Below are positions 1-64,000 of a stretch of 64,000 nucleotides of DNA, piece by piece; the first letter of the stretch is position 1, and every line of letters begins with the position of its first letter. The DNA lies in NCBI RefSeq assembly GCF_053078305.1, contig NZ_CP166879.1. One strand, written 5' to 3'. Under the pieces are notes generated by a model, which was not told where the DNA came from, did not search any database, and saw nothing but the letters and a program-made list of their open reading frames with translations. A program made the position numbers and the translations under genes.

Positions 1-79
1 CCACGGCGTGTTCTGGGTGATGGCGCTGGTGGCGCTTCCGGCAATGTTTTTGCGCCCGAAAGTTGTTCCCTCATGCTGA
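1..79 (+). CDS. 3' end of an ORF truncated by the window start; hydrophobic C-terminus, position consistent with hcaT-like transporter by synteny
   Basis: frame 2 open from window start to TGA at 77-79 (…HGVFWVMALVALPAMFLRPKVVPSC*); convergent with csiE; assignment by gene order only. Confidence 0.35.
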   Translation, partial: HGVFWVMALVALPAMFLRPKVVPSC

Positions 80-1351
80 TTCGAGCATTTTGCGGATCTG
101 CTCCTGTTGATGTGTTGTCAGTGTCAGGTCCGTATAGATCAGCGGTGGTGAAAAGAGCGGTAACGGCATGGTATAAGGAGCAATAATCAGTGCCGCGCCA
201 CGCGGAGCGCCTGTCTGCAAAAATGCCTTTACCGACATATGTTTAATGTTGAGCGGCAGTAACGTTAGTTCGCGTAACTGCTGCTCAATCTGCGCTTCTC
301 GCTCGCTATCATTCCCGGTCAGTAGAATAATCTGTTTTTCATGCAGATCGTTTTCCTGCATTAGCCAGGCACCGAAAATCACCGCGACCAGACCACTTTC
401 CTCATCAGAAAGATGGACGCCGTATTCACTTTCAAATCCGGCCAGCGCCGCGCGGGTGGTGCGTACCAGGCGTGGATACAGTCTGGCGAACTCTTCCGGC
501 AGGGTATTATCAATACCGATGGCAAACAAACTGCGATTTAACGCCTGGGCGAGGTGGGTATAAAGCTGATCACATAACCCCTGTTCATCATAAAAACAAA
601 CATTTCCCAGCTCACGAAAATGGTTTACCAGACGTTTGATAGACTGACGCAATTGTCTGTCCCGCTGATGCGCATCCCGCAATGGATCGGGAACCCGCAA
701 CATGGAAAAAAGTAGTGCCATAAACAGTGGCTCATCAGGTGGTACAGGCTGGAGCGCCCGACGCTGCCAGTGGCGTCCAATTTCCTGCGCTACCTGAAAT
801 TCAAGGCAGGATTCCGCCCAGCGACGTTGGAGCGGATTAAACTGAGGCGTAATTCCAGCGTGGTGCTGCAGCAAACAATATTGCAGATACAGACACAGGA
901 AATGAATATCGCGCGATTCAAAGCGTTTTTGCAGCCGTCGGGAGCAGAGATTCACTAACGCTTGTAGATTGGTATCGTCGTAAAAGTTACGCGCAATTCC
1001 GCGCCGCTTCAGTTCACTCTTCAGGGCGGGGGTGAATTGGCTGGTAATAAATGACGGACACAGACGGAAACCACGTCGTAGCCAGTGAAATAAACACAAA
1101 CGTTGGTTAAGCACTGTACCTTCAACCCGGTAGCTACCGTCATAACCAGTCGTCAGTGTGAGTTGATGATAGCGCAGGATCTCCCGTCCTGTTTCGCTGA
1201 TATCAAGACTGGCAATATCATCATCCACACCATTAAGCTCGCTGAAGGTTGCCATGGTGGCGGTCAACCCCGGCTGAAAGAGCGTCAGCAAGATCTGGCA
1301 GCGGCGCTGGGGAGCCGAAAGGACAGATGGTGGAGCAAGCGTAGGCATCAT
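71..1351 (-). CDS. csiE: stationary-phase inducible protein CsiE (PRD-domain protein)
   Basis: ORF track 71..1372; recognised protein begins at internal MMPTLAPPSV giving 426 aa. Confidence 0.8.
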   Translation of the reverse strand: MMPTLAPPSVLSAPQRRCQILLTLFQPGLTATMATFSELNGVDDDIASLDISETGREILRYHQLTLTTGYDGSYRVEGTVLNQRLCLFHWLRRGFRLCPSFITSQFTPALKSELKRRGIARNFYDDTNLQALVNLCSRRLQKRFESRDIHFLCLYLQYCLLQHHAGITPQFNPLQRRWAESCLEFQVAQEIGRHWQRRALQPVPPDEPLFMALLFSMLRVPDPLRDAHQRDRQLRQSIKRLVNHFRELGNVCFYDEQGLCDQLYTHLAQALNRSLFAIGIDNTLPEEFARLYPRLVRTTRAALAGFESEYGVHLSDEESGLVAVIFGAWLMQENDLHEKQIILLTGNDSEREAQIEQQLRELTLLPLNIKHMSVKAFLQTGAPRGAALIIAPYTMPLPLFSPPLIYTDLTLTTHQQEQIRKMLESA

Positions 1352-1541
1352 CTGTAGATCTCCCATAAGCATAATTGATAAGAATAGCTAAAGTTTGCTC
1401 AGGGAAATGGCGAAGGGAATGCTAATCATCAGAAATGTTGGCAAGCGTCACAGAATTTTTCTCATCTTAAACTGTTCTGACCAGTGGATTAGCATGTCTT
1501 AAGGTGGTTTTGTGAATGATTATCGTGCTAGCGATCATGGG

Positions 1542-2423
1542 TTAGTTCTGCGGATTCAACGCGCTAAGGATAAAGTCCACCATCTGTTCGCGATAAACAT
1601 CGCCGTGACGATCGGAAAAAGCATCAATGTGTTCGCCATCCGGGATTAGGATCAACCGTTTTGGCTCTTTTGCCAGGCTATACAACTTTTCGCTGTGCTG
1701 CCATGGGATAACGTGATCAGCTTTACCGTGAATGAGTAAAAGCGGGATCGGGCTGACGCTGGCGATGTAATTTTCGCCGCTGTAACTCTCATCAAGTAAG
1801 TAGCCACTGCCGGGGATCATCTGGTTGGCGATGGTTGCATAAGAGGCAAATGTGGAGTCGAGGATCACCGCACGTATGCCTTCACGATCACCCTGACCAA
1901 TAACAGCAAGAATATTCGCCCCGCCAATACTCTGCCCGAACAGCACCAGCCGTTGTGGGTTTACATCACTGCGATGGCGCACCACATTGATGGCGCTTTG
2001 CGTATCGTCCAGCAATCCGGCCTGGGACGGCGTGCCTTTTGATTTACCAAACCCGCGATAATCAAACATAAAAACGTTGAAATTACGCTCGGGTAACCAA
2101 CTGACCAGCGGCCAGTGGGCGGACATATTTCCGGCATTGCCGTGAGCATGAATGATGGTTGCGATGGCGTTGTCAGCAGGGCCCGTCGAAGAAGGGATAA
2201 ACCAGCCTTGCAGACGAGTACCGTCCTTAGCCGTAAATTCGACGGATTCCGCCGACCAGGGGTCGGGACCGTAAATTTTATCGTCAGGATAATAGAAGAA
2301 GTTGATGGCAACGCGCGGCACTAAATAAACGCAGAAGGCAACAACAAAGAGAATAAACAGAATTTTGAGAACGCGTTTGTTCACTGGCAGTGCCATAACC
2401 TTTCCTTGCGACTTCTTTATCAT
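1542..2423 (-). CDS. yfhR: alpha/beta hydrolase family protein YfhR
   Basis: 293-aa ORF with N-terminal TM segment and GQSIGG serine hydrolase motif; synteny next to suhB. Confidence 0.75.
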   Translation of the reverse strand: MIKKSQGKVMALPVNKRVLKILFILFVVAFCVYLVPRVAINFFYYPDDKIYGPDPWSAESVEFTAKDGTRLQGWFIPSSTGPADNAIATIIHAHGNAGNMSAHWPLVSWLPERNFNVFMFDYRGFGKSKGTPSQAGLLDDTQSAINVVRHRSDVNPQRLVLFGQSIGGANILAVIGQGDREGIRAVILDSTFASYATIANQMIPGSGYLLDESYSGENYIASVSPIPLLLIHGKADHVIPWQHSEKLYSLAKEPKRLILIPDGEHIDAFSDRHGDVYREQMVDFILSALNPQN

Positions 2424-2540
2424 CCATTAATCGGGGAAAGATGGTGGGAGAGTGACGAAAGAAAGTAAAGCGGTGAGGAAGTATTTCGGAATAGCGCCTG
2501 AAAGGCGAGGGCGGGTGAGTGATATCACCCGCCTGAGTCA

Positions 2541-3344
2541 TTAACGCTTCAGAGCGTCGCTTAACTCGTCACGCATGTTCGCCAGCATGGCTTTAACAAC
2601 ACGCGGGTTACCAGCAACGATGTTACCGGTCAGCATATAGTTATGACCACCGGTGAAGTCGCTGACGATGCCGCCCGCTTCACGAACCAGCAGCTCGCCT
2701 GCAGCGAAGTCCCACGGGCGCAGACCGATTTCAAAGAAACCGTCAACACGACCCGCAGCGACGTAAGCCAGATCCAGCGCCGCAGAACCGGTACGACGGA
2801 AGTCTGCACATTCGTTGAACAGTTTGCCGACGATGTTGATGTAGGTAGTGGCGTACTGTTTTGCTTTGAACGGGAAGCCGGTCGCCAGAATAGTACCGTC
2901 GAGATCGCGAGCGGTGCTGCCGCGCAGACGGTAGCCGTTCAGCTGTGCGCCCTGACCGCGAGTGGCGGTGAACAGTTCGTTACGCATAGGATCGTATACC
3001 ACAGCAACTTCGGTGCGGCCTTTGATACGAACGGCGATAGATACCGCGAAGTGCGGCAGACGTTTGATAAAGTTGGTAGTGCCATCCAGTGGATCGATAA
3101 CCCATTGAACATCCTGATCAGTACCTTCAAGTTCACCGCTTTCTTCGGTGATGATGGTGTGCTGTGGGTAAGATTTACGAATCGTGTCGATAATCACCGC
3201 TTCGGCAGCTTTATCTACGTTGGTCACGAAATCGTTACTGCCTTTCTGGCTCGCTTCTACAGCGTCCGGGGTTTCATAGTTTTTGGCAATTAAATTACCC
3301 GCCTTGCGCGCTGCGCGCACGGCGATGTTCAGCATCGGATGCAT
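2541..3344 (-). CDS. suhB: inositol monophosphatase SuhB
   Basis: 267-aa ORF, IMPase motifs (WVIDPLDGT), synteny. Confidence 0.9.
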   Translation of the reverse strand: MHPMLNIAVRAARKAGNLIAKNYETPDAVEASQKGSNDFVTNVDKAAEAVIIDTIRKSYPQHTIITEESGELEGTDQDVQWVIDPLDGTTNFIKRLPHFAVSIAVRIKGRTEVAVVYDPMRNELFTATRGQGAQLNGYRLRGSTARDLDGTILATGFPFKAKQYATTYINIVGKLFNECADFRRTGSAALDLAYVAAGRVDGFFEIGLRPWDFAAGELLVREAGGIVSDFTGGHNYMLTGNIVAGNPRVVKAMLANMRDELSDALKR

Positions 3345-3462
3345 CGGTCTCTCTCACTGGATGTTAAAGAACGGGAAAACGGCGCAGAGTATAGCAGCGA
3401 GATCGGCATCTGTCTTCGTTTTATGATAAGATGCGCGAATAATCTTTAGACGAAGAAAGACA

Positions 3463-4203
3463 ATGCTGCAAAATATTCGAATTGTGCTGGTGGAGACGTC
3501 ACACACCGGCAATATGGGTTCTGTTGCCCGTGCCATGAAAACAATGGGATTAACCAATCTGTGGCTGGTTAATCCACTGGTGAAACCTGACTCCCAGGCT
3601 ATTGCCCTGGCGGCGGGGGCCAGCGATGTGATTGGTAATGCTCACATCGTCGATACGCTCGACGAAGCGTTAGCCGGTTGTAGCCTGGTGGTGGGCACCA
3701 GCGCACGTTCCCGCACGCTGCCGTGGCCGATGCTCGACCCGCGCGAATGCGGTCTGAAAAGCGTCGCTGAAGCGGCAAATACCCCGGTGGCGCTGGTCTT
3801 TGGTCGCGAGCGCGTCGGCTTGACCAATGAAGAGTTGCAGAAATGCCATTATCATGTCGCGATTGCGGCAAACCCGGAATACAGTTCGCTGAACCTGGCA
3901 ATGGCGGTTCAGGTTATTGCCTATGAAGTGCGTATGGCCTGGCTGGCAACTCAGGAAAATGGCGAGCAGGTCGAGCATGAAGAGACGCCGTATCCGCTGG
4001 TCGATGATCTGGAGCGTTTTTATGGTCATCTGGAACAAACGCTGCTGGCAACCGGTTTTATCCGTGAAAACCATCCGGGGCAGGTGATGAATAAATTGCG
4101 CCGTCTGTTTACCCGTGCGCGCCCGGAAAGCCAGGAATTGAATATCCTGCGCGGGATTCTGGCTTCTATAGAGCAGCAGAATAAAGGTAATAAGGCCGAA
4201 TAA
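3463..4203 (+). CDS. trmJ: tRNA (cytidine/uridine-2'-O)-methyltransferase TrmJ
   Basis: 246-aa SPOUT-family ORF divergent from suhB. Confidence 0.9.
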
Positions 4204-4211
4204 CAGTGGTT

Positions 4212-4297
4212 GCCTGATGCGATGCTTAACGCGTCTTATCAGGCCTACAGTGAACAGAACCGTAGGTCGGATAAGGTGTTCACACCGCATCCGACAA
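4212..4297. repeat. REP/BIME palindromic elements downstream of trmJ
   Basis: GCCTGATGCGATGCTTAACGCGTCTTATCAGGCCTAC and GTAGGTCGGATAAGGTGTTCACACCGCATCCGACAA match REP consensus. Confidence 0.6.
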
Positions 4298-4337
4298 CAG
4301 GTACAAACGCCACGATAAAAAAATGGCACTGAAGGTT

Positions 4338-4403
4338 AAATACCCGACTAAATCAGTCAAGTAAATAGTTGACCAATTTACTCGGGAATGTCAGACTTGA
4401 CCC
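4338..4403 (+). promoter_or_regulatory. iscR promoter region with IscR type-1-like operator sequences
   Basis: AAATACCCGACTAAATCAGTCAAGTAAAT and following AT-rich repeat upstream of iscR; known autoregulation of isc operon. Confidence 0.45.
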
Positions 4404-4472
4404 TGCTATGCAATACCCCCACTTTTACAATAAAAAACCCCGGGCAGGGGCGAGTTTGAGGTGAAGTAAGAC

Positions 4473-4961
4473 ATGAGACTGACATCTAAAGGGCGCTATG
4501 CCGTGACCGCAATGCTTGACGTTGCGCTCAACTCTGAAGCGGGCCCGGTACCGTTGGCTGATATTTCCGAACGTCAGGGAATTTCCCTTTCTTATCTGGA
4601 ACAACTGTTTTCCCGTCTGCGTAAAAATGGTCTGGTTTCCAGCGTACGTGGACCAGGCGGTGGTTATCTGTTAGGCAAAGATGCCAGCAGCATCGCCGTT
4701 GGCGAAGTGATTAGCGCCGTTGACGAATCTGTAGATGCTACCCGTTGTCAGGGTAAAGGCGGTTGCCAGGGCGGCGATAAATGCCTGACCCACGCGCTGT
4801 GGCGTGATTTGAGCGACCGTCTCACCGGTTTTCTCAACAACATTACTTTAGGCGAACTGGTTAATAACCAGGAAGTGCTGGATGTGTCTGGTCGTCAGCA
4901 TACTCACGACGCGCCACGCACCCGCACACAAGACGCGATCGACGTTAAGTTACGCGCTTAA
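4473..4961 (+). CDS. iscR: Fe-S cluster assembly transcriptional regulator IscR
   Basis: 162-aa Rrf2-family ORF, first gene of isc operon. Confidence 0.95.
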
Positions 4962-5072
4962 TAAAAAGAATTCAGAATCAGGCCGGAGTGCTAAATACTC
5001 CGTAAACACGGTCGTACATCCAGCCGGTAGCCTGATTCCTTGCATTGAGTGATGTACGGAGTTTATAGAGCA

Positions 5073-6287
5073 ATGAAATTACCGATTTATCTCGACTACT
5101 CCGCAACCACGCCGGTGGACCCGCGTGTTGCCGAGAAAATGATGCAGTTTATGACGATGGACGGAACCTTTGGTAACCCGGCCTCCCGTTCTCACCGTTT
5201 CGGCTGGCAGGCTGAAGAAGCGGTAGATATCGCCCGTAATCAGATTGCCGATCTGGTCGGCGCTGATCCGCGTGAAATCGTCTTTACCTCTGGTGCAACC
5301 GAATCTGACAACCTGGCGATCAAAGGTGCAGCCAACTTTTATCAGAAAAAAGGCAAGCACATCATCACCAGCAAAACCGAACACAAAGCGGTACTGGATA
5401 CCTGCCGTCAGCTGGAGCGCGAAGGTTTCGAAGTCACCTACCTGGCACCGCAGCGTAACGGTATTATCGACCTGAAAGAACTCGAAGCGGCGATGCGTGA
5501 CGACACCATCCTCGTTTCTATCATGCACGTGAATAACGAAATCGGCGTGGTACAGGATATTGCGGCTATCGGCGAAATGTGCCGTGCTCGTGGCATTATC
5601 TATCACGTTGATGCAACCCAGAGCGTGGGCAAACTGCCTATCGACCTGAGCCAGTTGAAAGTTGACCTGATGTCTTTCTCCGGTCACAAAATCTATGGCC
5701 CGAAAGGTATCGGTGCGCTGTATGTGCGTCGTAAACCGCGCGTACGCATCGAAGCGCAAATGCACGGCGGCGGTCACGAACGCGGTATGCGTTCCGGCAC
5801 TCTGCCTGTTCACCAGATCGTCGGAATGGGCGAAGCCTATCGCATCGCAAAAGAAGAGATGGCGACCGAGATGGAACGTCTGCGCGGCCTGCGTAACCGT
5901 CTGTGGAACGGCATCAAAGATATCGAAGAAGTTTACCTGAACGGTGACCTGGAACACGGTGCGCCGAACATTCTCAACGTCAGCTTCAACTACGTTGAAG
6001 GTGAGTCGCTGATTATGGCGCTGAAAGACCTCGCGGTTTCTTCCGGTTCCGCCTGTACGTCAGCAAGCCTCGAACCGTCCTACGTGCTGCGCGCGCTGGG
6101 GCTGAACGACGAGCTGGCACATAGCTCTATCCGTTTCTCTTTAGGTCGTTTTACTACTGAAGAAGAGATCGACTACACCATCGAGTTAGTTCGTAAATCC
6201 ATCGGTCGTCTGCGTGACCTTTCTCCGCTGTGGGAAATGTACAAGCAGGGCGTGGATCTGAACAGCATCGAATGGGCTCATCATTAA
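5073..6287 (+). CDS. iscS: cysteine desulfurase IscS
   Basis: ORF track 5049..6287; recognised start [16 protein letters not shown] at 5073 with GGAG upstream; 404 aa. Confidence 0.95.
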
Positions 6288-6314
6288 TCGGTATCGGAAT
6301 CAGGAGAATTTATA

Positions 6315-6701
6315 ATGGCTTACAGCGAAAAAGTTATCGACCATTACGAGAATCCGCGTAACGTGGGTTCCTTTGACAACAACGACGAGAACGTCGGCAG
6401 CGGCATGGTGGGTGCACCGGCCTGTGGCGACGTGATGAAGTTGCAGATTAAAGTCAACGATGAAGGTATCATTGAAGACGCGCGTTTTAAAACTTACGGC
6501 TGCGGTTCCGCTATCGCTTCCAGCTCCCTGGTCACCGAATGGGTGAAAGGGAAGTCTCTCGACGAAGCGCAGGCGATCAAAAACACCGATATTGCTGAAG
6601 AACTTGAACTGCCGCCGGTGAAAATTCACTGTTCTATTCTGGCAGAAGACGCGATCAAAGCCGCCATTGCGGACTATAAAAGCAAACGTGAAGCAAAATA
6701 A
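6315..6701 (+). CDS. iscU: Fe-S cluster scaffold IscU
   Basis: 128-aa ORF MAYSEKVIDHYENPRNVG. Confidence 0.95.
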   Translation: MAYSEKVIDHYENPRNVGSFDNNDENVGSGMVGAPACGDVMKLQIKVNDEGIIEDARFKTYGCGSAIASSSLVTEWVKGKSLDEAQAIKNTDIAEELELPPVKIHCSILAEDAIKAAIADYKSKREAK

Positions 6702-6717
6702 GAGTTGAGGTTTGGTT

Positions 6718-7041
6718 ATGTCGATTACACTGAGCGACAGTGCAGCAGCGCGAGTAAATACCTTTCTGGCTAACCGCGGCAAAGGGTTTGGCCTGCGTCT
6801 GGGCGTGAGAACCTCCGGATGTTCAGGTATGGCTTATGTACTGGAATTTGTTGACGAACCGACGCCGGAAGACATCGTGTTTGAAGACAAAGGCGTGAAA
6901 GTCGTGGTCGATGGCAAAAGCCTGCAATTTCTGGACGGTACGCAGCTGGACTTCGTAAAAGAAGGCCTGAACGAAGGGTTTAAATTCACCAACCCGAACG
7001 TTAAAGATGAGTGTGGTTGCGGCGAAAGCTTCCACGTTTGA
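6718..7041 (+). CDS. iscA: Fe-S cluster insertion protein IscA
   Basis: ORF track starts at TTG 6712; ATG at 6718 gives [13 protein letters not shown], 107 aa. Confidence 0.9.
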
Positions 7042-7136
7042 TGCGCATACCGATAACCCCACCGTGGTCGCCTGCGCGTGGGGTTTGTTTTACCTGATTC
7101 GCCGTTATCGCGGCGGATCGCAGCCCTGAGAATGTT

Positions 7137-7652
7137 ATGGATTACTTCACCCTCTTTGGCTTGCCTGCCCGTTATCAACTCGATACCCAGGCGCTGAGCC
7201 TGCGTTTTCAGGATCTACAACGTCAGTATCATCCTGATAAATTCGCCAGCGGAAGCCAGGCGGAACAACTCGCCGCCGTACAGCAATCTGCAACCATTAA
7301 CCAGGCCTGGCAAACGCTGCGTCATCCGTTAATGCGCGCGGAATATTTGCTTTCTTTGCACGGCTTTGATCTCGCCAGCGAGCAGCATACTGTGCGCGAC
7401 ACCGCGTTCCTGATGGAACAGTTGGAGCTGCGCGAAGAGCTGGACGAGATCGAACAGGCGAAAGATGAAGCGCGGCTGGAAAGCTTTATCAAACGTGTGA
7501 AAAAGATGTTTGATACCCGCCATCAGTTGATGGTTGAACAGTTAGACAACGAGACCTGGGACGCGGCGGCGGATACCGTGCGTAAGCTGCGTTTTCTCGA
7601 TAAACTGCGAAGCAGTGCCGAACAACTCGAAGAAAAACTGCTCGATTTTTAA
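7137..7652 (+). CDS. hscB: co-chaperone HscB
   Basis: 171-aa J-domain ORF. Confidence 0.9.
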
Positions 7653-7668
7653 TTTCTGGAAGCTAAAC

Positions 7669-9519
7669 ATGGCCTTATTACAAATTAGTGAACCTGGTTT
7701 GAGTGCTGCGCCGCATCAGCGTCGTCTGGCGGCCGGTATTGACCTGGGCACAACCAACTCGCTGGTGGCGACAGTGCGCAGCGGTCAGGCCGAAACGTTA
7801 GCCGACCATGAAGGCCGTCACCTGCTGCCATCTGTTGTTCACTATCAACAGCAAGGGCATTCGGTGGGTTATGACGCGCGTACTAATGCAGCGCTCGATA
7901 CCGCCAACACAATTAGTTCTGTTAAACGCCTGATGGGACGCTCGCTGGCTGATATCCAGCAACGCTATCCGCATCTGCCTTATCAATTCCAGGCCAGCGA
8001 AAACGGCCTGCCGATGATTGAAACGGCGGCGGGGCTGCTGAACCCGGTGCGCGTTTCTGCGGACATCCTCAAAGCACTGGCGGCGCGGGCAACTGAAGCC
8101 CTGGCAGGCGAGCTGGATGGTGTAGTTATCACCGTTCCGGCGTACTTTGACGATGCCCAGCGTCAGGGCACCAAAGACGCGGCGCGTCTGGCGGGCCTTC
8201 ACGTCCTGCGCTTACTTAACGAACCGACCGCTGCGGCTATCGCCTACGGGCTGGATTCCGGTCAGGAAGGCGTGATCGCCGTTTATGACCTCGGTGGCGG
8301 GACGTTTGATATTTCCATTCTGCGCTTAAGTCGCGGCGTGTTTGAAGTGCTGGCAACCGGCGGTGATTCCGCGCTCGGCGGCGATGATTTCGACCATCTG
8401 CTGGCGGATTACATTCGCGAGCAGGCGGGCATTCCTGATCGTAGCGATAACCGCGTTCAGCGTGAACTGCTGGATGCCGCCATTGCAGCCAAAATCGCGC
8501 TGAGCGATGCGGACTCCGTGACCGTTAACGTTGCGGGCTGGCAGGGCGAAATCAGCCGTGAACAATTCAATGAACTGATCGCGCCACTGGTAAAACGAAC
8601 CTTACTGGCCTGTCGTCGCGCGCTGAAAGATGCGGGTGTTGAGGCTGACGAAGTACTGGAAGTGGTGATGGTGGGCGGTTCTACTCGCGTGCCGCTGGTG
8701 CGTGAACGGGTAGGCGAATTTTTCGGTCGTCCACCGCTGACTTCCATCGACCCGGATAAAGTCGTCGCTATTGGCGCGGCGATTCAGGCGGATATTCTGG
8801 TGGGTAACAAGCCAGACAGCGAAATGCTGTTGCTTGATGTGATCCCACTGTCGCTGGGCCTCGAAACGATGGGCGGCCTGGTGGAGAAAGTGATTCCGCG
8901 TAATACCACTATTCCGGTGGCCCGCGCTCAGGATTTCACCACCTTTAAAGATGGTCAGACGGCGATGTCTATCCATGTAATGCAGGGTGAGCGCGAACTG
9001 GTGCAGGACTGCCGCTCACTGGCGCGTTTTGCGCTGCGTGGTATTCCGGCGCTACCGGCTGGCGGTGCGCATATTCGCGTGACGTTCCAGGTCGATGCCG
9101 ACGGTCTTTTGAGCGTGACGGCGATGGAGAAATCCACCGGCGTTGAGGCGTCTATTCAGGTCAAACCGTCTTACGGTCTGACCGATAGCGAAATCGCTTC
9201 GATGATCAAAGACTCAATGAGCTATGCCGAGCAGGACGTAAAAGCCCGAATGCTGGCAGAACAAAAAGTAGAAGCGGCGCGTGTGCTGGAAAGTCTGCAC
9301 GGCGCGCTGGCTGCTGATGCCGCGCTGTTAAGCGCCGCAGAACGTCAGGTCATTGACGATGCTGCCGCTCACCTGAGTGAAGTGGCGCAGGGCGATGATG
9401 TTGACGCCATCGAACAAGCGATTAAAAACGTAGACAAACAAACCCAGGATTTCGCCGCTCGCCGCATGGACCAGTCGGTTCGTCGTGCGCTGAAAGGCCA
9501 TTCCGTGGACGAGGTTTAA
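7669..9519 (+). CDS. hscA: Fe-S cluster chaperone HscA (Hsp70 family)
   Basis: ORF track 7615..9519; recognised start [10 protein letters not shown] at 7669; 616 aa. Confidence 0.95.
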
Positions 9520-9520
9520 T

Positions 9521-9856
9521 ATGCCAAAGATTGTTATTTTGCCTCATCAGGATCTCTGCCCTGATGGCGCTGTTCTGGAAGCTAATAGCGGTGAAACCAT
9601 TCTCGACGCAGCGCTGCGTAACGGTATCGAGATTGAACACGCCTGTGAAAAATCCTGTGCTTGCACCACCTGCCACTGCATCGTTCGTGAAGGTTTTGAC
9701 TCACTGCCGGAAAGCTCAGAGCAGGAAGACGACATGCTGGACAAAGCCTGGGGACTGGAGCCGGAAAGCCGTTTAAGCTGCCAGGCGCGCGTCACCGACG
9801 AAGATTTAGTGGTCGAAATCCCGCGTTACACTATCAACCATGCGCGTGAGCATTAA
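9521..9856 (+). CDS. fdx: [2Fe-2S] ferredoxin Fdx
   Basis: 111-aa ORF with adrenodoxin-type Cys motif. Confidence 0.9.
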
Positions 9857-9867
9857 CAGAGGTTAGT

Positions 9868-10068
9868 ATGGGACTTAAGTGGACTGATAGCCGCGAAATT
9901 GGCGAAGCACTGTACGATGCGTATCCCGATCTTGATCCGAAAACGGTTCGATTCACCGATATGCATCAGTGGATTTGCGATCTGGAAGATTTCGACGACG
10001 ACCCGCAGGCATCCAACGAGAAAATCCTCGAAGCGATTTTGTTAGTCTGGCTGGACGAAGCCGAGTAA
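9868..10068 (+). CDS. iscX: Fe-S assembly protein IscX
   Basis: 66-aa acidic ORF at end of isc operon. Confidence 0.85.
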
Positions 10069-10071
10069 ATG

Positions 10072-10102
10072 AACGGGCTGCCTGGGGGTAGCCCGTTTTG
10101 CT
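10072..10102 (+). terminator. rho-independent terminator of isc operon
   Basis: hairpin AACGGGCT...AGCCCGTT followed by T-rich tract right after iscX stop. Confidence 0.55.
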
Positions 10103-10126
10103 GTTAAACGAATAAGGATAACTAAA

Positions 10127-11410
10127 ATGACAGAAGCGATGAAAATTACCCTTTCTACCCAACCTGCCGACGCGCGCTGGGGAGAAAAAGCAACTTACAG
10201 CATTAATAATGATGGCATTACCCTGCATTTGAACGGGGCAGACGATCTGGGGCTGATCCAGCGTGCGGCGCGCAAGATTGACGGTCTGGGCATCAAGCAT
10301 GTTCAGCTAAGCGGTGAAGGCTGGGATGCGGATCGCTGCTGGGCATTCTGGCAAGGTTACAAAGCCCCGAAAGGCACGCGTAAAGTGGAGTGGCCGGATC
10401 TGGACGATACCCAGCGCCAGGAACTCGATAACCGCCTGATGATCATCGACTGGGTGCGTGACACCATCAACGCACCGGCGGAAGAGCTGGGGCCATCGCA
10501 ACTGGCACAGCGTGCTGTTGATCTGATCAGCAACGTCGCGGGCGATCGTGTGACTTATCGGATCACCAAAGGCGAAGATCTGCGTGAGCAAGGTTATATG
10601 GGGCTGCACACCGTCGGACGCGGTTCAGAACGTTCTCCGGTATTGCTGGCGCTGGATTACAACCCAACTGGCGATAAAGAAGCGCCAGTGTACGCGTGCC
10701 TGGTAGGTAAAGGTATCACTTTTGACTCCGGTGGCTACAGCATCAAACAGACTGCGTTTATGGACTCGATGAAGTCGGACATGGGCGGCGCGGCAACGGT
10801 TACCGGGGCGCTGGCATTTGCCATTACGCGCGGACTGAACAAGCGCGTGAAGCTGTTCCTCTGCTGTGCGGATAACCTGATTAGCGGCAATGCGTTCAAG
10901 CTGGGCGATATCATCACCTATCGCAACGGTAAAAAAGTTGAAGTGATGAACACTGATGCCGAAGGGCGTCTGGTGCTTGCCGATGGTCTGATTGATGCCA
11001 GTGCGCAGAAACCGGAAATGATCATTGATGCGGCGACCCTCACCGGGGCGGCGAAAACTGCGCTGGGTAATGATTATCACGCGCTGTTCAGTTTTGACGA
11101 TGCGCTTGCCGGTCGTTTGCTGGCGAGTGCCTCACAAGAGAACGAACCATTCTGGCGTCTGCCGCTGGCGGAATTCCACCGCAGCCAGCTGCCGTCTAAC
11201 TTTGCCGAACTGAACAATACCGGAAGCGCGGCGTATCCGGCAGGCGCGAGCACGGCAGCGGGCTTCCTGTCGCACTTTGTTGAGAACTATCAGCAAGGCT
11301 GGCTGCATATCGACTGCTCGGCGACTTACCGTAAAGCGCCGGTTGAACAGTGGTCTGCGGGTGCTACGGGACTTGGTGTGCGCACGATTGCTAATCTGTT
11401 AACGGCGTAA
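10127..11410 (+). CDS. pepB: aminopeptidase B PepB (M17 family)
   Basis: 427-aa ORF, leucyl aminopeptidase motifs. Confidence 0.9.
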
Positions 11411-11418
11411 ACTAATAT

Positions 11419-11518
<100 letters not shown>

Positions 11519-11543
11519 TTGTGCCCCGAACGTTGAATGAATT

Positions 11544-12329
11544 GTGGTTCTTATGTCCGAAACAAAAAATGAACTTGAAGACCTGCTGGAAAAAGCAGCA
11601 ACCGAACCGGCGCACCGCCCGGCCTTTTTCCGTACTCTACTGGAATCCACCGTCTGGGTGCCTGGTACGGCGGCGCAGGGCGAGGCTGTGGTTGAAGATA
11701 GCGCGCTTGATTTACAGCACTGGGAAAAAGAAGACGGCACCAGCGTCATTCCTTTTTTTACCTCGTTAGAAGCACTTCAACAGGCGGTTGAAGACGAACA
11801 GGCATTTGTCGTAATGCCCGTTCGCACATTGTTTGAGATGACCCTTGGCGAAACGCTCTTCCTTAATGCCAAACTGCCGACCGGTAAAGAATTTATGCCG
11901 CGTGAAATCAGTTTGTTGATTGGTGAAGAGGGAAATCCGCTGAGCAGCCAGGAAATCCTGGAAGGCGGTGAATCGCTGATATTATCGGAAGTCGCAGAGC
12001 CGCCAGCACAAATGATTGATTCACTCACCACCTTATTTAAAACCATTAAGCCTGTGAAGCGTGCTTTTATTTGTTCAATTAAAGAGAACGAAGAGGCACA
12101 GCCTAATTTACTTATTGGCATTGAAGCCGATGGTGATATCGAAGAAATTATTCAGGTGGCGGGAAGTGTAGCGACCGATACATTACCTGGCGATGAACCA
12201 ATCGATATTTGTCAGGTGAAAAAAGGGGAAAAAGGAATTAGCCACTTTATTACCGAACATATTGCGCCATTCTATGAACGTCGCTGGGGTGGTTTTTTGC
12301 GTGACTTTAAACAGAATCGGATAATCTAA
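11544..12329 (+). CDS. sseB: serine sensitivity enhancing protein SseB
   Basis: 261-aa ORF; synteny; alternative start at 11553 (MSETKNE). Confidence 0.8.
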   Translation: MVLMSETKNELEDLLEKAATEPAHRPAFFRTLLESTVWVPGTAAQGEAVVEDSALDLQHWEKEDGTSVIPFFTSLEALQQAVEDEQAFVVMPVRTLFEMTLGETLFLNAKLPTGKEFMPREISLLIGEEGNPLSSQEILEGGESLILSEVAEPPAQMIDSLTTLFKTIKPVKRAFICSIKENEEAQPNLLIGIEADGDIEEIIQVAGSVATDTLPGDEPIDICQVKKGEKGISHFITEHIAPFYERRWGGFLRDFKQNRII

Positions 12330-12646
12330 AATATGCCGCCCCAAAGGGCGGCATTCGGGCTTACCTGCTGCTCTGAAGGTTGTTAATCACCAGTAAATTG
12401 TTACCGGAGAGACTCCGGTTATTATTTACCTCGGTTAACAGCGCACCAGAAACAATAAGTACGATACAAAAGCACCGTATCTTCATTGTGCGGTCCATGC
12501 GAAGACCGCATCACGACAGCACCACTGGCGATATTGCCGCGATAGCAAGCGCTGTGAAACACCTGCATTTACGGCCACGGAACATCCTTTCCTAAAGCCA
12601 GCGCCCGTTTGCGAGACGGCGGAAAGGGCCGGTGTCGATAATACGC
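12330..12646 (-). ncRNA. ryfA: ryfA-like RNA copy 1 (candidate small-protein mRNA, TimP/RyfA family)
   Basis: location between sseB and sseA; minus-strand terminator hairpin at 12332-12353; conserved internal hairpins; predicted length ~300 nt; 5' end inferred. Confidence 0.45.
12361..12498 (-). CDS. 45-codon small hydrophobic ORF inside ryfA-like copy 1 (MDRTMKIRCFCIVLIVSGALLTEVNNNRSLSGNNLLVINNLQSSR), candidate small membrane toxin
   Basis: hand-translated minus strand; conserved in copy 2 with 2 synonymous and 2 conservative changes; not in ORF track (below size cutoff). Confidence 0.4.
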   Translation of the reverse strand: MDRTMKIRCFCIVLIVSGALLTEVNNNRSLSGNNLLVINNLQSSR

Positions 12647-12661
12647 TAAATAAACAATAAT

Positions 12662-12704
12662 TACTCTCTTTTGCTTGACAAAAAGAGAGTTGCTGGCGAA
12701 TATT
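12662..12704. promoter_or_regulatory. palindromic divergent promoter region of ryfA-like locus copy 1
   Basis: inverted repeat ACTCTCTTTT-GCTTGAC-AAAAGAGAGT centred on TTGACA (plus) / TTGTCA (minus) -35-like hexamers. Confidence 0.35.
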
Positions 12705-12709
12705 GCTCT

Positions 12710-12812
12710 GCTGTGAAGCACCTGCGTTGCTCATGCAACACAAGTCAATCTGCTGGAGAGGCCGCGAACCAAACCGGCAACAAATAACCGCCTGATTTTG
12801 GCGGTTTTTTGT
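12710..12812 (+). ncRNA. candidate short plus-strand sRNA divergent from ryfA-like copy 1
   Basis: TTGACA-N18-AATATT promoter-like sequence at 12675-12704 and hairpin+T6 terminator at 12786-12812; internal hairpin GTTGC-loop-GCAAC conserved in copy 2 with loop change. Confidence 0.3.
12786..12812. terminator. bidirectional rho-independent terminator (copy 1)
   Basis: AACCGCC-TGATTT-GGCGGTT followed by TTTTTT. Confidence 0.55.
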
Positions 12813-12930
12813 TGCTTAAAGAAAGTGAATTTACATGTTTAAGTAATATCTTTTACCGGTTAGTATTTTTAATATTGAGCGGGATTTGTTTATATTTGTC
12901 TGAATTCGGACTAATAAGCCAGGTTATTTT

Positions 12931-13010
12931 ATTACTGACATATTGCGCCATTCTATGAACGTCGCTGGGGTGGTTTTTTGCATCACTTTAAACAGAATCG
13001 GATAATCTAA
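12931..13010 (+). pseudogene. duplicated 3' fragment of sseB carried on repeat unit 2
   Basis: near-identical to sseB codons for ...HIAPFYERRWGGFLRDFKQNRII* but without upstream gene. Confidence 0.55.
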
Positions 13011-13327
13011 AATATGCCGCCCCAAAGGGCGGCATTCGGGCTTACCTGCTGTTCTGAAGGTTGTTGACCACCAGTAAATTGTTGCCGGAGAGACTCCGGT
13101 TATTATTTACCTCGGTTAACAGCGCACCAGAAACAATAAGTACGATACAGAAGCACCGTATCTTCATTGTGCGGTCCATGCGAAGACCGCATCACGACAG
13201 CACCACTGGCGATATTGCCGCGATAGCAAGCACTGTGGGGTGCCTGTATTTACGGTCATGGAACATCCTTTCCTAAAGCCAGCGCCCGTTTGCGAGACGG
13301 CGAAAAGGGCCATTAAGAATAATACTC
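13011..13327 (-). ncRNA. ryfA: ryfA-like RNA copy 2
   Basis: 681-bp offset copy of 12330..12646 with conserved terminator hairpin at 13013-13034. Confidence 0.4.
13042..13179 (-). CDS. 45-codon small hydrophobic ORF, copy 2 (…VVNNLQNSR)
   Basis: same frame and length as 12361..12498; differences F(ttt>ttc) and G(ggt>ggc) synonymous, I>V and S>N conservative. Confidence 0.4.
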   Translation of the reverse strand: MDRTMKIRCFCIVLIVSGALLTEVNNNRSLSGNNLLVVNNLQNSR

Positions 13328-13391
13328 TCATGTTTGAATAATTACTCTGTTTATTATCTTGACACAGCCAGGCATAAAAGAGAGTATTTCA

Positions 13392-13495
13392 ACACTGTGG
13401 GGTGCCTGCGTTGCTCCGGCAACACAAGTCAACCTGCTGGAAAGGCCGCGAACCAGACCAGCAATAAAAAACCGCCAAATTCGGCGGTTTTTTAT
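13392..13495 (+). ncRNA. candidate short plus-strand sRNA, copy 2
   Basis: homolog of 12710..12812 ending at hairpin AAAAACCGCC-AAATTC-GGCGGTTTTT. Confidence 0.3.
13466..13495. terminator. bidirectional terminator shared by sseA and ryfA-like locus
   Basis: perfect hairpin flanked by A6 and T6, 15 bp beyond sseA stop. Confidence 0.6.
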
Positions 13496-13509
13496 TGCCT
13501 GTAAAAAGC

Positions 13510-14355
13510 TTATTTCAATGGCTCAACCGGTAAATCTGCCCGCGCGCCCCATTCACTCCATGCGCCGTCGTACAGTTTCACGTTTGGCACATCCAGCGTC
13601 GCGAGTGCCAACAAAACCACGGCTGCTGTTACACCAGAGCCGCAGCTGACGATAATCGGTTTGTCATAGCTGACGCCGCGACCAAAAAATATCGCATCCA
13701 GTTCATCGGTCGTTTTTAGTTCGCCTTCGCGCACCAGTTCCGTCCACGGAACGTTCAATGCACCTGGAATATGTCCGCGACGTAAACCTGGGCGAGGTTC
13801 ATCAACTTCTGCGTTAAAACGTGCAGCCGGGCGGGCATCAATAATTTGCGCCGTATTTTCATGGCTTGCCAATAACACATCGGTTACTTTCACCACTACT
13901 TCAGGATTAAACGCGGCGTTAAACTCTCCTTCCGGCAGCTCTACTGCACCTTCTTCTAACAACAGATCATCGCGCTGCCAGCCTGCAAGTCCACCCCCCA
14001 GAATCGACACTTTCTCTACACCAAAGGTGCGCAGCATCCACCATGCTCGTGGGGCTGAGAAAAGATTACCTTCGTCATAGACAATCAGGTGCTTATCCTG
14101 GTTAACGCCTAATTCACGCATCGCCACGGCGAACGTTTCCGGGCGCGGCAGCATGTGCGGAAGCGGGGAAGTGTGATCAGAAAGCGCTTCGATATCAAAA
14201 AACACTGCGCCGGGAATATGTCCATTCAGATACTCCTGAGCAACGTTACGATCTTCCTGTCCAGGCGACGCCATGCGGGCATCGATAATCTGAATTTCCG
14301 GGTCATCAATATGTTCGGCGAGCCAGTCGGCTCCTACAAACCATGTCGTGGACAT
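13510..14355 (-). CDS. sseA: 3-mercaptopyruvate sulfurtransferase SseA
   Basis: ORF track 13510..14514; recognised start MSTTWFVGADWL gives 281 aa; rhodanese CSGSGVTA motif. Confidence 0.9.
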   Translation of the reverse strand: MSTTWFVGADWLAEHIDDPEIQIIDARMASPGQEDRNVAQEYLNGHIPGAVFFDIEALSDHTSPLPHMLPRPETFAVAMRELGVNQDKHLIVYDEGNLFSAPRAWWMLRTFGVEKVSILGGGLAGWQRDDLLLEEGAVELPEGEFNAAFNPEVVVKVTDVLLASHENTAQIIDARPAARFNAEVDEPRPGLRRGHIPGALNVPWTELVREGELKTTDELDAIFFGRGVSYDKPIIVSCGSGVTAAVVLLALATLDVPNVKLYDGAWSEWGARADLPVEPLK

Positions 14356-14561
14356 AGGCATCTCCATTTTTGCCGGGGTTAGGCTAAATTGTCGGATGTT
14401 TAGTGAAAAGCGACAAGCAAAAGAGGCTGATTTGGCTGTCTGAGCCACAATTCTCACTAAAATTCGGATTGTATGGGCGTGATACTGAATTACATAACGT
14501 AAATTCTCACGCATAATAATTATTCGACGTTGCTAACGGGCCATTGTGGCAGGGATGAAAA

Positions 14562-17500
14562 ATGAAAAAGTTACGCGTAGCCGCCTGCATGCTAATGCTG
14601 GCGCTGGCAGGGTGCGACAACAACGATAACGCGCCAACAGCGGTGAAAAAAGATGCGCCTTCTGAAGTTACTAAAGCGGCCTCTTCAGAAAACGCGAGTT
14701 CAGCAAAACTCTCCGCGCCAGAGCGACAAAAACTGGCCCAACAGAGTGCCGGTAAGGCGCTGACATTGCTGGATCTCTCTGAAGTCCAACTTGATGGTGC
14801 AGCCACGCTGGTGCTGACGTTCTCCATCCCTCTCGACCCGGATCAGGATTTCTCACGCGTTATTCATGTCGTCGATAAAAAAAGCGGCAAAGTGGATGGT
14901 GCCTGGGAGCTGTCAGATAATCTTAAAGAGCTGCGTTTACGCCACCTCGAACCGAAACGTGATTTGATCGTTACTATTGGCAAGGAGGTCAAAGCACTCA
15001 ACAACGCAACCTTCAGTAAAGATTACGAAAAAACTATAACTACCCGCGACATCCAACCCAGCGTCGGTTTTGCCAGCCGTGGTTCGCTGCTGCCAGGTAA
15101 AGTCGTTGAAGGGCTGCCGGTAATGGCGCTCAACGTTAATAATGTCGATGTTAACTTCTTCCGCGTTAAGCCAGAATCTCTGCCAGCATTCATCAGCCAA
15201 TGGGAATACCGCAATTCGCTGGCGAACTGGCAGTCAGACAAACTGCTGCAGATGGCGGATCTGGTCTACACCGGACGGTTTGATCTCAATCCTGCGCGTA
15301 ACACCCGTGAAAAATTATTGCTGCCGCTGGGCGATATCAAACCGCTTCAGCAGGCGGGCGTGTATCTGGCTGTGATGAATCAGGCTGGACGTTACGATTA
15401 CAGTAATCCCGCGACGCTGTTTACGTTAAGTGATATCGGCGTTTCAGCTCATCGTTATCACAATCGTCTGGATATCTTTACCCAAAGTCTGGAAAACGGC
15501 GCGGCCCAGCAAGGAATTGAAGTCTCTTTATTAAATGAGAAAGGGCAGACTCTGACTCAGGCAACCAGTGACGCTCAGGGGCATGTGCAGCTGGAAAATG
15601 ATAAAAACGCCGCATTATTGCTGGCACGTAAAGACGGTCAGACAACGCTACTCGATTTAAAACTTCCGGCGCTGGACTTAGCAGAATTTAACATTGCTGG
15701 CGCGCCAGGCTATAGCAAACAGTTTTTCATGTTTGGCCCGCGCGATCTTTATCGCCCGGGAGAAACGGTCATCCTCAATGGTTTGCTGCGTGATGCAGAC
15801 GGTAAAGCGTTGCCCAATCAACCCATCAAGTTAGACGTGATTAAACCCGATGGGCAGGTACTCAGGAGCGTCGTTAGTCAGCCGGAAAATGGCCTCTACC
15901 ACTTTACCTGGCCACTCGATAGCAATGCGGCAACCGGTATGTGGCATATTCGTGCTAACACGGGCGATAACCAGTATCGGATGTGGGATTTCCACGTCGA
16001 AGATTTTATGCCAGAGCGTATGGCGCTGAATCTGACCGGTGAGAAAACCCCGCTTACGCCGAATGATGAAGTGAAATTCTCCGTGGTGGGATACTACCTG
16101 TACGGTGCGCCTGCTAATGGTAATACTTTGCAAGGGCAACTTTTCCTGCGCCCACTGCGTGAGGCTGTGTCAGCCTTACCTGGTTTTGAATTCGGCGATA
16201 TAGCTGCCGAAAACCTTTCCCGCACGCTGGATGAAGTTCAGTTGACGCTGGATGATAAAGGGCGCGGCGAAGTTTCTACAGAAAGCCAGTGGAAGGAAAC
16301 GCATTCCCCATTGCAGGTTATTTTCCAGGGCAGTTTGCTGGAATCGGGCGGTCGCCCGGTGACGCGCCGTGCTGAGCAGGCTATCTGGCCAGCCGATGCA
16401 TTGCCGGGGATCCGTCCGCAGTTCGCCTCGAAATCGGTTTACGATTATCGCACTGACAGCACGGTGAAACAGCCCATTGTTGATGAAGGCAGTAACGCCG
16501 CTTTTGACATCGTTTATAGCGATGCGCAAGGCGTGAAAAAAGCCGTGTCGGGCTTGCAGGTGCGCCTGATTCGCGAACGCCGCGATTACTACTGGAACTG
16601 GTCAGAAGATGAAGGCTGGCAATCACAGTTTGATCAAAAAGATCTGATTGAAAATGAACAAACTCTGGATCTGAAAGCGGACGAAACCGGCAAGGTCAGT
16701 TTCCCGGTAGAGTGGGGCGCTTATCGTCTGGAAGTCAAAGCGCCGAATGAAGCGGTCAGTAGTGTGCGTTTCTGGGCTGGCTATAGCTGGCAGGACAACA
16801 GCGACGGGAGCGGTGCCGTGCGACCCGACCGTGTCACGCTGAAACTAGATAAAGCCAGTTATCGCCCTGGCGATACCATTAAGTTGCATATTGCCGCGCC
16901 AACGGCGGGTAAAGGTTATGCGATGGTCGAGTCCAGTGAAGGGCCGCTGTGGTGGCAAGAGATTGATGTTCCGGCTCAAGGGCTTGATCTGACGATTCCG
17001 GTCGATAAAACCTGGAATCGTCATGATCTTTATTTGAGTACGCTGGTGGTGCGTCCTGGCGATAAATCTCGCTCCGCGACGCCAAAACGCGCGGTTGGTG
17101 TGTTGCATCTGCCGCTTGGTGATGAAAACCGTCGCCTCGGTCTGGCGCTGGAAACACCAGCAAAAATGCGTCCCAATCAACCATTAACCGTGAAAATTAA
17201 AGCCAGCACTAAAAATGGCGAGAAGCCTAAACAGGTGAATGTGCTGGTGTCTGCCGTTGATAGTGGTGTGCTGAATATTACTGACTACGTCACGCCAGAT
17301 CCGTGGCAGGCGTTCTTTGGTCAGAAACGCTATGGCGCAGACATTTACGATATTTACGGTCAGGTTATTGAAGGTCAGGGGCGTCTGGCAGCTCTGCGTT
17401 TCGGTGGCGATGGTGATGAGCTGAAACGTGGTGGTAAACCGCCGGTCAATCACGTCAATATTGTCGCGCAGCAGGCGCTGCCGGTAACGCTCAACGAACA

Positions 17501-19523
17501 GGGCGAAGGCTCGGTTACACTGCCGATTGGCGATTTTAACGGTGAATTGCGCGTCATGGCGCAAGCCTGGACGGCAGATGACTTCGGTAGCAACGAAAGC
17601 AAAGTGATAGTTGCCGCACCGGTGATTGCTGAACTGAACATGCCGCGCTTTATGGCGAGTGGCGATACCTCGCGTCTGACGCTGGATATCACTAATCTTA
17701 CCGATAAACCGCAAAAACTGAACGTTGCCCTGACCGCCAGTGGTTTGCTTGAACTGGTCAGCGATTCACCCGCAGCCGTTGAATTAGCGCCAGGTGTGCG
17801 TACTACGCTGTTTATCCCGGTGCGAGCATTGCCGGGTTATGGCGATGGAGAAATTCAGGCCACCATTAGCGGGTTAGCGTTACCGGGTGAAACCGTTGCC
17901 GATCAGCATAAGCAGTGGAAAATCGGCGTCCGTCCGGCGTTCCCGGCACAAACGGTTAATTACGGTACGGCGTTACAGCCTGGTGAGACATGGGCGATTC
18001 CGGCGGATGGATTGCAAAACTTCTCGCCTGTTACGCTGGAAGGGCAATTGTTGTTGAGCGGCAAACCACCGCTGAACATCGCACGTTATATCAAAGAGTT
18101 AAAAGCGTATCCGTACGGCTGTCTTGAGCAAACCGCCAGCGGCCTGTTCCCGTCACTTTATACCAACGCAGCCCAACTGCAGGCGTTGGGCATCAAAGGC
18201 GACAGTGATGAGAAACGCCGTGCATCGGTCGATATCGGCATTTCCCGTTTGCTGCAAATGCAACGTGATAACGGCGGCTTTGTGCTGTGGGATAAAAACG
18301 GTGACGAAGAGTACTGGCTGACGGCTTACGTGATGGATTTCCTGGTCCGCGCAGGCGAACAGGGTTACAGCGTGCCGACAGACGCCATTAACCGGGGTAA
18401 TGAGCGTCTGCTGCGCTATTTACAAGATCCGGGCATGATGTCGATCCCGTACGCGGATAATCTCAAAGCCAGTAAATTCGCCGTACAGTCTTACGCTGCG
18501 CTGGTGTTGGCCCGTCAGCAAAAGGCTCCGCTGGGTGCGCTGCGTGAAATCTGGGAGCATCGTGCAGATGCCGCTTCTGGTTTACCGCTGCTGCAACTTG
18601 GCGTTGCGCTGAAAACCATGGGTGATGCAACGCGTGGTGAAGAAGCGATTGTGCTGGCGCTGAAAACGCCGAGAAATAGTGATGAGCGGATATGGCTGGG
18701 TGATTACGGTAGTCCACTGCGCGACAACGCGTTAATGCTCTCCTTGCTGGAAGAAAATAAACTGCTACCCGATGAGCAGTACACTTTGCTGAACACACTT
18801 TCGCAGCAGGCGTTTGGTGAACGCTGGCTATCGACGCAGGAAAGTAACGCGTTGTTCCTGGCTGCCCGTACGATTCAGGATTTACCGGGTAAATGGCAGG
18901 CGCAAACCTCTTTCTCAGCTGAGCCGCTGACAGGCGAGAAAGCGCAAAACAGCAATCTGAATAGCGATCAACTTGCCACCTTGCAGGTGAGCAACAGTGG
19001 CGATCAGCCGTTATGGTTGCGTGTGGATGCCAGCGGTTATCCGCAATCCGCACCTTTACCGGCGAACAATGTGCTGCAAATCGAGCGTCATATTCTTGGT
19101 ACTGATGGTAAGAGCAAATCGCTGGACTCGTTACGTAGCGGCGATCTGGTGCTGGTGTGGTTGCAGGTAAAAGCCAGTAACAGCGTGCCGGATGCGTTGG
19201 TCGTGGATCTGCTGCCTGCGGGTCTGGAACTGGAAAACCAGAATCTGGCGAACGGTAGCGCCAGCCTGGAGCAAAGTGGTGGCGAAGTGCAGAACTTACT
19301 GAACCAGATGCAGCAGGCGAGTATTAAGCACATTGAGTTCCGTGACGATCGCTTTGTGGCGGCGGTTGCCGTTGATGAATACCAACCGGTAACGCTGGTG
19401 TATCTGGCGCGGGCGGTGACGCCGGGAACGTATCAGGTACCGCAACCGATGGTGGAATCAATGTATGTTCCCCAATGGCGGGCGACCGGCGCGGCTGAAG
19501 ATTTGCTGATTGTCAGACCGTAA
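14562..19523 (+). CDS. yfhM: alpha-2-macroglobulin family lipoprotein YfhM
   Basis: 1653-aa ORF with lipobox LAGC and thioester-region motif CLEQ. Confidence 0.9.
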   Translation: MKKLRVAACMLMLALAGCDNNDNAPTAVKKDAPSEVTKAASSENASSAKLSAPERQKLAQQSAGKALTLLDLSEVQLDGAATLVLTFSIPLDPDQDFSRVIHVVDKKSGKVDGAWELSDNLKELRLRHLEPKRDLIVTIGKEVKALNNATFSKDYEKTITTRDIQPSVGFASRGSLLPGKVVEGLPVMALNVNNVDVNFFRVKPESLPAFISQWEYRNSLANWQSDKLLQMADLVYTGRFDLNPARNTREKLLLPLGDIKPLQQAGVYLAVMNQAGRYDYSNPATLFTLSDIGVSAHRYHNRLDIFTQSLENGAAQQGIEVSLLNEKGQTLTQATSDAQGHVQLENDKNAALLLARKDGQTTLLDLKLPALDLAEFNIAGAPGYSKQFFMFGPRDLYRPGETVILNGLLRDADGKALPNQPIKLDVIKPDGQVLRSVVSQPENGLYHFTWPLDSNAATGMWHIRANTGDNQYRMWDFHVEDFMPERMALNLTGEKTPLTPNDEVKFSVVGYYLYGAPANGNTLQGQLFLRPLREAVSALPGFEFGDIAAENLSRTLDEVQLTLDDKGRGEVSTESQWKETHSPLQVIFQGSLLESGGRPVTRRAEQAIWPADALPGIRPQFASKSVYDYRTDSTVKQPIVDEGSNAAFDIVYSDAQGVKKAVSGLQVRLIRERRDYYWNWSEDEGWQSQFDQKDLIENEQTLDLKADETGKVSFPVEWGAYRLEVKAPNEAVSSVRFWAGYSWQDNSDGSGAVRPDRVTLKLDKASYRPGDTIKLHIAAPTAGKGYAMVESSEGPLWWQEIDVPAQGLDLTIPVDKTWNRHDLYLSTLVVRPGDKSRSATPKRAVGVLHLPLGDENRRLGLALETPAKMRPNQPLTVKIKASTKNGEKPKQVNVLVSAVDSGVLNITDYVTPDPWQAFFGQKRYGADIYDIYGQVIEGQGRLAALRFGGDGDELKRGGKPPVNHVNIVAQQALPVTLNEQGEGSVTLPIGDFNGELRVMAQAWTADDFGSNESKVIVAAPVIAELNMPRFMASGDTSRLTLDITNLTDKPQKLNVALTASGLLELVSDSPAAVELAPGVRTTLFIPVRALPGYGDGEIQATISGLALPGETVADQHKQWKIGVRPAFPAQTVNYGTALQPGETWAIPADGLQNFSPVTLEGQLLLSGKPPLNIARYIKELKAYPYGCLEQTASGLFPSLYTNAAQLQALGIKGDSDEKRRASVDIGISRLLQMQRDNGGFVLWDKNGDEEYWLTAYVMDFLVRAGEQGYSVPTDAINRGNERLLRYLQDPGMMSIPYADNLKASKFAVQSYAALVLARQQKAPLGALREIWEHRADAASGLPLLQLGVALKTMGDATRGEEAIVLALKTPRNSDERIWLGDYGSPLRDNALMLSLLEENKLLPDEQYTLLNTLSQQAFGERWLSTQESNALFLAARTIQDLPGKWQAQTSFSAEPLTGEKAQNSNLNSDQLATLQVSNSGDQPLWLRVDASGYPQSAPLPANNVLQIERHILGTDGKSKSLDSLRSGDLVLVWLQVKASNSVPDALVVDLLPAGLELENQNLANGSASLEQSGGEVQNLLNQMQQASIKHIEFRDDRFVAAVAVDEYQPVTLVYLARAVTPGTYQVPQPMVESMYVPQWRATGAAEDLLIVRP

Positions 19524-21836
19524 ATGCCTCGCTTGTTAACCAAACGCGGCTGCTGGATAACGCTGGCAGCTGCGCCATTTCTCCTTTTTCTTGCAGCGTG
19601 GGGAGCAGATAAACTCTGGCCTCTACCGCTGCATGAAGTCAATCCCGCACGAGTGGTCGTGGCGCAGGATGGTACGCCGCTCTGGCGCTTCGCCGATGCT
19701 GACGGCATCTGGCGTTATCCTGTAACAATCGAAGATGTTTCTCCACGTTACCTTGAAGCGCTGATCAATTATGAAGATCGCTGGTTCTGGAAGCATCCTG
19801 GGGTGAATCCATTCTCGGTGGCGCGCGCAGCATGGCAAGATTTCACTTCGGGACGGGTTATTTCCGGTGGCAGCACGCTCACTATGCAGGTTGCTCGTCT
19901 GCTTGATCCTCACCCCAAAACATTTGGCGGCAAAATTCGCCAGCTCTGGCGCGCGTTGCAACTGGAGTGGCATTTGTCTAAGCGTGAAATTCTGACCTTG
20001 TATCTTAACCGCGCTCCGTTTGGCGGTACGTTGCAGGGGATCGGTGCGGCAAGTTGGGCTTATCTCGGAAAATCGCCTGCGAATTTAAGCTATTCCGAGG
20101 CGGCAATGCTGGCGGTTTTGCCGCAAGCGCCCAGCCGTCTTCGCCCGGATCGTTGGCCGGAGCGTGCCGAAGCCGCGCGTAATAAAGTGCTCGAACGGAT
20201 GGCCGTGCAAGGTGTGTGGTCCCGTGAGCAGGTAAAAGAGTCAAGGGAAGAACCCATCTGGCTGGCACCCCGACAAATGCCGCAACTGGCACCGCTGTTT
20301 TCGCGCATGATGCTCGGTAAAAGTAAAAGCGACAAAATCGTTACTACGCTGGATGCCGGGCTTCAGCGACGTCTGGAAGAACTGGCGCAAAACTGGAAAG
20401 GACGATTGCCGCCGCGCAGCTCACTGGCGATGATCGTGGTTGATCATACCGATATGCGTGTTCGCGGCTGGGTGGGATCGGTAGATCTCAACGATGATTC
20501 ACGCTTTGGTCATGTTGATATGGTCAATGCGATCCGATCGCCAGGATCGGTGCTCAAACCGTTTGTTTATGGTCTGGCGCTGGATGAAGGCTTGATCCAC
20601 CCGGCATCACTGCTGCAAGACGTCCCCCGGCGCACCGGTGATTATCGACCAGGTAACTTTGATAGCGGTTTTCATGGCCCGATCAGCATGAGCGAGGCGC
20701 TGGTGCGCTCGCTGAATTTACCTGCTGTGCAGGTACTGGAAGCCTATGGACCGAAACGGTTTGCGGCAAAGTTACGCAATGTTGGATTGCCGTTATATTT
20801 GCCCAACGGTGCGGCGCCGAATCTTTCGCTCATTCTCGGCGGCGCTGGTGCAAAACTGGAAGATATGGCGGCAGCGTATACCGCGTTTGCTCGCCACGGC
20901 AAGGCAGGCAAATTGCGCTTACAGCCTGACGATCCGCTGCTTGAACGGCCTTTAATGTCGTCGGGGGCTGCGTGGATCATTCGCCGGATTATGGCTGATG
21001 AAGCGCAACCCTTGCCGGATGGTGCCTTGCCGCGCGTCGCCCCACTGGCATGGAAAACGGGCACCAGCTATGGCTATCGTGACGCCTGGGCGATTGGGGT
21101 TAACGCTCGCTATGTCATTGGGATCTGGACTGGCAGACCGGACGGCACGCCCGTTGTTGGTCAGTTTGGTTTTGCCAGCGCCGTACCATTGTTGAATCAG
21201 GTCAATAATATCTTACTGTCGCGCAGTGCTAATCTGCCGGAAGACCCGCGCCCGAACTCAGTCACTCGTGGCGTTATCTGCTGGCCGGGCGGACAGTCTT
21301 TGCCGGAAGGTGACGGTAACTGTCGCCGCCGCCTGGCAACCTGGCTGCTGGACGGGAGTCAGCCGCCAACTCTATTACTGCCGGAGCAGGAAGGCATTAA
21401 TGGCATTCGTTTCCCCATCTGGCTGGATGAAAATGGCAAACGTGTTGCCGCTGATTGCCCTCAGGCGCGACAAGAAATGATAAATGTCTGGCCGCTACCG
21501 CTGGAACCCTGGTTGCCCGCATCAGAACGCCGCGCTGTGCGCTTACCACCGGCCTCGACAATTTGCCCGCCATACGGTCACGATGCCCAGCTCCCGCTGC
21601 AGCTGACAGGCGTTCGCGATGGCGAGATTATTAAACGTTTACCGGGCGCAGCGGAAGCGACTTTGCCGTTGCAATCAAGTGGAGGGGCAGGTGAACGCTG
21701 GTGGTTTCTGAATGGCGAACCGTTAACTGAACGCGGGCGCAACGTGACCCTGCATTTGACGGATAAAGGTGATTATCAATTGCTGGTGATGGATGACGTA
21801 GGGCAAATCGCGTCAGTACATTTTTCATTTCAGTGA
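19524..21836 (+). CDS. pbpC: penicillin-binding protein 1C (PbpC)
   Basis: 770-aa ORF; glycosyltransferase and transpeptidase (SVLKP) motifs; start abuts yfhM stop. Confidence 0.9.
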   Translation: MPRLLTKRGCWITLAAAPFLLFLAAWGADKLWPLPLHEVNPARVVVAQDGTPLWRFADADGIWRYPVTIEDVSPRYLEALINYEDRWFWKHPGVNPFSVARAAWQDFTSGRVISGGSTLTMQVARLLDPHPKTFGGKIRQLWRALQLEWHLSKREILTLYLNRAPFGGTLQGIGAASWAYLGKSPANLSYSEAAMLAVLPQAPSRLRPDRWPERAEAARNKVLERMAVQGVWSREQVKESREEPIWLAPRQMPQLAPLFSRMMLGKSKSDKIVTTLDAGLQRRLEELAQNWKGRLPPRSSLAMIVVDHTDMRVRGWVGSVDLNDDSRFGHVDMVNAIRSPGSVLKPFVYGLALDEGLIHPASLLQDVPRRTGDYRPGNFDSGFHGPISMSEALVRSLNLPAVQVLEAYGPKRFAAKLRNVGLPLYLPNGAAPNLSLILGGAGAKLEDMAAAYTAFARHGKAGKLRLQPDDPLLERPLMSSGAAWIIRRIMADEAQPLPDGALPRVAPLAWKTGTSYGYRDAWAIGVNARYVIGIWTGRPDGTPVVGQFGFASAVPLLNQVNNILLSRSANLPEDPRPNSVTRGVICWPGGQSLPEGDGNCRRRLATWLLDGSQPPTLLLPEQEGINGIRFPIWLDENGKRVAADCPQARQEMINVWPLPLEPWLPASERRAVRLPPASTICPPYGHDAQLPLQLTGVRDGEIIKRLPGAAEATLPLQSSGGAGERWWFLNGEPLTERGRNVTLHLTDKGDYQLLVMDDVGQIASVHFSFQ

Positions 21837-21930
21837 AATATACAAAATATTTATTAATCTAATTATGGTATTTATATTTGGAATGCATTAATAATTTAAT
21901 AATCTCACGTTTTTTTAAACGACTAATTAT

Positions 21931-21944
21931 TTGATTGTTATCAG
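21931..21944 (+). promoter_or_regulatory. FNR-like binding site upstream of DMSO-reductase-family operon
   Basis: TTGATTGTTATCAG matches TTGAT-N4-ATCAA at 9/10; 56 bp upstream of ATG in an AT-rich region. Confidence 0.35.
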
Positions 21945-21999
21945 CATTGTTCTCGAATAAATACGTGAATATTTATTTTTTCATTTTCGGGAACGCAAG

Positions 22000-24381
22000 A
22001 TGGATACGCCAGACGAAAAGGAACGCATTACATTTCCGCAAGTATCACGACGTAGTTTTTTACAAGCGACTTCCGCGCTTATCACTTTGCCTTTTATTTC
22101 TTATACCGTAAAGGCGCAATCCCCAGATGCGTCGCCAGAAGTTACAGCTCCAGTAGCTGATAAAGTCGTGCCCACCTGTAGCACATTTGACTGCGGTGGT
22201 AAGTGCGATATTCGGGCGCATATGCGCGACGGTGTGGTGACGCAAATTACCACGCTTCCCGATAACGAACTGGATCCACAAATGCCGATTATGCGCGCCT
22301 GTGTTCGTGGTTGCGGCTATCGTAAATTTGTTTATCATCCAGACCGCCTCAAATATCCGATGAAACGGGTCGGTAAACGGGGCGAGGGGAAATTTGAGCG
22401 TATTTCATGGGATGAGGCGACGACCTTAATTGCCGATAACCTGAAAAGGATCACGCAACAATATGGCCCGGCTTCACGTTATGTCCATGTCGGGACGGCT
22501 GTTTCTGGTGGAACATTTTCTGGTGATGCGATGGCGCGTCGGCTGTTAAATTTAACCGGTGGTTATCTTGAATATTATCACTCAGTTAGTCTGGGTAATA
22601 CTGCGGCGGCAACGCCTTACACGTATGGCGTGGCGGCCAGCGGTAACTCGATGGATACTCTTCTGGATACCAAACTGGTGATCCTCTGGGGGCATAACCC
22701 AACGGAAACCATCTTCGGTCACACCAATTACTTTTTTCAAAAAATGAAGCAAAACGGTACGCGTTTTATCGTGGTAGATCCGCGTTATTCCGACACTGTA
22801 TCTTCGCTTGCCGATCAGTGGATCCCGCTGCTGCCGACCACGGACAATGCGTTGATGGACGCGATGATGTACGTCATTATCAGCGAAAATCTCCACAATA
22901 AGACATTTATCGACACATATACTCTCGGTTTTGATGAAAACTCTATGCCAGAAGGCGTACCAGCCAACGAATCGTTGGTTGCCTACCTTTTTGGCGCAAA
23001 AGATGGGATACACAAAACGCCGGAATGGGCAGAAAAAATTACCCACGTTCCAGCACAATCCATTCGTCAACTGGCACGCGATTACGCCACTACAAAACCC
23101 GCAGCGTTGATTCAGGGATGGGGGCCACAGCGACATATTTGCGGCGAACGCACCGCCCGAGGTTCAACTTTACTGGCCTCGATTACCGGTAACGTCGGCA
23201 TCAAAGGTGGCTGGGCGGCAGGTTACGGCGGTAGTTCTAATCGTAAATTCTGCGTTGGACCAGATATGCCAGAAAATCCGGTACAAGCGAAAATCTCGAT
23301 TATGAACTGGATGCAGGCGGCGGATGATGCTTCTAAAGTTACGCCGCAAGATGGGCTTAAAGGTGTCGATAAACTCGACAGTAATATCCGCCTGCTGTTC
23401 TCACTGGCAGGTAATTATCTGGCGAACCAGAACCCGGACGTCCACCAGGCCGCGAAGCTCCTTGAAGACGAATCTAAAATAGAATTCATCGTACTCAGCG
23501 ATCTGTTCATGACTCCGAGCGCGAAATATGCCGATGTGTTGCTGCCGGAAACCAGCTTTATGGAACGCTGGAATATCGGCGAAACATGGGGAACTGCGAG
23601 CTATCTTATTCTGTCAGAAAAACTGATTGAGCCGGATTTTGAACGTCGCACCGATTATGACTGGTTGCGTGACGTGGCGAAAAAACTGGGTGTCGAAGCC
23701 GAGTTCAGTCAAGGACGTGATGAGAAGCAATGGGTAGAGCATATCTGGGAGCAAACTCGTCTGGCGATGCCGGATGAAAATTTGCCGGACTTCGCGACCC
23801 TGCAAAAAACACGTCGACATCTTTTTAAAAGTGCGCCGCACATCGCTTTCGAAGCAAATATTCGCGATCCGCAGAATAATCCTTTCCCGACGCCTTCCGG
23901 CAAAATTGAGATCTTCTCTAAGCGTCTTTTTGATATGCAAGATCCAGAAATTCCCGCGCTTTCGCACTATGTCCCTGCATTTGAAGGGCCAGAAGATAAA
24001 CTGACGGCGAAATACCCGTTGCAGCTCATCACCTGGAAAGGGAAAAACCGTGCTAATTCCACCCAGTATGCTAACCCGTGGCTGCAAGAAGTTCAGACGC
24101 AAAAACTCTGGCTGAATCCGCAAGATGCAAAACAGCGCGGGATTAGCGAAGGAGATAGCGTAAAAATTTATAACGATCGTGGTGTGAGCATTATCCCGGT
24201 GGAAATAACCCCCCGTATCATCCCTGGCGTAGTTGCTATGCAGGCGGGGGCATGGTGGCAACCGGATGCACAAGGTATCGATCGCGGAGGCTGTGCCAAT
24301 GTACTGAGTTCGACCCGCATTACGGCGCTGGCGAAAGGGAATTCGCATCAAACAATGCTGGTGGAGGTTGAGAAAGCATGA
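22000..24381 (+). CDS. molybdopterin (DMSO reductase family) oxidoreductase catalytic subunit with Tat signal
   Basis: 793 aa; SRRSFLQATSAL twin-arginine motif; N-terminal CxxCxxxC Fe-S motif (CSTFDCGGKC). Confidence 0.85.
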   Translation: MDTPDEKERITFPQVSRRSFLQATSALITLPFISYTVKAQSPDASPEVTAPVADKVVPTCSTFDCGGKCDIRAHMRDGVVTQITTLPDNELDPQMPIMRACVRGCGYRKFVYHPDRLKYPMKRVGKRGEGKFERISWDEATTLIADNLKRITQQYGPASRYVHVGTAVSGGTFSGDAMARRLLNLTGGYLEYYHSVSLGNTAAATPYTYGVAASGNSMDTLLDTKLVILWGHNPTETIFGHTNYFFQKMKQNGTRFIVVDPRYSDTVSSLADQWIPLLPTTDNALMDAMMYVIISENLHNKTFIDTYTLGFDENSMPEGVPANESLVAYLFGAKDGIHKTPEWAEKITHVPAQSIRQLARDYATTKPAALIQGWGPQRHICGERTARGSTLLASITGNVGIKGGWAAGYGGSSNRKFCVGPDMPENPVQAKISIMNWMQAADDASKVTPQDGLKGVDKLDSNIRLLFSLAGNYLANQNPDVHQAAKLLEDESKIEFIVLSDLFMTPSAKYADVLLPETSFMERWNIGETWGTASYLILSEKLIEPDFERRTDYDWLRDVAKKLGVEAEFSQGRDEKQWVEHIWEQTRLAMPDENLPDFATLQKTRRHLFKSAPHIAFEANIRDPQNNPFPTPSGKIEIFSKRLFDMQDPEIPALSHYVPAFEGPEDKLTAKYPLQLITWKGKNRANSTQYANPWLQEVQTQKLWLNPQDAKQRGISEGDSVKIYNDRGVSIIPVEITPRIIPGVVAMQAGAWWQPDAQGIDRGGCANVLSSTRITALAKGNSHQTMLVEVEKA

Positions 24382-25007
24382 GCCAATTTAAAGAATTTGC
24401 ATCTGTCAGCGACAAACAATTAGGGTTCTTTATTGACTCTTCGCGTTGTTCTGGCTGTAAAGCGTGTCAGGTGGCCTGTAAAGACAAAAACAACCTTGAG
24501 GTTGGGCGACGTTTTCGCCGCGTGTATGAAGTGAACGGCGGTGGCTTCATCGCCACTGGAGAGGGCGGTGTGAGTCATAATGTCTTTGCTTATACCCTTT
24601 CTGTTTCCTGTAACCATTGCGCGGATCCGATCTGTACCAAAAATTGCCCGACGATGGCGATGCATAAGCGTCCCGGAGACGGCATTGTGCGCGTGAATAC
24701 TGATAAGTGCGTCGGTTGCGGTTACTGCGCCTGGTCCTGTCCTTACGGCGCACCACAAATGAATGAGCAGACCGGGCAGATGTCGAAATGCGATTTCTGT
24801 ATTGATCTGCAAGCTAAAGGAGAACAACCCATTTGCGTGGCAACGTGCCCGTTGGGGGCGATTAAGTTCGGCCCTATTGATGAGTTGCGTGAAAAGTATG
24901 GCGATGTCAGTGATGTGAAAGGTTTACCTGATTCGTCGATTACGCAGCCAAATCTGGTGATTAAACCGCATCAGGGCGCGGAAAAGGAGGCGTCACATCA
25001 TGCATGA
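24378..25007 (+). CDS. 4Fe-4S ferredoxin-type electron transfer subunit (DmsB-like)
   Basis: 209 aa with multiple CxxCxxCxxxCP motifs; ATGA overlap with upstream gene. Confidence 0.85.
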   Translation: MSQFKEFASVSDKQLGFFIDSSRCSGCKACQVACKDKNNLEVGRRFRRVYEVNGGGFIATGEGGVSHNVFAYTLSVSCNHCADPICTKNCPTMAMHKRPGDGIVRVNTDKCVGCGYCAWSCPYGAPQMNEQTGQMSKCDFCIDLQAKGEQPICVATCPLGAIKFGPIDELREKYGDVSDVKGLPDSSITQPNLVIKPHQGAEKEASHHA

Positions 25008-25821
25008 ATTACCGTTAATGGCTTTTACGCTGTTGTTACAGGCATCGGTCGGTATGACGTTGTGGCTGGCGTTTCTTCATCGTCATATTTTAATCACCTC
25101 CAGTGCCCGCCCGGTTATGCGACCGCCATTACTGTTGGCTTTTTTGGCCGGGGCAGTAGGGTTACTGATTTCTACCTTACACCTGGGTTATCCACTTAAT
25201 GCGATGCATGCGCTAAGTCACTTTTCCAGTTCATGGCTGAGTCGGGAAATTATCTTTGGTGCGCTGTATCTGGCGCTATTGGGTTTAACCACATTACTGG
25301 TCATGTTACACAAAGGCGGCTGGCAACTCCTTCTTATGCTAGCGGCAGTGGTCGGAATTGTTGATGTTTTCTGCATGGCGCAAGTTTACATCCATACGTC
25401 GATTATCACCTGGCAGCATTACAACACGCTGATTATGTTCTTAGGTACAGTGGGAATTCTCGGTTCAGCGCTGGTAGCAGTGTTTCGTATTAGCGGAATT
25501 TTGCCGCAGATTGATGCCCTGCGTAATGGATGCGTGTTGGTGATCGCTCTCCTGGTTCTGTTGCGCTTGTTGGTTCAGCCGTTGTGGGTAGGGGATTTAA
25601 CGGCGAATGCGATGCAGATAGCTACACTGCCACATGCGCCATTAGCGATGCTGGGACAGTTAAAACCCATACTGACACTAAGCTGGGGAATTTCCGTCAT
25701 TGGGATGATGTTCTTTGCTGTCGGTGGTTGTAAAAAGAATATCCCTGCGGCGTTATTCGGTAGCGTACTGCTAGTGGGCAGTGAAGTTATGCTGCGTTTT
25801 GTCTTTTTTAGTATCGGCTAA
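25000..25821 (+). CDS. integral membrane anchor subunit (DmsC-like)
   Basis: 273 aa, highly hydrophobic multi-TM; 8-bp overlap with upstream gene. Confidence 0.75.
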   Translation: MHELPLMAFTLLLQASVGMTLWLAFLHRHILITSSARPVMRPPLLLAFLAGAVGLLISTLHLGYPLNAMHALSHFSSSWLSREIIFGALYLALLGLTTLLVMLHKGGWQLLLMLAAVVGIVDVFCMAQVYIHTSIITWQHYNTLIMFLGTVGILGSALVAVFRISGILPQIDALRNGCVLVIALLVLLRLLVQPLWVGDLTANAMQIATLPHAPLAMLGQLKPILTLSWGISVIGMMFFAVGGCKKNIPAALFGSVLLVGSEVMLRFVFFSIG

Positions 25822-26675
25822 TGTTAAGTCATAACATAACGATTGGCGCGGAATGCGCGCGCCAACGCTTTCGTTTTGCAACATGTCATGCCTGTGTCGA
25901 GGCTTGCCCGGCACAGGCGCTAACGCTGACAGAAGAGGGCATAGCGGTCGACGCGGAACAATGTATTGAGTGTGCGGTTTGCCAGTTTATTTGTCCGCAA
26001 GAGGCTATTCGTGGCGTTAATTCCCCTTTACGTTATTTTCGCAATCACACCCTGGTCGCACCTTTCACCACTATTGCGCCGACGCTGGAAGAACTTTTGC
26101 TATGGCATAAAGAGCAGGGGATCACAGCGATCGCGATTGATCTGAGTCAGGCGAAGGCATGGGAGCGCGCATTATTGCTGTTAAACGAACGCTTACGGCA
26201 ATATGGCGAGGAAGGCTGGTCTGTGGTATCTCCACATACCAGTGAGGTGAATGTTTCCCGGCGTCGTTTGTTCCATGTGCAGCGTGCGGATGTTCAGATG
26301 ACACAAATACAACCAGGATTACGTCGGTTACATTATTTATGGCCCCAGATTAGTGATGCTCGCCCGATGATGGATCCTCAAAAGTGTCAGCTTTGCGGTG
26401 CATGCTGGCGGGCCTGCGAGCAACAGGTCTTTTCGCTTAACGAAGGCCATTTACAAATCAATGATGCCTTGTGTAACGGATGCCAAAATTGTATTGCTGT
26501 TTGTTTTCATCAGGCAATGACCGTTGAATTGACGATTCTACCGGCAAAAATTGTGAATCTTCATGCTAATCGCAAAGTCTGTAAAACCTGTCAAAAATCC
26601 TTTCTTACTTTTCAGCAAAATGCGCAAAATTGTCTTTATTGCCAACGTCATCGCTATGGGATGAGAGCACCATAA
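25821..26675 (+). CDS. cysteine-rich ferredoxin-like protein, fourth gene of the operon
   Basis: 284 aa; motifs CHACVEACP, CIECAVCQFICP, CQLCGACWRAC, CNGCQNCIAVC; TAATG stop/start overlap. Confidence 0.7.
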   Translation: MLSHNITIGAECARQRFRFATCHACVEACPAQALTLTEEGIAVDAEQCIECAVCQFICPQEAIRGVNSPLRYFRNHTLVAPFTTIAPTLEELLLWHKEQGITAIAIDLSQAKAWERALLLLNERLRQYGEEGWSVVSPHTSEVNVSRRRLFHVQRADVQMTQIQPGLRRLHYLWPQISDARPMMDPQKCQLCGACWRACEQQVFSLNEGHLQINDALCNGCQNCIAVCFHQAMTVELTILPAKIVNLHANRKVCKTCQKSFLTFQQNAQNCLYCQRHRYGMRAP

Positions 26676-26815
26676 AAGTCGAGTTGTTGCTAAAACTCAT
26701 TTTATTTTAAAAAAATGTTACCTTCATCAATAGTCAACGGCCCTGTTGCTCATTATAATCCGCGCCATCTCGTACGCTGGTACAGACAACAACAGAACAA
26801 TTTACAGAGGTAAAA

Positions 26816-27247
26816 ATGGCTATTGAACGTACTTTTTCCATTATCAAACCGAACGCGGTAGCAAAAAACGTCATTGGTAATATCTTTGCGCGCTTTGAAG
26901 CTGCAGGGTTCAAAATTGTCGGCACCAAAATGCTGCACCTGACCGTTGAACAGGCACGTGGCTTTTATGCTGAACACGATGGAAAACCGTTCTTTGATGG
27001 TCTGGTTGAATTCATGACCTCTGGCCCGATCGTGGTTTCCGTGCTGGAAGGTGAAAACGCCGTTCAGCGTCACCGCGATCTGCTGGGCGCGACCAATCCG
27101 GCAAACGCACTGGCCGGTACTCTGCGCGCTGATTACGCTGACAGCCTGACCGAAAACGGTACCCACGGTTCTGATTCCGTCGAATCTGCCGCTCGCGAAA
27201 TCGCTTATTTCTTCGGCGAAGGCGAAGTGTGCCCGCGCACCCGTTAA
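26816..27247 (+). CDS. ndk: nucleoside diphosphate kinase
   Basis: 143-aa [18 protein letters not shown]. Confidence 0.95.
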
Positions 27248-27307
27248 TAATTTCGTAAATGCCGCGTGCAAACGTGGCATCCGTGCGCCAGAATTTGTAC
27301 AATGCAG

Positions 27308-27350
27308 CGCCCCCGGACGAGCAGCCGCTCACCGGGGCGTTTCTTTTTTC
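27308..27350 (+). terminator. ndk terminator
   Basis: GC-rich hairpin CGCCCCCGG...CCGGGGCG followed by TTTCTTTTTT. Confidence 0.5.
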
Positions 27351-27396
27351 AACCCTCCAGGGGCCATAACGTGTAATAACGAGGCCGGAATAGCAT

Positions 27397-28551
27397 ATGT
27401 CTGAACAATTAGTCACACCTGAAAACGTCACCACCAAAGATGGAAAAATCAACCTGCTGGATCTCAACCGTCAGCAGATGCGGGAGTTTTTTAAAGATTT
27501 AGGTGAAAAACCCTTCCGCGCCGATCAGGTGATGAAGTGGATGTATCACTATTGCTGCGACAACTTTGATGAGATGACTGACATCAACAAAGTGTTGCGC
27601 GGCAAACTGAAAGAGGTGGCGGAGATCCGCGCACCGGAAGTGGTTGAAGAACAGCGTTCATCTGACGGCACCATTAAATGGGCGATCGCCGTAGGCGATC
27701 AGCGCGTCGAAACGGTGTATATCCCGGAAGACGACCGTGCCACGCTCTGCGTCTCTTCGCAGGTGGGGTGTGCGCTGGAGTGTAAATTCTGTTCCACCGC
27801 CCAGCAGGGCTTTAACCGCAACCTGCGGGTATCGGAAATTATCGGCCAGGTTTGGCGTGCGGCGAAAATCGTCGGCGCAGCAAAAGTCACCGGTCAGCGC
27901 CCAATCACTAACGTAGTGATGATGGGCATGGGCGAGCCGCTGCTCAACCTGAACAACGTCGTTCCGGCGATGGAAATCATGCTTGATGATTTCGGTTTTG
28001 GCCTGTCTAAACGTCGCGTGACGCTTTCCACTTCCGGTGTAGTTCCAGCGCTGGATAAACTGGGCGATATGATCGACGTTGCGCTGGCAATTTCCCTGCA
28101 CGCGCCGAACGACGAAATTCGTGACGAAATTGTGCCGATCAACAAAAAGTACAATATCGAAACGTTCCTTGCTGCGGTGCGCCGTTATCTGGAGAAATCC
28201 AACGCCAATCAAGGCCGAGTCACTATTGAATACGTGATGCTTGACCACGTTAACGACGGCACTGAACACGCGCACCAACTGGCGGAACTGCTGAAAGATA
28301 CGCCGTGTAAGATCAACCTGATCCCGTGGAACCCGTTCCCGGGCGCACCGTATGGACGCAGCTCGAACAGCCGTATCGACCGTTTCTCAAAAGTGCTGAT
28401 GAGCTACGGTTTCACCACTATTGTGCGTAAAACGCGTGGTGATGATATCGATGCTGCCTGTGGTCAGTTGGCGGGCGATGTTATCGACCGTACGAAACGT
28501 ACCCTGCGTAAACGGATGCAGGGTGAAGCCATCGACATTAAAGCGGTCTGA
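27397..28551 (+). CDS. rlmN: 23S rRNA/tRNA A-C2 methyltransferase RlmN (radical SAM)
   Basis: 384-aa ORF with CALECKFC radical-SAM motif. Confidence 0.9.
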
Positions 28552-28554
28552 TAG

Positions 28555-28599
28555 CCATTACGCCACGGTTACTTTATGTACCGTGGCGTAATGTTTTAT
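28555..28599 (+). terminator. rlmN terminator
   Basis: 14-bp stem CCATTACGCCACGG/CCGTGGCGTAATG followed by TTTTAT. Confidence 0.6.
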
Positions 28600-28835
28600 G
28601 AATGAAGTATTAAGTTGCAATTGTCTGGTCAATATTAACGGTGCGTTTTTGCTGACTTTAAGGCAGTATGTAACGATGCAACAGTAAGTTAGCCTTAGTG
28701 AATGTGGACTTTGTCACGAGCACACAGACGGTCTTATACTGTATGATAACGGTTAACTTAACGGATGTTTCGCGGTGTGGGTGAGCATGATGGTTCACCG
28801 GCATCTCAATTCTCATTTAAACGTACCTGCAGCGA

Positions 28836-29849
28836 ATGAATACTGAAGCCACGCACGACCAAAATGAAGCACTTACTACCGGCGCTCGCCTGCGTAATGC
28901 TCGCGAACAACTAGGACTTAGTCAGCAGGCCGTTGCCGAGCGACTTTGCCTGAAGGTTTCCACGGTACGCGACATTGAAGAAGATAAGGCACCCGCCGAT
29001 CTTGCTTCAACATTCCTGCGCGGATATATCCGCTCTTATGCGCGTCTGGTACATATTCCAGAAGAAGAACTGCTGCCAGGGCTGGAAAAGCAGGCTCCAC
29101 TACGGGCTGCAAAAGTTGCGCCGATGCAGAGTTTTTCCCTCGGTAAACGCCGCAAAAAACGCGACGGCTGGCTGATGACCTTCACCTGGCTGGTGTTGTT
29201 TGTGGTTATCGGCCTGAGCGGTGCCTGGTGGTGGCAAGACCACAAAGCTCAGCAGGAAGAGATCACCACTATGGCCGATCAATCTTCGGCGGAACTGAGC
29301 AGTAATAGCGAGCAGGGGCAGAGTGTTCCGTTAAATACGTCGACAACTACAGACCCGGCTACAACGTCCACGCCGCCAGCGTCTGTGGATACTACCGCAA
29401 CCAACACGCAAACACCTGCCGTAACTGCGCCAGCACCAGCTGTTGATCCGCAACAGAATGCGGTTGTTTCGCCTTCGCAGGCAAATGTTGATACCGCCGC
29501 GACCCCGGCACCAACGGCAGCAACAACGCCAGATGGTGCTGCGCCGTTGCCAACCGATCAGGCTGGCGTGACCACGCCGGTGGCTGATCCGAATGCGCTG
29601 GTGATGAACTTTACTGCCGATTGCTGGCTGGAGGTCACTGATGCTACCGGTAAAAAATTGTTTAGCGGTATGCAGCGTAAAGACGGTAATTTGAACTTAA
29701 CCGGCCAGGCACCATACAAACTGAAAATTGGTGCGCCAGCCGCAGTACAGATCCAGTATCAAGGGAAACCTGTCGATCTGAGTCGTTTTATCAGAACTAA
29801 CCAGGTTGCGCGTCTGACCCTCAATGCCGAACAATCACCGGCGCAGTAA
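28836..29849 (+). CDS. rodZ: cytoskeleton protein RodZ
   Basis: 337-aa ORF; N-terminal HTH, TM segment, Pro/Thr/Ala-rich linker. Confidence 0.9.
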
Positions 29850-29875
29850 CAGACGGGTAACGCGGGAGATTTTTC

Positions 29876-30994
29876 ATGCATAACCAGGCTCCAATTCAAC
29901 GTAGAAAATCAACACGTATTTACGTTGGGAATGTGCCGATTGGCGATGGTGCTCCCATCGCCGTACAGTCCATGACCAATACGCGTACGACAGATGTCGA
30001 AGCAACGGTCAATCAAATCAAGGCGCTGGAACGCGTTGGCGCTGATATCGTCCGTGTCTCCGTACCGACGATGGACGCGGCAGAAGCGTTCAAACTCATC
30101 AAACAGCAGGTTAACGTGCCGCTGGTGGCTGACATCCACTTCGACTATCGCATTGCGCTGAAAGTAGCGGAATACGGTGTCGATTGTCTGCGTATTAACC
30201 CTGGCAATATCGGTAATGAAGAGCGTATTCGCATGGTGGTTGACTGTGCGCGCGATAAAAACATTCCGATCCGTATTGGCGTTAACGCCGGATCGCTGGA
30301 AAAAGATCTGCAAGAAAAGTATGGCGAACCGACGCCGCAGGCGTTGCTGGAATCCGCCATGCGCCATGTTGATCATCTCGATCGCCTGAACTTCGATCAG
30401 TTCAAAGTCAGCGTGAAAGCGTCTGACGTCTTCCTCGCTGTTGAGTCTTATCGTTTGCTGGCAAAACAAATCGATCAGCCGCTGCATCTGGGGATCACCG
30501 AAGCGGGTGGCGCGCGCAGCGGGGCAGTAAAATCCGCCATTGGTTTAGGTCTGCTGCTGTCTGAAGGCATCGGCGACACGCTGCGCGTATCACTGGCGGC
30601 CGATCCGGTCGAAGAGATCAAAGTCGGTTTCGATATTTTGAAATCGCTTCGTATCCGTTCGCGAGGTATCAACTTCATCGCCTGTCCGACCTGTTCGCGT
30701 CAGGAATTTGATGTTATCGGTACAGTTAACGCGCTGGAGCAACGCCTGGAAGATATCATCACTCCGATGGACGTTTCGATTATTGGCTGCGTGGTGAATG
30801 GCCCGGGTGAGGCGCTGGTATCTACACTCGGCGTCACCGGCGGCAACAAGAAAAGCGGTCTCTATGAAGATGGCGTGCGCAAAGACCGTCTGGACAACAA
30901 CGATATGATCGACCAGCTGGAGGCACGCATTCGTGCGAAAGCCAGTCAGCTGGACGAAGCGCGTCGAATTGACGTTCAGCAGGTTGAAAAATAA
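29876..30994 (+). CDS. ispG: HMBPP synthase IspG
   Basis: 372-aa [26 protein letters not shown]. Confidence 0.95.
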
Positions 30995-31104
30995 TAACGT
31001 GATGGGAAGCGCCTCGCTTCCCGTGTATGATTGAACCCGCATGGCTCCCGAAACATTGAGGGAAGCGTTGAGGGTTCATTTTTATATTCAGAAAGAGAAT
31101 AAAC

Positions 31105-32379
31105 GTGGCAAAAAACATTCAAGCCATTCGCGGCATGAACGATTACCTGCCTGGCGAAACGGCCATCTGGCAGCGCATTGAAGGCACACTGAAAAACGTG
31201 CTCGGCAGCTACGGTTACAGTGAAATCCGCTTGCCGATTGTAGAGCAGACCCCGCTATTCAAACGTGCGATTGGTGAAGTCACCGACGTGGTTGAAAAAG
31301 AGATGTACACCTTTGAGGATCGCAATGGCGACAGCCTGACTCTGCGCCCTGAAGGGACGGCGGGCTGTGTACGCGCCGGCATCGAGCATGGTCTTCTGTA
31401 CAATCAGGAACAGCGTCTGTGGTATATCGGGCCGATGTTCCGTCACGAGCGTCCGCAGAAAGGGCGTTATCGTCAGTTCCATCAGTTGGGCTGCGAAGTT
31501 TTCGGTCTGCAAGGTCCGGATATCGACGCTGAACTGATTATGCTCACCGCCCGCTGGTGGCGCGCGCTGGGTATTTCCGAACACGTAACTCTTGAGCTGA
31601 ATTCTATCGGTTCGCTGGAAGCACGCGCCAATTACCGCGATGCGCTGGTGGCATTCCTTGAGCAGCATAAAGAAAAGCTGGACGAAGACTGCAAACGCCG
31701 CATGTACACTAACCCGCTGCGCGTGCTGGATTCAAAAAATCCGGAAGTGCAGGCGCTTCTCAACGACGCTCCGGCATTAGGTGATTATCTGGACGAGGAA
31801 TCTCGTGAGCATTTTGCCGGTCTGTGCAAACTGCTTGAGAGCGCGGGGATCGCTTACACCGTAAACCAGCGTCTGGTGCGTGGTCTGGATTACTACAACC
31901 GTACCGTTTTCGAGTGGGTGACTAACAGTCTCGGCTCCCAGGGCACCGTGTGTGCAGGCGGTCGTTATGACGGTCTTGTGGAACAACTGGGCGGCCGTGC
32001 AACACCGGCTGTCGGTTTTGCGATGGGCCTCGAACGTCTTGTATTGTTAGTACAGGCCGTTAATCCGGAATTTAAAGCCGATCCTGTTGTCGATATATAC
32101 CTGGTGGCTTCAGGTGCTGATACACAATCTGCGGCTATGGCATTAGCTGAGCGTCTGCGTGATGAATTACCGGGCGTGAAATTGATGACCAACCACGGCG
32201 GCGGCAACTTTAAGAAACAGTTTGCCCGTGCTGATAAATGGGGTGCCCGCGTTGCTGTGGTGCTGGGTGAGTCTGAAGTGGCTAACGGCACAGCAGTAGT
32301 GAAGGATTTGCGCTCTGGTGAGCAAACGGCAGTTGCGCAGGATAGCGTAGCCGCGCATTTGCGCACGTTACTGGGTTAA
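31105..32379 (+). CDS. hisS: histidine--tRNA ligase
   Basis: 424-aa class II aaRS ORF. Confidence 0.95.
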
Positions 32380-32396
32380 GGAAGGAGAAGGACAGC

Positions 32397-33017
32397 GTGG
32401 AAATTTACGAGAACGAAAACGACCAGGTAGAAGCGGTTAAACGCTTTTTTGCTGAAAATGGCAAAGCACTGGCTGTTGGGGTGATTTTGGGCGTTGGCGC
32501 ACTGATTGGCTGGCGCTACTGGAACAGCCATCAGGTTGATTCTGCACGCTCCGCTTCTCTTGCCTATCAAAATGCGGTTACCGCAGTGAGCGAAGGCAAA
32601 CCGGATAGCATCCCGGCGGCGGAAAAATTTGCTGCTGAAAATAAAAATACTTATGGTGCGCTGGCTTCTTTGGAACTTGCGCAGCAATTTGTTGACAAAA
32701 ATGAACTAGAGAAAGCTGCCGCCCAGTTACAACAGGGGCTGGCAGACACGAGCGATGAAAATCTCAAAGCCGTGATAAATCTGCGTCTTGCTCGCGTTCA
32801 GGTACAGCTCAAGCAGGCTGATGCCGCGCTGAAAACCCTTGATACCATCAAAGGTGAAGGGTGGGCTGCCATTGTTGCCGACCTGCGTGGTGAAGCATTG
32901 CTGAGCAAAGGTGATAAGCAAGGTGCGCGTAGTGCATGGGAAGCAGGCGTGAAAAGCGATGTTACTCCGGCACTGAGCGAAATGATGCAGATGAAAATTA
33001 ATAATTTGTCCATCTGA
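32397..33017 (+). CDS. yfgM: TPR-like membrane protein YfgM
   Basis: 206-aa ORF with GTG start; synteny between hisS and bamB. Confidence 0.8.
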   Translation: MEIYENENDQVEAVKRFFAENGKALAVGVILGVGALIGWRYWNSHQVDSARSASLAYQNAVTAVSEGKPDSIPAAEKFAAENKNTYGALASLELAQQFVDKNELEKAAAQLQQGLADTSDENLKAVINLRLARVQVQLKQADAALKTLDTIKGEGWAAIVADLRGEALLSKGDKQGARSAWEAGVKSDVTPALSEMMQMKINNLSI

Positions 33018-33027
33018 GAGGGACCCG

Positions 33028-34206
33028 ATGCAATTGCGTAAATTACTGCTGCCAGGACTGCTTTCCGTTACCCTTTTAAGCGGCTGTTCGCTGTTTAACA
33101 GCGAAGAAGATGTGGTAAAGATGTCCCCATTGCCAACCGTTGAAAACCAGTTTACGCCGACCACGGCGTGGAGCACTTCCGTTGGTAGCGGCATTGGCAA
33201 CTTCTATTCCAATCTTCATCCGGCACTGGCGGACAACGTTGTCTATGCAGCGGACCGCGCTGGTTTAGTAAAAGCGCTGAATGCGGATGATGGCAAAGAA
33301 ATCTGGTCTGTCAGCCTGGCCGAGAAAGATGGCTGGTTCTCTAAAGAGCCTGCATTACTTTCTGGCGGTGTGACCGTGTCTGGTGGGCATGTCTACATTG
33401 GCAGCGAAAAGGCGCAGGTTTACGCGCTGAATACCAGCGATGGTACTGTGGCATGGCAAACTAAAGTCGCGGGTGAAGCACTTTCGCGCCCGGTGGTCAG
33501 CGACGGTCTGGTGTTAATCCACACCAGTAACGGTCAGTTACAAGCGCTGAACGAAGCTGACGGCGCTGTCAAATGGACAGTTAACCTCGATATGCCTTCG
33601 CTCTCTTTGCGTGGCGAGTCTGCGCCGGCAACGGCTTTTGGTGCGGCCGTCGTGGGTGGCGATAATGGTCGCGTCAGCGCAGTGCTGATGGAACAGGGCC
33701 AGATGATTTGGCAGCAGCGTATTTCCCAGGCGACCGGTTCTACCGAAATTGACCGTCTGAGCGATGTTGACACGACTCCCGTCGTTGTTAACGGCGTTGT
33801 TTTCGCGCTGGCCTATAATGGTAACCTGACGGCGCTTGATCTGCGCAGTGGTCAGATTATGTGGAAACGCGAACTGGGTTCGGTGAATGATTTCATCGTC
33901 GACGGCAATCGCATCTATCTGGTCGATCAAAATGACCGGGTGATGGCGTTGACCATTGATGGCGGCGTTACGCTGTGGACACAAAGCGATCTGCTGCATC
34001 GCCTGCTGACTTCTCCGGTGCTGTATAATGGCAACCTGGTGGTCGGTGACAGTGAAGGTTATCTGCACTGGATTAACGTCGAAGATGGTCGTTTCGTTGC
34101 CCAGCAAAAAGTTGATAGTTCCGGTTTCCAGACTGAACCGGTTGCCGCTGACGGCAAACTGCTGATCCAGGCAAAAGACGGAACCGTGTACTCTATTACA
34201 CGTTAA
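33028..34206 (+). CDS. bamB: outer membrane protein assembly factor BamB
   Basis: 392-aa lipoprotein (LLSGCS lipobox), PQQ-like beta-propeller repeats. Confidence 0.9.
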   Translation: MQLRKLLLPGLLSVTLLSGCSLFNSEEDVVKMSPLPTVENQFTPTTAWSTSVGSGIGNFYSNLHPALADNVVYAADRAGLVKALNADDGKEIWSVSLAEKDGWFSKEPALLSGGVTVSGGHVYIGSEKAQVYALNTSDGTVAWQTKVAGEALSRPVVSDGLVLIHTSNGQLQALNEADGAVKWTVNLDMPSLSLRGESAPATAFGAAVVGGDNGRVSAVLMEQGQMIWQQRISQATGSTEIDRLSDVDTTPVVVNGVVFALAYNGNLTALDLRSGQIMWKRELGSVNDFIVDGNRIYLVDQNDRVMALTIDGGVTLWTQSDLLHRLLTSPVLYNGNLVVGDSEGYLHWINVEDGRFVAQQKVDSSGFQTEPVAADGKLLIQAKDGTVYSITR

Positions 34207-34323
34207 TCGTCTCTGTCGTTCACTTTGAAAACGGCTCCTGGACAGGGGCCGTTTTCCTGTTTTTAACAACGACGCGAATATAGCGTGCGTTGTCTGATGA
34301 TTTATAAAAATGAGGCTTTAAAC

Positions 34324-35796
34324 ATGGTACCTGTGGTCGCGCTTGTCGGGCGCCCTAACGTAGGAAAATCCACGTTATTTAACCGTCTAACTCGCACCCG
34401 AGATGCGCTGGTTGCGGATTTCCCGGGTCTGACTCGTGACCGTAAGTACGGTCGTGCGGAAATTGAAGGCCGTGAGTTTATCTGTATTGATACCGGCGGG
34501 ATTGATGGCACAGAAGACGGTGTAGAAACCCGCATGGCGGAACAGTCGCTGCTGGCGATTGAAGAAGCGGACGTCGTACTGTTTATGGTGGATGCGCGCG
34601 CGGGCCTGATGCCGGCAGATGAAGCGATTGCCAAACATCTGCGCTCCCGTGAAAAACCGACCTTCCTGGTGGCAAACAAAACTGACGGTCTGGATCCCGA
34701 TCAGGCAGTGGTTGATTTCTACTCGCTTGGTTTAGGTGAAATCTACCCGATCGCCGCGTCTCACGGTCGTGGCGTATTAAGTCTGCTGGAGCATGTGCTA
34801 CTGCCGTGGATGGAAGATCTCGCACCGCAAGAGGAAGTCGACGAAGACGCTGAATACTGGGCGCAATTTGAAGCGGAAGAGAACGGCGAAGAAGAAGAGG
34901 AAGACGACTTCGACCCGCAAAGTCTGCCGATCAAACTGGCGATTGTGGGTCGTCCGAACGTAGGTAAGTCTACACTCACTAACCGTATTCTTGGTGAAGA
35001 GCGCGTTGTTGTTTATGACATGCCTGGTACGACGCGTGACAGTATCTACATTCCAATGGAACGCGATGGACGTGAGTATGTGCTCATTGACACCGCTGGC
35101 GTACGTAAACGCGGCAAAATCACCGATGCTGTAGAGAAATTCTCCGTAATCAAAACGTTGCAGGCCATTGAAGACGCCAACGTGGTGATGTTAGTGATTG
35201 ATGCGCGCGAAGGTATTTCCGATCAGGATCTCTCGCTGCTGGGCTTTATTCTCAATAGTGGGCGCTCACTTGTCATTGTGGTGAATAAGTGGGATGGCCT
35301 GAGTCAGGAAGTGAAAGAGCAGGTGAAAGAAACGCTGGACTTCCGTCTGGGCTTTATCGATTTTGCTCGTGTGCACTTTATCTCTGCCTTGCACGGCAGT
35401 GGTGTTGGTAACTTGTTTGAATCAGTACGTGAAGCGTATGACAGCTCCACCCGTCGTGTGGGGACCTCTATGCTGACGCGCATCATGACGATGGCTGTTG
35501 AAGATCACCAACCGCCGCTGGTACGCGGTCGTCGTGTGAAGCTGAAATATGCACACGCCGGTGGTTATAATCCGCCGATTGTGGTGATTCACGGTAATCA
35601 GGTGAAAGACCTGCCTGATTCCTACAAGCGTTACTTGATGAACTACTTCCGCAAATCGCTGGACGTAATGGGATCGCCGATTCGTATTCAGTTCAAAGAA
35701 GGGGAAAACCCGTATGCGAACAAGCGTAACACCCTGACGCCAACCCAGATGCGTAAACGTAAGCGTCTGATGAAGCACATCAAGAAAAATAAATAA
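34324..35796 (+). CDS. der: ribosome-associated GTPase Der (EngA)
   Basis: ORF track 34285..35796; recognised start [16 protein letters not shown]; two GKS P-loops; 490 aa. Confidence 0.9.
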
Positions 35797-35864
35797 TTAT
35801 CCGTAAGTATTTTATCTGCCATTCCCTCTATGAATGTAGAGGGGTGGCTACCGGAGGAATTCAT

Positions 35865-37477
<1,613 letters not shown>

Positions 37478-37559
37478 TTATTCAGTCGATAGTAACCCGC
37501 CCTTCGGGGATAGCAAGCATTTTTTGCAAAAAGGGGTAGATGCAATCGGTTACGCTCTG

Positions 37560-37565
37560 TATAAT
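37560..37565 (+). promoter_or_regulatory. guaB promoter -10 hexamer
   Basis: perfect TATAAT 44 bp upstream of guaB ATG; -35 not resolved. Confidence 0.4.
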
Positions 37566-37608
37566 GCCGCGGCAATATTTATTAACCACTCTGGTCGAGA
37601 TATTGCCC

Positions 37609-39075
37609 ATGCTACGTATCGCTAAAGAAGCTCTGACGTTTGACGACGTTCTCCTCGTTCCTGCTCATTCTACTGTTCTGCCGAATACTGCTGACCTCAG
37701 CACCCAGCTGACGAAAACTATTCGTCTGAATATCCCTATGCTTTCCGCAGCAATGGATACCGTAACGGAAGCGCGCCTGGCTATTGCTCTGGCTCAGGAA
37801 GGCGGTATCGGCTTTATCCACAAAAACATGTCCATTGAACGCCAGGCAGAAGAAGTTCGCCGTGTGAAAAAACACGAATCTGGCGTGGTGACTGATCCGC
37901 AGACTGTTCTGCCAACCACGACGCTGCGCGAAGTGAAAGAACTGACCGAGCGTAACGGTTTTGCGGGCTATCCGGTCGTTACCGAAGAAAACGAACTGGT
38001 GGGTATTATCACCGGTCGTGACGTGCGTTTTGTTACCGACCTGAACCAGCCGGTTAGCGTTTACATGACGCCGAAAGAGCGTCTGGTCACCGTGCGTGAA
38101 GGTGAAGCCCGTGAAGTGGTGCTGGCAAAAATGCACGAAAAACGCGTTGAAAAAGCGCTGGTGGTTGATGACGAATTCCACCTGATCGGCATGATCACCG
38201 TGAAAGATTTCCAGAAAGCGGAACGTAAACCGAACGCCTGTAAAGACGAGCAAGGCCGTCTGCGTGTTGGTGCTGCAGTTGGCGCAGGTGCGGGTAACGA
38301 AGAGCGTGTTGACGCGCTGGTTGCCGCTGGCGTTGACGTTCTGCTGATCGACTCCTCCCACGGTCACTCAGAAGGCGTTTTGCAGCGTATCCGTGAAACC
38401 CGTGCTAAATATCCGGATCTGCAAATCATCGGCGGCAACGTGGCAACAGCTGCAGGTGCACGCGCTCTGGCAGAAGCTGGTTGCAGCGCGGTTAAAGTCG
38501 GTATCGGCCCTGGTTCTATCTGTACGACTCGTATCGTTACTGGCGTAGGTGTTCCGCAGATCACTGCCGTTGCTGACGCAGTTGAAGCCCTGGAAGGCAC
38601 CGGTATTCCGGTTATCGCAGATGGTGGTATTCGCTTCTCCGGCGACATCGCCAAAGCTATCGCCGCTGGCGCAAGCGCGGTGATGGTAGGTTCCATGCTG
38701 GCGGGTACTGAAGAATCTCCGGGTGAAATCGAACTCTACCAGGGCCGTTCTTACAAATCTTACCGTGGTATGGGTTCCCTGGGCGCGATGTCCAAAGGTT
38801 CCTCTGACCGTTATTTCCAGAGCGATAACGCTGCCGACAAACTGGTGCCGGAAGGTATCGAAGGTCGCGTAGCTTATAAAGGTCGCCTGAAAGAGATCAT
38901 TCACCAGCAGATGGGCGGCCTGCGCTCCTGTATGGGTTTGACCGGCTGTGGTACTATCGACGAACTGCGTACTAAAGCGGAGTTTGTACGTATCAGCGGT
39001 GCGGGCATTCAGGAAAGCCACGTTCACGACGTGACCATTACTAAAGAGTCCCCGAACTACCGTCTGGGCTCCTGA
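37609..39075 (+). CDS. guaB: IMP dehydrogenase GuaB
   Basis: ORF track 37540..39075; recognised start [21 protein letters not shown]; 488 aa. Confidence 0.95.
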
Positions 39076-39081
39076 TTCTCT

Positions 39082-39110
39082 TCGCCCGACTTCATGTCGG
39101 GCGATTTATA
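39082..39110 (+). terminator. intercistronic hairpin between guaB and guaA
   Basis: TCGCCCGAC-TTCAT-GTCGGGCGA followed by TTTAT; probably partial terminator/processing site within guaBA operon. Confidence 0.35.
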
Positions 39111-39143
39111 TTATCTGTTTCACTTGCCTCGGAATAAGCGTCA

Positions 39144-40721
39144 ATGACGGAAAACATTCATAAGCATCGCATCCTCATTCTGGACTTCGGTTCTCAGTAC
39201 ACTCAACTGGTTGCGCGCCGCGTGCGTGAGCTGGGTGTTTACTGCGAACTGTGGGCGTGGGATGTGACAGAAGCACAAATTCGTGACTTCAATCCAAGCG
39301 GCATTATTCTTTCCGGCGGCCCGGAAAGTACTACTGAAGAAAACAGTCCGCGTGCGCCGCAGTATGTCTTTGAAGCAGGCGTACCGGTATTCGGCGTTTG
39401 CTATGGCATGCAGACCATGGCAATGCAGTTGGGCGGTCACGTTGAAGCCTCTAACGAACGTGAATTTGGCTACGCGCAGGTTGAAGTCGTAAACGACAGC
39501 GCACTGGTTCGCGGTATCGAAGATGCGCTGACCGCAGACGGTAAACCGCTGCTCGATGTCTGGATGAGCCACGGCGATAAAGTTACCGCTATCCCGTCCG
39601 ACTTCGTCACCGTAGCCAGCACCGAAAGCTGCCCGTTTGCCATTATGGCTAACGAAGAAAAACGCTTCTATGGCGTACAGTTCCACCCGGAAGTGACTCA
39701 CACCCGCCAGGGTATGCGCATGCTGGAGCGTTTTGTGCGTGATATCTGCCAGTGTGAAGCCCTGTGGACGCCAGCGAAAATTATCGACGATGCTGTAGCT
39801 CGCATCCGCGAGCAGGTAGGCGACGATAAAGTCATCCTCGGCCTCTCTGGTGGTGTGGATTCCTCCGTAACCGCAATGCTGCTGCACCGCGCTATCGGTA
39901 AAAACCTGACTTGCGTATTCGTCGACAACGGCCTGCTGCGTCTCAACGAAGCAGAGCAGGTTCTGGATATGTTTGGCGATCACTTTGGTCTTAACATTGT
40001 TCACGTACCGGCAGAAGATCGCTTCCTGTCAGCGCTGGCTGGCGAAAACGATCCGGAAGCAAAACGTAAAATCATCGGTCGCGTTTTCGTTGAAGTATTC
40101 GATGAAGAAGCGCTGAAACTGGAAGACGTGAAGTGGCTGGCACAGGGCACCATCTACCCTGACGTTATCGAATCTGCGGCGTCTGCAACCGGTAAAGCAC
40201 ACGTCATCAAATCTCACCACAACGTGGGCGGCCTGCCGAAAGAGATGAAGATGGGCCTGGTTGAACCGCTGAAAGAGCTGTTCAAAGACGAAGTGCGTAA
40301 GATTGGTCTGGAGCTGGGTCTACCGTACGACATGCTGTACCGTCACCCGTTCCCGGGACCAGGCCTTGGCGTTCGTGTTCTGGGTGAAGTGAAGAAAGAG
40401 TACTGTGACCTGCTGCGCCGTGCTGACGCCATCTTCATTGAAGAACTGCGTAAAGCGGATCTGTACGACAAAGTCAGCCAGGCGTTCACCGTCTTCCTGC
40501 CAGTACGTTCCGTTGGCGTAATGGGCGATGGTCGTAAGTATGACTGGGTTGTCTCTCTGCGTGCTGTCGAAACCATCGACTTTATGACCGCACACTGGGC
40601 GCATCTGCCGTACGATTTCCTCGGTCGCGTTTCCAACCGCATTATCAATGAAGTGAACGGTATTTCCCGCGTGGTGTATGACATCAGCGGCAAGCCGCCA
40701 GCTACCATTGAGTGGGAGTGA
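39144..40721 (+). CDS. guaA: GMP synthase (glutamine-hydrolysing) GuaA
   Basis: 525-aa ORF, GATase and ATP-PPase (SGGVDSSV) motifs. Confidence 0.95.
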
Positions 40722-40760
40722 GGCTATTATTTAAACTATTGTTTTATTTGATTTAGTGAG

Positions 40761-40800
40761 TGCCATTGATGATATTGACTGCATTATCAATGGCATTTTT
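40761..40800 (+). terminator. guaA terminator
   Basis: imperfect stem TGCCATTGATGAT / ATTATCAATGGCA followed by ATTTTT. Confidence 0.5.
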
Positions 40801-41105
40801 CATGGTATAAGGCCGACGCTGAATCGAAGATATAGCAAATACCATGTGACTGTATCAGCAAATGCCATGGTATCGACAACCGGGGGCATTGCAGCGCTGT
40901 GCTGATGCCATCGATGCCCGCTTTTAGTCAGAACACTCTCTCGACCCAAGCCTCCAGATCCTTAAATATGCGCCAGAGGAGCACCTCGTGATCGAAATTA
41001 TGAACAAGACAGCCGCCGCTCGGAATCGAAGTCTCCATATGGGTGAATAAGGTTTGCGGAAAACACGCTGAGAAAATAGAAAAGCGTCAATGAAGGGACA
41101 TAGCA

Positions 41106-42386
41106 ATGGCGATTAACGGAGTGGACGGTGTTAGCGCAGTCACCGTGGATGAACTACTCAAGCAAGGCCTTCGGATACCGAACTATCAACGCCCATACAG
41201 TTGGGAAGTATCGACCGCTCTACAACTGGTGGATGATCTCAGCGAAGCTCTTCGAGATACCGAAAGAAAAGATATTCCCTATGTTTTGGGTGCAATCATT
41301 CTTCACGATGATGGTGAGTATCTCAATGTAGTCGACGGACAGCAACGTCTGCTGACTTTGCGAATGATTCTTGCGGCCTTAGATCCGATAAATCACCAAA
41401 TTTCGGTGTCTGGTAACAGAGAAACCTCTGTCTCCCTGGTTTGGATAGAGCTTCAAAGGCGCCTGTCGCAGTTGGAAGATAAAAAAGAATTTTTGGATTT
41501 TATCTGTCACAAATGTCAGTTGGTGCGTATTGTGACGGACGATATTGATGAGGCATTCCGTGTCTTTGATTCCCAGAACTATCGCGGCAAACCGCTTGCC
41601 CCTCATGACTTGCTCAAAGCACACCACCTGCGCGAAATGCACGATGAGTCCGCTGCTATGAAAGTGGCTGTCGTTGAGGCTTGGGAAGCCGTAAATGATG
41701 AGGATCTGGACAGGCTTTTTTCTACTTTTTTATACCGGATATCCAAGTGGTCACGAGGAGAAAGCTCGCTCGAATTTGCTATTCGGGACATCGGTATGTT
41801 CAAGGGAATTTCATCACGATCCCACAGATCATTTTCGCCAAATCTGCGATATCACCTTGCAGCACAAGCCGCTATGCCACTTCTAAGTGCATGGGCGGTG
41901 TCCTCGACACATGATGCTCGAAATGCCGGGCGCAGCCGCTTTCAGCTTGATGCCCCGATAATCGCTGGGCGCTCATTTTTCGAGATGGTGGCATTCATGC
42001 TTGACGAATTGAAGATACTGGAAAAAGAGGTTATCGACAAAGGTTTCAAAAACTTTGGCCCATCTCAAAGTCGCTACCGCTACGTGTACGAATTGTTCAT
42101 TGCCGCTCTGCTTTGCTATACAAACAAGTTTGGCGATGAAGATGTGGATGAAGTGCGAAATAGGTTATTCGCATGGGCATATGCCTTGCGGGTCGAGTTA
42201 CTTCGTGTGCAATTTGTATCTGCTGACAACCGAGCTCGAGGTAAAAACGATGCAAATAAATCGCCTTTTGTTTTGCTACGCAACGCGATGACTGGAAGTG
42301 TTGTCCGCAAACTTCCAATAGCAAGTCAGCCATACAACGATAACCACGAAAAGGAACTCATTGCTTTTATCAAGGGGCTGCAATGA
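41106..42386 (+). CDS. DUF262-like (ParB/Srx-fold, GmrS-like) protein without nuclease domain; first gene of accessory two-gene cassette
   Basis: 426 aa; N-terminal IPNYQRPYSW and DGQQRL motifs at ~aa 25-80, later FDSQNYRGKPL motif; SD AAGGGA upstream; stop overlaps next start. Confidence 0.8.
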   Translation: MAINGVDGVSAVTVDELLKQGLRIPNYQRPYSWEVSTALQLVDDLSEALRDTERKDIPYVLGAIILHDDGEYLNVVDGQQRLLTLRMILAALDPINHQISVSGNRETSVSLVWIELQRRLSQLEDKKEFLDFICHKCQLVRIVTDDIDEAFRVFDSQNYRGKPLAPHDLLKAHHLREMHDESAAMKVAVVEAWEAVNDEDLDRLFSTFLYRISKWSRGESSLEFAIRDIGMFKGISSRSHRSFSPNLRYHLAAQAAMPLLSAWAVSSTHDARNAGRSRFQLDAPIIAGRSFFEMVAFMLDELKILEKEVIDKGFKNFGPSQSRYRYVYELFIAALLCYTNKFGDEDVDEVRNRLFAWAYALRVELLRVQFVSADNRARGKNDANKSPFVLLRNAMTGSVVRKLPIASQPYNDNHEKELIAFIKGLQ

Positions 42387-44335
42387 GCAAGAAGGAGTTG
42401 AAACCCGAACTGCTAACAGTAGGCAAGCTATTCACGGACAATTATCTGATTCCTATTTATCAACGGAACTATGCTTGGCGGGCCGAACAGATTGAGCAAC
42501 TTATCAGCGATATTCAAGACTCGGTTGTTGGGGGCCAGGACGACTATTTTCTTGGAAACCTTGTTGTAATCAAGCGGGGTAGAGAGGACGAGTTCGAGGT
42601 CATAGATGGACAACAACGACTTACAACCCTCTATCTGCTTCTGACCTTCCTGGAGCAAGACGGTGAGGGTGGGAAGCCGTCGATTGGCCATGCAGGCCAC
42701 TTGCAATATGAGTCGCGTGCACGGGCAACGGAAGCCCTGCGGCGAGTAGCACAGGAGGCGGCTAAGGGGCACGTCCGACCGCAGGGCTCCACGAGTAATG
42801 CAGATGCTGGCATCCATGAAGGCTACAGCATCATCAATCAGTTCTTCAAACAAAATGAAACCCTTAATTGCTCACGCGAAAAATTCTCCGATTTCTTGCT
42901 AACGAAGGTTACTGTCGTCCGTGCCTCGCTGCCACCCAATACAGATCTCAATCGCTACTTCGAGATCATGAACACTCGTGGGCAGCAACTCAAGCAGGTT
43001 GATATTGTTAAGGCTCGCCTGATGAGCAAGCTGCCCAATCAATATGAACGCGAATGCTTCGCCTGGGTTTGGGATGCCTGTGCTGAGATGGATTCTTATG
43101 TCCAGATGTCTCTGACCCGTGGTGACACCAGTTTGCGAAACAAAGTATTTGGCGATGAATGGTCCTGGCTGGAGGTGACCAGCTTCGCGTCGTTAATGGA
43201 AAGTCGTCCGCAATCCGGCATCAATTCTTCAAGGCAATCCTCCGAAGGGGTATCGTTGTCCTTGGATGAGGCGTTGTCAAAATACGCTAAAGAGATCGAG
43301 TCAAATTCCACTGAAGACGAGGGCAACGAGCGGTTTCGTTCGACTATTGAGTTTCCGGCCTTTCTGCTACACGTTCTAAGAATTATGAAAGGCGATGAGG
43401 TCGAAGACGAAGGCCAGCTTGACGACAAACGCCTCATCAAGTCATTTGACGACGCTGTAAATAATGTACCCGATGCTAAAGCCGATTGGGTGCGTAACTT
43501 TACATTCATGCTCCTCAAGTGCCGCAACCTCTTCGATGGCTTCATTTTGAAGCGTCAATTCACGGCGAACATCGGTGACGATGGCGATTGGTCTCTCCAG
43601 CGATTGAAGAAAGGCGGCGCGGACAAGAAGCCAACCCCGACGTATATCCATGTTTTCTCGGCCAGCAATGGAAACTTAGAGGAGGACGGCGGTGCTGACC
43701 CACATACCCGAGATGTATTGCTGCTTCAGTCCATGCTTCGGATAACCTACACTTCTCCGCGAACGATGCACTGGATTACCAAAGTTCTTCGCTGGCTATC
43801 CGTCAAAGCCCCTCAAGACGCGAAACATGCGGATCTTGCCGATTTGTTGAAGGGGTATGCCCGCAGCAAGGTCAAAGAGACATTCCCCTTTGAGGAAGAT
43901 CAGCAACCACAAGGGTTTGGTATCAGCCGCATCGTCTTTTCGTATCTCGACTATCTTCTGTTGAGCGATTCCTCAAAACGAGATTTCAAATTTCAGTTCA
44001 GAACTTCCATTGAGCACTTTTATCCACAGCATCCGGACAAAGAACAGTCGGGCGCGGTTGTTTCAGGTTCTAGCCTTAACCTGCTTGGCAACCTTGCGCT
44101 CGTAAGCGTCAGCGCGAACTCAAAATTCAGCAATAGCCTTCCCAGAGCGAAGGCCGAAAACTTCAAGGATACGATTGAACTTCAAAGTCCCAAGCTCAAG
44201 AGAATGGCGGAAATCACTCGAAATACAAGCTGGGACGATCAGCAGATAACAGCTCATCATGAAGAGATGGTGACATTGCTTCGTGATGATGTAAGTCTGG
44301 TGGAGGCAAGCGGAAGATCCTACCCGGGGCGTTGA
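42383..44335 (+). CDS. GmrSD/SspE-like protein: N-terminal DUF262-like domain fused to C-terminal DUF1524-like His-Me finger nuclease domain (putative modification-dependent or defence endonuclease)
   Basis: 650 aa; IPIYQRNYAW and DGQQRLTTL motifs; FEIMNTRGQQL; C-terminal SIEHFYPQHP ... GNLALVSVSANSKFSN. Confidence 0.8.
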   Translation: MSKKELKPELLTVGKLFTDNYLIPIYQRNYAWRAEQIEQLISDIQDSVVGGQDDYFLGNLVVIKRGREDEFEVIDGQQRLTTLYLLLTFLEQDGEGGKPSIGHAGHLQYESRARATEALRRVAQEAAKGHVRPQGSTSNADAGIHEGYSIINQFFKQNETLNCSREKFSDFLLTKVTVVRASLPPNTDLNRYFEIMNTRGQQLKQVDIVKARLMSKLPNQYERECFAWVWDACAEMDSYVQMSLTRGDTSLRNKVFGDEWSWLEVTSFASLMESRPQSGINSSRQSSEGVSLSLDEALSKYAKEIESNSTEDEGNERFRSTIEFPAFLLHVLRIMKGDEVEDEGQLDDKRLIKSFDDAVNNVPDAKADWVRNFTFMLLKCRNLFDGFILKRQFTANIGDDGDWSLQRLKKGGADKKPTPTYIHVFSASNGNLEEDGGADPHTRDVLLLQSMLRITYTSPRTMHWITKVLRWLSVKAPQDAKHADLADLLKGYARSKVKETFPFEEDQQPQGFGISRIVFSYLDYLLLSDSSKRDFKFQFRTSIEHFYPQHPDKEQSGAVVSGSSLNLLGNLALVSVSANSKFSNSLPRAKAENFKDTIELQSPKLKRMAEITRNTSWDDQQITAHHEEMVTLLRDDVSLVEASGRSYPGR

Positions 44336-44632
44336 CTTCTTTGAATAACCGCTTTTGGACGAATGTCCCTTGTGGAGTGCAAGTTGTCAGTTTAAAAGTG
44401 TTTTGCGTCGGGCGACACGATCAGTACAGCTCCCAGGTTTTTTTACCATGGTATTTTGTGTGGTATCGACATGCAAAGATAATGCTATTTTGTTGATTTT
44501 ATAGTGTTTTAAGGCGGCATTGATCATCGAGTGGGAATAAACCCTGTACATATTGCTGAAGTTTTCTTTTCGGATAAAACTTCAGCAGATTTTCACAGCA
44601 AACCCCTCTTATCTCTGGAGGTTTTTTTTACG

Positions 44633-44667
44633 CAAATTAAAAACCCATAACTCTCACGAATCATGGG
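44633..44667 (-). terminator. yfgI terminator
   Basis: minus-strand hairpin CCCATGATTCGTGAGAGTTATGGG followed by T-rich run. Confidence 0.4.
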
Positions 44668-44686
44668 CTTTGTGGTAGAAAGACGA

Positions 44687-45226
44687 TTAATTAAACCAAC
44701 CGTCCGATTTATTCTCTTCTGCTTTACCCACGCTTTTCATCAAATCGCGACCGCCTTCTGTCACATTTCTGTTAGCGTCAGCTTCAGATTGCACGACATC
44801 AGTTTGCGCGGCTTTGTGCTTCAGCTCCTGGTCGATAAACTCGTTCTCTCGCTTAACGCGGGCTTCTTCTTTCGCCAGCGCCAGCTTTTGTTTCTGAATC
44901 TCTAAGCTGCGCAGCTCATCTTCATAACTTTGATCGCGTTTTTTATCCGCGGTGGCTTCGGCGTCCAGTTTATCCTGACGAGCTTTCTTATCCGCTGCTG
45001 CTGCCGCCGCTCTTTTGTTAGCGGCGGCCTGGGCATTTGCGCGACGTTGCTTCTCTTGCTGGATTTCCCTGTTGCGCTCCGCGACCCATTCGTCATGCTG
45101 CCTTTGCTCTTCATTTTTACCTTGCTGTTCCGCTTCTGCGACAGCAGAGAGTTGATCCTGCAATGATGAGGCGATAGCCGGATAGCTTAAGGAGACCAAG
45201 ATGGCGCAAAGAAAAACTTTCTTCAT
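44687..45226 (-). CDS. yfgI: secreted coiled-coil protein YfgI
   Basis: 179-aa ORF with signal peptide and charged coiled-coil; synteny. Confidence 0.8.
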   Translation of the reverse strand: MKKVFLCAILVSLSYPAIASSLQDQLSAVAEAEQQGKNEEQRQHDEWVAERNREIQQEKQRRANAQAAANKRAAAAAADKKARQDKLDAEATADKKRDQSYEDELRSLEIQKQKLALAKEEARVKRENEFIDQELKHKAAQTDVVQSEADANRNVTEGGRDLMKSVGKAEENKSDGWFN

Positions 45227-45241
45227 GACTCCTCCTGATTA

Positions 45242-45760
45242 TTAGCTCTTTTCAGGACATTTGGTATTTGGCTGAATACGCGTTTCGTTATACGTCGTGG
45301 TAATAACAACGGCTAAACCTGTCGTAAACTGGCACTCTTTACCCACCTGAGTAGAGGTATACACTTTGGTGCCTTCCTTATACGTTAAAGAAACACCTTC
45401 CACTAAGGTTTTATCATTCACCATAGAACCCGCTGCCGCGCCTACAGCTCCGCCGCCAACTGCACCTGCCGTCGTTCCGGAATTGCTGCCAGACCCGACG
45501 TTGTGGCCGATAACACCGCCAGCGACTGCGCCAATAAGCGCGCCGAAGGCTTGTGCGTTCCGTTTATTTTGGGAGTTGTCTACGGCAACTTTTGCGGGAA
45601 GAATGGAAATAATATTAACGGTTTTAGTTTCTTGTTTGGTATTCAGTTGATCGGTTTGATAAACATCGGCGGCATGATCGTCAGCATTTGACTGGCATCC
45701 TGCCAGAGTGAATGACGCTAACATTGCCACAGGCAGAAGACATTTTTTAAATTTCATCAC
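45242..45760 (-). CDS. yfgH: glycine-zipper outer membrane lipoprotein YfgH
   Basis: 172-aa ORF, lipobox LAGC, Gly-rich GAxxG repeats. Confidence 0.8.
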   Translation of the reverse strand: MMKFKKCLLPVAMLASFTLAGCQSNADDHAADVYQTDQLNTKQETKTVNIISILPAKVAVDNSQNKRNAQAFGALIGAVAGGVIGHNVGSGSNSGTTAGAVGGGAVGAAAGSMVNDKTLVEGVSLTYKEGTKVYTSTQVGKECQFTTGLAVVITTTYNETRIQPNTKCPEKS

Positions 45761-46059
45761 TATTCCTTGTTATACACATTACGAAAAATAAGACATTTAA
45801 GATCATCAAAAGAGGAAAGTAAATGTATTGCGTATAAAGGGATAGATTAAATTTATTAAAATTCACGTGGGGAATAATTTATGAAAACACATCATTACAA
45901 CATATATATTAATTTTGCAGCCAAACAGGATAAACATCAGTCAGGACAAAGACGTAAAATTTAAGATGAAAGAATATCTGCCGCTTTGATAATTCCAAAG
46001 AGCAAAAGCATCCGACAGCGAAGCGCCGTTATGTTCTGTGAAAGTGGAGAAGGTAACCG

Positions 46060-46251
46060 CTAACGTTGTACCGGTGATTCGACGGAGAGTGTGGATTGCT
46101 GAGCTTCTTTTTTGCTCTGATGGTGCTGCCAGGCACCGACGGACGAGTAGATAAAACGGCCAAAGAAGAAGATAAAGCTGATGAGCAGTACGATACGGGT
46201 CATGCGACTGTTAAATCGGTGTCGTTTTCGCATACTGGTTGCCTGACTCAC
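46060..46251 (-). CDS. yfgG: small membrane protein YfgG
   Basis: 63-aa ORF with single TM segment; synteny. Confidence 0.65.
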   Translation of the reverse strand: MSQATSMRKRHRFNSRMTRIVLLISFIFFFGRFIYSSVGAWQHHQSKKEAQQSTLSVESPVQR

Positions 46252-46461
46252 AAAAGGTTCCTTGAAGTATGTCCCACGCTGTGGACGGTACTTACATTAA
46301 GGCACAACAGGACAAAATGGTCAATTCTTCGTTATGTAAAAAAGCGTCAGTGGATACATATTTTAATGTTATGGAAGTTAATTTAATTATTTACAATGAT
46401 GATGTAATAATGATGAATTAACATGATAAACGTAATAATTCATTAATCAGGGTTATTTTGT

Positions 46462-46475
46462 TTGATATATATCAA
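46462..46475 (+). promoter_or_regulatory. FNR binding site upstream of pdeF
   Basis: TTGATATATATCAA is a perfect TTGAT-N4-ATCAA palindrome 128 bp upstream of pdeF start. Confidence 0.5.
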
Positions 46476-46602
46476 TTGGAACTTTCATATGACACTTAGA
46501 ATCAATGCTCTCTATAGTGATGAATAATCATCATTCGAAGTCAGGTGGGATGCCTGTCTGAATACACCTCCTTCAGGATGTGGGGGATTCTGCTGAGCAT
46601 CT

Positions 46603-48846
46603 ATGAAACTGAATGCAACTTATATAAAAATACGTGATAAATGGTGGGGGCTTCCGCTGTTCCTGCCTTCTTTAATCTTGCCCATTTTCGCCCACATTAA
46701 TACTTTCGCGCATATTTCTTCCGGTGAGGTTTTTCTCTTTTATCTGCCTTTGGCACTGATGATCAGCATGATGATGTTTTTCAGCTGGGCGGCATTGCCA
46801 GGGATCGCCTTAGGGATTTTTGTCCGCAAATATGCAGAGCTTGGTTTTTACGAAACGCTCTCATTAACGGCTAATTTTATTATCATTATCATTCTCTGTT
46901 GGGGCGGTTACAGGGTCTTTACTCCCCGCCGTAACAACGTTTCACATGGTGATACCCGTTTAATTTCCCAGCGTATATTCTGGCAGATTGTGTTTCCTGC
47001 AACGCTGTTTCTGATACTTTTCCAGTTTGCTGCGTTTGTAGGATTACTGGCGAGCAGAGAAAATCTGGTCGGCGTCATGCCTTTTAACCTCGGGACCTTA
47101 ATCAATTATCAGGCCTTACTGGTGGGTAATCTGATCGGTGTCCCGCTGTGCTACTTCATCATTCGGGTAGTGCGAAATCCATTTTATTTACGTAGCTATT
47201 ATTCGCAATTAAAACAGCAGGTTGATGTCAAAGTCACCAAAAAAGAGTTCGCACTCTGGCTACTGGCATTAGGTGCTTTACTGTTGCTGTTATGCATGCC
47301 GTTAAATGAAAAAAGCACAATTTTTAGCACCAATTATACCTTGTCATTATTGCTGCCCCTGATGATGTGGGGAGCGATGCGCTATGGTTATAAGCTGATT
47401 TCGCTGCTCTGGGCGGTCGTGTTGATGATCAGCATCCACAGCTATCAAAATTACATTCCCATTTATCCTGGCTATACCACGCAGCTGACCATAACCTCCT
47501 CCAGTTATCTGGTATTCTCTTTTATTGTCAATTATATGGCTGTACTGGCAACCCGTCAGAGAACGGTAGTCAGACGCATTCAGCGGCTTGCGTATGTGGA
47601 CCCGGTGGTTCATCTGCCAAATGTTCGCGCCCTGAATCGCGCGTTGCGTGATGCCCCCTGGTCTGCGCTTTGTTATTTACGCATCCCTGGCATGGAAATG
47701 CTGGTTAAGAACTATGGCATCATGCTGCGGATTCAATACAAGCAAAAACTTTCTCACTGGCTGTCACCCTTGCTGGAACCGGGTGAAGATGTTTATCAGC
47801 TTTCGGGTAACGATCTCGCGCTGCGACTGAATACAGAATCGCACCAGGAGCGCATTGCCGCACTGGATAGCCATCTCAAGCAATTTCGTTTCTTTTGGGA
47901 TGGCATGCCGATGCAACCGCAGATTGGCGTCAGTTACTGCTATGTGCGCTCGCCAGTGAATCATATCTACCTGCTGCTGGGAGAGCTAAATACGGTCGCC
48001 GAACTTTCCATCGTGACCAACGCCCCGGAAAATATGCAGCGTCGCGGGGCAATGTATTTGCAACGCGAATTGAAAGATAAAGTCGCGATGATGAATCGAC
48101 TACAGCAGGCGCTGGAACACAACCATTTTTTCCTGATGGCCCAGCCGATTACCGGTATGCGTGGTGATGTTTACCATGAAATTCTTCTGCGCATGAAAGG
48201 TGAGAATGATGAACTGATCGGCCCCGATAGCTTCTTGCCGGTCGCGCACGAATTTGGTTTATCGTCGAGTATCGACATGTGGGTCATTGAGCATACGCTG
48301 CAATTTATGGCTGAAAACAGAGCGAAGATGCCCGCTCACCGTTTTGCTATTAATCTGTCTCCAACCTCGGTATGTCAGGCTCGTTTTCCTGTTGAAGTCA
48401 GTCAGTTGCTGGATAAATATCAGATTGAAGCGTGGCAACTTATTTTTGAAGTCACCGAAAGTAATGCTCTGACCAATGTTAAGCAGGCGCAAATCACCTT
48501 GCAGCATCTTCAGGAATTAGGCTGCCAGATTGCGATTGATGATTTCGGCACCGGCTACGCCAGCTATGCGCGGCTTAAAAATGTGAATGCCGATCTGCTT
48601 AAAATTGACGGCAGTTTTATCCGCAATATTGTGTCAAATAGTCTGGATTATCAGATAGTGGCATCGATTTGCCACCTGGCGCGAATGAAGAAAATGCGGG
48701 TAGTGGCAGAGTACGTTGAAAACGAAGAGATCCGCGAGGCGGTGCTCTCTTTGGGGATCGATTATATGCAGGGTTATCTTATTGGTAAGCCGCAGCCGTT
48801 AATTGATACGTTGAATGAAATCGAACCCATTCGCGAAAGTGCCTGA
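46603..48846 (+). CDS. pdeF: c-di-GMP phosphodiesterase PdeF (YfgF); MASE1 membrane domain, degenerate GGDEF, EAL
   Basis: 747-aa ORF with multi-TM N-terminus and EAL-domain motifs. Confidence 0.85.
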   Translation: MKLNATYIKIRDKWWGLPLFLPSLILPIFAHINTFAHISSGEVFLFYLPLALMISMMMFFSWAALPGIALGIFVRKYAELGFYETLSLTANFIIIIILCWGGYRVFTPRRNNVSHGDTRLISQRIFWQIVFPATLFLILFQFAAFVGLLASRENLVGVMPFNLGTLINYQALLVGNLIGVPLCYFIIRVVRNPFYLRSYYSQLKQQVDVKVTKKEFALWLLALGALLLLLCMPLNEKSTIFSTNYTLSLLLPLMMWGAMRYGYKLISLLWAVVLMISIHSYQNYIPIYPGYTTQLTITSSSYLVFSFIVNYMAVLATRQRTVVRRIQRLAYVDPVVHLPNVRALNRALRDAPWSALCYLRIPGMEMLVKNYGIMLRIQYKQKLSHWLSPLLEPGEDVYQLSGNDLALRLNTESHQERIAALDSHLKQFRFFWDGMPMQPQIGVSYCYVRSPVNHIYLLLGELNTVAELSIVTNAPENMQRRGAMYLQRELKDKVAMMNRLQQALEHNHFFLMAQPITGMRGDVYHEILLRMKGENDELIGPDSFLPVAHEFGLSSSIDMWVIEHTLQFMAENRAKMPAHRFAINLSPTSVCQARFPVEVSQLLDKYQIEAWQLIFEVTESNALTNVKQAQITLQHLQELGCQIAIDDFGTGYASYARLKNVNADLLKIDGSFIRNIVSNSLDYQIVASICHLARMKKMRVVAEYVENEEIREAVLSLGIDYMQGYLIGKPQPLIDTLNEIEPIRESA

Positions 48847-48884
48847 ATAATGCGGGCCGACATTTCTCGTCGGCCCGCAAAGCA

Positions 48885-52497
<3,613 letters not shown>

Positions 52498-52667
52498 TAC
52501 CACTTTTACTCCGTTTTATTCACGGGACACTGCCTGGATATTATGGCGAGCAATATTGGCAGATGTCCAACTATGCCAGAAAAGGGGGAAAAAAACTGCT
52601 GGAGCTTGCGATTTACAGGTGAATTGAAAAACGCCAGCGGCAGAGCTGGCGCTTTAACTACGGGGCA

Positions 52668-53305
52668 TTACTCGTCGGCAGCGTAGCCCTGCGGCGGCAG
52701 ACGTTGACCATCCAGCCACGCGGCGTTTTCGTGCATTTTCAGACGACCATCGGCAAACCAGCTAATCACCAGTGGATAAATGGCGTGTTCCTGGGTTTGC
52801 ACGCGGGCGGTGACGTCATCTTCCGTATCACCAGCAAATACCGGGACTTTCGCCTGTAAAATAACCGGGCCACCGTCCAGTTCATCGGTGACGAAATGCA
52901 CCGATGTACCGTGCTCTTCATCACCATTTTCCAGCGCCTGACGATGGGTGTGTAATCCGGGATATTTCGGCAGCAGAGAAGGGTGAATGTTCAGCAAACG
53001 CCCGGCATAGTGGGAGACAAACGCCGGGCTGAGAATGCGCATAAAACCAGCCAGCACGACCACATCGGGTGCGTACATGTCGATTTCATGAATCAACTCC
53101 CGGTCATAGGCTTCACGACTGTCAAACGCGCTGGCGATGAGCGTATGCGTTGCAATACCCGCCTGGCGGGCGCGTTCAAGGCCGAACGCGTCGGCCTTAT
53201 TGCTGAAAACTGCCCGTACGGTGCCTTTAATTTTGTTGGTTTTACAGGCGTCAATAATTGCCTGCAAATTACTTCCGTTGCCGGAAATAAGCACCACAAT
53301 ATTCA

Positions 53306-53306
<1 letters not shown>
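52668..53306 (-). CDS. purN: phosphoribosylglycinamide formyltransferase PurN
   Basis: 212-aa ORF MNIVVLISGNGSNLQAIIDA. Confidence 0.95.
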
Positions 53307-54361
<1,055 letters not shown>

Positions 54362-54407
54362 TTACTTGCGGTAGAAAAATAAAATTCGGCGCAATTCTAA
54401 CAGGGAA

Positions 54408-54423
54408 AGCAAACGTTTGCGAG
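54408..54423. promoter_or_regulatory. PurR operator (pur box) upstream of purMN
   Basis: AGCAAACGTTTGCGAG contains the palindromic GCAAACGTTTGC core. Confidence 0.6.
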
Positions 54424-54667
54424 ACTGCTTTACACAACCTTTTTGCACGTCTTTTCCCCAGGCGCGCGGCGAAAGAAGATTTGTGCCAGGGCAAAGGTTA
54501 GTTTTCGGATGGAATAATCTTCTTTCATAACCATTTGAATATAAAATAACTTTATCTCAAACCGTTATCATTTTGACTAAAGTCAACGAAAATAATATTG
54601 CCGCCTTGAAGAAAGGAGGTATAATCCGTCGATTTTTTTTGTGGCTGCCCCTCAAAGGAGAAAGAGT

Positions 54668-55294
54668 ATGAAGATCGTGGAAGTCAAACACCCACTCGTC
54701 AAACACAAGCTGGGACTGATGCGTGAGCAAGATATCAGCACCAAGCGCTTTCGCGAACTCGCTTCCGAAGTGGGTAGCCTGCTGACTTACGAAGCGACCG
54801 CCGACCTCGAAACGGAAAAAGTAACTATCGAAGGCTGGAACGGCCCGGTAGAAATCGACCAGATCAAAGGTAAGAAAATTACCGTTGTGCCAATTCTGCG
54901 TGCGGGTCTGGGGATGATGGACGGTGTGCTGGAAAACGTTCCGAGCGCGCGCATCAGCGTTGTCGGTATGTACCGTAATGAAGAAACGCTGGAGCCGGTA
55001 CCGTACTTCCAGAAACTGGTTTCTAACATCGATGAGCGTATGGCGCTGATCGTTGACCCAATGCTGGCAACCGGTGGTTCCGTTATCGCGACCATCGACC
55101 TGCTGAAAAAAGCGGGCTGCAGCAGCATCAAAGTTCTGGTGCTGGTAGCTGCACCAGAAGGTATCGCTGCGCTGGAAAAAGCGCATCCGGACGTCGAACT
55201 GTATACCGCATCGATTGACCAGGGACTGAACGAGCACGGATACATTATTCCGGGCCTCGGCGATGCCGGTGACAAAATCTTTGGTACGAAATAA
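54668..55294 (+). CDS. upp: uracil phosphoribosyltransferase Upp
   Basis: ORF track 54641..55294; recognised start [15 protein letters not shown]; 208 aa. Confidence 0.95.
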
Positions 55295-55311
55295 AGAATA
55301 AAAATAATTAA

Positions 55312-55340
55312 AGCCGACTTTAAGAGTCGGCTTTTTTTTG
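55312..55340 (+). terminator. hairpin between upp and uraA (attenuator/terminator)
   Basis: AGCCGACT-TTAAG-AGTCGGCT followed by T8. Confidence 0.55.
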
Positions 55341-55379
55341 AGTAAAGCGCCTATAACACATAATACAGAGGATAATACT

Positions 55380-56669
55380 ATGACGCGCCGTGCTATCGGG
55401 GTGAGTGAAAGACCGCCACTTTTACAGACAATCCCGCTTAGTTTGCAACATTTGTTCGCCATGTTTGGTGCAACCGTCCTGGTGCCCGTCTTATTTCATA
55501 TTAACCCGGCGACTGTACTGTTATTTAACGGTATTGGAACGCTGCTGTATCTCTTCATCTGTAAAGGGAAAATTCCGGCTTATCTTGGTTCCAGCTTTGC
55601 CTTTATTTCACCGGTATTGCTGCTGTTGCCGTTGGGGTATGAAGTCGCGCTGGGCGGCTTTATTATGTGCGGCGTGCTGTTTTGCCTGGTTTCTTTTATC
55701 GTGAAGAAAGCGGGGACCGGCTGGCTGGACGTGCTGTTTCCACCTGCGGCAATGGGCGCAATCGTTGCCGTCATCGGTCTGGAGCTGGCGGGCGTAGCTG
55801 CCGGTATGGCGGGTTTACTCCCGGCTGAAGGGCAAACGCCAGACTCCAAAACCATCATCATCTCTATTACCACCCTGGCGGTCACGGTTTTAGGTTCCGT
55901 GCTGTTCCGTGGTTTCCTGGCAATTATCCCGATTTTAATTGGCGTGCTGGTGGGGTACGCGCTCTCTTTCGCAATGGGAATTGTCGATACCACGCCGATT
56001 ATTAATGCTCACTGGTTTGCGCTGCCAACCCTCTATACGCCGCGCTTCGAGTGGTTTGCCATTCTGACTATTCTGCCAGCGGCGTTAGTGGTTATTGCCG
56101 AACACGTAGGGCACCTGGTAGTAACGGCTAATATCGTCAAAAAAGATCTGCTGCGCGATCCAGGTCTGCACCGTTCGATGTTTGCTAACGGCTTGTCGAC
56201 CGTGATTTCCGGCTTCTTTGGCTCCACGCCAAACACCACCTACGGGGAAAACATTGGCGTGATGGCGATCACCCGTGTTTACAGTACCTGGGTTATCGGC
56301 GGGGCGGCGATTTTCGCTATCCTGCTTTCCTGCGTCGGTAAACTGGCTGCCGCTATCCAGATGATCCCATTGCCGGTGATGGGCGGCGTTTCGCTGCTGC
56401 TTTATGGTGTCATCGGTGCTTCCGGTATTCGTGTTTTGATCGAATCGAAAGTGGATTACAACAAAGCACAGAACCTGATCCTGACTTCCGTGATTTTGAT
56501 CATCGGCGTCAGTGGCGCGAAGGTAAACATCGGCGCGGCGGAGTTGAAAGGTATGGCGCTGGCGACCATCGTCGGTATCGGCTTAAGTTTGATTTTCAAA
56601 CTGATCAGTGTGCTGCGCCCTGAAGAAGTGGTGCTGGACGCAGAAGACGCGGATATAACAGACAAATAA
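55380..56669 (+). CDS. uraA: uracil:proton symporter UraA
   Basis: ORF track 55338..56669; recognised start [16 protein letters not shown]; 429 aa. Confidence 0.9.
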
Positions 56670-56763
56670 TGTACCGACCGGGCAGTGTTGCTGCCCGGTT
56701 CAAACATCATGGCATTCTGTGGTAAACTTCTCGCGATTTTGTGAAATCCTGGTTGAGGTATCT

Positions 56764-57465
56764 CTGAACACACCGGCACAGCTCTCTTTGCCACTTTATC
56801 TTCCTGACGACGAAACCTTTGCAAGTTTCTGGCCGGGGGATAACTCCTCTTTACTGGCCGCGCTGCAAAACGTGCTGCGTCAGGAACATAGCGGTTACAT
56901 CTATCTCTGGGCACGCGAAGGCGCGGGGCGCAGCCATCTGCTGCACGCGGCTTGCGCGGAATTGTCGCAGCGTGGCGATGCGGTGGGCTATGTCCCGCTG
57001 GATAAACGCACCTGGTTTGTTCCGGAAGTGCTCGACGGTATGGAGCATTTGTCGCTGGTCTGTATCGACAACATTGAGTGTATTGCAGGCGATGAGTTGT
57101 GGGAGATGGCGATTTTCGATCTCTACAATCGAATTCTGGAATCGGGCAAAACACGGTTGTTGATCACCGGCGATCGTCCACCGCGGCAGTTGAATCTGGG
57201 ATTACCGGATCTCGCGTCGCGACTCGACTGGGGGCAGATCTACAAATTGCAGCCACTTTCTGATGAAGATAAGTTGCAGGCGCTACAGTTACGCGCGCGT
57301 TTGCGTGGTTTTGAACTGCCGGAAGATGTGGGGCGTTTCTTGCTGAAGCGGCTCGACAGAGAAATGCGCACGCTATTTATGACGTTGGATCAGTTGGATC
57401 GTGCGTCGATTACCGCGCAACGTAAATTGACCATTCCGTTTGTGAAAGAAATTCTGAAGTTGTAG
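56764..57465 (+). CDS. hda: DnaA regulatory inactivator Hda
   Basis: ORF track 56719..57465 starts at GTG; recognised 233-aa protein begins at CTG codon 56764 ([12 protein letters not shown]), as I recall from the literature. Confidence 0.75.
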
Positions 57466-57479
57466 ATAAGGTGTGTATT

Positions 57480-57574
57480 GTCGGATGCGGCGCGAACGCC
57501 TTATCCGAACTACGCGAAGTTAATCCATAGTATTCGTAGGCCGGATAAGACGTGGCAAGCGTCGCATCCGGCAA
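57480..57574. repeat. REP/BIME elements between hda and yfgD
   Basis: GTCGGATGCGGCGCGAACGCCTTATCCGAACTAC and GTAGGCCGGATAAGACGTGGCAAGCGTCGCATCCGGCA. Confidence 0.6.
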
Positions 57575-57602
57575 TGTGCTTCAACTAGCGATGGAGCACA
57601 TC

Positions 57603-57962
57603 TTAACCCACGATTTCCAGTACCTGCTCCGGTGGACGACCAATCCGCGCTTTGCCATTCGCGACCACAATCGGGCGCTCCATCAGCTTCGGATTATCCA
57701 CCATTGCCTGAATTAGCGCCTCTTCGCTAAGCGAACTGTCAGCCAGGTTCAGTTCTTTATAAAGATCCTCTTTCTGGCGCATCAATTCACGGGCGCTATT
57801 CATCCCCAGCATTTTCAGCAAATCGCGCAGCGTTGCCGCATCGGCGGGTGTCTCAAGGTAGAGCACCACTTCTGGCTCCACGCCGTTTTCTTTCAGCAGG
57901 TTCAGCGTTTCCCGGCTCTTTGAACAGCGTGGGTTATGGTAGATTTTTACCTGTTTGGTCAT
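57603..57962 (-). CDS. yfgD: ArsC-family (arsenate reductase-like) protein YfgD
   Basis: 119-aa ORF MTKQVKIYHNPRCSKSRETL. Confidence 0.85.
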   Translation of the reverse strand: MTKQVKIYHNPRCSKSRETLNLLKENGVEPEVVLYLETPADAATLRDLLKMLGMNSARELMRQKEDLYKELNLADSSLSEEALIQAMVDNPKLMERPIVVANGKARIGRPPEQVLEIVG

Positions 57963-57982
57963 TGTTCTTCCTTTAATGCGAA

Positions 57983-59446
57983 TTACATCTTGGTATAAGG
58001 CTTAAAGCGTTCCTGCAGCTGGCGCAACTGGTCGATGCGCGCATCGTAACGCGCTTGTTGCAGGCTGCCTAATTTCACCTGCGAACTGGCGCTACTCAAC
58101 AGCGAAATAGCCTGATCGAGTCGCCCGGCGAGCGCATAACCTTCTGCTCGCGCAGCCAGTTCCTGATCGCGGTTATTTAGCGCGGCTTCCGCCTGTGCCA
58201 GTAAATCCCAGCCGTTACTGTCATCTTTATTATTAAAGGTGTAGCGATTAAGAATATTGGCCGCTTCTTGTGGTTGACCGCCTTGTAGATAAGCGTTCGC
58301 CAGGTTGAGCTGCAACACAGGATTGGTGCGCAAATCGCGGGCATTTTTCAGACGATTGATCGCCTCATTGGCTTTGTTTTGCCCAAGATCGATATCAGTA
58401 GCCAGATCGAGATACCATGCGTTGCCAGGTTCTGCCGCCAGTAACGGTTGCAGCGTTTTACGCGCCTCGTCGTATTTATTGGCTTCCATCGCCTGTAAAG
58501 CACGACCATATTGTGCTGCTCGTTGCTGACGAACGTTTCCTTTCGCCCATTCATCCAGCAAATCACTGGTGAGCTGGTTACGTCCGGAATTATACATCCC
58601 CAGTGTGCGCGCTTTCGCCAGATAGAAATCTTCCGACGACTGCACCACCATCGGGCGCATCTGATTAGCACGGTTGCGGGCATCTGCCAGACGACTTTCC
58701 GGCAACGGGTGAGTCAATAAAATTTCCGGCGGACGCGAGGAGTAACGCGCCTGATCGAGTAATTTTTCGAGGAAGGTCGGCATCGCCTGCGGATCGAATC
58801 CTGAGCGTTGCAGCACCTGAATACCAATGCGGTCCGCTTCCTGTTCATTTTGCTGGGTGAAACTGATCATCCCCTGACGCGTTCCCGCCAGTGTACCGGT
58901 CAGCGCCGCCATCCCCGCCTGCGGACTGGCCATCGCCAGTAAAATAGAACCTAACGCGCCGACCCAGGTCAGCGGCGCGCTGCGCTGCTGATCTTCCATC
59001 GCTCGCGCCAGGTGACGTTGGGTGACGTGGGAGATTTCGTGCGCCATAACTGAAGCCAGTTGACTTTCGTTATCGGAATAACGGAACAGGGCAGAGTGCA
59101 GCACCACGTTGCCGCCAAAGAAAGCAAAGGCGTTAATTTCGTCGTTGTTGATCAGAAAGAAATGAAACGGTGTCTTAACCGAATTGGCATGCGAAACCAG
59201 ACGCATCCCCAGCGAATTAATATATTGCGTTAACAGCGGGTCATTAATTAACGGCGCGCTGCCGCGTAGCTGGCGGACATAATAGTCGCCCATCTGCATT
59301 TCCTGACCAATGGAAAGCGTGCTTCCTGCGGAGGTTCCCATATCCGGCAAGGTGTCTGCGCTGTCGGCAAACGCCGGGGCTACCTGACCAATGGTCATAG
59401 CAGCAATGAGGGTTGCAACCAGGTTTTTTTTCAACTGCCTGAACAT
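57983..59446 (-). CDS. bepA: periplasmic M48 metalloprotease/chaperone BepA (YfgC)
   Basis: 487-aa ORF, signal peptide, HEISH zinc motif, C-terminal TPR. Confidence 0.9.
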
Positions 59447-59658
59447 AACCTCTATCCTGTATTTCTGAAGATAGTCATTTGACCGATACTGTGAAATATC
59501 GTTCCCACCGCGCCGCCTTTGAGTGTAACGGCGAAGATTAGCCCACTCAAATGACTTTTCAGTTTCCTGAATCCGTCATAAAAAGCGAAGTCTTTTTTGT
59601 GACATTTCGATACAATTGCGGATCGCAATCCCGCTCTTGAGGTTCAGGGAAGGTCTTT

Positions 59659-60720
59659 ATGCTCGAAATGTTGATGCAATGGTATCGCCGCCGTTTTAGC
59701 GACCCGGAAGCGATTGCCTTGCTGGTTATTTTAGTTGCCGGATTTGGCATTATCTTTTTCTTTAGTGGCCTGCTTGCTCCGTTGCTGGTGGCTATTGTGC
59801 TGGCCTATTTGCTGGAATGGCCAACCGTGCGCCTGCAATCTATTGGCTGCTCCCGCCGCTGGGCGACGTCGATTGTATTGGTGGTTTTCGTCGGTATATT
59901 GCTACTGATGGCGTTCGTGGTACTGCCTATCGCCTGGCAACAGGGCATCTACTTAATCCGCGATATGCCGGGGATGCTCAATAAGCTTTCTGACTTTGCC
60001 GCCACGTTGCCGCGCCGCTATCCGGCGTTAATGGACGCGGGCATTATTGATGCAATGGCCGAAAATATGCGCAGTCGGATGCTGACCATGGGCGATTCGG
60101 TGGTGAAAATTTCCCTCGCCTCGCTGGTCGGTTTGCTGACCATTGCCGTCTATCTGGTGCTGGTGCCATTGATGGTCTTCTTCCTGCTGAAAGACAAAGA
60201 GCAGATGCTGAATGCCGTTCGCCGGGTGCTGCCGCGTAACCGTGGGCTGGCAGGACAGGTGTGGAAGGAGATGAATCAACAAATCACCAACTATATCCGC
60301 GGCAAAGTGCTGGAGATGATCGTGGTGGGGATCGCCACCTGGCTGGGGTTCTTGCTCTTTGGGCTGAACTATTCGCTGCTGCTGGCGGTGCTGGTCGGCT
60401 TCTCGGTACTTATTCCGTACATTGGCGCATTTGTGGTGACCATTCCTGTGGTTGGCGTGGCGCTATTCCAGTTTGGTGCAGGCACGGAATTCTGGAGCTG
60501 CTTCGCAGTGTATCTGATTATTCAGGCGCTGGACGGTAATCTGTTAGTACCGGTGTTGTTCTCCGAAGCGGTTAACCTGCATCCGCTGGTGATTATTTTA
60601 TCGGTGGTGATCTTCGGTGGTTTGTGGGGATTCTGGGGCGTATTCTTCGCCATTCCATTGGCGACGCTGATCAAAGCCGTGATCCACGCCTGGCCCGATG
60701 GTCAAATAGCGCAAGAATAA
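59659..60720 (+). CDS. perM: AI-2E family membrane transporter PerM (YfgO)
   Basis: 353-aa multi-TM ORF. Confidence 0.85.
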   Translation: MLEMLMQWYRRRFSDPEAIALLVILVAGFGIIFFFSGLLAPLLVAIVLAYLLEWPTVRLQSIGCSRRWATSIVLVVFVGILLLMAFVVLPIAWQQGIYLIRDMPGMLNKLSDFAATLPRRYPALMDAGIIDAMAENMRSRMLTMGDSVVKISLASLVGLLTIAVYLVLVPLMVFFLLKDKEQMLNAVRRVLPRNRGLAGQVWKEMNQQITNYIRGKVLEMIVVGIATWLGFLLFGLNYSLLLAVLVGFSVLIPYIGAFVVTIPVVGVALFQFGAGTEFWSCFAVYLIIQALDGNLLVPVLFSEAVNLHPLVIILSVVIFGGLWGFWGVFFAIPLATLIKAVIHAWPDGQIAQE

Positions 60721-60757
60721 TCTTCAGCCCGACGAACTGTTTCGCCGGGCTGATTTT

Positions 60758-61606
60758 TCAGGATTCCTGACGTAAATAAATAGCCCGATAACAAATACTC
60801 ACCAGCACTGCACCGCCGATAATATTACCCAGCATCACCGGGAGCAGATTGGCGGTAATAAAATGGCTGACCGTCAGTGCAGGAAAATTGTCTGCGCTAC
60901 TGTGCGCCAGTTGCCAGAAGGGGCGTGGGGCAAAATGGCGAATGGCAATGGCGAACGGAATCACAAACAAATTGGCGATACAGTGCTCAAAGCCACTGGC
61001 GACAAACAGGGTGATGGGCAAAATCATGGCGACGATTTTGTCGCATAACGAACGCCCGCAATAACTCATCCACAGCGCCAGGCAAACCATCAGATTGCAC
61101 ATAATGCCGAGGCTGACAGATTCAGTAAATGTATGATGCATTTTGCCCTCGGCGCAGTGTAAAACCGCGACTCCCCACATCGCGTTTTCACTCATCACCA
61201 GCCCGGAAAACCAGATTAACAAACTGAAACAGGCAATACCTGCCAGATTACCGCAGGCCACCAGAAGTGCGTTAATCAGCCAAGTTCGCCAACTAATAAC
61301 GCCCCGACTTTTTGCCATCACCGTCATTACCGACGAGGTGAACAGGCTGGTGCCACAAACCGCCAGCAAAATAAAGCCGAGTGTAAAGCAAAGGCCGCCC
61401 ACCAGATGGGTTAATGCCTGTGAAGACGGGGCATCGGCGATAACGGAAAGGTAAAAAGTAAATCCAATCGCCATAAACACGCCAGCGGACATCGCCATTA
61501 AAAAGACCGATACATTGCTGCGGGCAATTTTATGGGCAGCAATCCGTTCAGCGATTGCCGCTTTTCTGGCGCTCAACTGCAAGTCGAAAGAGAGTTTATT
61601 TCTCAT
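60758..61606 (-). CDS. focB: formate channel FocB (FNT family)
   Basis: 282-aa multi-TM ORF; synteny with hyf operon. Confidence 0.85.
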   Translation of the reverse strand: MRNKLSFDLQLSARKAAIAERIAAHKIARSNVSVFLMAMSAGVFMAIGFTFYLSVIADAPSSQALTHLVGGLCFTLGFILLAVCGTSLFTSSVMTVMAKSRGVISWRTWLINALLVACGNLAGIACFSLLIWFSGLVMSENAMWGVAVLHCAEGKMHHTFTESVSLGIMCNLMVCLALWMSYCGRSLCDKIVAMILPITLFVASGFEHCIANLFVIPFAIAIRHFAPRPFWQLAHSSADNFPALTVSHFITANLLPVMLGNIIGGAVLVSICYRAIYLRQES

Positions 61607-61627
61607 GCATACTCCTGCAAAAACAGA

Positions 61628-63643
61628 TTACAACACCTCGCGAACCGAGATCCCCAGACGCTGCATTCGTGACAGCAGCGTGGTGCGCTTCATCCCTAAT
61701 CGTGTCGCCGCGCCACGGGGCCCGGCAACAATGCCATTGGTTTCTCGCAATACCTGAACAATGCGCTGACGTTCTTCTTCGTCATTCTCTGGCGTCGTCG
61801 GGTGCAGCAACTGCGCCATTGAACTGCGAAGCGCTGAATCTTCATTTAGCGTCGGCAGTAAACGGCTTTGTCGGACATTAAGATGTAAATTCAGACTGTT
61901 ACCGCGAGTCAGCAGTACCGCTCGCTCAATCACGTTTTCCAGCTCGCGCACGTTGCCCGGCCAGTCCCACGACATCAACTGGCGTAGCGCCTCGGTTGGG
62001 ATGGCGTCAATTGCGCGATTCATATGGCGCGCCATTTTTTGCGTGAAATGTTTTGCTAAAAGAGGGATATCTTCCGGACGGTCGCGTAGCGGCGGCAATT
62101 CCAGTGGGAAGACATTCAGGCGATAAAAGAGATCGCTGCGAAACTGGCGATCTTCAACCATTTGCCACAAATCACGGTTGGTGGCGGCAATGACTCTGAC
62201 ATTCACCGGGATCGTTCTACTCCCGCCGAGACGCTCAATCTCCCGCTCCTGCAATACGCGCAGCAATTTAGGCTGAAGTTCTAACGGCAGATCGCCAATT
62301 TCATCGAGAAACAACGTGCCGCCATCGGCAATTTCAAAACGACCACGATGGGTATTAATCGCACCAGTAAACGCCCCTTTGTCATGACCGAATAACTCAC
62401 TTTCCAGAAGACTGGCGGGGATGGCAGCGCAGTTGATTTTGACCAGCGGTTTGTCGCGTCGCGGGCTAAGTTGATGGATCGCTCTGGCGATCACCTCTTT
62501 GCCGGTTCCGGTTTCACCGCAAATCAACACCGTACTGTCGCTCTTCGCCACAATATCTACCTGCTGGAGCAGGTCTTCCATTGCCTGGCTTTGATAGATA
62601 ATGTCACCGACGCCCAGATTCGAAAGGAGCTGCTCGCTAAGCTGGTGGTTTTCTTGCTGCAAACTTTCCTGCAAATCGGTCATGCTACGCCAGGCATCGG
62701 CATTGCCAACGGCAATAGCGATGCGATCGGCTATGTGTTGTAGTAGCTGGCAGTTTTCCTCACTAAAGAGAGTGGAAGAGGTATGCGCCAGCAACAATGC
62801 ACCCGGTGTATGGTTGCCAAAGGTAAGCGGTATCAGGAGCGCAGATTCGCAGCCGTTAGATGCAAGTAAGTGTAATAATGGGTCGCGTTGCCAGAGAAAC
62901 AGATCGTCTGCACGGTGCGTCAAGGTCGGTTGTCGGGTTTGTAGCGTTTGTGTCAGCAATACACTGTCGCCAGGCATATTGCGTGGCAGACACGCACAAT
63001 GTGAGGCAGAAAGATCGCTGCACCACAGGCTGAACTTCTCGTTCTTTCGATGATCGCCCAGTACCATACTGACTGAAGCCAGACCGAAAAAATGATGGAT
63101 CTCACGGGCGACGTCAGCGATCAGATCGTCGAGATCAAGATGTGACAGCACTGCATTAGTGATATCCACCAGTACCCGATGATGATCGCGATCTTTCTCC
63201 AGCAAACGCAGCGCCACCTGTTGTTCTTCATCATTGAGCCATGATTGCAGAACCGGGGTGATAATGCGTGCCAGCCAGTTAAACAGTGTGCAATCCTGGG
63301 GAGTAAAACGGCTGCCGTGGGTACGAATAAAGCGTAGCTCCGCCATTCCACTACTGCCGAGAAGGACGGCGTGACGCGAATAATCGACCATCTCGCCCTG
63401 ATACTCTACTGTTGCCGTCACATCGCTGCCATCATCATGGTAGCGGTAATAGAAGTTGCTTTTGAGAACATGCAGTTCAATAAGTTGTACCGGGCTGAAC
63501 GGCGGCGGCAGCGGGATGAAGGCGCGTAATAAAGACGCCTTGCCGTGTTTCTGCGCTAACCGCTCCGCGAGCATTCCGTTTACCGCTTCAATTGTTATTC
63601 CTTGCGGCGGGGCAAACATCGCCTCGTCTGACATAGCCATCAA
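61628..63643 (-). CDS. hyfR: sigma54-dependent transcriptional activator HyfR (GAF + AAA+ + HTH)
   Basis: 671-aa ORF with GETGTGKE Walker A and GAFTGA motif. Confidence 0.9.
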
Positions 63644-63669
63644 CAGTCCTTATTAATGAGAAATCCTTC

Positions 63670-64000
63670 TCACGCAATTTTTCTGGCCATCAGATAGATG
63701 GCCGGTTCCAGCACAATTTCATCCAACAGATGAATGAATTGAATGCTACGCGCCTGCCACGCCGACGTCGCGTCATCTGCCAGTGGCGCGAATGCCCGGG
63801 TCAACAGGGCGGTGTGGCTGGCGTCAATAACAATCTCACCAAAGGTCATCACCCCCAGCATCTTACGTCGGGCTTGCTTCTCTTCGACCTGTGCAAGCCA
63901 ATCTTCGTATTCCGTCTGTGGGCAGCGGAAGGCGACATTCAGACAATCAATCACGCCAACGTGATGACCGATAGCCAACGAGTAATACATTACCTGGGAG
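63670..64000 (-). CDS. hyfJ: HycH-like hydrogenase maturation protein HyfJ, 5' end probably beyond window
   Basis: frame stays open from ATG at 63990 to window end; synteny. Confidence 0.6.
   Translation of the reverse strand, partial: SQVMYYSLAIGHHVGVIDCLNVAFRCPQTEYEDWLAQVEEKQARRKMLGVMTFGEIVIDASHTALLTRAFAPLADDATSAWQARSIQFIHLLDEIVLEPAIYLMARKIA

Follow-up and report, generated by a model that had tools for sequence, protein, structure and literature searches.

Initiation of hda at a CTG codon conserved across Enterobacterales

The window analyzed here is a stretch of 64,000 nucleotides from contig NZ_CP166879.1 (NCBI RefSeq assembly GCF_053078305.1). Its part from 54.6 to 59.4 kb is the upp-uraA-hda / arsC(yfgD)-bepA neighbourhood of Escherichia coli, the same as in K-12. 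The 901-nt query 56600-57500 of the window matched 5425 of 5426 complete E. coli genomes with at least 95% identity, and the best match was 99.8% identical. Among these matches, one genome carries a second copy, and one match belongs to a record that is classified as plasmid. Nested imperfect inverted repeats of the GCCGGATAAG...CGCATCCGGC type were observed at 57481-57572, between the stop of hda and arsC. They look like REP/BIME palindromic units, placed in the convergent intergenic region of hda and arsC.

In the open reading frame (ORF) list of the window, the longest ORF of hda extends from GTG 56719 to 57465 and encodes 248 aa. An in-frame CTG is located at 56764-56766, exactly 45 nt (15 codons) 3' of this GTG, and is followed by AAC ACA CCG GCA CAG CTC TCT TTG CCA CTT; reading from this CTG yields a 233-aa Hda. 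The preliminary description of this DNA had given both starts with their lengths (GTG 56719, 248 aa; CTG 56764, 233 aa), and its coordinates and sequence proved exact. The tool used for the ORF list takes ATG, GTG, or TTG as the only starts, and the 248-aa entry is therefore mechanical. The features of the locus are as follows.

56677..56699, + strand: terminator hairpin of uraA, ACCGGGCAG-TGTTG-CTGCCCGGT, an inverted repeat whose 3' arm is at least 95% conserved in 87 species
56699..56704, + strand: -35-like hexamer TTCAAA, read from the sequence, with an 18-nt spacer to the -10 element
56719..56763, + strand: 15-codon N-terminal extension regarded as spurious, consisting of noncoding promoter and 5' UTR, as indicated by its unconserved frame and the NCBIfam models
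56720..56728, + strand: extended -10 element TGgTAAACT, overlapping GTG 56719-56721, indicated by conservation and by a transcription start site (TSS) 7 nt downstream
56735, + strand: TSS of hda (G), from SMRT-Cappable-seq
56755..56759, + strand: Shine-Dalgarno (SD) sequence GAGGT, invariant in all 87 species
56764..56766, + strand: initiation codon CTG of hda, indicated by conservation, annotation, literature, and the TetRP signal
56764..57465, + strand: hda CDS, 233 codons and the TAG stop, encoding the DnaA inactivator Hda, based on NCBIfam models and the alignment with PDB 5X06
56779..56796, + strand: beta-clamp-binding motif QLSLPL, residues 6-11 of the 233-aa Hda, read from the sequence

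The encoded protein passed the equivalog cut-offs of two NCBIfam models for Hda, NF005982 with 476.6 bits (cut-off 268) and TIGR03420 with 281.4 bits (cut-off 194.8). These models begin at residue 14 (NF005982) or 21 (TIGR03420) of the ORF, leaving ORF residues 1-13 outside every NCBIfam Hda model. The DnaA-like AAA+ domain (PF00308) and the Hda lid domain (PF22688) are present in the precomputed Pfam annotation of the 99%-identical P0002 and of other close homologues. Hda with the DNA-loaded clamp stimulates the hydrolysis of DnaA-ATP, the process called RIDA (PMC5835720). The crystallised E. coli Hda (PDB 5X06) consists of a 20-residue tag followed by MNTPAQ..., and this chain can be aligned residue for residue over all 233 positions, with Met at the position of the CTG.

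The N-terminal clamp motif QL[SP]LPL is found close to the N-terminus of the 233-aa protein, as QLSLPL at residues 6-11, and the clamp-binding role of QLSLPL is well established. The offset of this motif was compared among approximately 126 full-length representatives of the Hda family with 40-63% identity. In most of them, a QLxLxL-like motif is located 1-8 residues from the predicted N-terminus, with the mode at 3. The 233-aa Hda of E. coli fits this family offset with its Q at residue 6, while the 248-aa form is an outlier. Hda proteins outside Enterobacterales, such as that of Shewanella amazonensis (PDB 3BOS) and those of three outgroup loci (L093-L095), belong to the same family and also have the clamp motif near the N-terminus. 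In the three outgroup loci, GTG or ATG starts are located around 8 codons before the clamp motif. These starts are canonical, and among the lineages sampled a CTG start was seen only in Enterobacterales.

The CTG start of hda is already known since 2008 and is already included in reference annotation. EcoGene 3.0 cites Su'etsugu et al. (J Biol Chem 2008, 283:36118) for the experimental CTG start, and it is through this EcoGene 3.0 entry that the native N-terminus Met-Asn-Thr-Pro... is credited to the same work. The "originally annotated GUG" of hda is also mentioned in the literature. In the MG1655 genome (NC_000913.3), the hda CDS (b2496, NP_416991.2) is 702 nt long, at 2618075-2618776, and begins at CTG. 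This K-12 gene (NP_416991.2 / WP_001307333.1) is the same gene as that in the window, with the same 702-nt CDS and CTG start. There is no relevant difference between them; in the 60 nt 5' of the CTG, the window has C at 56709 and K-12 has G. WP_001307333.1 is likewise annotated as a 702-nt CDS, its first base corresponding to 56764, in four sampled PGAP genomes including O157:H7 and strain 042. The E. coli chromosome record NZ_CP102488.1 (H30) has as its first base the C of the CTG, aligned with 56764.

Initiation at the CTG is also indicated by TetRP, ribosome profiling under inhibition by tetracycline. The TetRP supplement of Nakahigashi et al. 2016 (PMC4909307) records a 45-nt difference for hda between the 2006 and 2014 annotations. 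The automatic caller of that study gave "no change" for hda, and it was the manual inspection by its authors that put the initiation signal at the CTG site (PMC4909307); the verdict is taken here from the published supplement. No entry near hda was found in the Cappable-seq supplement (PMC4782308), and hda is absent from the main text of the Ribo-RET preprint.

The conservation of the start was analyzed with 80 species-representative genomes, which cover nearly all named genera of Enterobacteriaceae, and with seven species from other families of Enterobacterales (Erwinia, Yersinia, Proteus, Hafnia, Dickeya, Xenorhabdus, and Serratia aquatilis). In all 87 species, CTG occupies the position aligned with 56764. 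At the 25 other invariant Leu columns of hda, 3-6 synonymous codons each are observed in the same species, and this contrast with 87/87 marks the CTG start as fixed by selection. Only two of the 134 invariant degenerate columns are occupied by a single codon, codon 1 (CTG) and codon 4 (CCG). Within E. coli, 5415 records carry the 41-mer centered on the CTG with 100% identity, and its central 15 nt (56758-56772) show a single mismatch in at most one of 5424 genomes.

Upstream of the CTG, conservation takes the form of separate blocks: the 3' arm of the terminator with the -35 region, the extended -10 element, GCG.TTT at the TSS, the SD sequence, and the start. No codon periodicity was seen in the upstream conservation profile of the 87 species. 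Depending on the species, 33 to 39 nt separate the -10 element from the CTG, and thus the frame of the 15-codon extension is not kept. The GTG in the -10 box is in frame with the CTG in only 11 of 79 Enterobacteriaceae loci, and in 46 of the 79, the stretch from the CTG back to the closest stop codon upstream contains no in-frame ATG, GTG, or TTG. In over-extended Hda predictions, GAGGT is read as a pseudo-conserved "EV".

The arrangement around the CTG is that of a bacterial CUG start: the last base of GAGGT is separated from CTG 56764 by 4 nt, a working distance for an SD sequence, and no canonical start is better supported. The translation initiation region is unstructured, with z = +1.0 against shuffled controls. 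An mRNA structure hiding or exposing the start was considered and rejected, as nothing beyond the shuffled controls was found. An out-of-frame uORF of 8 codons is present at 56741-56767 (GTG AAA TCC TGG TTG AGG TAT CTC TGA), and its stop at 56765-56767 overlaps the CTG as cTGA. Translational coupling through this uORF was rejected because the ATG or GTG equivalent to its start is in frame in Salmonella/Citrobacter and missing in Klebsiella, Enterobacter, and others. The uORF is unconserved outside Escherichia and probably meaningless.

The transcript of hda also bears on the start. SMRT-Cappable-seq (Yan et al. 2018, PMC6131387, Supplementary Data 2) includes the operon b2496 with the TSS at 2618805 on the reverse strand. 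As the hda CDS start at 2618776 corresponds to 56764 of the window, this TSS corresponds to 56735. It is 7 nt past TAAACT (56723-56728), and the hda-specific mRNA has a 29-nt 5' UTR (56735-56763). The GTG at 56719 is at -16 relative to the TSS, and the second and third bases of this codon form the "TG" of the extended -10 element. The GTG is therefore absent from the hda-specific mRNA, which cannot encode the 248-aa form.

The extended -10 element is kept as TGnTA(A/G/C)(A/C)CT in 79 of 79 Enterobacteriaceae loci. In the 87 species, its columns reach at least 95% identity, and GGTTCA at the -35 region is at least 95% conserved. TTCAAA would act as the -35 element of the hda promoter. A promoter scan found no sigma-70 site 5' of hda, since TTCAAA-18-TAAACT reached 8/12 with the threshold of 9/12; the promoter is accepted despite the scan because of the conservation and the published TSS. 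A DnaA box (TGTGnATAA) was considered for TGTGgTAAACT and rejected, with two mismatches in E. coli and a better fit to the extended -10 element. The conserved block GCG(A/T)TTT at 56733-56739 coincides exactly with the TSS G 56735, and several of its columns are at least 95% conserved across the 87 species. It could represent a preference of the initiation region or discriminator, or a regulator site. The C at 56709, which is G in K-12 and strain XH990 (ATGGCATT vs. ATGGGATT), is located in the promoter spacer and is probably a neutral strain polymorphism.

Taken together, these data make it very probable that hda is expressed from its own promoter with initiation at CUG 56764 to produce the 233-aa Hda, the 248-aa form being an artefact of ORF calling. 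In this reading, transcription of hda is driven by its own promoter, composed of the -35-like TTCAAA (56699-56704) and the extended -10 TGgTAAACT (56720-56728), and the mRNA begins at G 56735. GAGGT (56755-56759) then positions the 30S subunit, and the initiator tRNA decodes CUG 56764 as fMet. The product is the 233-aa Hda with the beta-clamp-binding QLSLPL at residues 6-11. The position of GTG 56719, within the extended -10 element and 16 nt 5' of the TSS, implies that the 248-aa form is an artefact of ORF calling.

The hda gene is not transcribed only from this promoter. The 3' end of upp-uraA transcripts is placed by SMRT-Cappable-seq at the TTS 2618838 on NC_000913.3, which corresponds to 56702 of the window (PMC6131387). 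The U-tract of the uraA terminator is poor (TTCAAAC), and the 3' arm of the terminator overlaps the -35 region of hda. SMRT-Cappable-seq also revealed an operon variant b2498|b2497|b2496, and 95 of 260 reads (M9) pass the uraA terminator, a substantial read-through into hda (PMC6131387); hda is thus also co-transcribed with upp-uraA. These read-through transcripts contain GTG 56719, and therefore a trace of the 248-aa form is possible.

Dual initiation, with most Hda started at the CTG and a minor functional isoform of 248 aa made from the read-through upp-uraA-hda mRNA, would be compatible with this operon variant and with the open frame from GTG to CTG in E. coli. It is nevertheless very unlikely, as the extension is conserved neither in frame nor in sequence beyond the promoter and SD motifs. 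In a GTDB species-level genome labelled E. coli (L006), the frame between GTG and CTG is even broken by a 1-nt insertion. No SD sequence precedes the GTG, and no report of a long Hda isoform was found in the literature.

Native Hda of 248 aa started at GTG 56719, the form annotated before 2008 and given by the mechanical ORF list, is less probable still. No canonical start of the longest ORF comes before this GTG; it is picked by Prodigal-type calls in Logan and ENA assemblies (P0002, 3510 members), and it is present in the read-through transcripts from the upp promoter. It is, however, situated inside the conserved extended -10 element, 16 nt 5' of the hda TSS, and lacks a preceding purine-rich SD sequence. 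Only 11 of 79 Enterobacteriaceae have the corresponding GTG in frame, and 46 of the 79 lack canonical upstream starts altogether. With translation from the GTG, 20 residues would separate the N-terminus from the clamp motif, making the protein an outlier in the family. The TetRP signal is at the CTG site, and the literature, as far as EcoGene 3.0 cites Su'etsugu et al. 2008, also speaks against the GTG.

A start at TTG 56788 (codon 9), chosen for several database proteins (P0063, P0104, P0106, and P0116) and yielding 225 aa, can be dismissed, as it would remove most of the clamp-binding motif QLSLPL, has no SD sequence, is TTG in only 43 of 87 species (CTG in 41 and TTA in 3) and so not conserved as a start, and is contradicted by TetRP and the annotation, which put the start at 56764.

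Initiation at CTG 56764 instead of GTG 56719, as proposed in the preliminary description, is thus borne out by the literature, the MG1655/RefSeq annotation, TetRP, the TSS at 56735, and the conservation in 87 species. The experimental correction of this start in E. coli, which the description had mentioned, can be traced through EcoGene 3.0 to Su'etsugu et al. 2008, and the sequence agrees with it, as do public annotation, the TSS data, and initiation profiling. Both checks that had been suggested point to the CTG: the TetRP signal, by manual inspection of its authors, is at the CTG site, and the alignment of enterobacterial Hda starts has CTG in 87/87 with GAGGT invariant. The expectation that automatic annotation would mis-call the start was right for ORF finders and Prodigal-type calls, which give 248 aa, but not for PGAP, which has the CTG in every RefSeq record sampled. 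The 248-aa form constitutes the cluster P0002, whose 3510 member sequences come from gene calls of Logan and ENA assemblies. The practical value of the present analysis is confined to annotation hygiene, as ORF finders and Prodigal-type callers still output the 248-aa Hda for E. coli.

Divergent start calls are also seen in other genera, where ORF finders and Prodigal-type callers produce Hda variants of 235, 238, 241, 248, and 258 aa. In Erwinia, Yersinia, Proteus, Hafnia, Dickeya, and Xenorhabdus (L086-L091), hda has the sequence GAGGTGCTTCTG at approximately position 601-609 of each locus. Annotators, including many NCBI records, choose here the GTG inside the SD sequence GAGGTG, which leads to a protein of 235 aa beginning with MLLNTPAQ. 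This GTG has no SD sequence of its own, and the CTG two codons after it is conserved in all these loci. In Serratia aquatilis (L092), a 2-nt insertion shifts the GTG within GAGGTG to another frame, with the CTG retained; the NCBI record of this species starts Hda at the CTG, with 233 aa. Judging from these sequences, the 235-aa calls outside Enterobacteriaceae are probably wrong and the CTG is the likelier start.

In Salmonella/Citrobacter (L005, L007-L015, L017, and L020), a 1-nt insertion relative to E. coli brings an ATG or GTG (GATTTTATGAAATCC) into frame. This codon is located 8 codons (about 24 nt) 5' of the CTG without an SD sequence, and the mRNA is predicted to begin only about 6 nt away from it. 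Starting there would yield 241 aa, and database entries of that length exist. These ATG-extended calls of 241 aa in Salmonella/Citrobacter may be mis-called.

CUG is a poor initiation codon, and the change from CTG to TTG is a single transition. Among the 87 Enterobacterales species, no replacement of the hda CTG by ATG, GTG, or TTG was found, and the fact that not even TTG has taken its place suggests that Hda synthesis is selected to be low; the strict retention of CUG probably keeps it so. The conservation argues for selection of the weak start itself, a point relevant to the control of DnaA inactivator levels in the cell. This putative role of CUG can be likened in principle to that of the AUU start of infC, the gene for IF3. 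The AUU is a conserved non-canonical start whose weakness limits or regulates synthesis through IF3 discrimination, and the autoregulatory loop of infC has been demonstrated. The likeness lies in the conserved weak start; for hda, it is the 87/87 conservation that suggests a role of CUG in dosage or in dependence on IF3. The conservation slightly favors a CTG start that would be ancestral in hda and fixed over the seven sampled families of Enterobacterales, under selection for a weak start that caps dosage and possibly makes the RIDA capacity sensitive to IF3 or growth rate. What is mildly new here is the breadth and strictness of the CTG conservation.

In E. coli K-12, a CTG start has been verified for a second gene, yfjD (EcoGene 3.0), which is unrelated to hda and is the other known member of this rare class. 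The CTG start of yfjD was predicted by conservation and inspection of the ribosome-binding site, and was confirmed by mutagenesis of the start codon (EcoGene 3.0).

Besides the CTG start, the CCG at codon 4 (56773-56775) is the sole invariant degenerate column of hda with a single codon in the 87 species. The fixed CCG may be a sign that initiation at a weak start constrains the early coding region.
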